Shown: positions 1 to 64,000 of the stretch, in pieces
Layout of the letters: each line of letters opens with the position of its first letter
Position numbering within the stretch: position 1 is the first letter of the stretch
Source of the DNA: Vitrella brassicaformis CCMP3155
Taxonomy: Eukaryota > Protista > Chromerida
Length of the DNA stretch: 64,000 nucleotides
Assembly (NCBI GenBank): GCA_001179505.1
Contig: CDMY01000347.1
Coordinates: 248,001-312,000 of the forward strand
Direction of reading: 5' to 3'
Translations under genes and position numbers: made by a program
Notes under the pieces: model-generated
The model's input: the letters and a program-made list of their open reading frames with translations, nothing else
The model's database searches: none
What the model was told of the DNA's origin: nothing

Positions 1-75
1 GACAGGCCGGGGCACAGGGCGGGAGAGGCGACAGACGACTTGACTCGCACTGGGCCCTGCCTGTGCTTGTTGCAG

Positions 76-1531
76 CGCCCTTGGTTCCACTGGTGCGGAG
101 CGGGCGAGCTTAGAGTCAAAAGTGGTGAGTGCGGGCCTGTCTGATCTACGCGACACTGGCGGGGATGGATGGATGGATGCTTCATGTGTGCAGGTGCTGC
201 TGGGAGATTCGGGGGTGGGCAAGTCGAGCCTGGCGCTCAGATTCTGCCAGGGTGTGTGAGAAATGATGACTGACGCGAACAGCCAACACAAGCAAAGGAC
301 GACTCTGTGTGTGTGTGTGTGTGTGTTGTGGTGGTGTTTGTGTGTCAGGGAGGTTCTCGCCCTACCACGAAGTCACCATCGGTGAGCTTGCAGCCACACA
401 TGGATAGGCTATCAGATGCACATGTGTCGCTGGTTGGCTGATTGGTTGGTTCGTCCACAGGCGCGGCGTTTCTGCAGCAAATTGTCAGGCTGAAGGATGG
501 TATGATGGCGTGGGAATGGACGCACCGCAAGTGTGCATCTTGTTCATATCACTCTTTTCTGCGCTGATTGGGTCGTTCACGTCACGCAGGGAGCCAGCTG
601 AAGCTGCACATATGGGATACGGGCGGACAGGAACGGTACGCAAAACACTCACGAACAGCCTGCTTACTTGCACGAGACCATGTCGTGAGCTTGCGGGTGG
701 ATGTGTGTCTGCTGCGGCATAGGTTTCGCGCGATGGCACCGCTGTACTATCGGTAAGTGTCCATCCAACACGCGGCGCACACTCTCGACGAGGCGTGTGA
801 TGCTGGTCATCCATGTGTGTGTGTGTGTGTTCCTTTGTTTCTGTTACTGTCAGCGATGCGTGGGGTGCGGTGATTGTCTACGACTGCAGCCACGCCCCGA
901 CATGGGAATCAGTCAAATTCTGGGTGGGTGGGTGTGCATGTGTCTGGGTGTGTTGTGAGTGTGTGTGTGTGTATGTGTTTGTGTGTGTGACGTGTGACGT
1001 CTTAACAGGTGGGTGAGTTGCAGGCCAAGGGCCGCCCCAACTGCTGCATGGCCATCGCGGCCAACAAGTGCGACACGCAGGACTGGCAAGTAGACTCTAA
1101 GGTATGAATGAATGGATGTATGTGGGTTCGATGGTGCCGCCGCGATCCACGAGCATTCCTGTGTGTGTCTGTTTCCATTCCAGGAGGCTCGGGAGTACTG
1201 TGAGAGCAATGACTTCATCTTTGTGGAGTGCTCAGCCAAGGTGGGTGGGCGGGCGGACCAGTGAGCCAACAGTCACGCACTACATATGTGTGCCTGCCTC
1301 TCTGATTGCCTGTCGTCTCTGTCTGTCTGGGCAGACTGGAGAGAACGTCGGCAGGCTATTTGAGCTCCTAGGTACGGAGAGAGGCATCCATTACACACAC
1401 GCACGAATGATAATAGATAGATCTGTCGATGTGTGTGGATGTGATGTGTGTGGACGCATGTACGTGTTTATGTGATCCCTCCATCAGCCAACAAGGTGTA
1501 CCAGCAGATGCTCAAAGGCGACCCCAGATAG
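76..1531 (+). CDS. RAB5B: Rab5b-type small GTPase, multi-exon, 5' end outside the window
   Basis: Spliced exons give SLESKV|VLLGDSGVGKSSLALRFCQG|RFSPYHEVTIG|AAFLQQ..|LHIWDTGGQER|FRAMAPLYYR|DAWGAVIVYD..|..AANKCD..|..ECSAK|TGENV..|ANKVYQQMLKGDPR*. G1-G5 motifs are all present. It closely resembles apicomplexan Rab5b as I recall it. TAG stop at 1529-1531. Confidence 0.9.
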
Positions 1532-2073
1532 ATGAGAAACGGCCAGGCAGCCAGCCAGCCAGGATCTAAGGACTCTAGCTGTCGGTGTGGTGGTGGTGTA
1601 CAGTACCAATCAATAACACGCGATCGCACACACTTCTATTGACTAACTCACACGATGGTACACGCAGAAAGCAGAACACTTGGCTGGCCACTGCCCTTTT
1701 TGAGACCGACCGCATTGACCACCTACCTCTGTTTAGCGTTGCATACATAAACATGCATCCGTGTGTTTCTGTGGGTCTGTGGGTCTCTCTCTCTCTGATT
1801 GGCATGTCGCGACACTTTCCCCCACACTCAATGTACAGCTGTGTTTCTTGGAGGTGAGCAGCCCCAGACTCAGCCAACACGTACATCCACACCACACATG
1901 AATGATGCTCGGTGCTTAAGGACAGAGAGAGAGAGAGAGGCAGACGGAGAGGGAGGGAGGGAGGGAGGGGCATGCAGCACCAAGAGACGATGGGCCCATC
2001 CATCCATCCATCCATCCCATGTAAGGCAGCCCGATAGACAGCGCATGTGTGTGGTTATAGCGCTGCATGCATA

Positions 2074-2415
2074 TCATTTCTCCGCCTCCTGTGGCTCCCG
2101 TTTGACCGTCACGTCCGCGGCAGCGGTCAGGTCAATCACCTCGGGCTGCTTCCCCTTCATCTGCCGGCGATACCGCCGCATCTTCCCCCACGCCTGCCGG
2201 GCCAGCTGCCGGGCCTTGACCTTCTCCAGCGCCTGCAGGGGACAGAGACATGCGTACTTACATGCAGTTGGTTGCAGCGCCCAGTGGCATCCACTCACCT
2301 TGGTGATGCGCTTGTCCAGGCACCCAACCTGCTTCATGTACTTGTGAAAGTTGCTCTGCTCCATCCAGCATCGGATGTCAGGCGTCCCAATGAGGCCCCT
2401 GCTACGACGCCCCAT
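2074..2415 (-). CDS. Small basic hypothetical protein (about 90 aa, 2 exons) with a C-terminal SIM-like VIDLT and a VKRE motif
   Basis: MGRRSRGLIG...KRITK|ALEKVKARQ...EVIDLTAAADVTVKREPQEAEK*. A clean GTGAGT donor (~2299) and CTGCAG acceptor (~2234) keep the frame. Confidence 0.6.
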   Translation of the reverse strand: MGRRSRGLIGTPDIRCWMEQSNFHKYMKQVGCLDKRITKVSGCHWALQPTACKYACLCPLQALEKVKARQLARQAWGKMRRYRRQMKGKQPEVIDLTAAADVTVKREPQEAEK

Positions 2416-2487
2416 CGCAGCAACCGCCTCAATCACCACCACCTCGACCGAGACGGCCAGGGGGCAAAAGCAACAGCTCGCTTCGTC

Positions 2488-3781
2488 ATGGGTGGCTGTT
2501 TGTCGAAAAAATGCTGGCGCGGTAGTGCCGGTGCACATCTGGTGCCTGATGGCGCATCTGCTGCATACGGGCCCCCTCGAGACGGCGGTAGAGACGAGGC
2601 CCCAACTGGCGGCAAACCTCTCTGGGCAGCGACTGACGAGGACTCCCTCAGAGGCCTGGCGGTCACCAAAGACGACCAATGGCTGCGGACGTTCGTCGGC
2701 GCAGCCAGTGGCAGCATTCTGCAGTACGCCTACCCGACAACTGGAAGATCCGGCGATGAGTGGCGCTCGCCGCAGCGGTCGAGGGCGCATGAGAAGGCCA
2801 TTCGGTGTCTTGCACTCAACTGCTCTCCGTCTGACGCTGCTGGGGCCGGCCAGATCCTCGCCTCTGCAAGTGCCGATGCGACAGTGAAGCTACATCGGCT
2901 TTCGGATGGCGATGGCCGTGGTGGCGCTTTCTTGTCCCTCGATGAGTGTCGCACCCTCACGGGCCACTCATTTGCCGTCACTTCTCTGGCTTTTGGCGGC
3001 CAACAGAGCGAGTGGCTCGTGTCTGGCGGGAGGGACTGCACCATGCGGCTGTGGGACGTGGAGGCAGGCAGGTGCGTCTGCACACAGTACGTCCCGCAGA
3101 ACATCGTCCTCGCCTGTCGCACACTGCCAACAGCGCCATCGGCCCTCTCTGTCGACCCACTCGGCGGCTTCTGCGTCGCCCAGTGTGGTGAGGACCTCCG
3201 GCTTCGTCTGTGGGTGTGCAGCACCGCACGGCAGAGCATGTCATGTGTGGAGTCTGTCAGTGTTGGGACCGACCAGCCTGTGTGCTGTGCGATCGGGACG
3301 GGCGCGGCGGCCAACATGCTGGCTGTTGGCACAAAGGGCTTCTCGAGAGGGCAGTGCAGACTGAGTGGCTACGACCTGCGGGCACTCGGTAAAGGTCAGT
3401 CAGAGAAGGGGAAAGAAACCAGAACATCCCACAGAGAGAGACACGTGACGTGAAATGGTATGTTCAGGTGCAGTGTGGGAGCACGCTGACATGTTCGAGC
3501 ACTCTGTGGAGGATGTCACGGCGGCACAGGTGTCTCCCGTCAGCACCAACCTGACGGCATGCATCGCCACGGCAAAGGACGGACAGATAGTGGCGGCCGA
3601 GCTGGCCAGTGGGTGTGTGCTGTGGCGGGAGACATGCCACACCGTGCCATGGACAGGGTGCTGCATGGCTGGGGGCTCTTTCGTGTCGCTGTCGCAGAGC
3701 CATGTGTGGCTGTGGGAATGGGAAAGACTGAGGGAGGCGCCGCAGCTCGTTACGAGGACGCCGGGGGCTCTCATGATGTGA
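2488..3781 (+). CDS. WDR31: WD40-repeat protein, WDR31-like, with N-terminal MGGCLSKK acylation motif
   Basis: WD repeats GHSFAVTSLAF..SGGRDCTMRLWD and CGEDLRLRLW; KGFSRGQCRLSGYDLR resembles WDR31. A phase-1 intron (~3395-3467) joins the last exon. Orthology is recalled similarity, not a search result. Confidence 0.7.
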
Positions 3782-4206
3782 ATGTGTGTTGTGTGTGTCT
3801 ATGCGGATCATGGGTCTCTGGTATCTGATTGAATTCATTAGTGTGCGCACCGGATGAAGGATTGACTGATAAACGTCAGATCGATAAAGGCGGTCTCACT
3901 GCACTCACTGACACACGCAACGACACGACACAACACAGTGCATGTCACTCTCTGACGCTTTCTGCATGGCATGGACACACCCAGGTCAACCATCGTTCGT
4001 CGCAGATATGGCCAGCCGCACAGCCATCTACTTGTTGGTTGTTCTGTATAGACACACAAAATGCCAACCATGACGGACGAAAAAAGCCGGGCACGTCGAC
4101 AGGACACGGGCAAAAGCATGGACACTCACCGAACCGCCCACTCACCCACCCCCTCACAAAACAGCGCCCACCCAGTGGCACCCACCACACACCCACCCAT
4201 CTACTT

Positions 4207-6909
4207 CTACGCGTCTCTGCGTGTATCCCTGACGCTCACATCCGCGAACCTCCGTGCCGTGCTGTCAATATTCCTCGTGATAGCATCCACATACGCCCAC
4301 GCCGACCGGTCCTCCTCCCGCCGCCACCAGCTATGGACCACACTCGTCTCGTTGGCGCGGATCGCAACGTTAGGCACAACACTGGCCGCCACAAGATCCC
4401 CCGACCCACCCACACCCCCACCGCCACCCTCGTCAGCCGTCGGCTCCTCGGCATCGATCTCCTTGTAGTGGTGCAGCCGGGCCACCGTCCCCCTCACCTC
4501 CACCAGCCGATAGTGCGTGGACGGATCCCAGTCTGGCGGGAGGGAGAGGGCGTCGGTGGAGGTGCCCCGCTGCGCCTCCTGGATGAAGTGGCGGAGGAGG
4601 CACAGCCGGTCGGCGCCTCGCTTGCTGTCCAGGAGGGTGAGGAAGTCGCCTGTGCGGTTCCTGATGGCCTCGTTGCGCATGGACGCGGAGAAGGAGTCCA
4701 GCGGCCTCTCGCAGTCCTGGAATTGACGCACGAGCTCATCCACATCGCTGGCAGAATCGACTCCCAGCCGCCTCGCCGTGTCGAGCATCGCCGTTTCTCC
4801 CTCTCCCTCGGTGCAGAGTGCCCGCTTGAGAGGCTCGAACGCGTTGCTCACAGCTCTGGGCCAGTCGGCGGGCATCTCGTGGAAATCCTCAGGCTGAACG
4901 TGATGCACAAACGCTGTTTTGAGTCTCCTCGGGCGGACCACCACCTTAGCCCGGCTGTTGGGCCCCCTGGGAGTGCCTGAGCGGATGTGGGTGCTGCTCC
5001 GCTGCAGGCTCCACAACACATCTTGCCAACGCAGTGGGCAGCCGCCCCCCGAGGCACCAGCAGCGGCCGAGTCAAACAGCCGCACCGCCTTGGCACTTGG
5101 GTAGAGAGAGCTGTCCTCATCCCCCGAGATGTTGCAGTCCCTCTGCCGTGGCGCCTGCGAGTCCGCCCCCTCTTCAGTGAAGAAAAAGTGGTTGCGAAAG
5201 ATGAAGGCGCCCGACTCGGGGAAGGCGAGAGACAGATCCATCAGCAGGGAGGGCAGCAGCGGTGGGCTGGCTAGCGCCGCGGCGTCTTGCTGGTCGACAG
5301 CGCGCTTCAGGTACGGGAAGATGGCCTCGTCGAGGTCGGCGTAGAGGAGAAACATGGTGTCGAGGTGCCGCAACCGGCACTCGTTGATCTGCGCCACCTG
5401 CGCGTAGTCCCACACGTCATCGTACGGCCGCACGGGCAGCCGCCACCGCACCACCTCCACCAAACCCTCTTGCTCATACAGGTCCAGCAGCGCCCTCACC
5501 GAAGCGCTGACGGGGAAGTGCGACTCATAGAAAGTGAATAACTCGGCACCGAGGGCACGGAAGGTCTCTACGAACTCGACAATGCGGTCGACGCTGTCCA
5601 TCTCGCCCGTCAGGGGGTTTGGGGATCCCCAATAGGGGCGAACACAGACAGCCAGGGTGCGTCGGTAGGTGGGAGGGGGGCCGCAGGACGGCAGAGGGAT
5701 GGGCGGTGCGGGCACGGTAGACGATGGCCGAAGCAGGGGCCTGACACGATCACCATTACCACAGCATACCCGTGGCAGGCAGCGGATGGGCAAGGCGGCC
5801 GTCTCATGTCTGTGATCAGGTAATTACCTGACAGGGAGTCGCACGCCGAGTCTCCTCCTGAGCATGGTTTGGGCAGCCTCCGCCACCTTGACCTCCCGCC
5901 ACAGCGACACCTTGGTGGGCATGGTGCCGACCAGCTCCCCCTCTGCGGGGTGGGGGCACTCCGACTTTCGGAACAACCGCCCAGCTGATGACGTCCGCAC
6001 CTCTACGTGAAACAGAGGCCTGACAAGACAAGACGACACACACATCGAACTCACTGCTGCACGTAAGTTGGTTGCATCTGAGAGGATGGGCTGGGTGCAC
6101 TGACTGACCTGCACTGGAGAAAGAAGGGGTAGAACTCCTTGTACTGCCCGTCGTAGCGCATCATCTTAACCGTCATGTTGCCCGGCACCCACTCGCCGTC
6201 TACAGGACCCCACGATGGACAGCTGCCCCACCTCTCTGCCGTGGGCGGGTCGCGCGGATACCACAGTGCACAGCGGATGGCTGGCCGCGGCTTGCGGCGC
6301 ACCAACGACACAATGACAACCTGAACAAAGACAAGCGGATCAGATCAGTCGCTGTGAGGCGAAGTTGACTGACGGACTCACCTCAGGCGGAGATGGCACG
6401 TCCCTCACGACCCCCAGGGGCATCTCCCCCAGCTCCCGCCCCTCCGGCCGCCTGTCCATGTCGTCCCACCACGCCGACCGCACCCACGCATCAGTCACGC
6501 CATCCACACGAACCCAATCGTCCTCTGCCAGGGCCTGTCCCATAGACTCATTAGCAGCAGCAGCAGCAGCAGCAGCAGCACTGCTCTTGGCGGCGCGGAG
6601 ATTGCCGTCCGCACGTTTCGTTGCGGCCTTCCGCACCCCTTCATCGATGCTCTCAGCGTCCTGCTCAGCCCACTCCGTCACGCTGGACACAACGGACGCC
6701 AGCCGAAGGGTCTCCATCAGACAGACGACACAGATGGTGAGGACGATGGCGCACGAGATGATACGGAACCTGGCGAGCGACGCGCTGCCACCCTTAGCGA
6801 GTAATGAAGGCGGTAGTCGTTGTGGTCCGTTGTGTGAGCTGCTGCCGAAGCACTCGACCTTCTGCTTGCGCTGAGCGGGGTGGCTGCTGCCTGAGCAGTA
6901 CTCGGGCAT
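4207..6909 (-). CDS. Glycosyltransferase family 92 (DUF23)-like type II membrane protein
   Basis: N-terminal TM (IISCAIVLTICVVCLM) and stem, then LAVCVRPYWG..IVEFVETFRALGAELFTFYE..VEVVRW..QVAQINEC..FLLYADLDE (DxD motif). The long last exon spans ~4207-5665. Confidence 0.75.
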
Positions 6910-7258
6910 CGATGGCTGGCCGGATGAGAGCTGGCGATGACGAGGCCGTCACCCAGGCATTGTCACGAGAGCGGTCCTATGCAGCGAGCGCATTTGAGAC
7001 CCGCAGAGTCGCTGGTTTCTGGCTGCGCCGGTCAATCATACATTCGCACTGTGGAGGCCTTTTGCCTGCAAGCTCAAGTGCAAGCTCGCTGGAATGGAAC
7101 GCTGAGAGAAGCTGAGCTCTCTTTAGAGTGGTCTGCCTCTCTGACGTGCTCCATTTTCTCGAATTTTTGCTGTTGTTTTTCGCCTCTGACTGTGTTGGCT
7201 CGTGGCGCCCGCCTTTTCCCTCCCTCCCTCCTCCTTAATTTCCCCCGTGTGAGTGGCG

Positions 7259-9691
7259 ATGAGCGGCGGCAGCGGGTCGGCAGATCTGCCCTACATCGGA
7301 TCAAAGATCAGCCTCATCACCACAGCAAACATACGATACACTGGTGAGCTGAGCGGGTCAGTCAGGGGATGACGGGGTGGCTTGCTTGACTGCCGTAGAA
7401 TGGTGGTTGGTTTGTTTCGTGTGTGTTGTCTGTCTGTCTGTGCGTTTCTTTCAGGATATCTGCATACGATCAACACTGAGGACTCGACAGTCAAACTCGA
7501 AAATGTCCAGGCGCACGGTAGGGTACACAAAGCCCCACGTGGCGGGGCGGGGCGGCCTGTGTGCAGTGCACTGAGATGGTGTGATGTGGCGTGGCCTTCA
7601 CTCACTCTCCCCTTGTGTGTGTGTGTGTGTGTGTGTGTCATGACATGGCTCTCTCAGGCACTGAGGGTCGCCCTGCGCCCTACTCGGTCCCCCCGAGTGG
7701 GGAGGTATACGCAAACGTCGTATTCAACGGTGGGTGGCTACACAGATCACACACACGCATCTCGCCCTTGCCCCATCTCACCTCACCCACCATCAGGCCG
7801 TGACATCAAGGACCTGACTGTGTGCGACTCGGAGCACTCCCCGACGTCACGCCCAGGGGCAGCCACCTACAGCAACAGACAGCAGCAGCAACGCAACACA
7901 GAACAGCCCACATGGCAGCAGCAGTCGGTGTATGGCAACGTGGCCGGGCCCTCCTCCTCTTCCAGTGGGGGTGGTGGTGGCGGCATGTATCAGCAGCAGC
8001 GGGGCGCAGGCGATGGACGCCCGGCGGCTGCTGCAGCTGCCGCTCGACCCAACGAACCCCGCATCATGCAGGTGGGTGACCCATATAGATGACAACATTC
8101 TCACCCGCTGTCTTTTCTCACCAGTCAGTGTGTTGTGTGTGGCCTGTCTGTCAGCTGGGTGGCGGCAACCAGGGGCCTCTCCTGCATCGCGACAATGCGC
8201 CGGCGTCGCATCACTCGACCACCACAGTGTCGGACGCACCCTACTCACACTCCCCCACAGCTGCTGGCGTGACGCCCGCCATCAGCCGTGCGGGGAGTGC
8301 CAACGCCCAGCACCCACCCATGCCACAGCCGCAGCCACAGCCGCAGCGACCACCACCCGGATACGGAGGATACGCCAACCAGGTGACGAGGACATACAGA
8401 CGATGAGAGTGTCCCACGTCATCTCATGTGTCTGTCTGTCCTGTTTGGACGGTTGCAGGCGCCAGATGGCCCGGGTCCCTTCGCGGCAGCCTACGGCGGC
8501 CGGCCCGTCCCGCCCCCTCCCTCCTACCCATCATACCCAGCACCACCCGCACCATTCGCCTTCGACCAGCCAGCACCAGCACCGGGTGCCGGCCAGCCAC
8601 GGGTGGGGGCGGGCATGCCGGGTGGCGAGGGTGGGAGTGACGTGCCGCTCTTCCCTGTGGGCGAGCTGCCGGCTCAGCCCAACATCTTCACGCGCACCGA
8701 GATGGAGAGCAAGGGCGAGTACGACTTCGAGCGGGAGAACCTCAAGTTCGAGCAGATGCGGGCCAAATCGGACGTCAAACGTACGTCGGGCGGGGCCAGA
8801 GGAGCACGCACACACACAGACCCCATCAATCACACAGCGCCACACATGTGTTGTTTGGTCCATGATGCGTTGGTCGATCAGTTGAGGAGACCAACCTGCC
8901 CGAGAGCCGCAGTGCGTCCGGCTCCTATGTGCAGTCGCCCCCTTTCCCGTCGTCCTCGGCGGTAGCAGCGGCAGCGGCGCAAAACCACGCCTCCATGTAC
9001 CCTCACATGGGCCGGGGCGGCCAGGAGACGGTCGCCGACGTGGTGGGCGGTTACTCCAAGACGAGTTTCTTCGATACCATCTCGTGTGAGGCGTCCCAGC
9101 GGACCAGGTTCCCCGACAGCCTGCGGCTCGACAGGAACAAGGAGAGGGTCCTTAATGTGGTCAGTGCATGAGATCAGGCGGCTGGCGGCGAGTGTGTCTG
9201 TACGTCAACAGAGCGTTGTTGTGTGTTGTGTGTTGTGTGTGGGGTGTGTTACAGGAGACCTTCGGCCCGTCTGCGGCGTCGTTGAGCGTGCGGCCATTTT
9301 CGGGCTACGGCTACACGTCCAACCGCAACTACCGCCCCTACGGCCACCAGCAGCCCAGGGGCAGATACGTCTACACCCTACAAACACCACAGGGCATCAA
9401 GTGAGCTAGCTAGTGATAGGGAGAGGTCAACACTACCACCAAACCCTCACGGCAAATTCATCCCACTGTCTGTGTTGCTTTGCCCGTGTCTCACTCAGGC
9501 GATACGGCCCACCTGACTTGGTGGACCGCGCCAATGCTGCCGATTTCCGCAGCCAGAACGCCCCGCCACCTGGCTATGGCCAGCGGGGGCCGCAGTCGCC
9601 CACTGCGGGACCTTTTTCCCAGCCACACCCTGCTGCTGCACCGGCTGCTGCTGCCGGGCTGACGCATTTTCAGAGTGGGGGGATGAATTAA
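7259..9691 (+). CDS. LSM14: LSM14/Scd6/CITH family mRNA-repression and P-body protein
   Basis: Lsm domain YIGSKISLITTANIRYT|GYLHTINTEDSTVKLENV..GTEGRP..DIKDLTVC. FDF-like box (EYDFERENLKF), FFD box (YSKTSFFDTISC) and TFG box (ERVLNV|ETFG). The last exon joins via donor 9401 and acceptor ~9498. Confidence 0.92.
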
Positions 9692-10342
9692 TTCGAGAGG
9701 GTGATGGGACGGCATGGGGGTGTTGTGTTGTGTTGTGTTGTGAGGTATGGGTGTATGGGTGTATGTGTGATGTCTTGTCATCCATCGCTTGTTGATGGAG
9801 AGTGAGTATTGCATTGTGTCGGAGAGGCATGCACATGGTTGCTGTGTGTGGGGGTGTGTGCCTGGGCCTTGTGATAGCATGGGCAGTGGGGCAGTTGGTA
9901 GCCATCATGTTGAGCTACCAGCTGAACCACTGCGGCGAAGGCTTCACAAGGACAGGCCCACACCACACAAACGTGTGCATCACATCAACCACTGATTGCA
10001 AATGAAAGAGATATGCAGCGTCGCTTTGTTGTCTTGTGATGGTGTGGTGTTGGTTGGCGGGTCTGGCGGTCCGTCGGCACACTCCTTTCTCGGCCGTTCG
10101 CAGTGCGTGTCGTTCCCGCTCATACGGAGAACGACACTCATTGCTGACGGGCCAGATGGGACGTGCTGCCCGCCGCAGACCCTCACGTTCAACACACACA
10201 CACAGAAGAAGTGAGAGCAATGGCCGGCCGTTTTAGTCCGTGTGTATGTATGCCTTTCGTACGCGTACGTAAGCAAGGGTCGATCGGATCGCCTGGGCGG
10301 CTGTGTGGGGAGAGAGGGGAGGGAGAGAGGGAGGGAGGAGGG

Positions 10343-10642
10343 NNNNNNNNNNNNNNNNNNNNNNNNNNNNNNNNNNNNNNNNNNNNNNNNNNNNNNNNNN
10401 NNNNNNNNNNNNNNNNNNNNNNNNNNNNNNNNNNNNNNNNNNNNNNNNNNNNNNNNNNNNNNNNNNNNNNNNNNNNNNNNNNNNNNNNNNNNNNNNNNNN
10501 NNNNNNNNNNNNNNNNNNNNNNNNNNNNNNNNNNNNNNNNNNNNNNNNNNNNNNNNNNNNNNNNNNNNNNNNNNNNNNNNNNNNNNNNNNNNNNNNNNNN
10601 NNNNNNNNNNNNNNNNNNNNNNNNNNNNNNNNNNNNNNNNNN
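10343..10642. other. Assembly gap (300 N)
   Basis: Run of N flanked by GA-rich repeats. Confidence 0.99.
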
Positions 10643-11392
10643 AGGGAGGGAGGGGGAGAGATTTGTAGGGCTGACTGACTGGCTGGCTGGGGGGGAATCG
10701 GATCGGTTCATCCACTTCCTATCCACCTGCCTGTTCAACCTTTTTCTGCGTCTGAACGCGTCAGCCAGTGGGTCGGTGCGGTGCGGTGCGGTGGTGCGTG
10801 GCGTTTTGAATGAGTGATTACACATAGGATTACACACACACAGAGAGAGAGAGAGAGATGCATCCACCTATGTATGGTATGCAATGCATCGTGGGTCCCC
10901 ACCTTAACCTTTCTGCCTGCCGATCTGTCAGCAATTTGTCCACTCACTCTCCTCTTTATTGGTCGCCGGCTGGCCGGCCGGCTTTACATACATTTCTCTA
11001 TGCGTGTGCGCGCCCACGGGCGTACGCACGAGTGAATGAATGCACACCTTATTTGTGAGTGTGTGTGTCTGACCGGCTGCCTATCCTTCCGTGGCTTCCT
11101 GTCTGTCTGTCTGTCTGTCTGTGTCAGGTTTTCTCGCTGCTTATCTGTCGGAGGCCTGCATGCTTTGAATTCATCTCATTGAGAGCCCATCTCTGCCTGC
11201 CTGTGTGTGTGTGTGTGGGTATTCCTGTCTGTGTGTCTGTCTGTGGTTGGACAGTGGTGAGTGAATCCATCGGTTTGATCAGTGTATGCCGGTGTGTGTC
11301 TACGTGTGGACAAACAATGCAATGCATCCTGGCATCATTGTTTAAGTGTTTATTCGTGTGGTTCCAACAGTTGAGAAGTTTGCAATGCTGTC

Positions 11393-11451
11393 AGGGTTTA
11401 GGGTTTAGACCTAAACCCTAACCAGGGTTTAGATCTAAACTCTAACCCTAA
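11393..11451. repeat. Interstitial telomere-like (TTTAGGG/CCCTAAA) repeats arranged as two short inverted pairs
   Basis: AGGGTTTAGGGTTTAG-AC-CTAAACCCTAACC followed by AGGGTTTAG-AT-CTAAACTCTAACCCTAA. Confidence 0.85.
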
Positions 11452-11469
11452 CACCAAAAGTCTCTATGG

Positions 11470-13287
11470 ATGGCTCTTAGCGGACCACTGCGGCTCATCC
11501 ATTGCCCTGCACCCCGCTTAGCAGCCCTGCTGCTGCGAAGATCTATGGCAACCATGTGCTGGTCAGCCGAGGACATCGCACGAGCCCGCAGCGACACGCC
11601 AGGCCTGCATTCATCCCACCGCAGGGGCGCCGGCATCCATCTCAACGCCGCAGGCTCATCCCTGCTGCCCAGCACTGTCACCGATACTGTTGTCTCTTAC
11701 CTGAGGGAAGAGGCTCTAAGAGGCGGCTATGAAACGGCGGATGCACACGAGGCAGAGATCTCTGACGTGTATGAGGCGATTGGCGAGATGCTGCACTGTG
11801 AGTCAAGCGAGGTGGCGTTGTCTGAGTCGGCGACGGTTTCTTGGGACTCGGCGTTCTTCTCTCTGCCGTGGGCGGATGGGGACCGGGTGTGCATCGGGAA
11901 GGCTGAGTACGCGTCCAACGCCATTGCCATCCTCAACCTTAAGCAGAGGAAAAACATAGAGGTACGCTTGTGTGTGAGCGAGAGGTGAGTTGAGGGCACA
12001 CACACGTGTCTTCCCATCGGGTGTTGTCAGGTTGTGGAGATCGCCGACGACTCGTCGGGACAGTTCGATCTCTCCGCCCTCAGTGCAGCTCTTCAGGACG
12101 ACCTCACAGCCAAGAGGCGGCGCATGACGGTCGTGTCCATGACACACGTGCCGACAAATGGGGGACTCATCAATGATGCGGAGTGGTGCGGTCGGATCAT
12201 TGAGGAGCACAACGCCAGGGTGGCCGCCGCAGGCCTGTGCAGAGTGGATGGCATCGACTCGACCATCTTCCTCCTGGACGCATGTCAATCGTGCGGGCAG
12301 GTGGGATGGGAGGGAGGGAGGGAGGGATGCACTGCACTGCACTGCACGGGACAGGCCACTTCCATTCTTGACCGTGGGGTGCGTATGTGTTTTCACGTGC
12401 GTTGTGTGTATGACAGATTGATCTGGACGTCCGGCGCCTCAAGTGCCACTTCCTCTCGGTGACGGGACGGAAATACCTCAGGGCGCCCCGGTGCGGTACG
12501 CACCCGACCCGCTCAGGACAGGACATGCACACGACGGACACGACACATCTCCACGAGTCGAGTTGTGTCTTTGCTGGCTTTGGTCGACCACTTCAGAGGC
12601 ACCGGGTTCCTGTATGTGACCAAGCGGCTGCTCAACAGGGGTTTCCTCAACCCCATGTACGCCGACCTGCGCTCAGCCAGGTACGGCACGCGCTCAGAGG
12701 CACACAGGGGGGGAGCTGAGTGTGCATCGATCGCCGGGCTGGTTTCCATTCTTTGCAGTTGGTTGGGCAAGGACCAGTTTGAGCTGGCCAGCACCGCCAA
12801 GTGCTTCGAGCTGTGGGAGAGCAGCATCGCCTGCCGGCTGGGACTGGGGGCCGCCGTCAGATACGCACTGCAGATCGGTACACACCTTTCCGTCACGCTA
12901 CGCTCGCTGACCTTTACATTCTCATTCCTGCGTGCAGGTCTGCCCAACGCAGAGAAGCGCATCCAGGCACTCGCCAGCCTCCTCCGAGGGCAGCTACGTG
13001 AGCTGCCCACCGTCACAGTGCGCGACAAGGGCGGCGCACGACAGGGCGGCATTGTGTCCTTCACGTGCCAGTCAGCAGCGGGCAAGGCCATCCCAGCAGA
13101 CAGGGTCAAGAGCATGCTGAGCGAGAGGGGCGTCGACGTGTCGGTGAGTAGTGCGGCTTCCACGCTGATCGACATGAGGGAGCGGGGGATCGATGCTGTG
13201 GTACGTGCGTCGGTGCACTACTACAACACAGAGGAGGAGATGACGCTTTTTGTGGGTGTGTTGCGAGATGTGCTCGAGAACGTTTAG
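11470..13287 (+). CDS. PLP-dependent aminotransferase class V (cysteine desulfurase / C-S lyase-like, bacterial-type subfamily)
   Basis: HLNAAGSS, EASESAT-like ALSESAT, AEYASN, MTHVPTNGG, LLDACQSCGQ, SVTGRKYLR(A)P|RGTGFLYV (PLP lysine), FELWE and VVRASVHYYNTEEE. Several short introns. Confidence 0.88.
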
Positions 13288-13632
13288 TTCGCTGGCTGAC
13301 AGTTTTCTTCGTCGACTGAGTGGACGATTCATTCAACGATTTTGCCTCTGTACTGTCAATTGTCAATGGCCAATTCAGCCATGGTACACGCGAAGGAACC
13401 ATGCCGCCACAGAACAAAGGAAGAAAGAAACAAAGGCGTCGCAGCTCGTGTCCGCGGGAGTTGCAGATCATAACAACTCGCTGCGTGAGAAGCACACTTG
13501 ACGAGCTGTTGTGACCAGCCCCTGCCACGCACACGGCCTGCCGCCGTGACAACACAAAGGCTCAGGTAGAGACAGACACAGCCCTACCTATGTACAAGGC
13601 GCTCACATGACTCCACCCACCCGTGTCGCCTC

Positions 13633-14085
13633 TTAACACCCGATACACCTCGGCACAGCAAGAGCACTCAAGCACGACGACGCCTTGACCACGCGGATGC
13701 GGTACCTCGCCTCGCCGCCCTGGCCGTCGTTGCCCATGAACATCAGAGCCGCTCTCAGCATGCCCGCTCCGCGGTGGTGCTCCAAAGCCACGATGGCCTC
13801 CTGTCTGCCCTCGTCATATTTGACGATGTCGAACGCGCCGATGGCTGCAGGACCGCCAACCGCACCCAGCAGCCGCCTGATGCCTGCCCGGATTGCACAT
13901 TCGAAATCCCATGCGGTCCACGGCGATGATGTGGAGGCTGCTGCCGCTGCCGCTGCTGATGCGGATGAGTCTGGGATGGCGTCCGCTGTGTCGATGTGCA
14001 CCAGGAGGTAGTAGGTGTCGGGTGTGAAGGCCATCATGCCATTCTTCGACGGCTGGCGCTGCTGTTGAGGACGCTCAGGCTCCAT
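13633..14085 (-). CDS. Rpp14/Pop5-family RNase P/MRP subunit-like protein, single exon
   Basis: YYLLVHI..FECAIRAGIRRLLGAVG..FDIVKYD..AIV..LRAAL..RIRVVKASSCLSAL matches the Rpp14/Pop5 pattern. Confidence 0.7.
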   Translation of the reverse strand: MEPERPQQQRQPSKNGMMAFTPDTYYLLVHIDTADAIPDSSASAAAAAAASTSSPWTAWDFECAIRAGIRRLLGAVGGPAAIGAFDIVKYDEGRQEAIVALEHHRGAGMLRAALMFMGNDGQGGEARYRIRVVKASSCLSALAVPRCIGC

Positions 14086-14855
14086 GGCTGCAAGGGAAGC
14101 GAAAGGGGGAAGATCCGCATCTCGCCGCTTAGCTCGCTTCCTCAGAAGGGACTGAATGCATACGTCTGTGGCTGAATGCTGCACAGGGGGTCACTCACGG
14201 AAAGATCGCCCACACAGAATAGTTCAATCCACCGACACGCTTATTGGTGTCAACACACAGAGTCGCAACACACACACAGACGGCAAAGAAGCACACCAGG
14301 CGCAAAAGGCAGGACCCACAGGGCCAGCACCGTCGATCTGCAGTGCGTATGAAAATCGTCAGCACCGCAAAGAGAAGGGCTGCATGGAGTCACATCACCC
14401 GCATGACACCCACGAGCTCTCTCTCTCTCTCTCTCTGTGCTGAGCACACGGCTGGCCACCCCGGCAACGAGGAAGAGAACAGCGGACGTGTGTATATACG
14501 TACAAACATGTGTAGATGTACACATCAACGACGTCCACCCATACACATAGTCTGCAGCCGGCATCAAAGCATAAATAAAGTGGCCTGTGCTACAAATAAG
14601 TCGATATGACCTGTACGTATCCATGTGTGAGTGCATGTGCATGTGCACGTGACAGGATCCGTGAGTCTGTCAAGCACACCCACCCACACACTCAAATATG
14701 AACTTGGCGATATGATATCATCCCAAGCAGGCATGAAACCTGCATGTCCTCTTCATGAAACCGCAAAAACGCTTTCGAAACGCACCCATGGCCACCCAGA
14801 CGACGCAGCCCTCCACTTATGTGCACATGTCGACAGCAAAACACCGGCCGTGTCA

Positions 14856-16938
14856 TCACTTGATGCCAAAGTGGTGCAGCACGGCGCCCCAGTGGTCGAG
14901 GCAGCTTTTCCGCACCTCGGATGGGATCCTGGCGCCGTTCTCAGGGGTGTCCTCCTTGTGATACAAAGCGGCCCTGACAAAGTGTGCGTCTGGGCCAAGT
15001 CCACTGTGCATGGTCCACACGTTCCCGAAGGCGACGATCGTGTCGCCATGCCGATGGCCATGCACGATGACGTAGCGGTAGAGGCTGAAGCTACGTCCTG
15101 CCGGCCGGAAGTTGTCCAGGTCCCCCCAATCCATCATGTGCTCCATGGTGAGGTAATCGCCGATGCCGATCGGCTGTGTGGCAAGGGCGACAAACTTGTC
15201 GTTGAGAGCGCCGTCGTAGCCGGTGACCTCCTTGTGTTGGGGCGAGTCAAACAATGGCAGGGTGCTAATCATGGCGAAGATGGTGAACGAGGGATAAAGC
15301 ATCGTGGTATGCCGAATGACGGGGTCGCTCGTCGAGTACGAGGCCTGCAACGAGGTGAACGTCAGGACGGATACAGACAGAAGGAAGAGCGCATAACAGA
15401 TTCACCTTGTAGGGATGGTCGTCAGGCAGATGGCCGTAGGGAATGATGTGGAATGCCGTATCTCCCAACCTGTACCGGTCAGCCGTGTTGTAGTCGAGAG
15501 CGCTGATGTCCGAGCCGCCGGGCTGGCTCTCGATGCTGTGGACCGACCCGGCGTGCGACTCCATATCCTCCTCATCCTGAAATCGACGGTTCCAAGCCTC
15601 TTGAGCTGACACGACACAGACAGACAGACAGACAGAATCAGGAAGACTGTCCTCGTTGCGTGGTGTGTCGACGCACGCGTGTACCTACCTCGTGTCTCGA
15701 GCATCGCGTGGCGGTCCCTCAGCCTCGCCCTGATGACCAAACACACATACTCCCAGTGTGCCGTGTTGTGAGTTGCGCGTACAGTCTTGCCTGTGTAAGG
15801 TACGTACCGCTGCGACGGGTCGAGCTCGATGACGTCGTTCATGTCCCAGAGTGCATGGTCCCACTTGCCCTGCGCCTCGTAAGCACAGCAGCGACGGTAG
15901 TAGGCCTACACACAGCACACGGACATGAAGGGCCTGACGTGTTGCTGCACATGATGGTGTGATATCTCTGGCGACCTTGACGTATTGCTCGTCATGTTTG
16001 ATGCTCTTGCTGCAGTCGACAATCGCAGCATCATAGTTGCCCTGCTGAATGTGACACGCACCCCTGACCAACACACAACACGACACGACGCAGCACAGCA
16101 CACACAGTGAGCCCTATTGTTCTCTTCATCCCCCGTTGCTCTCTCTCTGTACAGGTTGGCGAGTACGATAGCCTTGAGGCCTGGCTGATCCCGGGGGCAC
16201 ACATCCACCGCATCTGCTCAACGCGCGCACACCCACACCCACACCCACACCATACGCATGTCATGGCTCCCACCCCCCTCACGCACCCACTCTCTCACCT
16301 GAGTAGGGTTTGATGGCATCGTCGTAGCGCCCCTCCCGATAGTGCACGTTCCCCGCCTCCTTGAGCCGCTCGCACGCCGCCTTGTCCATCACCACCAGGG
16401 TCTGCTCCCGGCCCTCATTGCTCAGCAGCTGCCGGAATGTCTTGTAGACGCCCATCACCAGCGGCAGCTTGCGGAAGGCCGTCGTGGTGGGGATGGTGTC
16501 CATGATGCCCAGAGGCGGCAGCACGATCGGCAGCTGCTCCACCACCTCACAGTTCTTGGCCACGCGTGCGAATGGCGCCATCGACGGCCACAGCGCCGCC
16601 CCCTCCTCAAAGAGCCATGCGCACCGGGAGAGGTAGCCGAAGTAGGTGAGCCCATCGGGCATCACCACCTCAGCATGCGCATCCGTCGTTGGGGCGCTCG
16701 TCGGGGCGGCGCCATCTCCCTCCTCATCTTGGTTGCTGTCCTCATCTTGGTGCTGCCGGTGGACGTCGAAGAGTCCGTCGAGGCCGTGGCGGGTCAGGGA
16801 GCCCTCGATGCGGCGGAGCATCACCGTGTTGTCGATGAGAGAGCCCTCAGTGCCGGAGATGCATCTGACGCTGAGCAGATCACGGATAGTACCGAAGCGG
16901 CTGCTACGCCACAGATCCAGGGGCACCTGATGCGACAT
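14856..16938 (-). CDS. TPR-repeat protein with an F-box-like N-terminus and an unassigned C-terminal domain
   Basis: TPRs: ERLKEAGNVHYREGRYDDAIKPYS, CHIQQGNYDAAIVDCSKSIKHDEQYVK|AYYRRCCAYEAQGKWDHALWDMNDVIELDP. Exons continue in frame to HHFGIK* at 14856. Confidence 0.75.
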
Positions 16939-17100
16939 GATGCCTGGGAAAAACGGACGGCTGGAAAAACGCCACGGTTCGTGCGACTGATCCGAAGCCA
17001 GCTAGCACGCGCGAGAAAGGCGAACAGATCTGCATCCCCGGAGAGAAAGCTTTGCGCGTAGACTGAGGACACTCACACCTTCGAGAGGTCTCCATCGCCG

Positions 17101-17558
17101 ATGAGCAACACATCCGAATCGAACGGGATGCGCACCATCGTGGCCCTCATCAGGAAGCTCCAGCTGGACTGCGAGGTGTACCAGCACCTCACGGAAGATC
17201 TCAGGTGCGACAAAGCAAGGAGCTCCTGGCCACACAACATCCCCATTCACCAATTTTTGTCTGTGTGCTCATGAGCAGGAGCCTGCTTGACCGGCTGCTA
17301 GAGAGCGCCTCAGCAGCGTGTGAGGAGCAGCAGACAAGCGCCACCACTGACGAGCAGGAGGGCCTCAAGGAGCCCTCAGCGCTGGAGATGATGCTGGTCA
17401 TCACTTTTGCACGGCCTGAGTCGACTCGTTATCAGACGTGCAAGGAGTATCTGGGCGATGCATTCGAGAGCGTGAGGATGCAGGCGCGGCAGCAGCTGGA
17501 GAGCATATGTAACGAGAGACCGACAGACTCTGCCTGCCGTTGCGCTAAGAATAAATGA
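17101..17558 (+). CDS. Hypothetical protein (about 127 aa, 2 exons, helical)
   Basis: MSNTSESNGMRTIVALIRKLQLDCEVYQHLTEDLR|SLLDRLLESAS..CAKNK*. The phase-2 intron 17205-17278 restores the frame. Confidence 0.65.
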
Positions 17559-18121
17559 CTGACTGGTGAGGCCTGCCTCTTCTCTAGTGTTGTCTGATAG
17601 ATGTCTTTTCTGCGTATCTCAGAGGGGGTGGGTGGCTGAGTCTGTCTGGCCTTGCTCACGTGAGACGTTTTTCCCCGTTCTGTACAGTTTGGTGCAGTCC
17701 GTGTGTTGGCTTTGCCTGGTGTCACGATCGGTAGGTACCCCCTGCTGCAGCCATGTGCTGTGTGGCCTGTGCACGCACAGCCCACACAGGCCATTGCTGC
17801 AGCAAGTGCTACCAATCGCTACCCAGGGAGCTCGACAGGGCGAAGCTGTTTTTCACCATTTTACCACGAGGCACGAGTGCTTCTTGCGTGACGTATGCAT
17901 ATTCATGAACTGCTCCGCAGCCGCCAAATCCTGGTTTGGTGTACTGCAGACCGACGCTGCATGAACGGATTGGTTTTGTGGCAGGAAAACGCCATGAAAA
18001 TCCGTTAGTACAGCAGCAACTGATTGAAGTCCAGTTGGGCCACGAATGCTATGAGAACAGCAAAACACACAAGCAGAGCAGAGGCACAGACAGACGCAAG
18101 AGAGCTCACGCACACAGGGCA

Positions 18122-21100
18122 TCACTCCTGCCCGTCATCAGCTGGGGGCTCGGCCTTCTCATCTGATGCCTCTCCTTCTGCATCGATGCAGAGAAACACA
18201 ATACAGCTAGCCTAGCACTAACACGGTCCTGCTTTGTGCGTGCACTTGTCATACCTGTATTGCCCTGATCGGCTGCCTCTTCGTCCGTCCCTTGGCGGGC
18301 TCCCTCCCCTCCCTGCCCACCTGCTTCCTCCTCGGCCGCGGCCCCTTGTTTGCCACCACTTTCCGGTTCTGCGTCCGTGTCTCGACTGGGCTGAGCGTCC
18401 TCCTGCTCTTCCTGCTGCTTTGCCTGCTCAGCGGCTTGAGGTGGCTCTACCTGCTGCCTCTCTTTCCCCTCTGGCCTCTCCAGGTCATGCGGGGCATCAT
18501 CAGCAGGCTTATCGCCCGCCTCGGGCTGGGCAGGTTGTGGTTTGGGCGGCTTTGGCTTTTTGGTTTCATCAGGGCGTTTCTTTTCGGTCTTTTTGGGGCT
18601 GTGGATCATGATAGGTGGCGGTGGGGCCTCGTGCGGTCTGGCCGTGTGCTCAAATGATGTCTCGACCTCTTCTGCGAGGGCGTGGAGCCTCGGCAACGCC
18701 TCAGACTTGCCTGCGCCTGCATCACAAAAGAGATGCAACCAACAATAGATCAGTGGCTGAGGTCCGTCCCTCGTCCAGTCACCTCCTGCGATGTCGACTC
18801 TGAGTTGGCTGAGTGACTTGCTGAGCCGCTGCTGGTTGGTCTTGGCCGCTATCTCTTCCAGCGCACCCAACCCCTCAGCCACTTCCTTCATCGCTGCCTG
18901 CACAAATGCGGAGGGAGAGAGGAAATGAGGAACGGTGGACGCTGGCTTGCCTGTGGAGAGACGGTGTCCATGACTCTGGCCAGGGCCCGCACACGATCTG
19001 CGAGCGGCTTGCCGGACGGCTCAAAGACAGCCACCACCTCACCGTACCTCTGATAATCGGCCAAGCTGACAAGACACACAAATGCAGAGTTCTCGCCTCT
19101 GCAGACTCTGGGTCTGGTGTGTGGCTACCGTCTCCTGAGTGTTGGGAACTGTGGTGTGGGGAGGTTCATGTGGTCGAAGAGGAGCTGCAGAGCCGCCGCC
19201 AAGACAGCATCGCTTGAAGCCTGACATGCACAACACGGCAGCAGATCCGGAGCAGACGATTGGTCGCTGCTGCTCGTAGACAGACCTCTGAGTTGAGTCC
19301 TGCCTTGAGGATAGCGATGTGGAACAATGCTTCTGTGAATTTGTCGAACGACATGGACTGGCCGGCAACGTGCCGGTACACGACTTTCATCTCCGACAGC
19401 GGCTGCAGGCCGAAGCACTGGACAATCTTGGCGAAATCCGAGACATCTATCGGCGACTTGCGAATCCCCAACACGTCATAAACCTGACGCATGCACATGA
19501 GCAGGAAAGCGATGACCGACACAGAAGCGTGCAGACAGGTGGGGATTTAACTTAACGGACCTTCCGCAGTCCCTTGTCGTGCTTTTTGAGAATTGCCGTA
19601 ATCTGATGAAAGGATGCAGACACAACATCCACAGACCACCCACATGCCCGTCAATGTCACTCACCTGATCTGATTTGAAAGCGCTGTTTATCCTCTCTTT
19701 CAGCTTCCGCTCTGTCTCCCTGTGTCCACGCATCTTGAGCAGCACGCGAGAGGGTTCCCGAGCGACGGGCGGATTGGTCCTGGCCGCCTCGTCGGACTGA
19801 GTGCGCCGCTGTCTCCTCCTGCTCTCGGGCGACTTGGCCTCCTTATCGCGCCCACGACGACGGACCTCGCGGTCCTGAGAGTCAGAGAAGGGGATGTCTG
19901 TTGTTTGTCACGGAGGCTGATGCATGTGTAAGGGCGCACCCGCTCAAACTCTGCCAGCTTTCTCCTCTTGGGCTCCAGCTGTGCACGCCGCCTCGCTGCC
20001 TCAACGGCTGCATGTTTCTCCTGCTGCTGTCGATCGGCCTCGGCCTTTTGCTCCTTCTCCTTCTCCCTCGCGGCCCGCTCCTCCTGCATTCTGATCAGCC
20101 GCTTCTGGATGAAGGCCGCTCTTTCTCGGCGACGCTTATCGGCCTCGGCCGCGGCTGCCCTGTCCTCCTGATGGTAGGTAGAGTACAGGCGATGCCCTCT
20201 CACGTCTGCCTCTCAACGTAGTTCTCAGTTACCTCGGCCTTCCTCTCCTTGTCCATCATGGCTCGGTTGACGAGCGTCCCGTCCTCCCTCACGATGGCCG
20301 GCATGGCGCTCTTGGCCCGAGCCTCTATCTCAGCTCTCCTCCCGCTCGACCGGGACCGCTCCCTGGCTGCTGACTTGCTCCTGCTCTTGGCAGAGGGAGG
20401 AGACACCTCACGCCTCGATGCTGCTGCCGGTGCTCGTGCGCGGGATTGCTTGGGTGCGGATGGTGGAGGGGCCGGTGGTTCCTCTGGCGAGGGCTGCGAT
20501 GGGGTGGGATGGCCGATGTGCTCGTGACCGATGACCACAGCACGGCGAGACGAGACTGCAGGTGGAGACAGACAATGGGCAATTGATCGGTTTTGGGATG
20601 ACAATGTGCTGTCATGTGTTACTTTGTTTGTTGAAGACCTCCAGGAAGTGCACGCCGAACGCGCGTGCGACAAGGTCGTCGAGTATCTCCGCACAATGCA
20701 GCTCCGACTGTCGCAGGGGCAGTGAGGGCGGCAGCGTGTGGTGCCGCACATCCATCGACACATCCTTGATCTCAAAACCTGTATGACAGAAACAACATGC
20801 TGACGCATCGATCGCGTTTATTGACCTGGCGGGATTTCATGAGGTTGTGGTTCGTTTCCCTCGTCAATTTTGGCGCTGAGTGAGTGGATGGTGCGGTTGA
20901 TGTAGCGCCGACACTGCTGCTTCTCACTGGCCGCAAACGGCTGAGACAGCGACTTCAACTGAGAGTGGCCCGACTTGCCTGTAGACAAGAAGAGCAACGA
21001 CTCATTTTGGCTGGCGGGTCTCCTTCCAATGCTTACCCGCGCTGGCTGCGATGTGTTGAATGAGTGCCATGAGCTGCCTGGCGCGGCCTGTCGATGGCCG

Positions 21101-24100
21101 CGGAACGGGCACACCATACAGCTCAAGAGACACACACTCTTCCGCATCATACCCTGGCAGCCAGCCAACACACACCCACACCCACATGATGTTGTGACTG
21201 AGTCGTTTCGGTTACCAGTGAAGGCGAGCTGTGCCATAATGTTCTTCCACTGCTCCTGAGTCAACGTGGCCCTGTCGCCCCTCGCGCCCCTCTCAAACGC
21301 TCCCTGTGCATGCTGCTGCTTGACGGCCATCCTGCCAAGCTCACTCACGGTCTCCTTCCTCAGCTCTCGCGATGTGTTTGGGACAATGTCCAGGTCTTTG
21401 AGCATCGTCAACAAGTCGGCCATGCGGATCACCTTAGACCCCTGAAGACGCAGGCAGCTGTTTGAGCGGGCTGGTTCGCTCGCCGGGCGTGTTGTGTGTG
21501 CTCACCTCACCTGTGCTTGCTGGTCGCGTCCCCTCGGAACCTACACATTCACAACACAGACATGGCCGCATTGCTGCAGGGCGTGTTACGTGAAGTGTGT
21601 CTTTGTCCGTTTGGCTTGCGTCTCTTACTGACTGTGTGATAGGACCCAAACAGGCGGTCAAGGGGCGTCTGATAGGCCTTGAACACCTGATTCACCTCCG
21701 TCTCCTCCTGCCGAGTCAGGTCCACCCACCGCACCACCTCTGCCGGCTTCTCTGCCTCAATTGGTCGTTGAGGCCTTGCTCTGGCCCTTTTGCTGGGAGA
21801 CCTAGCCACTTGGCCCACAGGCTTCTCTTCCGCAGCTTGTGCAGGTGGCGGTGGGGCCTCAGCCTCATTCATCGACGCCGAAGGGACGGATGAGGCGGCT
21901 GCTGGCGGAGGGGCGCGAGGCTTCCTCTTCTCATCCTTCTCCTCCTTCTTGTACGGCTCGCGGTGGGGCTTGCGAGGTGCTTGCTTTGCTTGAGGCGGCT
22001 CGATAGGCTGATCAATCGACCACCACAGACAAGCAAATGAGCAGGCGAGCAAGCAAACGTCGCCATTGCCTTCTGTGTCTGCGTTGATGGGCCCACCTGC
22101 GATACGGTTGTAGGTGTGGTCCTGTCTGCCTCTCCCTCCTCCTCTGTCTGTTCGTCATCCGCCATGAAGTCCTCACCCTCAACACCCATCATGACGTCCA
22201 TGTCCCGCCGCCGACGCTCATCGTCCTCCCGCTTCAGCTGGGCCAGGAACTCCTCCTTCGACAGCCGCCGCATCGTCATGGCCTCCTCCTCGGCCTCGAC
22301 CGACTGCAGCTCCTTCAGCAGAGACACTTCTAGCGAGGCGAGGTCTTCTTTCCAGTAGGCCGCCAGGACGCGCAGCTCCTCTTGGAAGGCGCCGAAGGTG
22401 CGGAAGTAAGCCCTGGGGGAGGTCAAGAGGGGTGCGTCTGTGTGCATGGACATCGATCGTGTCGCCTTTCTTTGCGTACCGACACAGGTCAAAGATGTCC
22501 CTCTGCATGATGGTTGACACGGCCGGGAGCTGCATCTGGATGAGCTTGGCCAGCACCTCCACTGCCACAGTCCGTTGATGCGTCTTGGCCCTCTCATCTT
22601 CATCCAGCAGCACACCGTCCCTCGAGGAGCCCTCAGGGCTGGGCACTGGCTGATTGCGGACGATGCTGGTGAGAGCGTTCTTGGTGAAGCGCGACAGCCA
22701 CTGCTGCAGCGCCGTGTCTGCGGCGAAGCGTGCACAGATGATCAAGAGGGGGATGGTGGCCGCACGGCTGAAGATGACGTCATTCAACACATACTGCCCA
22801 GAGAGGTCGGCCAGAAGCAGTGCGTGGCGGGGACCAAGCCTGCAGACAGAGACATGAAGAGAGCACTAAAAAGTCAGGTTCACGGGCGCCTCATCGGCCT
22901 GCGTGACCTTCTATGTTTGGCCATGACGATGAAGAGCTCCAAGTCCCTCATGCTGCCCTCCACCCCCTGCAGCTTCAGCTGCTTCACGTAAGGCTCGATC
23001 AACACACCTACAGGGACGCCATGCGTCGTCTTGAGAAACTGCGCCAGCCTCGCCACCATGAAGTCCCTTATTGGATTCTGCGACGACCGCATCATGCAGC
23101 ATCTATCGGCCACCTCCACACCGCCACCTTCTCCTTCTGCCGCACTCCCACGCGGCTGCCCCATCGCCCCCAGCTCGATCAGCGTAAACACAACCGTCCG
23201 GTACACGAGGGGCGTCAGTGTCGATCGCCGAGCGCACAGCTCGTCCAGGAGGGAGAAGAAGCATGTCAGGGCCGTCAGCTGAATGGTTTTGCTGCGGTTG
23301 AGGGCAGAGGCCTTGAGCGTGCCGAGGAGCCTGGCCGCCAAGTCCTCCTTGCGGGCCATCTGGACGGCATAGATGAGCCAGACGTCCGTGAGAAGCATGA
23401 GCGCCTTCTCCCGTGTGGAGCTGTCGCGCCCTGTGGCCGCCTGTAGAGCCGAGAACTCCATGACATACTCCGCCGCCCCCTGCCGCAGAAACAGCTCCAT
23501 GGCCGTGCGGTTCCTCAGCAGCGGCATGATCAGCTCGTGCACGCTCTCCAGATATCTCGACGCATCTGTGGCGAGCTGCTTGAGATGTGCAGCCACAAGG
23601 GGCAGGAAGGCGTGTTCGGAGCAGTGCTGGATGACGGACAGAGTGGACGTGCGGATGGCGGGGTGCGTGTCCAGCAGGGTGAGTGTGTGTCGGAGGCAGC
23701 CGGACTGCACGAACCAGCTGTAGAGGTCCTCTGACAGGTGGGCCTGGCCGAGCTGCGTGGCGCATGTGCTCACCAGCCGGCACGACCACTCAATCACCTC
23801 AGCACTCGGAGAGTGAAACCCTGCACACAACACCAAACAGAAGTTCGTTCAGCCGCCGCGTATTCTTTTGTTGCTCCTTCTGACCTTTGGCGAGCAGAGA
23901 CATGATGAGTGGGAGTGGCGCGGGATCTTCCACCAGCAACTCACACAGGAAGTTTGCCTGGTACATCTGCAGCCTCTCCAGCCAGCCCGCCAGCGCCCCA
24001 TAGTCCCCATGCAGCCCCGTGTGCATCAGCCTCCCCAACAGCTTCCCGCTCTCAGCCAGCAGCGCCATCGTCTGTGCCGGCGACAGTTCCAGGTCACGTA

Positions 24101-25220
24101 CGAGCGATAAAGCTAGCAGTTCCAGGGCAGAAGTGGCGTGCTCCGGCATGCGCGAGGGCGTGCTCAGGGCCTCCATGTCCAACAGCGCCACTCGATGCCG
24201 ATTGGAATCGTCCGGACTGCTTGGTGTCTCCTCCGTTCTCCTCGGCGTAGATCTCTCGTGGTTGACGTGATTGTTGAGGGCGACGGGGGGTGGGAGGGGA
24301 GGGAAGTTCGGCAGCGGCTCGCTTGCCCGTTCGTGGATCGGTGGGGGAAGGGAAGGCGCCCTCGGGGCTGGTGTCTCGTCAACAGGGAGGGTGGGGTGCG
24401 GCTGCGCAGGCCGTTGGGCGCTCTTCTTCCTCTTGCCAGCAGACGGCGGACTGGAGAACTGCATCGGCGCCCTTGGTTCTTTTTGCGGTGGGGGAAGGGG
24501 TGGGGAAGCAGCGCTACTGCTCGCCTGCGGTGGGCGTTGTGCGTAGCCTCCTTTGTGCTTGGCTGCATAGCCGGACTTGTTTCGAGCTGCTTTGGGGGAC
24601 TGCGATGACGCCCTTGGGCCATCTGTCGCTGCCGAAGGGCCATCTGTCGCTGCCGAAGTCGACGCGTTGGCCTTGGTTGCTTCCCGCTGCTGTGCCTTTG
24701 GGCTGACGGAGGAGGCCATTCTCGAGTAGCCCTGTTTCCCCTGACCCCCCTTGCTGTCCTTCGCCGCCCTCTCCTGCTGTTGCCGCTCGTGCAACCAATC
24801 TTTGTAGACGCCATGCAGCTCGGTCAGCAGCTCGGTCAGCATCTCCGTGTCGCCCTGGGCTATGAGGCCTCTCGTATCAGCGTCCAACTCGACGTCGAAC
24901 TCCTCAAGCGATGCAGACAGCTGCTCCCAGTGCAGGAGCTTCGCCGAGGGTGAGTGGAGGTGGGCGTTGACCTCAGGCACCGTTCTGGATATGCCGTGCT
25001 TCCGAAAGATGGCCTTGAGCAACTCTGCCACCCGATGACCGTTCTCGAATGTTTGCACCACGAGAGGCGGGAGGGGCACCTTTCCATTCTCTGGCATGGG
25101 GCTGCGGGACGACGCGGCGATTGGCGGCTCTTTGACAACGCCGAAACTATGGATGAACTTGTATACCTCAATGGGAAGCTCCATCGAGCTCACAGACACG
25201 CTGCTTTGACCAGACGCCAT
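18122..25220 (-). CDS. Large multi-exon protein: N-terminal calponin-homology (Spef1/CH_2-like) domain, Pro-rich linker, ARM/HEAT-like helical region, coiled coils and acidic tail
   Basis: MELPIEVYKFIHSFGVV..FENGHRVAELL..SAKLLHWEQLSASLEEFDVELD..IAQGDTEMLTELLTELH is CH-like. The helical exons I checked join in frame (e.g. KHRR|LGPRHALLL). The last exon EGEASDEKAEPPADDGQE* ends at 18122. Not every junction was verified, so this could be two genes. Confidence 0.6.
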
Positions 25221-25562
25221 CAGTCAACAGAGTTTCGACCTGAACCTGAAGGACAGCGCATGGCATTGCACATGCCACATTGTCACACGCATCCATCCGT
25301 CTAGTGCGACGCACTTACCTTTGCCTCTGAGTCTTGAGCGACACACTGACTGACAACAGACGCCCTTTGCTATGGTCTTCGAGGGGAAAGGACTTGAAGG
25401 AAAAAGACTGCGGGCTTGGGGGATAGTGGGGGTCAAGACTGATGCATGCAACAGGGAAATGACTCATCCACGTCTCGCCTTGAGAGGTGGGTAAACATCA
25501 GCTATCCGAAAAGCAGGCGAGTCGGCAGTCATCTACGATCGACTCCTCGCGAAGGCGCGGCG

Positions 25563-26516
25563 ATGCTCTCCCTCTGTGTTCTGATGCTGCATCAAGTGCC
25601 GATGCTGGCTTCAGCTTTGCAGTCATCCCATGTCCTCGGTGTTCTCACTCCAGCACACAGCACCTCGGCATTTCTTCCCGCGCCCTCAGCAAGGCCGAGA
25701 AGGCGAAGATCTCCTCCCTCCCGGTCCATCGACGGCAGTCTGATGACCCCAGCATCACTGTCGATGTCGCAGCAAAGCGAGGCTCCCTCCCCATCCTACC
25801 CTCTGCAGTCGTTCTTTGTGCAGCCCAAGGTGTCCATCGCCATCGGCTCCTTCTGTCTGCTGGCCATCCTCATCAACCGCCTCATTGACATCACTGCTTA
25901 CGCCTCGCAGGGGCGTGCGGATCTGCTGGCGACTCTCGCCTCAGCTGGGTTGGTGCTGATCGGCGTGGCTCTCGAGGACATCACTGCAAAGGAGGCCGAC
26001 AGGGTGGAGTTGGATGCGGCTAATCTCATCCGTCAAGCAGAGGCGACGGCTGCCGATGAACAACAGGAGGGTCTGCTACGGTGGGCATCTGAGAGCCTCT
26101 TGCGTGGAACGCCCTATCGGTCGGTGGTCGTCTTCATTGCCGACGACAGCGACCTCAGCAGAGCGTCAATTGTCCTGCGGCACGGCTACATGGGGCAGGA
26201 CTTGTCGTCCGTCGACCTGACCAGCTCACCAATTCTGCGAAGCGCCTTCAGCAGTGCCAAGGCGGGCATTTCTGATGCCGTGTGTCTGCAAGACCTCAAG
26301 TTCCTCCCTGGCCGAGTTGAGCTGACCTACCTGCCATCAAACGTGCCAAGCGTCGTGATGCAGCCCTTCACGACGAGCGACGGGCGGCCAGGTGTGGTTG
26401 TGTGTGGGACCAACCGGCCTCGCAGTGTGACGGCGAGGCATTTGGCATGGACGGGAAATGTGGCCAAGGCACTCGGACTTGGGCTGGGAAGGGGCAGGGA
26501 GCGCAAAGGGAGATGA
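25563..26516 (+). CDS. CCB4: Cofactor assembly of complex C subunit B (CCB4-like; cytochrome b6 heme ci attachment), plastid-targeted, intronless
   Basis: LLAILINRL..SQGRADLLATLASAGLVL..LRWASESLL..LRHG..LKFLPGRVELTYLPSNVPSVVMQP..GTNRPRSVT matches the CCB2/CCB4 family. Hydrophobic leader followed by SAF and an S/R/P-rich transit-like region. Confidence 0.82.
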   Translation: MLSLCVLMLHQVPMLASALQSSHVLGVLTPAHSTSAFLPAPSARPRRRRSPPSRSIDGSLMTPASLSMSQQSEAPSPSYPLQSFFVQPKVSIAIGSFCLLAILINRLIDITAYASQGRADLLATLASAGLVLIGVALEDITAKEADRVELDAANLIRQAEATAADEQQEGLLRWASESLLRGTPYRSVVVFIADDSDLSRASIVLRHGYMGQDLSSVDLTSSPILRSAFSSAKAGISDAVCLQDLKFLPGRVELTYLPSNVPSVVMQPFTTSDGRPGVVVCGTNRPRSVTARHLAWTGNVAKALGLGLGRGRERKGR

Positions 26517-27652
26517 TGTCATGTGCGCTGAGTGTTAGCAGCGTTGTGCAAGTGTGTGCAAGTGAGCAATGGTTTCACTGTGTCGCGACTGATGTCCGTG
26601 CAGAGTGTTAGCTGACATGAATGAAGCGCACTGTGTCCCGCAGTTCAAATCAAGCATCAAGACGTCACTCATGCACTCACTCCACAGCCGCCACGTACAC
26701 CTGATCCGACAGCCAGCCACGACACCACGAGGTCATCACCTCACGACACGGGCGTCCGGATCTCACGACCTAACACCCGGGACGTCAGGTGCAAGTTCGC
26801 AAGGAATCGTTAGCCGACTGATCGAATCGCTGCAGTGACATTCATACCAGCGTCAATCAAGGCGGCTTTCCTTATGTCGAGTAGCGAGACACTGCACAAT
26901 CAAGAAGGCAGGAAGGAGGAAAGAAGGAAGGAAGAGTCACCATACATAAACTCGTCGTCTCACACGCACGCACACATGGACATGACATGCACACGGGCAG
27001 ATGAACACGCATCGACCACACCGACCGGCAAGGTCGCATGAAGCCCCCGGCCCGCGGGGGTTGCGAATAAAGTTGTACCGTTGTTGCTTACAAGAGGCCT
27101 CAAAAGACAGACACCTCTCAACGAAAAAACGTTGTCTGCCTGCCCCCTACCCCACTGCCCATCCTTGCCCCTCACTACCCCTTGATGAGAGGTATGAGAT
27201 AAGTGACGTGCGCATCCCGGGGCCGTCGAAAAAACCGCCGCACAGAGAGACCACACGAGAGAGATAAAGACGAAAGGAACCAAAACGAGACAGAGAATGC
27301 GAGAGCACTGCCACAAATGATGTGGCCAGACAGACAGAAAGAGAGAGACTGAGAGGCAGGCAGGCAGGTAGAGGGAGGGAGGGCAGAGAGCATTAGGACG
27401 GACACCCCCACCCGGCTCAAACACCTCCCCATAGACAGGGAGCTGCCGGGCAAAAACGCAAAACATGTGATGCGATGCTGCGATGCTGGAGAGGGAGAGA
27501 GGGCCGCATGAACGAACGCACTCACTACATGACACACCGCACACACCCACAGACTAGACGAACCTACCTAACCCACATTCATCCACTCTGCACGCACTTA
27601 TGCATCCCATCAGCACACAGCACGTCAGTCAGTCAGGAGTCTCCCCTCAGAC

Positions 27653-29066
27653 TCAGAACGAGCACGAAGGCCCATCACAGCTGCGGAACTGGCCCTGCCC
27701 GAAGAAGCGAGAGCGACCCAAGGACACGATGCCCTCTGCAACACAACACAGACACACACATGCCAGAGGCCATATAATGACCGTGTCTGGTGTGATGCAT
27801 CACATCACACTGGGTGCATACCGCTGCCGTAGATTCTGCCCGTGTTGAAGTTGACATTGCTGCCGATGCCGCGTGGCCCAGTGTTGTAGGCCGGCCCGAC
27901 GATTGAGCTTCTCGCCTGCAGGCGTCGCTCGTCGGACTCCTCCTTGGTCGGCTCCTCCTCATTGACGATCTGGGCGACGGCGCAGTAGCCGTTGACCTCG
28001 GGGATGCCGTCGCCACAGCCGCCCTCTGGCTTGGGGCGGAAGAGGAGCGCCTCGTCCTTGGACACTTCCAGGTAGTCGCCGCCGAAGAAGTCGATCTTGA
28101 TGGAATCGTGCTTCTTGTTGCGGGTCACCTGTGAGTCACAGGCAGGCAGACAGCGAGAAATGAGGTAGGGGTGCGTATTCGGGGCTTGTGTGTCATCAGA
28201 TGCTTTACCATTCGGACTTTGTAGACCCTCTGGAGGAACTCCTTGACGCCCTCCGAGGAGCCGACACCCAGGTCGTCCAGATAGAGACTGTCAATCTGCG
28301 CACACGCGACCACACCAGCAAAGGTGTGCTTTGGGTGTAGAGGCGCATCCCGGATGTGTGTGTGTGTCCGTGTGTGTGTGCGTACATTCTCAAAATTGGA
28401 CAGGTCCTGTCCGACGAAATCGAAGGGATTGACCGCATCGATCTTGCTCTTGGTGTCTGCACACATCACATACGCCCACATACACACAGACAGATGATGC
28501 ACAGGCCCATCTCCCCCCCCTCTATGCATGTGGATGCATTGACTTACGAACGACGTCCTTGTTGCCGGATACGCTGATCAGGTTGCCATCCGCGTCAGGT
28601 CGCTGGTCCTTGGTGACCTCGACGGCAGCAACGGTGACGCCGAGCAGCACCAAGATGGTCGCCACATACAAAATCGCCAAGCCCGCCACAACCCACTTGA
28701 GGCTGCGGGTCTTCTTCTTCTCCATGTTCATCTGGCGGGCGGCCGACAACACCTCCTGGACGCTGCAGGCACCCACAGACAACAGGCACACACACGAGAC
28801 ACGTGACAGATGTCACTCGGCCCGTCTCCCCTCCCCCTCTCTCACCTGAACATGCCATCGCCGTCAGTGTCCCAGGAGCGGAGGATGTCCACCATGCGCT
28901 CCGCCTCATCCTTGCTGCCTTCCGTCTTGAGAGCGGAGGCCCTGAACAGACAGAGAGACAAGACCCCCCGCCGCGTGTGCGTGTGCGGGTGTGCGCACGC
29001 GCTGGATCTGGATCTGTGTGCATACCGGAACTTCTCAGTTCTGCTGTTGGGCGGGGCAGTGGCCAT
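27653..29066 (-). CDS. EF-hand / single-TM / RRLQ-peptide protein, paralog A
   Basis: MATAPPNSRTEKFR|ASALK..WDTDGDGMF|SVQE (canonical EF loop), TM helix WVVAGLAILYVATILVLLGVTVAAV, luminal region, then RRLQARSSIVGPAYNTGPRGIG..GS|EGIVSLGRSRFFGQGQFRSCDGPSCSF*. Confidence 0.85.
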
Positions 29067-29636
29067 CTCGGTTGCGATTGCTGAGGGAGTGTTGATCAGA
29101 TGCGAAGTCACTTGAGAGGTCTCGGGGAAGCTGAGATGCGATGTGGCGATGATAGATCTGTCGTGAATGCAATGAGAGATGTGCGATGGGAAGAGTGTTG
29201 TCGAGTGTTGTCCAAACCTCCGCCCCCTCAGTCTTCCCTCCTTTCCCAATCCTTCGCAACCCTACCCTAACCCTGTAACCCCGTGTAAAACTTCTACAGC
29301 AAAAGCTGTCATTCACTTCTTCCTTCGTCGTTACTCCTGCCCCACTCACCCACCCTGATCCATAGCATTTCGCTGCTGCACCATGAAGCCCGGCGTGCCA
29401 GGATCCCGTACTGAGAAGTTCAGGGCGTCCGCTCTCAAGACGGAAGGGAACAAGGATGAGGCGGAGCGGATGGTGGACATCCTCCGCTCCTGGGACACTG
29501 ACGGCGATGGCATGTTCAGGTGAGAGAGGGGGAGGGGAGACGGGCCGAGTGACATCTGTCACGTGTCTCGTGTGTGTGCCTGTTGTCTGTGGGTGCCTGC
29601 AGCGTCCAGGAGGTGTTGTCGGCCGCCCGCCAGATG
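28729..29636. repeat. Perfect 167-bp inverted repeat (28729-28895 vs 29470-29636) shared by the two paralogs, including an entire intron
   Basis: Direct reading: ATGGTGGACATCC...GCCCGCCAGATG is identical on opposite strands, including the intron GTGAGAGAGGGG...GGTGCCTGCAG. Confidence 0.92.
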
Positions 29637-30855
29637 GCCCAGGAGAAGAAGACGAGCCACCGCCTCCGATGGGTCATAATCGGCATCGCCATCGTGTACA
29701 TCGCGACCCTCCTCGTGCTGCTGGGGGTTACAGTATTGGCCGTCGAGATCTCCAAGGACCAGCGACCTGACGGAAACAGCAACCTGATCAGCAGACACAC
29801 AAAGGACGTCGTTCGTAAGCCGACACACAAACCTGCCCTGCGGGGGGATGGGGGTTGTGCGCTGCCTGACTGGTGTGATGTGGTGTTGTGTGTCTGTCGT
29901 CTCATTAGACACGAAGAGCAAGGTTGACACTGTGAACCCGTTTGACTTTATTGGCGACGACAAGGACCTCACCGACTTCGAAAATGTACAGTCAGTACAC
30001 CATCCCCCCCCACACACACAACTTGGACGGCAGGGCACCCACTCCACTGCACCTGCACCCTGTGCTGCCTGTGCTGTGTGTGTGTTGTGTGCAGGTCGAC
30101 AACCTGTACATCGACGAGCTGGGTGTCGCCGCCACCGAATCTTCCGACGGCGTGCCAGAGTTCCTCGAGAGACTCTACAAAGTCCAGATGGTGAGTGACC
30201 CCCCAAGCCACCATGCACACCAGACACTCACGTGTCTACCTGTCTGTCTGTCTGTCTGTCTCTGTCAGATCACGCGCAACAAGAAGCACAACACCTACCG
30301 CATCGACTTCCTGGGCGGCCACTGGCTGGAGGTGTCCAAGGAACAGGCCATTCTCTGGCGCCCCAAGCCAGAGGGCGGCTGCGGTGAGGGCATTCCCGAG
30401 GTCAACGGCAACTGCCCCTCGGCCGTCATCCAAAACAAGGAGGAGAGTGAGATGGAGGTGGTGGATGCCTTTGAGCAGGTCGACGCTGAGGACAAGGCCG
30501 ACAGCGACGACCGACGCCTGCAGCCCCGGTCGGCCATCGTCGGGCCGGCCTACAACACTGGGCCGCGCGGCATCGGGCGCAATATCAACTTCAACTCTGG
30601 CCAACTCTACCAAAACGGTTAGCAGAGAGCCGCACACACACATCGGCATCGATCAATCCCTCCGTGTGTGTGTGTGGATGTGTCTGTTCAGATGGCATTG
30701 TGGACCTCGGCCGCGCGCGGTTCTTCTCGCACGGGCAGTTCAGGTGAGGAACGAAGACACACACTTGAGCGACAGACAGCTCACCTCTCTCTGTTGCGGT
30801 GTCTTGCCTGTCTCCTTCCTGCAGATCTTGCATCGGCCCTTCGTGCTCATTCTGA
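29383..30855 (+). CDS. EF-hand / single-TM / RRLQ-peptide protein, paralog B
   Basis: MKPGVPGSRTEKFRASALK..DTDGDGMF|SVQE, TM helix WVIIGIAIVYIATLLVLLGVTVLAV, then RRLQPRSAIVGPAYNTGPRGIG..QN|DGIVDLGRARFFSHGQFR|SCIGPSCSF*. Confidence 0.85.
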
Positions 30856-33041
30856 GCCAGCATCTCTCACGGGGCCGATAGCATACACAGCAGGGTAGAA
30901 TGACATCGCTTTGAGCGCTTCTTTATAAGTCTATTTTTCGGTCCTGCTGACCGATTCGTTGACGTGTGTGTACTCCAGCCATTACACTCCATTGCACTCC
31001 ATAACATTCCACTGCATGTGTGTGTGAGGGGGCGGGCGGGGGGCACACCAGCCGCGTAGTCGCGTACAAGCGTTGACACACCATGACACCTCAATGGATG
31101 CATGGATGGATGGATGGATGGCTCGCCCTGTGTCTTTGTTGCTTTCTGTATCGCCTATCCTTTTGCCTGCGACACCCATCGATTGCCCTTTTTTGGCTGG
31201 CCCACCTTTGAGGCAGCCGACAGTCACATGAATCGTGTTGTGTGCTCGTTGTGCCGTCATGCTCATGCGTGTGGGTGAGGTGAGGAGGTGAGGAGGTGTG
31301 CCCTCACCAGTCAGCTCATGACACGCCGGCAGTGTGCCCCTCCCCACCCCCACCGACTTCATAAGGGTATTTTTATTGCCCTCTCGCCCCCGGCTGGCTG
31401 GGAGGGAGGGAGGGAGGGAAGAGGGCGTGGCAATTGTCTTGATCGATCTCATGGATGGCTCATGTTCGTTGCACTGCAACCAGCACGCGCGGCATGCCAT
31501 CCACAGACCGACCCGACCGACTCGACTGATGTGATGTGCTCATAAGACACATACATACGATGACTGAGTGCATCTGCCTTACTGCCTGCCTGCCTGTGTA
31601 TCTATCGGTTGCCTGTCGCTCTTCTGATCTTTCCTCCTCCCCTCTCTCTCTCCTCTCTCTCTCTGTGGATGCGACTCCGACGCGAGGGAGGGAGGGGGGA
31701 GGGAGGGGGGGAGGGAGAAACGAAGGATGGGGATGGAGTGCAGATGCGGCTCTCATGGTATGATCGCTCACCATCTGTCTCGTCTGTCTGTCTGCCTGTG
31801 TGTGGTTTTACATTCGTGTCGATTGCGTGTTCTACTGTTCCTTTATCTATCCAGTCTATCCATTCCGCACACACACCATGGCCGGTTGGGGTGCATGAGC
31901 GACCGGCGACGACGACTTACTACTGTAATTTATGGGACGCCGGGAGGGGTGATGGGTTGTGGGCAATCGTAATCGTTCAGCCATCTCACTCACTCTGACT
32001 TGCCTGCAGCCTACGGCTCTTCTCAGTGCACTACGTCATCATTACATTACATCGGGTTTAGTTCCCATTGCACCGACCGGGATGCGCTAATTTGTCACAT
32101 CTGCATGCCTGTGTATGTGTCCGTCTGCCTGTCTGGTAATGCTGTTGATACGTCACGGCTCAACTTGCCTTGCCTGCCTGGTCGATTGTGGATGTGTTGA
32201 TCGGATGCATGACTTGAGATGTTGCATGTGACGACTGAGCGAAGGAGAGAGGAGGGCAGGGGAGGTGCGCGGCCGGCGCACCGAGCAGTGTGTGTGTGAG
32301 TTGTTGGCGACAGCCACGATCGATGCTTGCATGGACGGCTGTGTACGTGGACTTGTAGGTATCGATGCTAACGCTTTTATTTTGGGGGTGGGTGGCGTGC
32401 GTCTTTCTCGTAAGGCGAGCCGGGTGTCGATTACGCCGGTCAGTACGTCTTGGCTTTTGTATGGGTGGGCGGATGGATGGGTGTTCCTGACGCCTTGGTC
32501 TGTCAGCCTGCAGCGTTCTCATCTCCCTGCGTCAAGAGTCAGAGCTGGACTAGACTGTCAGCGTACGAGCTTGACGGTTGAGTACAGCAGGGGCTGCGGA
32601 CGGAAGGGGCGGAGAATGCCGGGCAGACGACGCGCGTATCATTATGGAAGGAACCGCAGCTTTTCTATTATGGATGTGTTGGTTCGTTGCCGCCCTCCTT
32701 TCGTCGGTGCCATGGACGTGGTCGAACGCATCAGGGTCACCTTCATCTGTGACACTGGCGCATTCGAGGCACTCATTGCACCGGCGAGAGTGTGTGGCGG
32801 AACAAGTTTCGCTGTCGGAAGGAAGAGTCCTGACACGCAGTAGTGGTAGTGCGTTGGATGCTTCGTGTGCGTGGATGGGTACCAGTGACGTCAGTCGAGT
32901 GCATAAGGGGACGGATGAGAAGAGACCGACATATATACGATAATGCTCTGGATCGGGGTGCGTATACTGGCCGCGAGGAGCGGGCCGGGCCGACACCCTC
33001 AGGTTGGGGGCCGCCCGCAGTCTCAGTCATCTCGCGGGAGA

Positions 33042-34979
33042 ATGTCCAGCACCTTCAACGAGCAGCACTGGCAGCCCTCCGGCTTCCCAAACCACTCGTG
33101 GAAAGTGGACCGCATTCGCCCACTCACAAACACGGCTGCCTTCAGAAGCAGGACCTCCACCTCATCCACAGACCTCCCATTCGATGCATCAGCGGCTGAC
33201 AACAACCGGCCGGTCCGCTTCCAAGGCACCTTTGCCGAGCAGCAAGGAGGGTTGCCTGACGGCGGAGCTGCTGGCTTCCAGGGCCAAGCAACAGCGAACC
33301 ATGAAGACTGGTTTGCCGACCCCTTCTTCTCGCAGGAAGATCCCTTCGCAGAGTCGTCACACGACGAGGCGCCACGCCCGCGCTATGTCGGATTGGGAGA
33401 GCGGAGAGGCCCCTTGTCGGTGACGGCAGAGTCGGACAATCTTGACCAGAGGCGGCCGTCTTTTCCCCGGCTGTTCGTCTACTGCAGACATTTGGAGGAA
33501 CAGAACAGGAACCTCACACGCAAACTGCGGGACAGGGAGGTACGAAAGCGCTATTTTCATTCATGCCATTGGATGGTATGCGCCTCTCTCTTTGTTCTTT
33601 CTCTTCTCCCGCGATGAATAACATCAGGATGATTTCAAGCGAATGGGTGCGGGCCTTGCGGCAAAACAGGATGAGGAACTCTGCCGCCTCCAGGATGCAC
33701 AGAGACAGACGGAAGAGCAGTTGCGTCGACAGGAGTCTCTGCTTGCTTCGGAAAAAGAGCAGACTAGAAAGCTGGAGGGGGGCCGCCGACAGTTACTGGA
33801 TGGCTTGTTGGATGCCTTCGGCCCTTTATTGGCTGTCATTCGGGCTGCTGTGGTCACAGGGAAGGAGGGAGACAAGATCCGAGCGGCTCTGCGAGCGCTT
33901 GAAGCGCTTGTCGCGCCAGTGGCAGAGACCGAGGACGGGTAATGAATAAGCGGATGATCAGCATGGCACACCGACACACCATCGCTCTGATGTCATCGTG
34001 CTGCCGCAGGTTCCAACCGGTGCTGCGGCGTTTGCATGAGGTTCGGGACTTTCACGAGAGACACCCGGCCAACGACACGCCACCTGTCTCGAGAGCCACA
34101 CAGACCGACCAGCAACCAACGCTGCATGCGAGCGCTGCCTCCCACTGCCTTTGGTCAGACAGATCTGAAGAGGACCCACGCATCGACTCGTCCGCAGCTA
34201 CCCCCCTGCCCCACAGTCTGCATGGGATCATCAGCCAACCGGAGTCAGCAAAGACCGCTGAGGACAAGAGGAGGCCGAGCACTCCACCGTTTCTCACATT
34301 CAGCCGGCTGTCGGCGTTCGCCAAGCGGCAGGACGGCTATGAGCTGCATCATCATGTGATGCCGCCGACCGTCCCGTCTGTGTCGACATTGAGGAAGCGG
34401 GCCGGCAACCTGGTGAAGATGTCCAGCCAGGAACCGTCGTCGTCTTCAGCCACGGCCGCTTTCGACCGCCAACTGCCGGCTCTCCAGCCTGAGCCCGTCA
34501 TCGGCCATCCCCTGCTTCCCCACGCCACGGCATTGCTCCCTCCTGCCCCCTATGCATACAATGTCATGCCGCCTGCAGACTACGCCAGCCTCCTGCGGCT
34601 ATCGCCCCGCACGACAAGCCACAGCAGACGACCAGAAGTGTCGCCCGGAGCACGCAGCAATAAGCTGTCTGAGTCTCGGCGGGCGCTGAGGTGCGTGGCG
34701 TGTTGCAGCAGACATCGGCCGGTCCGCGGTGTCCCATACGCCACACCCCCTCGCACCCCTCCTCGCGCTCGGCCCCTGACGAAGCGGCAGATCGGAGGCT
34801 CCGGCCCCTCCTGGCCTTTTGCTGACGAACAGCAGCAGATGGACGCAAGAAAGGTCGACTGGAGGCGGGACGCCAGTGCAAGTGTCGGTGTCGGCACGTA
34901 TGTGGCGTCGAGTCTGCCACCTACACCCGGATATGTGCTGATTCCAACGACACCGCCGATGAACAAGAGAAGACGCTGA
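33042..34979 (+). CDS. Hypothetical coiled-coil protein with disordered N- and C-termini (3 exons)
   Basis: MSSTFNEQHW..YCRHLEEQNRNLTRKLRDRE|DDFKRMGAG..QRQTEEQLRRQESLLASEKEQ..TEDG|FQPVLRRLHE. Intron phases are consistent. Confidence 0.6.
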
Positions 34980-35962
34980 GAGAGGAGGGGAGGGGAGGGT
35001 AGCGTTGTGCTCTCGGTGCACACATACTTTCCGGACATTCGGAGCATGCGATGTGCTTGCCGGATTGGTTCGTGCTCATGGAGATGATTTCCAAACATGC
35101 GTGTCGGTCTTTTGCATGGAGACAGCAACGTATGACGTGGCCAGTGTCAGTCTGACTCAGTCAGTCGGTCCTCTGAAATCCTATGCACGCCATCCCCCGT
35201 GTGATTAGCACGTCTCCTCCCTTCTCTCTCTGCGTTTGTGTCTCCCGCAGGCCCGCCTCCGCTGCTTCATCTGCGGGGAAAGTAGAGACGCAGCACGTAT
35301 CGAGTGGATGAGCCTTCAATTCAAAACGACGGACACACATTCTCAAAAGGCAGCCTGCCTTTGTGCCCCATCCGCCCTTCCTCACCACCAAAAGGAGAGA
35401 TCCAAGGGCTCAATGCTGTCGGATCCTTGATGTCCGCCTCGTTGTCGTGCGGCAAAAGGGGAGAGAGGACGCCAAGATATAAAATGTAGACAGGGATAGA
35501 AGAGACCTGCAGACACACACCGGCACAGAAATGATGGAGACATGGTCGGGCTGGGGATGCTGGTGCTACGGCTGGACTCTAACCAAGGGGGTAACCCGTG
35601 AAGCCTAAACTCGTTTTCTCCGTACCTGTGTGTTTCTGTTTGTGTGTAGAGATACTGTCACTTTGAGTGAAGAGCTCTCTGTCCCGTGCTGTTTGATCTT
35701 GACTAGCGGCAATTCCTTCGATACCAAACACCAAACACTGCAAGCTCAAGTGTTGATGCTTCACAGCCTGAATGACCACTCCGGCTACGTAGCTTTTGCA
35801 GAGAGCCGGGAAGTCAACTGCGAAAAAAAAGGAGACTCATGGCGAGAGACGGGATGCAAGCTTGCATTGGGGGCTTCCCTTCCCTTCCCCCCTCGACGGC
35901 GTGAAGGCTCAATGTGATGTTGCTCCTGATCCACCCTTCTTGCTTTCCTACTTCCCTACCTC

Positions 35963-37983
35963 ATGGGATGCAGCAGAAGCCTTCGCCCACCCGCAGGGAA
36001 GCATACCGACCCGCCGCAGCCAAGGCCGTCCAGCAACGTTTCGTCGGCCCTGAAGAGCGTGTCGATGGCCCTCAGCGCTCCGCCGCCCCCATGCACTTCG
36101 TCGGGCTCCCTGCAGTCCCTGGCGCAGCAAAGGATGGCACCTGATGGGCTTGTTCGGCCCCACCTGGGCGGGCCTCTTGACTTTGGGTCACCCGAGCTGT
36201 CACTGTTGGAAGTGTTCTTTCGCGTCAATCCGATGAGCAGCCATCATCGTGAGCCCATCCCTGCCAATACGACGGCATTTGCAAAGAGAGACGAGCACCC
36301 GGAGTCTCAGTCTGACTCTCAGATGAATGCTACCGCAGGCGAACGTGGCTCGGTGCTGTCAGCCCTGGACCAGACAGCCAGCAGCATCGAATCAAACATC
36401 GAAGCTCTGATTGCCGGCGCCTCTACCGCGCTCACGAGAGCCATCGCAAACGAGCAGCAGGCCTGGCAGAAAGAGAAGCGGCGGGAGAAGAACGCTGTCA
36501 AGCCCCGCTATGCTCGTGTCAAGAGACATCGCATGCCGCAGCACCCCCTCCACCCCCTGCATCCCCTCCCACCCACCTCTCTTACGAGCCTGGAGAACTA
36601 CCAGGACGCCCCGATCGACGAGATGCTGCTGGAAGAAGAGTCGGAGCAGCTGGCCAACAGCCCCCTCACGAACGCCGCCGACATGGTATACGTCCTGGAC
36701 AAGGCGAAGCGGCGCTTCTCGCTTACAGGGGGAGGAAAGACAAAATTCGACAACGAGGAGTGGGACCTGCAGAAGCGGCATTTCCTTCCCTATGGCCAGC
36801 CACTGCTCTTTCCCGAGGACGTGGCGCCCCTAACCCAGGCAGAGATCGCCGAGCGACTGCGGGCGCAGGACAGCATGGTGCTCCTGCTGATGCTTGTCAT
36901 CTATGTCGTCACGCTGGCCTTCGGCTGCTCGCCGGTCTATCGGCTGGCGGGAAACGCCAATCGGTCGACAATTCGTTACTACACAGACAGAAGGACGCGG
37001 GGGCCGCTGCTGGCGTGCGACGACCCGACGCTCGACGGCTTCCTCATGACCTTCAACAGAAAGCCCACACACCCCGGCCCCAACTTGCAAGTGAGACACA
37101 CCTGCCCTTGCCCACATGGATATCATCATTATGTGTTCATGTCTGTGTGTGCTTGCAGATCGATGGCTGGCTACCTCGAGCGCCTAGTCCGTCCCATCGG
37201 CTGGCCCTCCGCCAGTCTGCCCCGGCACCTGCTGCGAGAAGGCGGTACTACGGGACACAACAACCTGAGCCAGCAAGACCAACCGCCGAGTCGTCGTAGC
37301 CACCACCATCTGAACCCCCATCAGCAGCACCAGTACTTGCGGCAGCAGCAGCAGCCGCGCCATCGCATGCTGCTGGGGGCGGTGGGGGTGAGGGATATGA
37401 GGATGTGGCTGAGGAGGGCCGGATCGAGAGGTTACCGGGGCCTGTGGTGGCTGTTGGGAGGAGGGGGTACCTCGAAGCGGAAGGGGAGGAGCCGCTGACC
37501 CCCGGGGGGCGGTCCAGCTACTCGTTCTACTCGGACGAGGAGGAGGGGGCCGTCACCTACTTCCATCCACTACTGCAGGTCACCTGGCGAGCGAGCTCAT
37601 TGCTCTGCCATGAACCTCACTGTCTCGCTCTCTCCTGCTATGCCGTCTTCTCGTTCAGGAGCGTGTCTTAGCCTTCTCCTTCTGCTTGGATTTGGACCCA
37701 TGGATAGGCGACATGGGCCTCATCAGCGAGCCGCACCTCGAGCAGGTAAGGTAGGCCGGTCAGCCTGTGTATGAGAGACGCCTGCCATACGCTGATCGAC
37801 TGGCGGCATTATTCTCCTTGTTGGTGTCTTGCAGCTGCGGCGCTTTCTGGTGACGACCAATTCGCTGGAGACAGTCGTGTTGTCGAAGCAGGTTTGCTGG
37901 GAGGGGTGGGAAGAGCTGGCCACGAGCATCAAGAACAAGATCAAATGTGAAGGATTCGATGGCGAGGTGGAGGTGAGCACTCA

Positions 37984-38018
<35 letters not shown>

Positions 38019-38508
38019 GGCAGTTGGGGTGGCTGTGCAGGTGCATTTGGTGGGGAGTGAAGACCTGACCATCCTGCAGAACCAGCAGTGGTCCAACTTC
38101 ATCCACAATCGCACCACACAGACCCTCTGCGCCCTTTCCGGCGTCGGCCTCATCCTCTACCTCCTCTACACTCTCGTCCGCGGCAAAACAATCAGAGCCA
38201 CCGCAGAATTCCACGTGCGCCATCAACACGCTGCCGAGACACAATGATATACTCCTTGTTGGTCGCATTATCAGGTGGACGTGAGTGTGTCAGGCTACTG
38301 GAGCATCATAGAGGAGTGTCTGGGCCGCCAGAGGTTCCTCCCCACTCCCACTGCAGCACCTGCTGCTGTCAGGATGCCGTCGCGCGCACGGCAGCAGCAG
38401 GAGAGGGCAGCGGGTGTGGGTGTGGGTGTGAGTGAGAGGGCGCCTCTGCTGGGGGTGCCTGTGGCAATGGGGGAGAGGGAGAGGGAGAGGGGCAGCCGCC
38501 ATGTGTAG
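35963..38508 (+). CDS. Hypothetical membrane protein (MGC N-terminus, two hydrophobic segments); the reconstructed frame contains an internal TAG at 37297
   Basis: TM segment MVLLLMLVIYVVTLAFGC. Exons ..NLQ|IDGW.., ..YFHPLLQ|ERVLAFSFCLDLDPW..|LRRFLVTTNSLETVVLSKQVCWEGWEELA..|VHLVGSEDLTILQNQQWSNF..LCALSGVGLILYLLY..|VDVSVSGYW..HV*. Confidence 0.6.
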
Positions 38509-39269
38509 CTGCTGTGTGTGGGTGCGTGTATGTTGGTTCACTTCCTAGGGTGAGTGAGGCTTTTGCTGTTCTTGAGGGGGGATTCGGTTGAGGAGGGAAA
38601 GGCTGTGAATAAGCCGTGGTTGTGTTTGTATGTGTGTGTTGGTGACTTCAGTCAGCTTCTCTCCGCTCCCTCACGCCATGTTATAATGATACTGTCTGTG
38701 TTGGTGGTCAGCCACCGTCAGTGAGTGACAAATACACTTCATTCGTCATTCCTGAATATATATTGGACTGCTGATCGTCTCAATGGATGGAATCCTTTGT
38801 ATATTGTCCGCTGCCAGAAAATGGGCATCGTTCATCTGGCACTCAACACACGGCACGAAACTTGCAACCATCCCCAACCAACCATCACGCCTCAGCAATA
38901 CGACAACATTGGCACGACCTCCCTTTCTCTCTCTCTCTCCCTCTGCTCGGCTGACCAGAGTGCATCCATGGTGAGCTGTATTGGTCGCACGGCGTCTCGT
39001 TCACGCGCTGCTCTCTTCCGCGACTAGGAAGAGCGCAGCTGGTGGACAATACGGGGCGCGACCAATGGACAGCCGCACCACATGACACCCAATGTGACTG
39101 ACGAACGGTGACGTGTTGCAATCGCTCTTGTCTCTTTCATCCATCCATCCACAGGCACAAATAGCACCATAGAGCCATCCAGCCGACCGATGAGTCAGAC
39201 CACAAACACACCGACACCAATCTCACCCTCACCCTCACACCACTACGAAAATCTTCACTAATCGGTCGG

Positions 39270-41274
39270 TCACATGGCATTGGCATTGGCGCCACCGCCG
39301 CTGCCGCTCGCAGAGCCGCGTGCGGTCCTCATTGGGCAGTGTCTTGCCGTGTGTGTGGGATCCCGGCATATGCGGCACGTCTTTGTGTTGGGGCAGTTCT
39401 GTGTCGTGTGCCCCTCCTGCCCGCAATCGTAACACAACAGCTTCTGAAACCCACAATCCCCCCCCCCCCCCCCCNNNNNNNNNNNNNNNNNNNNNNNNNN
39501 NNNNNNNNNNNNNNNNNNNNNNNNNNNNNNNNNNNNNNNNNNNNNNNNNNNNNNNNNNNNNNNNNNNNNNNNNNNNNNNNNNNNNNNNNNNNNNNNNNNN
39601 NNNNNNNNNNNNNNNNNNNNNNNNNNNNNNNNNNNNNNNNNNNNNNNNNNNNNNNNNNNNNNNNNNNNNNNNNNNNNNNNNNNNNNNNNNNNNNNNNNNN
39701 NNNNNNNNNNNNNNNNNNNNNNNNNNNNNNNNNNNNNNNNNNNNNNNNNNNNNNNNNNNNNNNNNNNNNNNNNNCCCCCCCCACACAGAGACACAGAGAG
39801 ATACCGCACCACACACACAACACAGACATGTTGGTTGACCTTTCTTTCGCCCGGCCGGGACTGACTTACCTGAGGGAGCGGACAGTCTCTGCTCAAGTGC
39901 CCTTCCCGATTGCAATTGAAACACCGCTGCCGCCTCGTCCCTCTGGCGTTGCTGCTCCCAGACGGCCGCCCAGTAGACAGCGGGATGGACGAAGGCGGGG
40001 GAGGGGGCGGGGCGCGCTGCGGGTGGGGGTGGGACTGGGGGTGATGGTGATGGTCGGGCTGACCATGGGGGCCTCCACTCTTGACCACACACCCCCTCCC
40101 GCCACACTCCTGACAGGTCGAGACGCTCACGATGAGCCCCTGATGACACGGGGGAGGCGGAGGCGGCAGGTACGCGCTCGCATGGGCTTGGGCGCGGTGG
40201 TCCTGTGGCTGAGGGAGCATTCCGTGTAGCTGTTTTGGATGTGGCTGTGGCTGCGGCTGGCCTCCGTGCAATACTGGCGCTTCTGGCGGTGCCAGTGGTG
40301 GCGGCGGGGGCGGGGGCGGAGGCAGCGGGGATGGCGATGGCGCCTTCTTCAGAAGCAGCGCCTGGTGAGAGATGGGCGCCTTGCCACCCGGCAGCCGTGG
40401 GGGCGGCAGCCCACAGGTGCACGGACGGCAGGAGCAAGGGCTGCACATGCAAGCGGGGTTGCCGCACAGCAGACCACTTCTTGACCCAGCGCTCGGCAAC
40501 TTGGGGTGGTCGCTCATCGGAGTGACCGGCGGACTGCGGTCAGAGGACACGGCGGGCCTAGCTCCTGGTGATGGGGTGAAGAAGGGCAGGGGGGGAGGGG
40601 GGGAGGCGGCAGACACAGGGACCGGGGCACCGGCCGCCACAGACGCATAGGCAGAGAGGCGGGGAGGCGATGCAGCTGCAGCTGCAGCTGTCGTCGGCTT
40701 GTTCTGGACGAGGGGGGGAGTGGGCAGGTCATCGCTGTCATTGTCATTCTCATTCTCATTGTCATCGATGATGAGCTTGTCTAGCGCCCGCTCGAGGTCT
40801 GAGAACTGAGAGCAGTCCTTGGCAAGATGGTCGGGCATGTTGCACTTGTGGCAACGCTTCCCCGCGTCGCTGAACACATCCACGGCACACAAACAGCACG
40901 CTCAGCGTTTGTTGACGGACTGTCCAAGCCAGCGTGGGCGCGCGCGCAGAGTGAGTACCATTCCGACGAGATGTGTCCCTCCTCCATGCAGTTGTAGCAC
41001 AGGGTGATCTTGGGCTGAGGACACTGACGGCCGACGTGACCCAACTCGTGACTGCAACCAACCACACCACACGCACGGTATATGCCTTCCTCCGTGTTCC
41101 ATCGATCTATCTGCCTCCTTCCTGCCTTCCCTTCCTTGCTGATTCCCTCTCTCTCTGCTGGGTGCGTGCGTACCAGTTGAAGCATCTCGTGGTGACGGAT
41201 CGGCCATGCACGTCATGGTGGTGGTGGTGGTCACCTTCTCCCGCATCTCGGCTCCTCTCCGCTTCCTCATTCAT
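39270..41274 (-). CDS. Multi CCHC zinc-knuckle (CNBP/Air-like) nucleic-acid-binding protein with a Pro-rich middle region
   Basis: Repeated CX2CX4HX4C motifs: CFNC|HELGHVGRQC, CYNCMEEGHISSEC, CHKCNMPDHLAKDC, CFNCNREGHLSRDC, CYDCGQEGHTTQNC, CRICRDPTHTARHC. The gene spans a gap. Confidence 0.85.
39475..39774. other. Assembly gap (300 N), intronic
   Basis: N run flanked by poly-C. Confidence 0.99.
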
Positions 41275-41738
41275 GACCTCTGACGTACGACCTCAGAAAG
41301 CAAACGGTTGCGAGCTTGTTGGCAGTTTGTATCAGGTATTGCCCTGTAGCGAATCGGACGTCGTGTGGCGGCCTTAAGTCGCCCTCTGGAATGAGTTGAC
41401 GCTTCGTTGCTGTCGCCTGCGTATGGCAAGGCGGCCAGGTGGGTGCCCTCACCAGTCGGGCATTGATCTGAGGGCTGCAGTGAGGCCAGAGAGCTCGCTG
41501 GCGTCAGCCAGGCCCTCCCTGCAGCGAAACATGGCTCGGGAACATCACTGGACTGTCTGGTTGTCTTGCCCTTCTATGGTGTTTTGCAATAGGCCCTTCT
41601 TCAGCTGGAGGAGCGCAGGCTGCCGTCCAGCTCAGTGTGAGCCAGACAGACAGACGATTCGCACCGCTCCAGTGCAGTGCAGTGCGTCCCTCAGTGCACA
41701 TCACATTGTCTGTGTGTGTGGTGTTTGGTTCGTGTCAG

Positions 41739-44232
41739 ATGTTTGCTTCAGCGTCTTGCCCACCTGACCCCAAGTATCCACCCCAATCTGCGGACCCCCA
41801 CCCATCCAGCTCCAGATTCCCAATGTCACACCAGGTACAGCGAGGGAGAGAGGGAGGGAGGGAGGGAGAGAGAGAGGGAGTGAGAGAGAGCAGCCACACC
41901 ACCTGCCCCTGTTCGTTCACGGCTTCCTTCCCTGCGCTGTGTGTCATGTGCCGTTGGTTGTCTGGTCACAGTATGGGGGTCAGATCGGCCGCTCTGAGCA
42001 TCCCCCCATGACCCCTTCCCCGTCGCAAGCTCACGGCTTCCAGATGGACCACCATGCTGCCACTTCTGCCGCCGCCGCCGCCGCTGCTGCTGCTGCTGCC
42101 GCTGGTGGTGCCTCCCACCAGATGGACGGTGTGGATGGTGGCATGATGGACGACAGCCAGCCCGCCGAAGCCGCTCCCAAGAAGCGAAGGAAACGGAATC
42201 CGCCCAGAAAGAGGGCACCTGGGGAGGTGAGCTTGGGCGTGTGGCTGGGCAAGTGTGCGGTGTGGTGTGTTTGTCTGCTTTGGTTCATCGTGTGTTCATT
42301 CCGTCGTCTGTCGGTTCCTTCCTTCCTTCCTTCCTTGATTCGTTCAGCCGCGGAAGCCCAAGCAGGCGTTCCTGTGGTTCTACCACCAGATCCTGCCCGA
42401 GATCAAAGCCGAGCGGCCAGAACTAGCCATGACCGTCATATCGCAGGTAGTAGGCCTAGCCACACACCACACCCACCTGTCACACACAGACACCCCTCTG
42501 TGCTCATGTGTGTGTGTGTGTGCAATCAGGAGGCGGCGCGTCGGTGGAAGCAAATGACGCCCGAGGAGAAGGCGCCGTACGAGCGGCTGAAGGCGGAGGA
42601 TCGCCAGCGGTACAATCGTGAGCTGGCGCTGTGGGAGCGGCAGCAGGCCGTGCAGGAGCAGGCCCGCAAGAACGTCGAGGCCGGCCCGGAGAGCTACCAG
42701 GTCGGGGGGCTGCCGCTCCTCTCCAATAATGAGATGCTCAAGCGACGGGTAAACCGATACACACACACACACACATCCATCCATCCATCCACCACGGGGA
42801 TGGTCACACTCTCATTGATGCCTTCCTTGTGCGTGGTGTGTGTGTGTCAGCTGTTGCGTCAGGGTGATGAGTTGGGCATGGGGGCTGAGGCGGGGATGTA
42901 CGGCGGGGGCGGGGGGAGCGACGACAGCTGGATGACCACCCTCACCATGGAGCAGGTGAAAGAGCGCTGAACAACACACTGACCACACACGCACCAACAG
43001 CAATTGGGTGGGTGTTTTGTGTGTGTGTGTGTGTCGATCCATCCATCCATCCATCAGATGAAGGAGATTGAGGACCGTGAGTGCTGGTACCGCGAGAATA
43101 TCAGTGGGCAATCACACACACACATACAGAGAGAGACACCACGTTCCCCCCACTCGCCGCCACACACTCCCCGAGCGATGGCCTGTTCTGTGTGTGATTT
43201 GTTTGATCAGCTGAGAAGGATGAGGAGCTCCAGAAGAAGACCGAGTACATCGACACACTCAAAGAGCAAATCGCCGTACGACGCACCCGAGGGATCAAAC
43301 ACCCACCGACACACCCGCCATACGCGCACCCTCTCCCTGTCCCTCCCTGTGCAGGTGTACCATGGTTACATTGAGGATCGCAAGAACATCATCCTGAGTC
43401 GCCTGTCGCCCGTGCAGCGGCTCATCGGCAGCAACTTCAGCATCATCGAAGAACGAATCAGACTCGCCCGAACCGAGGCGGAACTCAGGTGCTTGCAGGA
43501 TTGACGCACAGCAAAAGCACACACACACACGAGGCGATAGATAAAAAATGGTGTTGTTGGCTGCACTGCACTCCACTGCACAGCGAGTGGGTAGTGCTGA
43601 TCAACAGCGCCCATCTGTTTTGTCCGAAGGACAGCCCGCCCATCGAAGAAGACACAGACTACTTCCTCGTAGGCAACCATACCAGTCGTCGAGAGAGACA
43701 CACACCGCACCGACACACAGACGGACGGACCAAGATCTGCCTGTGGTGCTTTGTGTGGTGTTTGGTGTGTCAGGCTGAGCGTCTGATGGCCCACATCCGG
43801 GCGCTGAGTGGCGACGACCGTGGCGACACGTCTGTGCCCCCGCCCGAGGACAGCGAGCCCCCCTCCTCTCATCGCTTCGACCAACACCCACACCCCCGCT
43901 CGCAGTCATCTCTCCCGCCCCCCTCCCTCCCCCCACCTGAAGAAGACGACCAAGGCCCCCACACACACGCACACGGCCCGCCAGACGAGGGGCACCAACA
44001 CACTGTCAGCCGCAGTGATGCTGTTGCGCCACCGCCACCACCCCCACCGCCACCACACTCCCACCACCAGCCGCCCGGCCACGTCCCGCCGCATCTCTAC
44101 GCTCGACCACCAGCCCATGCCATGGCGGGCGGCGAGTACGGTGGCATGCAGGCGGCTCATGCTGCCCATGCGGCCGGCATGGTGGTGGAGCCGGGGGGCA
44201 TGATGGCCCCGCCACTCTTCGCCACACAGTGA
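41739..44232 (+). CDS. HMG-box protein with a C-terminal helical region and a His/Pro-rich tail
   Basis: PRKPKQAFLWFYHQILPEIKAERPELAMTVISQ|EAARRWKQMTPEEKAPYERLKAEDRQRYNRE is a classic HMG box. Downstream exons join in phase to ATQ* at 44232. The start codon is uncertain. Confidence 0.85.
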
Positions 44233-45592
44233 GGGATGGATGGAGGGAGCAGAAGCTCGCTCGTCAGACGGTGTGTCAAGACAGGCAGAGAGGGAGAGGG
44301 GCGCGAGGGAGGCGGGGTCAATGAATGCTGTGTGTTGATGAGTGAGGTGAGTGCAACTCACTCATGCCATGCTGGTACCGTATCGTTCTTTCTTCTTGCT
44401 GCCTTCTTACTGCATACTTACTACTTACTGCATGCATACTTTTTGGATGGATGGATGGATGGCGCAATCGCAATCAGCCGGCCGGCACGGTTGCGTATTT
44501 GGCGGGATGGATGGACCGACCGGAGTGGATTGGGGGGGTCAGTCAGTCAGTCGGACGGATTTGATGGATTCATGTATACGGCAGCCAAATGGACGCACCA
44601 CGCCCCACACGACAGACCACACCCAACAGACAAGAAACAGACAGACAGACAGATAGACAGACAGACAGACGGACGGACAGACAGACAACGAACGATCCTT
44701 AGTGAGATTTTCCATCTCTCGCAGCCAGCGTACTTACAGTAAGTACGGTGTGACACCTATACCATACCTACCTGTGCGTGCGTGTGTGTGCGTGGGCGCG
44801 GCGCGGGCGCGGGCGGACGTGCAAGTAAGTGTCTTTGTGGTGAGTGAGATCGGGTGATTGATGAGCGAATTCAGGCCTTGAAGGCCTGTCTCATCTCAAC
44901 AGCCGAGCCGCCCGGCCAGGCAGCCCGCATTCATTCTGATTGTATGTGTGTGGACTTTTCATTATACATCATGTCAATGGGCCACTTGCTCTTGTTGATT
45001 CAGTCGCCACGTACCCACACACACACACGCACACACGAATAAAGGTGTCTGTCTGTCCACGCAGGCAGCCACTCACTCGCCCATCGTGTGTGTCGGTGCG
45101 TGGCACCACCACACACGCGTCGCGCCCAGTCAGTCACACCAACATCCTCGCCCATCGCACTCATCAGCAGGCACAGCACAAACAAAACTGCTGTTCTTGT
45201 CTCGAGAGAGAGGAAGGGAGGGAGAGCGGGCATCACATCCACAACGTCAGCTAAATGCAGGCAGGCAGGCAGGCAGGCTGGCACGGCCCCCAAGTCTGAG
45301 GGCTCCGGAACAAGCAAGCTCATGTCATGCAGGCCCCTCAACTCAATCAGCCCCTCCGCTCTCTCATGAGAGAGACAGTGAGTGCATGTCGTCTGCACCT
45401 CACCAGCCATCACATCGATCAGCCGGCCATTGTGTGTCTGGTAGGTATGGTACCTCAGTCAGTCATTTCTCACATCGACCGACCGGCCAACACAACACAC
45501 GCCGGCCATGCCGTCTGGCCTCATGCAGTGGGGTGGGGTGTTGTGGGGTGGGGGATGGGACTGGCAGGCAGGCATTCAGCTAGTTGGGTTAG

Positions 45593-48500
45593 TTAGCTCC
45601 TGAAGAGGAAGGCCAGGTCGTCGGCCGTCAGCTTGGCCAGCGAACCCTCGTTGGCACCGACAGTCTGCACACACACGGATAGCACAGACAGACACGACAG
45701 ACACATCAGAGCACAGAGAGAGCCGGTTTGTCCGTCTGCTGTCGCGTGCTGTGTGCAGTGCCTCGTGCACTGACTGACCCCATCGAAGACGAGCTGTTTC
45801 TTTTCCTGCAGCTCGAGTATTTTCTCCTCGACGGTGTCCTTGCAGATGAACCGGATGGCGATGACCTCCTTGAGCTGACCGATACGGTGGCACCGCTGGA
45901 TCGCCTGCATCTGCAGGCACTCATTCATGGCCATGGCACACACACACACCTCCACACACACTCTCTCTCTCTCTCTCTCTCGTGTGTGTTGTGTTGATAC
46001 TATAGCGCCTGTTTGTTGATCTGATCTCCCCTACCTACGTACCTCAGCTGCGGGGTTCCACCAGGGGTCCATGAGGAAGACGTGGTTGGCGACCTGCAGG
46101 TTCAGCCCCTCGCCGCCCGCCTTGAGGCTGATGAGCACCACACGCAGGGAGGGGTCGTTGTTGAACGCATACAGCACATTCGACCTGATTGATAGGATAG
46201 ACACACGCCCACACACACACAGAGAGAGAGAGAGAGGGATCCCGTCGGCGGATGGTTACCTACCGGGAGACCAGCGACATGCTCCCAACGAGTTTGGCGC
46301 AGTTGAAGGCCGAGCCCTTCTTGAGCCGCCACTCAATCAGGTCCAGCATGGCCGTGTACCTGCACACACACGCCATCCATCCATCCATCGGCACCAACCA
46401 CTTCAATGGCAGGCAGGCAGGTTATTTACTGGGAGAAGACGATGGCTTTCGCCTCGGGGTCGCGCTTGTCCATCGCCTCGAGCTCCTGCACCAGGGCCTC
46501 GATCTTGGTGGACGACTTGAACTCGTTGACGTCGATGCGGCTCATAATGCCGCGCTTGCTGTTGCTGCTGCTGCTGGTGTTGGCACCACCACTCTGCACA
46601 CACACACGACACACCACACACACCCATCACCGTGTCACAGAGAGAGACCCCCATCTCACCTGCTCAGCCCTGACATTCTTGACAGCCTGCTTGGCCACCG
46701 CCTCCCGTATCTGCGCCTCCAGCTTGGCCGTATCTTCGCCATCCTCGTCGCAGTCATCCTCCCCACCCCTCCCGCGCCGCTTGCCCTTGCCCTTGTTGGC
46801 GGCGCCACTCGCCGCCGAGGCAGAAGCTGAAGCTGAAGCAGCGGCTGCTGCTGCCGCCGCCGCCGGTGCTGGGGGGTCCTCGATGCCGTCGTCAGAGGGG
46901 CTGACGCGGGGCGTGGCCACAGTCGACTGCAGATCTACCGTCAACGGCCTGAGTGCACCGAGAGGAAAAGGCCATGTGCTGGTGGTAGGTGTCTGTCGTT
47001 GGTTGTGCGGTGGCCTGCCTGGTCCCTCCCTTACACGTAGCACACGGGGCATCCGAGCGTCTCTCCCTCCTGGTCGGTGGGGGCGGAGTTGATGTACTCC
47101 TCCACACAGGCCCGGTGGAACGAGTGGTGGCACTTGGACACCACTCGCTCCTCCAGCAGGACGTTCTCCTGGCAGAGGCCGCAGATGTCCATGTTGGTGG
47201 CGCGGCTGCTGGAGGGGAGGGGCGCGTCCAGGGAGTTGGAGAGGGGGCCGTGGACGATCAGGTATGGGTGGTCGACGGCCTGACGACAAAGCAGAAGGAG
47301 CGAGAGAAGGAGGGACGCATGGCATGGCATGAGGTGGGGGGAGTGTGTGGGTGGGATCGGTGTGGTGGGTTTGGTTTGTGTGTCCATTCAGCTGAGCGGA
47401 CCTGTCTGAGCCTGGAGAGCAGGTCGAAGATGTGGGCGTAGTTGTGTAGCAGCGTCCCCTTGTCAACAAACGCATCCTAAGAGAGAGAGGGCGGGCGGGC
47501 GGGAAGGAAGGGATACAGACACAGCACACACACCCACACACACACAAACAGACAGAGCAGTGTGGCAGTGCCGGCCCCCCTGTCTTGTGTGTGTCCTTCC
47601 TTATCTGTCTGCTTAGCTTACAAATTTGGTTTTGGTCTGCATGAAGAGTGACTCGTAGAAGTCCTTCTCCTCCTTGGTCAACGGGTCGCGTCGGATCTTG
47701 ACCGTCATGGGGGGCAGCTTGACGTCCTCGGCCCGCTCCTGCTTGGTCCGCCTGACACATGACACATGACACACAGATCAACATGGCTGTGTGAGTGAGG
47801 TGGTTGGTGTGTGTCGGGGGGTAGTGAGGGGATCTGGGTGGGCAGGCAACGCACCTGAGGAGGATCTTGTCGAGCACCTCGTTCTTGAGATGGTCCATGG
47901 CTATGCGGCCCTCACCCTGCCACACACACACACAACACACCACACCACACCACACCACACACACACCATGGCGCCGCGCCCTGTCGGTCTGTCTGTCTGT
48001 CTCTCTCTGTCGGCGTACGGTGTATCCGTAGCTCTTGATGGGGTTGACGATGCGTCTGTTGAAGTAGGAGAAGTGCTGCATCCGGGTGCAGCCGCACTTG
48101 GAGCAGTAGCGGTTCTCGTTGAAGCGGAAGTACAGCGACTTGCAGTCGCACCCCTTCTTGCCGCAGTAGTAGTCTGCACACACACACCACACACACACAC
48201 ACACACAGAGGGAGCGGCAGCGAGCCATGAATGCATTGTGTGTTGTGTTGGAGTGAGTGGCGTACATGCGAATGGCTCGAACTTGAGGAACCGCACGAGT
48301 GAGTAGAGCTCGCCCACGCGGTTCTGCAGGGGCGTGCCGGTCAGGCACCACTTGCTCTTGCTCGACTTCAACCCGTAAACAGCCTGCATTCAATTCCAAT
48401 CCACACACACACAGAGAAACACTCTGACACAATGACCACCACACAGACACAGACACGCATCGGTCCGCTGGCCGGCCACTGACTGACTGACCTTGGCAGT

Positions 48501-51500
48501 TGAGGTGGTGCGGCCCTTGATGCGATGCGCCTCGTCGAGTATGATGCGCTGCCAGAGGATGGCGTGGAGGGGGCTGTCCTTGAGGCTCACACCAGACTGG
48601 TCCAGGTCGCTCTCAGCCTCCTCGTCGTCGTCATTATCTTCGTCCTCGTCTGGGTCGTCGTTGTCCCTGCCCCTCTTCTTGAGCCGACCGCCGCCGCCCT
48701 TGCCACTGCTCTTGCCCGACTCGCCTGAAGGACATTTGGCCGACGCGGGTTTGGCCTTGGCCTTCTTCTTCTTGTTGCCCTTGCTGGCCTTCTCGCCGAT
48801 AGGCATGTCGTCATCGTCCACCTCACCCGCTGCCGCATCGCCGTCCTGCCCCTGCTGCTGGTCGTCATCCTCATCCGAGTCGTCGTCAGGCACGAACTCA
48901 GAACCAGACGAATCGCTGTCATCATCCTGCACACACACCACACACACACACAGAGAGGCGGGGGNNNNNNNNNNNNNNNNNNNNNNNNNNNNNNNNNNNN
49001 NNNNNNNNNNNNNNNNNNNNNNNNNNNNNNNNNNNNNNNNNNNNNNNNNNNNNNNNNNNNNNNNNNNNNNNNNNNNNNNNNNNNNNNNNNNNNNNNNNNN
49101 NNNNNNNNNNNNNNNNNNNNNNNNNNNNNNNNNNNNNNNNNNNNNNNNNNNNNNNNNNNNNNNNNNNNNNNNNNNNNNNNNNNNNNNNNNNNNNNNNNNN
49201 NNNNNNNNNNNNNNNNNNNNNNNNNNNNNNNNNNNNNNNNNNNNNNNNNNNNNNNNNNNNNNNNCGCGGGAGGGGACAGTCACCCATGAGCTGTGGCACA
49301 TCTGGAGGGGTGCACAGGTATTGCCTGGGTGCCTGTCTGTCTGTCTGTCTGAATCCATTGTGCCGTCCGCCCTGTCTATGGCTCTCTGTCTGGGTCGGTG
49401 GGCTTGCCCGCTCCAGATAAGTGGAGAGCGAGGGGGATGGCTGTGTGAGTTGCTTCCTTCGCTGTGGCATCTCCCTTCCCTGCTCCCAAATACTTGACGG
49501 CAGCAAGGGGCTAAAAGATGCGATGCCCTCACCCGTACGATACCCAATCCCCCACTGCCTGCCTGCCTGCCTGCCTGGGGGTGGATCCTACCTTGCAACA
49601 CTTCTTGGAGCGGCCCTTCTTGCCCTTCATCGACACCTTGCCGCCCTTCTTGCCCTTCATCGACACCTTGCCGCCCTTCTTGGACGCGCCGCCCTTGGCC
49701 GCCCTCTTCTTCTTCTTGCTCGTGACCTTGAGGTCGCCATCGTCATCCCGATCCTCGTCGAAGTCGTCGTCGTCATCCTCCTCGCCCTGCAGGTAGTTGA
49801 CGGCCTTCTTGGGCCGCCCGCTCGACGCGCCAGAGCCACACGACCCTGGTGCGGTCGCCGACCCCTTCGTGCCCTTCTTCTTCTCCTTCTTGACACGCTC
49901 GGCCTTGCTGGACGAAGCGGCCTCGTCGCCGCCGTTGCTGGGCTTGCTGTCGGGGAAAAGATGGCGCTCGAGCCGCCTTAGCAGCTCCGGCTTGGTGCCC
50001 GATCTGGGCAGGCCGTACTGCTTCAGCCGCTCCTTCATCTCGCCCACCTTGAGCTTGGCCAGGCCCGATTTGGAGATGCTGTGGTCCAGTTGGGGAGGGG
50101 CGCGGGGCGGCGGGAGGGTGATCGGGACGGTGGCTCGGCCGCCTTCCTCGCCGGCGAAGAGCAGGTCATAGAGGCGGTCACGCAGCTGCTCCTTGCTGCC
50201 GGTGGTGTCGGCATGGAGCAGCGAGAGGTACTTCTTGAGCTTGCCCGCACCGGCCTTGGCGACGGCCTTGCGCTCGACGACCATGACGGCCGGGCGGCCC
50301 TGCTCAAGGGACGCCGCCAGGTCGGCCAGCAGGCCCTCGCCGTCACCCCACACCTCATCGTCCTCGTCTGCTCTGGCGGCATCGGTGTCGCCGAGGAGCA
50401 GTGCGGTGGCTCGGTCAACATGACCCTTGGTCTCCTGACACGTACGCACACACAGAGAGTGCATGAGCAGAGAGTCAAGACAGACACGGGGGAGGGAGGG
50501 GAGGTTTGTCGTGCACCATCCCGCCAAGCCGCCCACCTGGAGCGCTATTTTGGCGGTGTCCTCTGCGAATCCCATACTGAGCAGCTGAGACAGGGCAGAG
50601 GGGTACGCGAAGCGGCCGCTGCTGGATGAGGCGCCGTTGCCCCTGCTGCCCCTGCCAGCGTGGGCCTCGTCAACAATGATGCAGTCGTCGGCCGATGACG
50701 ACGCGGCAGCAGCTGCAGCTGCAGCAGCCGAAGAAGACGACGGCTGCAGCCAAGACAAAGACAGACGGGCAGGCGGACATATGTGTGATGATGATGTAGA
50801 CAAACCACACCCCCACGAGTGTGTCCACTCACCTCCGCGCCGTCCCTGTCTACGCCATTCATCTCGTCGTTCTCCCCCTGCCCCTCCCCGTCAGCCCCCT
50901 CGGCATCCCCATCGCCCTCTACCCGAGCCTTCTTGCCACGCACCGAACCACCACCGCCACTAGCACCCACACCACCAGCACCGCCACTCGTCGCACCACG
51001 CTTGCGAGCCGCCCCAGCCCCGTTCTGCTCGCCAGCGTCGCCATTGGCCTCTGCCGCCGACTTGGCGGGCACTCCGGCGGGCTGTGCGATGCCCCCGTCC
51101 CCACCGCTGTGGTGGTTGTCGTGGTTCTTGCTGGACTGTTCGTTGCTGTGGGGTACGTCCTGCATCTGGACGTCACCGTCCGGGTCGATGGGCGTGCCGT
51201 CGGCCGTCTTGGAGGGGCCGCCACGACGACCGAAGGCGCCGCGAGGAGCGCCCCAACCCAGCAGCATCTGACATTCAAGTCAAGCAGCCAACACCCTCGG
51301 AGGACAGGTTGAAGCTTAGGTGAAGCGGTGTCTGTGTCTGTGTCTGTGTGTATGTGTGAGGCACTCACGTCGTCTTGTCTGTTGGCCTTCTGCATGAGCT
51401 CTCTGTAGACGTTGCTGGGCGTGGGCACGGCGGTGGACTTCTTCTTGGGCTCCGCCTTGGCCTTCCGCCTCGGAGCCTTCTTCTTGGGCTCGCCCACCTC

Positions 51501-53904
51501 CATCTCCACACCATCGCCCTCGCCCTCGCCCTCGCCGTCGCCCTCATCGCCCTTGGTGATGTCCAGAGTGCGCATGGCCTTCTTGGCTGCAACACATTCA
51601 CTCACACAGCGCAAGGCCCAGAGGGATGTGGGTAGTGGTGGTGGTGTGGGTGGGTGGGTGTGGGGCGGGGGAATAAGTCAGGGTGCGTACCAGCGGCCTT
51701 CTTGGCCTTTTCCTGGAGTTTCTGTTTCTGTGTGCGCTCCGCCTCGGGGCCGCAGAAGTACCTCTGGTGGCTGATCAGCTTGTCGGGGAGGTAGAGCTTG
51801 CCGCAGTACTGACCAACCAACCAGCAAGGCACAAGCAGTGGTTGGTTGAGTGTTCAGAGGTGCCTGTGGTATGTGTGCCCGTGGACGTGTGTGTCTGCAT
51901 CTGTTCGCACCTGGCACTCGACCTTGTGTTTGTTCATGATCTTCCGATAGTCGTACTCGACTGCACACAACACCAACACAACACCAACACAACACCAACA
52001 CAACACCAACACAAGACATGCATGTTGATGATGTGTTGATAATCTGCCATCTGTCTGTCTGTCTGTCTGTCTCGCTGGCTGGCTGGCTGGCTGGCTGGCT
52101 CAGCCACTGACTGACCGGTCTGGTAGGTGGTGATGACCACGTCCACCTTCTGCAATTCATCGAAGAGGCACTCACGCTGCCTGCACACTCACACGGACGG
52201 ACGGAGGACACAAACCATGAGCGATCGACCAATGTGTGTGTGTGTGTGTGTTTGGTGCTCACTGTCCGTGGTAGATGAGCACGTTGAGCGACTCGGCCTT
52301 GGTGAACCGCTCGATCTCATTCTTCCACTGACACACACACACAGACAGACAGACAGACAGACAGACACAGATGCATACCATACAGACCAACCACAGCCAA
52401 AGATGAAGAGATGCCCCTGGCTGCCCACCGGTCCGTCCACCCACCCACACCCACACACACAGACAAAGACGTGTGTACCTGCAGCACGGCGGCCAGTGGT
52501 GACACGACAAGTGTGGCGCCCTGCGGTTTGTCGATAGTGAGGTCCTTCTCGAGCTTGTTCTTGAGCAGCAGTGCGACGGCCTGGATGGTCTTACCCATAC
52601 CTACATTACATCCAGCCATGGGTGGCACATCCACCACACACACAAAGGAGTGACAGTGCTCTGCAGAAATGCGGCTTCCCCCACCCATCTCGTCGGCTAG
52701 GATCCCTCCTCTGCAGTCCGACTCTTCCTGATGGCACATCCAGGCCAGCCCCTCCTGCACACACAACACACACCCAGACGTATGCATCCCTCCCCACACG
52801 AGTGTGTCGGGCATGTGTCAGTCAGTCAGTCGTGGATCCTCTAATCCACACCTCTTGGAAGGGCAGCAGTGGCAGCAGCAGCTCCGGCGGCGCCTTGTAG
52901 CGCTCGACCAGCTTCCGCTTCACCAACTCGTCCAAACGCTTCGCCTGACAAAGTGATATGACGACACAACAACACCCACACACCCACATGCCATCTGAAT
53001 GGGTGTGCGCCCGTCCGTCCGTCAGCCACCCACCGCCTCAGCCGTGTCGAGTTCCTCCTCCTCGGTGTGGGTCGAGAGCTCCGCCGTGGCCTTGGCTCGC
53101 TGCTCGTCGTCCAGGTCGGCCCACCCGTGGATGATGTTGGGCAGCTGCAGCTCCTCCACAGTGGTGTCCGGCGCCCAGCCGGTGGACCGCACGATCTTGC
53201 CGCTGCACTTGACGTGCAGCCAGCCGGCGATGAGACCCCAGTCGCCCCGCTGGTCCTGTCACACACACACACACACACATATCCAGTATACAGGTGAGTT
53301 GGGTGTGCAGGGGTGGGTGTGTTGGGGAGGGGAGAGGCGCCTGCCTACCTTGATGGGGAAACCGATGCGGATCTCGCCCTTGCCGATCACACCACCGCAA
53401 ACACGACACTTGGATTGGCCTGCGGGATGCCATCACACGCACACGCACGCACACCTGTGAGGCAATGTGCCATTTTGACCGGCTGGCTCCTCTCTGAACG
53501 TTCTGTCACCTGTTGGTGCCTTGCCGCATATTATCGTCACGGAAACCAGCCTGCCCCTGGTGGCCTTGTCTAGCTTGCTGATGCTGACAGACAGACAGAC
53601 AGAAGGTCACAGACCACACACCAAGCGCGCGTGTTTGCGTCCATCACTCATTCTCGTGCTGTGGTTGAGTGGAGTGGTGGCTCACAACTTGTCAGGGATG
53701 AAGAGTTTCTTCTCAGGATCATACTGGCAGTCCTGCACACCCATACACACAGACAAGCCAGCAGCGGAGGTTCACACGAGCATCATCACTCTGGTGTTTC
53801 GTCGCGCCTACAAAACTCATCATGCTCACCTCCACGACGCTGAGGCGCTTCGAGGACTTCTTGGCGAGCAGCGATTCTATCTCGTCAGGGATGACGGTCG
53901 CCAT
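45593..53904 (-). CDS. RAD16: RAD16/RAD5-like SNF2 helicase with N-terminal PARP-type zinc finger, internal UBA and SAP-like domains, and RING finger
   Basis: zf-PARP KAPT|[18 protein letters not shown]. Helicase motifs GGILADEMG|..[75 protein letters not shown] and [33 protein letters not shown]. First exon [10 protein letters not shown]. Confidence 0.9.
48965..49264. other. Assembly gap (300 N) within an intron of the RAD16-like gene
   Basis: N run. Confidence 0.99.
49612..49682 (-). repeat. Coding 30-bp tandem duplication encoding ([10 protein letters not shown])x2
   Basis: The unit GCCCTTCTTGCCCTTCATCGACACCTTGCC occurs twice on the plus strand. Confidence 0.85.
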
Positions 53905-54093
53905 CGCGAGACTTCTTCTGTCGCGACGCGTCCGACTGACCTTCGTCAAAAGGCAGCTAGCTAGCTATCCAGCATCAGTCATGACCATGATACAGCGGCA
54001 CTGCCGCCTCTACACCTGCGTCAATTTTGGAATCCTGCGATCCTTTCTGTAAATGCTGACTGGGTTGCAGTCTGATGCCTGGCAGCCCTATGC

Positions 54094-55635
54094 CCCATGT
54101 TTGCAAAGGCTGCCTCTGCCTCGTTGACAACGCATACTAGACGATGAGTGGAGGGGGGTGAGAGATGACCATTTATCATGGCCGACATGGCATTGCTGAA
54201 TGCGTCCCCCTGGTGGTACACGAGAGAATGACGGCTAAAAGATGTGCTGAGGCACAGACAGTGCTCGTCAGACACAATCGTCAGAAACAATGAGGGATGG
54301 AGCATGGCGACAGAGGGGGGGGAAGACGACAATGAAAGACACTGGCCTTCGAACCAAGCAAGCATTAGCAGAGGCAGACAAACAGAACACACCCATGCAA
54401 ACCAAAAGACCAATGCTCCATCCATATCTACCGCAAGATGCTCATGCGAAATAGACAGACCCACACGCCTCTCGGCCCTCCCCCCGTCCACAGAAGGAAG
54501 GCCTCTCATCCTCCACACCTTCACTCACACCTTCTTCTTGAGCCTCTTGCGCGCTGCCTCCTTCTGTCGGCTGATGGCCTGAGTCTCGGGGATCCAGAAC
54601 ACATCAGGTGTACGCCTGTCATCACATGACAGAAACAGACAGAGAGTGCTCGCAGGCAGGCAGGCGGGCAGGGGGCGGGTATACGGTTTTCCATCCATTC
54701 CATCGGCACCTTTTGACATCCCGATGGGGGAACCGGACGAAGCTCAGGTTCATGAAGCACTGCAGCTTGCGCAGCTCGGCCGCGGACATTTCCCTGTCCA
54801 TGAGCTGCTGCCGATACATGTGGTGGAACTGCAGGGCCTCGGGCAGCGGCTCGTCCTCAGACGCCGTGGCCTCGTCGTAAAGATCCTCGGGCAGCTGCTG
54901 CACCGCCTCCCACATACGCTCACGAGCTGCAGCCTCGTGACCCTCATACAGCTCGCTCTCAAGCTGCACGCACAGAAACGATCGACATCCAGACATCAAT
55001 CACATCAAGCACTTAGTGCATATCCTGGCGAACGAGCGAATTGTGGCTCACGGGCAGTGCAGTGCGTCCCCACCTGTCTGTGTCGCTCATGGGCTTCGAA
55101 CCTCCTCTGGAAGTGCGCCCGCTGCTCGTCTGTGTCGGTGGGGTCGTGAGGCGAGAAGATGACGTCGAGCAGCGCCCGCAGTCGGTCCTTGTTGCCGAGG
55201 AACTGGATAGTGTCCTTGACGTGCTCCTGCGGCACGTAGGGGAGCAGACGGATCTCCACGCTGTGCTCCACCTTCTTCTTGGGCTCTGCCTTTTGCTTGT
55301 CCTTCTTCTTCCGCTCCGGAACACCCGACGCCCTCGCAGACACTCGCATCTGCCGCAAGACTGTCTGCGACACAATCACAATGGGGCTGTTTCGCTGCAT
55401 GGCCGATCTGGGGAGGCAGCTTGCGAGCTTAGACAAGGAAGACGATCCATCGTATATAAGAGGTTTCGAGAGGCCACCGCAGCCCTTCTCTGAGACAGCT
55501 ATGTATTGCGGATGAGAGATCTTGAAAGATGGAGCCCGATGGCTACCGATGGCCCATGTTTGCAAAGGCTGCCTCTGCCTTGTTGAATGATAACGCATAG
55601 ACGATGAGTGGAGGGGTGAGAGATGACCATCATGG
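54094..55635 (+). repeat. Imperfect ~85-bp direct repeat (54094-54181 and 55553-55635) flanking the mL40-like gene
   Basis: Both copies read CCCATGTTTGCAAAGGCTGCCTCTGCCT..GTTGA..AACGCATA..GACGATGAGTGGAGGGG(GG)TGAGAGATGACCAT..CATGG. Confidence 0.9.
54525..55400 (-). CDS. Probable mitochondrial ribosomal protein mL40-like (3 exons)
   Basis: Basic presequence-like start MQRNSPIVIVSQTVLRQMRVSARASG. ..HERHRQ|LESELYEGHEAAARERMWEAVQQLPEDLYDEAT..PLP resembles the mL40 core. Family assignment is from recall. Confidence 0.55.
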
Positions 55636-56432
55636 ACACTCTATGTCCCTCTTTGCCCTTCTTCTTGCAGCAGCAAGAACCCCTCTTGGCCGGCGAGGAA
55701 GGACAACAGGTGGGCATCCATCCATCTGCAGTTAGCATCTGCCCGTGTGTTGCGCTTGGTGCATTCATTCAGCCTGCCGATGAGTCCGCGAGTCCGCCAC
55801 GGAAGGGTTTCTGGGAGGGGCTGCAGCCCGCTGAGGAGCTCGACGAGTGGCCACCCGCAACAGTCGGCACCGCCAGGGCGACAAAACTCCTCATCCTACT
55901 CATTGTCGTGTAAGCGGCAAGCCACAATCGACCAACAGCCATATGTATGATGCTGTCTGTATGCCCGGGGGTGTGTGCAGCGGTTCCGTTCTCGGGATTG
56001 TCATAACATTTTTCATGGTGAGTGAGTCTGACACACTTGGGGGGCGGAGGGGAAGTGGCAGGCAGCAGCGGGTCACTCACTGACCAAGTGTGTGTCCATC
56101 CATTTTGAAGGGCATTCTCCGGGTTGACGTTCAATATCGCTACCACAGCTCTCTCCCCGCACCATCTGTCGTCGTATGCCCGTAAGTATGCCCGTGAGTA
56201 AGCGCCAGGTGCACGTGGTTTTATCGCTGGCAGGGACTATGGCAGCAAGTTTGTGTCTTTTCAACCGGCGGCCAAAGGTGGGTGGGAAGGAACACACGGA
56301 CGAGGAGTGAGGAGGGAGGAGGGAGGAGGGAGCAGGGGAGGGGTACGCGTGTCTGTCGTCCTTTCTTCAGCTGACGTGGTCGTCTTCCCTGGAGGGAAAT
56401 CTCAGGGCACCATAGCAACATACTCTGTATAC

Positions 56433-56467
<35 letters not shown>

Positions 56468-57701
56468 GGAGCAGAGAAAGGAATACCATCCATCCACGGT
56501 GCCTGTGCGTCTGTTGCTTCCTTCAGGACTTGTGCATCCAGGACTCTGGGTGCCACTGCGTGTACCTCTCCCACGCCCACATCACAGACAGCCCCGCCGG
56601 CCCCGAGATGATCCGCCTCAACTTCACCGCCACATACGCACAGCCACAGCCGGCAGGCTCTTTCCTCTTCGGCTTCACTCGGGGGCCGGCCGACCTGACG
56701 AGGGTGCAGAAGAACCCCACCTCTGGTGGACCGGCCTCGGGAATGGAGAACATCCTGCCGCGGGGCTACAAAATGGAGGTGCCACATACATTCTACTTCG
56801 GGAGAATGGGTTTTAGGAACATTGGTACGGAGGGACGGAGTGGGTGGGATGGGATCGTGTGGGATGGTGTGGTGTGCTGCGATGTGGTGTGGTGGCTGCC
56901 GTCTCTCTCTCTCTCTCTCTCTCTCTCCCTCTGCGTGTGTGTGTGTGTGTGTTGTGTGTGTGCAGGTTATATTGAGTTGCGTGAGGTGCAGAAGAACGTG
57001 GAGATGATCCAACGAGGCGCCACCAACCTCGATTTCGCGTACACACACTGCACACACACACACTGAGTGAGGCGCTTTATCCTCTCTCCTCATACCCGCG
57101 TGATGTGGCCGTCTGTCTGTCTGTCAGTCTCTCCCACACCTATGACTTCACCCCTGCCGGTGTGCCGTCGGCCATCGACCAATCCGGCACACCAAATGCC
57201 ACCACTAGTGGACCAACGGTAAGGCAGGGCAGGGCAGGCACACACACGCAGAGGGAGACCGCCGATGGGATGATGTGTGTGTGTGTTTGTGTGTGTGTGT
57301 CGTCTGTCTGTTTGTGTGCTGTGGTGTGTCAGGTTCTGTCCTTCGGCTTCAGGGACTTCTACATCCCGCTGACACAAGCCTATGAGGGCATGTGGAGCCC
57401 TTTCGCCCTCGTCTCTATGGCGGTAGGGATGGATGGATGGATGATGGATGTGTCTCTGAGTGGCGTGTGTGTGTGTGTGTGTGTGTGCCGTCTGTGCCAG
57501 ATATTGGTCACGACGGCCTTCAACAACTTGAACCTTTATTCCATCGTCTTCCCGCCCAAGGTCAACCCGATCTCAGTGCAGCGGGAGCCAAACCCGGCGC
57601 TGCAGTCCTTGTGCGCCTGCTTCTCGTGCTGCAGAAGACGACCAAAGGTGAGTGAGGGCCCTGAGGGGGAAAGAAAGGCCTCTGACGGGCTCTTTGACTG
57701 A
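55604..57701 (+). CDS. Two-TM membrane protein with a large extracellular loop (DEG/ENaC-like topology), about 12 exons
   Basis: All splice phases are consistent: MSGG|QQEPLL..|..TKLLILLIVV|GSVLGIVITFFM|GILRVDVQYRYHSSLPAPSVVVCP|DYGSK..|..DLCIQDSGCHC..|..VLSFGFRDFYIP..WSPFALVSMA|ILVTTAFNNLNLYSIVFPP..LCACFSCCRRRPK. Confidence 0.7.
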
Positions 57702-58538
57702 CCTTCCGCTGTGTGTGGTGCGTGTGTGTCTCACTCAGAGTGAGCGGAGGCTGTCCGGTGATGATGGTGGTGTGGACCAGCTAGTGTGACGGGTAGCTAG
57801 CTGTCTGTTGCCATGTGGTCGATGGACGGACGGTACATAGCTAAGCTGATGGACAGCCTGACGTGTGTGTGTACCCATGATGGTGTGAAGGGATTTTCTC
57901 GTCGCCCGGTGGATGGCAGGGCAGAGAGTGCAGTGCATCACACAGCACAGCGCCTGTGTGTCTGACGCACCGATCATACATACACGTTGATTGCGACCAT
58001 ATCGATTTAGTTAAACGGTGACAGTCGAGTGTCCCCGTCCAGTCCGCTCCGGTCCACACACATTCGTCCATCCATCCATCCATCCACACACACGCACGCG
58101 CATCGAGCCGTCCAGCCATCCACACACCCCTCCTATGGTAAGACGGATGATGCAAAAATTGGTAAGGCACGTCACGTCGTCTGTCTGGTCAGTGAGTGAG
58201 TGAATGGAGCGGCCTTACACACACACACACTCACTGTCTGTCTATCTCTGTCTGTCTGTCTGGGGGGTGGGGTGGGGAGGGGAGGGTAAGGGGATTAGTG
58301 CGGTAAGTGGATAAAATACAAGTTGGTGGGGCAGTCTGGGTGCTAGAGGCTATGGGTGCGGGTGGGTAGTGCGCTAGATGGGTACACAACACACGTCAGC
58401 TCACCATATGCAGTCAACCGATGCAACCAGACACTCAGCCATCCATCCAGGCAGGCACACGCGGATGCTTTTTGAAAACACGACTTTGAAAACTTTTCAT
58501 CCAGTCGGCTTCCCCCCCCCCCCCCCCCCCCCCCCCCC

Positions 58539-58838
58539 NNNNNNNNNNNNNNNNNNNNNNNNNNNNNNNNNNNNNNNNNNNNNNNNNNNNNNNNNNNNNN
58601 NNNNNNNNNNNNNNNNNNNNNNNNNNNNNNNNNNNNNNNNNNNNNNNNNNNNNNNNNNNNNNNNNNNNNNNNNNNNNNNNNNNNNNNNNNNNNNNNNNNN
58701 NNNNNNNNNNNNNNNNNNNNNNNNNNNNNNNNNNNNNNNNNNNNNNNNNNNNNNNNNNNNNNNNNNNNNNNNNNNNNNNNNNNNNNNNNNNNNNNNNNNN
58801 NNNNNNNNNNNNNNNNNNNNNNNNNNNNNNNNNNNNNN
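58539..58838. other. Assembly gap (300 N)
   Basis: N run preceded by poly-C. Confidence 0.99.
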
Positions 58839-59058
58839 GGTGCCCCCACTACTGCTGTATGGTATGATGCCTCCCTCTCCCGGCCCTCCCTTCCCCTCCG
58901 GTCATCTAGCTCGCCAGACAGCTTCCTCTAGCGAGTGTGCACTGGTGCGCCACTCACTCACTCACTCACTCACACAGAAGGCCGCGAAAAAACCGACGCC
59001 AATCCAGCCATCACCACACAAGTACACAGGCGGGCAGGGGGCATGTAATGCGTGTGAG

Positions 59059-61592
59059 TCAGGTTTGCATGTCGTCGTCCCCCTGGTCGCCCGTCGGTGT
59101 GGTGTGTCTGGAGCCCCGCCGCTTGCGGGTATTCCTGAACTCGTTCTCGGTCATGGTGATGGCGCGGTAGGGCGACGGCGCGTACTCATCCTCATCCGCA
59201 GCTGACATATCAACACAGTACAGTATGGTGTGGTGTGCCAATCATCGGTGTGTGTGTGTGTCAAGCAAGGGTGACTGCTGTGGGTGGTGACTGACCTTCC
59301 ATCTTGATAGCGAACTGGTGTGTGTTGGTCTCCCTGCGGCCGTGTGAGCGCGCGCTGGCCCGTGCGCTCGCCAGGCCCTCAGCCACCACTTGCGGCATCG
59401 TCCCCGGCGGCCACAAAGACGACACCTGCACCACACACGGACCATGCGAAATCCCTCCCTCCGCCCTCCCCTCCCTCGTGCCGTCTCGCTCACCAGGTGT
59501 TCGAACGACAAGGCGGGCATATCGAGTTGGCTGGTGAGTTTGTTGCGCCCCTGGAGAGCGTCGCGGAGGGCCACGAGAAGCGAGATGAGTGTGGGGTCTG
59601 CGCTGAAGGAGCCGCCGTCGTAGCGCTTCTTCTTGGCCTCGAGCTCGACGCGGAAGCGGTGGTACTTGCCGTCCCACTTGATGCCCACCCCGCCCTTGGG
59701 GCCGGTGGTGCCACGCTGGCGCAGACGCAGCAGCAAAGACTTGGCCACGCGGAAACGGTCGTCCTCTGGAATGGTGCAAAACGGGTCCGGCACTGAGGGA
59801 GAACGACACACAAGGGTGCAGGCAGACAGAGGGTGTGGTGTGTTGTTGCCGCTGCTGGTGGGGTGGGGTGTTTGGTGCGGTGGGGTCGAGGTATTTCTTG
59901 CGCACGCACCGTATTCTAGGCAGGTGTCTGCGTCGAATCCCGCGCCGTTGGTCATCTGGCTCTGGTGCTTGAGAGCCTGCTCGAAGGCCTTCTTGACACC
60001 CGCCTCGGTCTGCTCCGCCACGCGCACCGTCTTCTGCATCTTCTTGGCACCAACCATCGTCACCAACTGACACGGCACACAGAGATGATGCATCAGATGC
60101 ATGTGTGTGGTGGGTGATATGGGTGTGTGTGTGTGACCGACCTTGAAGGCGAGTTCGCTCTGCTTGAACCGGATGGAGTGCCTGACGCGGCTGTTGGTGG
60201 TGGTGGTCTCGGCCTCCAGGTCCACCTCGTTCAACGCCCGCTGCGAGGGCGGCAGCTTGGCGATCAAATCAGCAGCCACCGTAGCCAGACGAGCAGACAC
60301 AACCGGATCTACACACACACACACACACACATACAGAGGAATGGTTGATGCTCCCCCCTGGCTGCTCCTCGTCTGGTGTTGGGCTTACCGATAGCCATCT
60401 CATCGCCAAAAGGCAACAGCGCCCCCTCCCGCCCCTCCCCATTATCACCATACCCCCGCCCCATCAGCCACCCCAGTCCCATGCCCATGCCCATCCCCAT
60501 GGCGTCATCCTGCTCCTCACAGTCCTCCCCGTTCTCACGCTTGACGCGCGCGCGCTTGCTGGCCTTGGGGCTCCACCCGTACAGAGGAGGGGCCAGGGGC
60601 AGGGGGGGCGGCGGGATGTGGCCCATCCCCATGGCAGACTGCTGGTGGGAGGACGCCGCGGCTGCTGCTGCCGCTGCCGCCTGGACGGCCCCGGGGTAGG
60701 CGTAGGCGTAGGCGTAGCTGAGGGCACTGAGTCCGTTGAGGTTCTTGGCGGCAAGTTCGGTGATGGGGTCTTCCTCCTTGTCAATGGTGTGCTCCTTGCC
60801 GGCCTCCTTCTGCAGCTCGGCGATGGCGCGCTTCAGCCGAGGGATCTCCAGACAGACCTGCTGCAGCACACGCACCTCGCCCTGCAGCTCCATCAGCAGC
60901 AAGTCGCGATCCGATATCTTGGAGGATGAGGCCGCCTCAGCGCTTCGCTTGCGACCATTGCCCTGTCCCTGCTGGCCCTGCTGGCCCTGCTGACCCTGCT
61001 GCTGCTGCTGGTTGGCTGAAGCAGAGGGTTGGATGTAGGGGTACGATGCGCGACTACGTGATTCTGAGTCGGCGCCACTGGCAGCAGCCGCCGCAGCAGC
61101 AGCGTTGGGCGACCCGTTGCCGCTGTCCTGCTCTAGCGATGAGAACCCCACCCGGCCGTTCTTGTCCTCGCCCATCCCGCCACTCCCTCCCCCTCCCCCG
61201 CCACCCTGGCGCTTCTTGTCATTGCCATTCCCATTCCCCCCAGCTCCTCCCTGCCTCTGCTTGGCCGCCTTGTCGTTGGCGAGTGTATCGGTTGGCTGGG
61301 GGGGTGAGGTGGAGTGGAAGTGGAAGCGCGGGTCGATCCCGGCAGCGAGCGATGAGGGGCGGAGGTTGCCGGCCGACATGGGCGACTCGCTCCCCTCGTC
61401 GTACTCACAGTCGGCCGTGAAGGGGAGGCCCTTCTGGGTGCCGGTGAGCTTGTCCTGGTCTGTGAGGGGGTGGTTGGGTGCGGTTTTGGACGGGGAGGGC
61501 GAGGAGGGGATGTCGGACAGGTTGCGGTAGCCGGAGGGGGCCCCGGGGTAGGTGTGCGTGGTGGACGCGCCTGCAGGACTGCCCGATGCCAT
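59059..61592 (-). CDS. ApiAP2-type transcription factor with AP2 domain(s), coiled coil and low-complexity N-terminus
   Basis: GVGIKWDGKYHRFRVELEAKKKRYDGGSFS..LLVALRDALQGRN follows the AP2 three-strand plus helix pattern. Coiled coil ELQGEVRVLQQVCLEIPRLKRAIAELQKE. Last exon ends GDDDMQT*. Confidence 0.7.
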
Positions 61593-62234
61593 TTTTCTGA
61601 CACACACCACGCACCACAGCACCACAGACAGAACACAGCGAGAGGACGGCTCGCATGCGGCACTGCGGCAGGAGTGCAGTCTTGGCCGCGTGTGTGTGAG
61701 CCCTGACCTTCAGACTTGCTCTATGTGGTCTCGAACGGTGACGCTAGATGCTCCAAGACAGCCGCACGAGCTACGCCGATTGCCTAGCAGGACAGCAGGG
61801 CCACCACACAGACATGTCTCAGCTGAGATGTGCCCGCTACTCATCGGCGAAGGCAGCGAGTGTCGCCCCCTCACCTGATTCGACGTGGAGCGGTGTTTCC
61901 ACCAAGCCAGTAGCTACAGCCTTGCCAAAGGGTAAAGCAGAGTGGTCCACAGGTGCGATTTGGCCACCCTCAGAGGACCACAGACGCGATGACGTCTCGA
62001 GGAGAGGTGCCGAGGGTGGTCAGGTGGAGGGCGTCACGGCTTCAGCTTCTAAAAGCATCAGTAATCCACTCTTCAAGGTCCCTCACCCCTGGCCGTCCAG
62101 ACTGCCAAATCCAGCTGAGCCGCAGCAAAGCTCGCCAACGATGGCGTTTCACGGTAGCGGCCGAGAAAAAGGCGAGCCGATGGGTGGCGGAGATGCAGTT
62201 GAGGGCTCCACTGAAGGCTGAGTACGACCACAAG

Positions 62235-64000
62235 ATGCAGGGCCAGAACCCACCGCCTGACCAGGTGCGCCATGCCTTCACGCCACCAAGGACAGACACA
62301 AAGGGCGCCGATCAGATCAGACAGAGGGAGGGAGGGCTGGAACGGGAGAAGCAGCACTGGAAGCATGCCTGAAGAACGCTGCGGAGAGGGAGGAGAATCG
62401 TGCTGCGTTGTGTGGTTGTGGTTGCGGTTGTGTGTGGTGCACCGCAGGCGTGGGATGAGCATTCGAGGGCGACGGCGCTCTCGCAGCTCAAGAGGCTGGA
62501 CAAGAACGTCAGCGGCATCGTCGCTATGGTGCGTACGCCAGACACAGAAGGAAGCAACGAGGGAGGGAGGGAGGGAGGAGGATGCCGTGGCACTCAGTCA
62601 CCCACTCAAACCATCGTGTCACGCTTCTTCGTGTGCGTGTGGGTATGGGTGTTCCATTTACTCATCAGGCTTCCTATGTGTCAGTGTACCGGCTCAACAC
62701 CGCAAACAACTGGGAAAGGTGCGACCGTCAGCCAGCTGAAGGGTTGGGCGGTCTGGCGCTGACACCACGTGCCTCTGTTGGCTGTTGGTTGGTCAGAGCG
62801 GAGATCGAGGGGACGATCTTCATTGTCAACTGCAAGGGGGAGCCGAGGTAATGCGTGTCACACACCGACACTCGTTGCGTGTCTGTCCATTGATCGCCCC
62901 ATCTTTGACCTCTGCGTGTGTGTCCCTCCATGCCATGTATGTACTTGTGGTCTGTCTGGTCTGTCTGGTCAGGCACAAGGTGGTGGTTCTCAACCAGAAG
63001 AGCCTCGACAACCTCAGCGAGGCCATCACTAACAGCTGGGAAATGAACACCCAACAGAACTACATCTTCTGGCGGGACGAGGCCATCCCGCAGCAGGTGG
63101 GTTCGGTTGGTACCCACCGCCAAGCAAAGCAAGACAAGACGCCACCCCATCCCCTCACACCGCCATTCTCTCTCTCTTCCCTCCCTGCCGTGTGGGTATG
63201 TTATGTGTTATTACTGTCAGCAACGTCGCGTCTTCGGCATTTGGTTCTTCCACGACGAGGAGCGGCGGCGCATCCACGACGTCCTCCAACGGATCATCAG
63301 CGACCGGACCAAGCCAGAGCCGGAGCCGCACCCCAAGACGGCCGACCTGCCCGACCTCCCCTCCAACATGGAGCGTGTCAACCTCAGGGACATGTCAACC
63401 GTCCCCCCAGGACTCCCACTCACCAACGCCAGCGCCCCAGTGGTGCAGCAGCAGCAGCAGCAGGCCAACGGCGAGGCGCCCCAGCCCAGCGACCCACAGA
63501 GAGCGGGGAAGGAGATTTTGAATCTGCTCGGCATTGGGGGCGGCGGAGGGGGCGAAGAGAACAAGCAAGACGAGACCACTGGTGGGGCCCCGGCAGCGGC
63601 GGCGGCTGCAGCAGCAGCTGCTCCTGCAGCTGCTGTTCCCGCCACGCCAGCTGCGGGGACCAATCCCAGGAATCTCATCTTCGGGCTGCTCGGCATGGTG
63701 GGCGAGTCACCTATCTACCCTACACCATCTTCACTTCAGACAGACATTCACCCACACCTGTCTGTATCTGTTGCGTTCGTTGCATGTGTCTGTCTGTCAG
63801 AACACCGGAGGTCAGCAGTCGCCCTTCCAGCCGCAGACTCCCGGCGACCCCGAGCCATCGCCCGAGCAGCCGCCTCCACACGAAGGCGGCACCCTGCCCG
63901 GCCGACCGCTGCCCTTCTCGCGAGACAAGTCCAGACGCCCCGAGGAGCTGCAGCCGTCGGATGGCGGCCCGCTGCGGGACATCATGTCGATGATGCACCC
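62235..64000 (+). CDS. DCP1: mRNA decapping activator DCP1 (EVH1 domain), 3' end outside the window
   Basis: ATALSQLKRLDKNVSGIVAM|ASYVSVYRL..NWER..|AEIEGTIFIV..|HKVVVLNQKSLDNLSEAI..NYIFWR..|RVFGIWFFHDEERRRIHDVLQRI matches the DCP1 EVH1 pattern. Confidence 0.88.

What the first reader, a model, noticed from the sequence alone, without database searches (positions are those of the whole stretch)
27653..30855. Divergent paralog pair resembling Ca2+-linked, membrane-anchored precursors of a conserved processed peptide
Seen in the sequence: both genes encode a canonical EF-hand loop (DTDGDGMFSVQE), one TM helix, a moderately diverged luminal domain, a variable acidic spacer, RRLQ, and a ~58-aa Gly/aromatic/Arg-rich tail. 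The tails are far more conserved than the spacer. A: ARSSIVGPAYNTGPRGIGSNVNFNTGRIYGSEGIVSLGRSRFFGQGQFRSCDGPSCSF. B: PRSAIVGPAYNTGPRGIGRNINFNSGQLYQNDGIVDLGRARFFSHGQFRSCIGPSCSF. Both end in CxGPSCSF, a possible disulfide loop. The full tails appear only after manual splicing and are absent from the ORF track. Established: an acidic propiece plus a basic processing site plus a conserved mature peptide is the layout of secreted peptide precursors, and RRL sites are subtilisin/SKI-1-type cleavage motifs. Inference: a type II membrane precursor with a cytosolic Ca2+ sensor releases a signalling, antimicrobial or wall-structural peptide. I recognise no named family for it.
Basis: partly seen in the sequence, partly recalled or inferred. 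Interest (0 to 1): 0.85.

Follow-up and report, generated by a model that had tools for sequence, protein, structure and literature searches.

The report
Calcium-linked membrane precursors with conserved tail
Two head-to-head genes of the coral-associated alga Vitrella belong to an undescribed family of about a dozen single-pass membrane proteins whose best-kept part is a short basic end piece behind an Arg-x-Leu-Gln site, which is the layout of a precursor cut to release a peptide, although cutting has not been shown.

Summary
Gene A (minus strand, 299 aa) and gene B (plus strand, 317 aa) each have seven GT-AG exons. Their start codons lie 316 bp apart. Transcript contigs and transcript-derived proteins confirm the tail exons. 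The genome is Vitrella brassicaformis, and B is already annotated (CEM04111.1, "EF-hand domain-containing protein").

The pair belongs to a Vitrella family with at least 8 tail-bearing loci plus more divergent ones, and one unassigned environmental transcript. No Pfam, PDB or fold match covers the luminal domain or the tail.

Across the family the tail is the most constrained segment: 25 of 58 columns are invariant. Between A and the C964 copy, dN/dS is 0.09 in the tail and 0.37 in the luminal domain, with saturated dS. The spacer is acidic and varies in length. R-x-L is kept in all members and is followed by Q in most.

A distant homologue of the N-terminal module also carries RRLQ ahead of a different C-terminal piece. 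The genome encodes a plasmepsin V/ASP5-type protease, and R-x-L-Q also recurs in the linkers of a Kazal polyprotein.

The precursor reading is plausible but cleavage is untested. The pairwise "tail far more conserved" claim is weak for A versus B. The identical EF-hand region reflects gene conversion. Earlier notes of this scan report RxL(Q) linkers in other Vitrella genes.

The parts
27653..29066 (-). Gene A: 7 exons, 299 aa. Exons 29066-29026, 28941-28846, 28762-28548, 28456-28386, 28295-28209, 28128-27822, 27735-27653.
   Evidence: Model built. Joints seen in transcript contigs. The C-terminal 183 aa are identical to the MMETSP transcript protein P0002.
29383..30855 (+). Gene B: 7 exons, 317 aa (equals P0014, CEM04111.1). 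Exons 29383-29519, 29603-29814, 29909-29985, 30095-30190, 30269-30617, 30692-30743, 30825-30855.
   Evidence: Model built. Joints seen. The annotated protein was found.
29067..29382 (.). The 316-bp interval between the two start codons, a presumed shared bidirectional promoter. The 5' UTR of A reaches at least 29255.
   Evidence: contig piece 29025-29255. Promoter function is inferred.
29494..29612 (+). EF-hand loop of B (residues 38-49), split by intron 1: 29494-29519 plus 29603-29612.
   Evidence: Sub-threshold Pfam EF-hand hits.
28753..28871 (-). EF-hand loop of A (residues 38-49), split by intron 2: 28871-28846 plus 28762-28753.
29470..29636 (.). Gene-conversion tract: 167 nt 100% identical to 28895-28729 of gene A, including the complete 83-nt intron.
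   Evidence: pS = 0 over codons 30-57.
29670..29744 (+). Transmembrane helix of B (residues 69-93), preceded by a Lys/Arg-rich stretch.
   Evidence: Read from the sequence. AF2 models a long helix over residues 47-97.
28621..28695 (-). Transmembrane helix of A (residues 69-93).
29814..30433 (+). Luminal domain of B (residues 117-229, exons 2-5), with the conserved Cys pair C212/C223.
   Evidence: AF2 gives beta strands over 145-229 at pLDDT about 80. Conserved cysteines.
27964..28548 (-). Luminal domain of A (residues 118-225), with Cys pair C208/C219.
30434..30511 (+). Acidic spacer of B (26 aa; net charge about -10 over residues 226-255).
27928..27963 (-). Acidic spacer of A (12 aa).
30512..30523 (+). 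RRLQ motif of B (residues 256-259), the candidate processing site.
   Evidence: R-x-L is kept in all family members.
27916..27927 (-). RRLQ motif of A (residues 238-241).
30524..30852 (+). Tail of B (residues 260-317, 58 aa, net charge +4), coded by 30524-30617, 30692-30743 and 30825-30852. Ends C-I-G-P-S-C-S-F.
27656..27915 (-). Tail of A (residues 242-299, 58 aa, net charge +4), coded by 27915-27822 and 27735-27656. It is 91% identical to the tail of the unlinked C964 paralogue.

Best explanation
A and B are a locally duplicated, head-to-head pair. They belong to an undescribed Vitrella multigene family of type II (N-in, C-out) single-pass membrane proproteins.

The cytosolic N-terminus carries one EF-hand-like Ca2+ site. 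The C-terminal part enters the secretory pathway.

Proposed mechanism (inferred): an endoprotease of the ER or Golgi cuts at the conserved R-x-L(-Q) site that follows the acidic, length-variable spacer. The cut frees a strongly conserved, basic peptide of about 58-61 aa with a short C-terminal disulfide loop. The EF-hand, TM helix and luminal domain stay behind as an anchored pro-region.

The most likely protease is the plasmepsin V/ASP5-type enzyme encoded in this genome. If the cut falls after Leu, the new N-terminal Gln could cyclise to pyroglutamate.

Shown here: the architecture, the splicing, the expression as RNA, the family, the selection pattern, the motif conservation, and the presence of candidate enzymes.

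Inferred only: the topology, Ca2+ binding, cleavage, release, and what the peptide does. A conserved ligand or a self-assembling structural unit seems more likely than an antimicrobial.
For: - Gene models and spliced transcripts.
- Family in the same genome: at least 8 tail-bearing loci (C347 x2, C223 x2, C964, C271, C821, C460), plus divergent copies on C259 and C829 and a copy cut off at its contig end on C420.
- Segment conservation: the tail has mean pairwise identity 0.69 with 25 of 58 columns invariant. The luminal domain has 0.48 with 14 of 104. The spacer has 0.17, is 8-24 aa long, and has net charge -3 to -10. The tail has net charge +1 to +8.
- The tail is better kept than the luminal domain in 26 of 28 pairs.
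- Between A and C964 the tail is 91% identical at dS of about 1.1, giving dN/dS 0.09 against 0.37 for the luminal domain. The conservation is therefore purifying selection, not gene conversion.
- R-x-L sits at a variable distance (4-6 residues) before the tail core in all 8 aligned members. R-R-L-Q and R-Q-L-Q are kept in the divergent C259 and C829 copies, whose tails differ strongly.
- P0016, from a marine metatranscriptome, shares only the EF-hand/TM/juxtamembrane module (hhalign probability 98.4%, E 6e-15). It still has RRLQ 41 aa before its end, followed by an unrelated tail. The chance of this is about 0.001.
- Four conserved cysteines lie C-terminal of the TM helix, and basic residues lie on its N-side.
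- The genome encodes an aspartyl protease whose best solved relatives are plasmepsin V (E 4e-39; next family 3e-7). It also encodes glutaminyl cyclase.
- R-x-L-Q is enriched ahead of Kazal domains in an unrelated Vitrella polyprotein locus: 5 observed against 0.48 expected, P about 0.0008.
- Literature: TgASP5 cuts RRLxx, including sites far from the N-terminus (PMC4764566). RXL is a proposed processing site of diatom secretory proteins, with the protease unknown (PMC5647440, PMC5525289).
Against: - No protein-level data exist. Cleavage, release and Ca2+ binding are all unobserved.
- The P2 residue varies (R, Q, F, K), so most paralogues do not fit the strict ASP5 motif RRL. The PEXEL P2' E/Q/D is absent.
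- AF2 gives no confident structure for the tail, either in the whole protein (pLDDT 31-38) or alone (43.7). A folded peptide is therefore not supported.
- Between A and B themselves, the tail is not clearly more constrained than the luminal domain.
- One paralogue (P0009) lacks the EF-hand, and one (P0010) has a degraded tail.
- The EF-hand is single and below the curated thresholds.
Confidence: 0.5

Rival explanations
1. The protein is not cleaved. It is a type II membrane protein whose conserved C-terminal 58 aa form a tethered interaction or assembly motif, for example one that binds a wall polymer, a luminal receptor or another copy. The acidic spacer is only a flexible linker, and R-x-L-Q is part of that motif.
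For: - The tail is always C-terminal and always linked to the same luminal domain in Vitrella.
- No free-standing tail gene was found in the genome.
- AF2 sees the tail as disordered, as for many tethered linear motifs.
- No cleavage data exist.
Against: - The distance between R-x-L and the tail core varies, and the preceding spacer varies freely. This suits a site in a linker better than a structural residue.
- RRLQ recurs in P0016 before an unrelated C-terminal piece.
- R-x-L-Q also recurs in Kazal linkers.
- An acidic spacer balancing a basic tail is typical of pro-regions (own knowledge).
Confidence: 0.3
2. Cleavage occurs at the same site but is done by a site-1-protease/SKI-1-like subtilase. 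That enzyme recognises R-x-hydrophobic-x and would cut after the Gln, as in plant RALF or SREBP-type substrates.
For: - R-R-L-Q, R-Q-L-Q, R-F-L-Q, R-R-L-G and R-R-L-A all fit R-x-L-x with Arg at P4 and Leu at P2. The S1P consensus is taken from own knowledge.
- P0012 also carries RRLL just upstream.
- The genome has more than 20 S8 subtilase loci.
Against: - No S1P orthologue was identified here; this was not tested.
- Gln at P1 is, to my knowledge, not a described S1P site.
- A plasmepsin V-type enzyme, which needs exactly Arg at P3 and Leu at P1, is clearly present.
Confidence: 0.12
3. The released tail is an antimicrobial peptide, and the acidic spacer neutralises it until secretion.
For: - The tail is basic and rich in Gly and aromatic residues. 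It has a C-terminal disulfide loop and is paired with an anionic spacer.
- This resembles the propiece logic of defensins and cathelicidins and the C-terminal loop of some frog peptides (own knowledge).
Against: - Tails of unlinked paralogues are 88-91% identical, with dN/dS 0.09-0.15. Host-defence peptides usually diversify (own knowledge).
- Net charge is only +1 to +8, and no amphipathic structure is predicted.
Confidence: 0.08

Closest known systems
TEXEL/PEXEL substrates of apicomplexan ASP5 / plasmepsin V, for example Toxoplasma MYR1, which is cut at an internal RRLSE
   Same: - An Arg-x-Leu site in a protein of the secretory pathway, which can lie far from the N-terminus (PMC4764566).
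- The organism is a close free-living relative of apicomplexans and encodes a plasmepsin V-type protease.
   Different: - The motif here is R-x-L-Q, with a variable P2 residue and no acidic or amide residue at P2'.
- There is a signal anchor instead of a signal peptide.
- The product would be a small conserved peptide, not a host-directed effector.
- Cleavage is not shown.
Type II membrane precursors that release a C-terminal peptide: ITM2B/Bri2 (Bri23 peptide) and chondromodulin/tenomodulin precursors (own knowledge)
   Same: - N-in, C-out single-pass anchor, a luminal domain, a basic processing site near the C-terminus, and a short C-terminal peptide with a disulfide.
   Different: - No BRICHOS domain was found.
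- The site is not a furin R-x-K/R-R site.
- The cytosolic part carries an EF-hand.
- There is no sequence or fold similarity.
RXL-domain proteins of diatoms: silaffins, silacidins, cingulins, Sin1, SAPs
   Same: - Arg-x-Leu (often RRL) is a proposed endoproteolytic site in secretory and membrane proteins, with the protease unknown (PMC5647440, PMC5525289).
- Acidic and basic segments are fenced by such sites.
   Different: - In diatoms the RXL domain usually follows the signal peptide, and the products are biosilica-associated.
- Vitrella makes no silica.
- There is no sequence relationship.
Plant RALF peptide precursors, cut by S1P at RRxL (own knowledge)
   Same: - A basic, cysteine-bridged mature peptide of about 50 aa at the C-terminus of a precursor.
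- It is preceded by an RR-x-L-type site, and it is encoded by a multigene family.
   Different: - RALF precursors are soluble and have a signal peptide.
- They have four cysteines in a different pattern.
- No homology was detected.
Unnamed EF-hand/TM proteins of marine algae (Atlas look-alike clusters; P0016; contig L021)
   Same: - The EF-hand, basic stretch, TM helix and juxtamembrane E-x-x-K-D-x-[RK]-P module are homologous to P0016.
- The whole protein has look-alike clusters (score 0.96) in diatoms, haptophytes and green algae.
   Different: - The luminal domain and the tail have no look-alikes and no profile match.
- The C-terminal pieces differ.

Membership tests
EF-hand Ca2+-binding domain | 12-residue loop with ligands at positions 1, 3, 5 and 12 and Gly at position 6, flanked by helices | tested here: met
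   D-T-D-G-D-G-M-F-S-V-Q-E is present in A and B, and equivalent loops are present in 6 of 8 family members. AF2 places helices on both sides.
EF-hand Ca2+-binding domain | Curated thresholds: Pfam gathering score and the PROSITE PS00018 pattern | tested here: not met
   The best Pfam hit is EF-hand_6 at 16.4 bits against a cut-off of 25. PS00018 fails because position 8 is Phe or Tyr.
EF-hand Ca2+-binding domain | EF-hands occur in pairs | tested here: not met
   Only one loop per protein. Pairing by dimerisation is possible but untested.
PEXEL/TEXEL substrates (plasmepsin V / ASP5) | Arg at P3 and Leu at P1 (R-x-L) | tested here: met
   All 8 aligned members and the C259, C829 and C460 copies have R-x-L before the tail.
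PEXEL/TEXEL substrates (plasmepsin V / ASP5) | Arg at P2 (TEXEL, RRLxx), or E/Q/D at P2' (PEXEL) | tested here: not met
   P2 is R in A and B but Q, F or K in other paralogues. P2' is A, P, S or L. Motif definitions are from PMC4764566.
PEXEL/TEXEL substrates (plasmepsin V / ASP5) | A cognate protease is present in the organism | tested here: met
   An open frame at G000:C688:132567-133730 (minus strand) has plasmepsin V structures as its best solved relatives (E 4e-39; next family 3e-7).
PEXEL/TEXEL substrates (plasmepsin V / ASP5) | Cleavage after Leu is demonstrated | not testable with these tools
   Needs proteomics or an in vitro assay.
S1P/SKI-1 substrates | R-x-(hydrophobic)-x site, with cleavage after the fourth residue | tested here: inconclusive
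   The sequence fits R-x-L-x. Gln, Gly or Ala at P1 is unusual (own knowledge). The genome has more than 20 S8 subtilase loci, but S1P orthology was not tested.
BRICHOS / ITM2 type II precursors | BRICHOS domain between the TM helix and the C-terminal peptide | tested here: not met
   No Pfam hit at E up to 10 on exons, or up to 1 on whole proteins. The luminal domain is modelled as all-beta and has no significant fold match.
Secreted peptide precursor (generic) | Entry into the secretory pathway | tested here: inconclusive
   There is no signal peptide. There is a single TM helix with Lys/Arg on its N-side and conserved Cys pairs on its C-side. The topology is inferred.
Secreted peptide precursor (generic) | The mature part is more conserved than the pro-region, and the processing site is conserved | tested here: met
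   for conservation. for the site.

The most novel reading that the evidence does not exclude
R-x-L(-Q)-directed proprotein processing by a plasmepsin V/ASP5-type protease would be a general secretory maturation system of free-living chromerids. This family would then be its membrane-anchored, Ca2+-sensing prohormone-like substrates. That would mean the PEXEL/TEXEL cleavage machinery of malaria and Toxoplasma parasites existed, with endogenous peptide precursors as clients, before parasitism. It would also mean the EF-hand/TM module is a reusable anchored pro-region for different cargos in marine algae.
Probability: 0.25. Interest if true: 0.85.

Novelty: new variant of a known kind. Interest (0 to 1): 0.6.

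Why it matters
It is an open question what plasmepsin V/ASP5 and the RxL motif did before apicomplexans became parasites. Vitrella is a free-living photosynthetic relative of apicomplexans.

This family offers concrete, testable candidate substrates. It is expressed and multicopy. It has an invariant R-x-L site in front of a strongly selected 58-aa peptide, and the same genome carries a plasmepsin V-type protease.

The combination of a cytosolic EF-hand, a type II anchor and a releasable C-terminal peptide has, to my knowledge, not been described. It would link Ca2+ signals to the handling of a secreted peptide.

If cleavage does not occur, the finding shrinks to an uncharacterised lineage-restricted membrane protein family.

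Tried and rejected
- **Pfam on exons and whole proteins:** only sub-threshold EF-hand hits and TM noise.
- **PDB profile search of luminal domain plus tail:** 0 hits at E up to 10.
- **AF2 of whole B:** mean pLDDT 56.5, with only the TM helix and a small beta domain confident.
- **VIA-align search of 48,161 chains:** best Z 5.7 and 5.5 (RQC component, VirK), both below the noise level the tool states, so no fold assignment.
- **AF2 of the tail alone:** pLDDT 43.7.
- **Complex prediction with three copies of the tail:** no verdict; this counts neither for nor against self-assembly.
- **Exhaustive phmmer with exon 5 of B:** the top hit P0008 (2178 aa, 30 weak repeat matches) is a repetitive bacterial-type protein with no real relationship, and was rejected.
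- **Profile search of 5.8 billion proteins:** nothing beyond Vitrella.
- **First metagenome scan with the tail pattern:** nothing.
- **Second metagenome scan with the N-terminal module:** two relevant contigs (L020, L021) and three unrelated multi-EF-hand proteins.
- **hhalign of the luminal-plus-tail profile against P0016 and L021:** not significant.
- **Atlas search of residues 118-317:** no usable hit.
- **Literature search by accession numbers:** no paper.
- **Joined spliced models:** the models of A and B were used only inside scripts (translation, dN/dS, tree). Searches used single exons by reference, or database proteins (P0014, P0002 and others).
- **S1P orthology among the subtilase loci:** not pursued.
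Full report
**1. Observation**

I read the region 27000-31500 and rebuilt both genes in scripts.
- Gene A lies on the minus strand. It has 7 exons spanning 29066 to 27653 and encodes 299 aa.
- Gene B lies on the plus strand. It has 7 exons spanning 29383 to 30855 and encodes 317 aa.
- All introns are GT-AG. The start codons are 316 bp apart, head to head.

The ORF list shows only fragments, so the tails do need splicing to be seen. A has an extra 5' intron. B has an extra intron inside the tail, between F-R and S-C.

**2. Expression and splicing**

Contigs of three runs skip exactly the predicted introns. This includes the tail introns: 27735|27822 in A, and 30617|30692 and 30743|30825 in B.

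The database holds transcript-derived proteins that end in the spliced tails. P0002 (MMETSP) is gene A. P0001 (JGI) is gene B. B is fully annotated as P0014 (CEM04111.1, A0A0G4EYU1, "EF-hand domain-containing protein") from Vitrella brassicaformis CCMP3155. The genome has 72.7 Mb in 1064 contigs, and the window is C347:248001-312000.

The refutation criterion "terminal exons not spliced as predicted" is therefore not met.

**3. The pair itself**

A and B are each other's closest relatives (support 100/100), and B sits on the longer branch (0.34 against 0.04).

A 167-nt stretch is 100% identical between the two genes and includes the whole 83-nt intron (29470-29636 in B, 28895-28729 in A). Synonymous divergence over codons 30-57 is zero. 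This is a recent gene-conversion tract, so the identical EF-hand loops are not independent evidence.

For A against B:

| Segment | aa identity | dN/dS |
|---|---|---|
| Tail | 74-76% | 0.30-0.33 |
| Luminal domain | 68-69% | 0.21-0.26 |
| Spacer | 50% | not comparable; lengths differ |

Within this pair the tail clearly beats only the spacer.

**4. The family**

Searching the genome with the C964 paralogue P0004 and with its tail found tail-bearing copies at these loci:
- C347: A and B
- C223: a second head-to-head pair, P0005 and P0010
- C964: P0004
- C271: P0012
- C821: P0009
- C460

More divergent copies lie on C259 and C829. A further copy on C420 is cut off by the end of its contig after the start of the luminal domain, so its C-terminal part could not be read. 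The C259 and C829 tails are recognisable but strongly changed. They still begin with R-R-L-Q or R-Q-L-Q and end with a Cys loop followed by S-F.

One further member, P0011 (347 aa), comes from an intronless transcript contig of an unrelated run. It is at most about 50% identical to anything in this genome, so it belongs to another organism.

No member was found in any other named organism. The searches were an exhaustive phmmer of 1.84 billion representatives, two single-sequence searches and one profile search. The first metagenome scan also found nothing.

**5. Conservation by segment**

Results for 8 aligned proteins:

| Segment | Mean pairwise identity | Invariant columns | Notes |
|---|---|---|---|
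| Tail | 0.69 | 25 of 58 | net charge +1 to +8 |
| Luminal domain | 0.48 | 14 of 104 | |
| EF-hand region | 0.56 | | |
| TM region | 0.36 | | |
| Spacer | 0.17 | | 8-24 aa, net charge -3 to -10 |

The tail is better kept than the luminal domain in 26 of 28 pairs. The exceptions involve P0010, whose tail is degraded.

The tails of A and of the unlinked C964 copy are 91% identical while dS is about 1.1. This gives dN/dS 0.09, against 0.37 for the luminal domain. A against C271 gives 0.15 and 0.39. The conservation is therefore purifying selection on the peptide sequence, not homogenisation.

**6. The site**

Every aligned member has R-x-L 4-6 residues before the I-V-G-P core. The variants are RRLQ, RQLQ, RFLQ, RRLG and RRLA. 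P0012 has RRLL and RQLQ in series. The variable distance, and the freely varying spacer in front, suit a site in a linker.

The second metagenome scan used the N-terminal half as query. It found P0016 (288 aa, marine metatranscriptome contig L020). P0016 shares the EF-hand, TM helix and juxtamembrane module (hhalign probability 98.4%, E 6e-15) but not the luminal domain. It nevertheless carries RRLQ 41 aa before its C-terminus, followed by a different tail with three S-A-P-W-A-H-I-G units. In shuffles of its luminal part, RRLQ appears with P of about 0.001 and R-x-L-Q with P of about 0.03.

Earlier notes of this scan report R-x-L(-Q) linkers in other Vitrella genes. I checked one of them in part. 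In the Kazal-domain locus C193:13000-20500, open frames containing Kazal cores hold 5 R-x-L-Q motifs against 0.48 expected (P of about 0.0008). Most lie 16-56 residues before a Kazal core.

**7. Candidate enzymes**

Among the pepsin-family loci of the genome, one open frame (C688:132567-133730, minus strand) has plasmepsin V structures as its best solved relatives by far (E 4e-39; the next family is at 3e-7). Two other loci look like ordinary pepsins.

- ASP5 of Toxoplasma cuts RRLxx after Leu, needs P1-P3, tolerates changes at P1' and P2', and cuts sites far from the N-terminus, such as in MYR1 (PMC4764566).
- Plasmepsin V needs RxLxE/Q/D (same paper).
- Diatom RXL domains are proposed cleavage sites with an unknown protease (PMC5647440, PMC5525289).
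- The genome has more than 20 S8 subtilase loci. I did not test for an S1P orthologue.
- Glutaminyl cyclase genes are present, so a Gln exposed by a cut after Leu could be cyclised. This is inference only.

**8. Structure and known families**

Pfam gives only sub-threshold EF-hand hits, in 6 of 8 members. The strict PROSITE pattern fails at loop position 8.

AF2 models a helix-loop-helix, a long TM helix and a small beta domain (residues 145-229, pLDDT about 80). The tail is left unstructured. No fold or sequence match to solved structures is significant.

The Atlas lists look-alike clusters (score 0.96) for the whole protein in diatoms, haptophytes and green algae. It lists none for residues 118-317. 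The N-terminal module therefore seems widespread, and the luminal-plus-tail part seems lineage-restricted.

**9. Reading**

The best-supported explanation is a family of type II anchored proproteins. A secretory endoprotease would cut at R-x-L(-Q) and free a conserved basic peptide of about 58-61 aa with a C-terminal disulfide loop. I put this at about 0.5.

The main rival is an uncleaved protein with a tethered C-terminal motif, at about 0.3.

The identity of the protease (plasmepsin V-type or S1P-type), the role of the EF-hand and the function of the peptide are all open. Near-identical, strongly selected tails in many paralogues argue for a specific partner or an assembly role rather than host defence.

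**10. Novelty**

The genes are annotated but unnamed, and I found no paper on them. The general kind, a membrane-anchored precursor that releases a C-terminal peptide, is known from Bri2 and chondromodulin (own knowledge).

The new elements are the cytosolic EF-hand, the R-x-L-Q site and the peptide itself. I rate this a new variant of a known kind, with interest 0.6. The interest lies mainly in providing testable endogenous candidate substrates for a pre-parasitic plasmepsin V/ASP5-type pathway.

Noticed in passing
window 29470-29636 and 28729-28895: A 167-nt tract is perfectly identical between the two inverted genes, covering parts of two exons and the whole 83-nt intron. The flanks are 87% identical. 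This is a recent gene-conversion event between head-to-head paralogues.
   Followed up: yes
G000:C223:77247-80822 (L014): A second head-to-head pair of family members (P0005 on the minus strand, P0010 on the plus strand) has first coding exons about 325 bp apart. In the tree A and B are sisters, so the two pairs were not copied as a unit after the A/B split.
   Followed up: partly
G000:C688:132567-133730 (L029:1568-2731, minus strand): A plasmepsin V/ASP5-type aspartyl protease open frame in this free-living alga. Its best solved relatives are 4zl4 and 8tyf at E 4e-39.
   Followed up: partly
L021 (JGI contig Ga0138258_1517724), 14-613 and 390-2276: The EF-hand/TM/juxtamembrane module is followed, in another frame (frameshift or intron), by a 628-aa open frame. 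That frame contains RRKLL and then a class 3 lipase domain (Pfam E 2e-16). The same anchor module may carry an enzyme as its C-terminal cargo.
   Followed up: partly
L020 (JGI contig Ga0138347_10163527), 75-941 = P0016: The tail after RRLQ consists of three S-A-P-W-A-H-I-G units around a G-I-V-G-L-S-G stretch, which faintly recalls G-I-V-S-L-G-R of the Vitrella tails.
   Followed up: no
window 27822-27969 and 29752-30454 (run X3): A sediment metatranscriptome holds spliced contigs 95-99% identical to both genes. The differences from B are mostly at third codon positions, plus one replaced codon (30365-30367). A close relative of Vitrella therefore expresses these genes in the environment.
   Followed up: partly
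window 28457-28547 and 29815-29908: The transcript-derived proteins P0002 and P0001 begin with residues translated from intron 3 of A and intron 2 of B. Transcripts that retain these introns, or unspliced RNA, therefore exist in the source data.
   Followed up: no
P0006 versus P0005 (locus C223): A JGI transcript protein lacks 24 residues of the luminal loop, including the second conserved cysteine. It may be an alternative splice form.
   Followed up: no
G000:C193:13000-20500 (L036): A multi-Kazal locus with R-x-L-Q (RQLQ twice, RILQ, RALQ, RGLQ, and also RMLQ and RELQ in neighbouring frames) shortly before Kazal domains.
   Followed up: partly
G000:C378:72049-72708 and C780:18777-19988: Two loci encode plant/bacterial-type glutaminyl cyclase (PF05096).
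   Followed up: no
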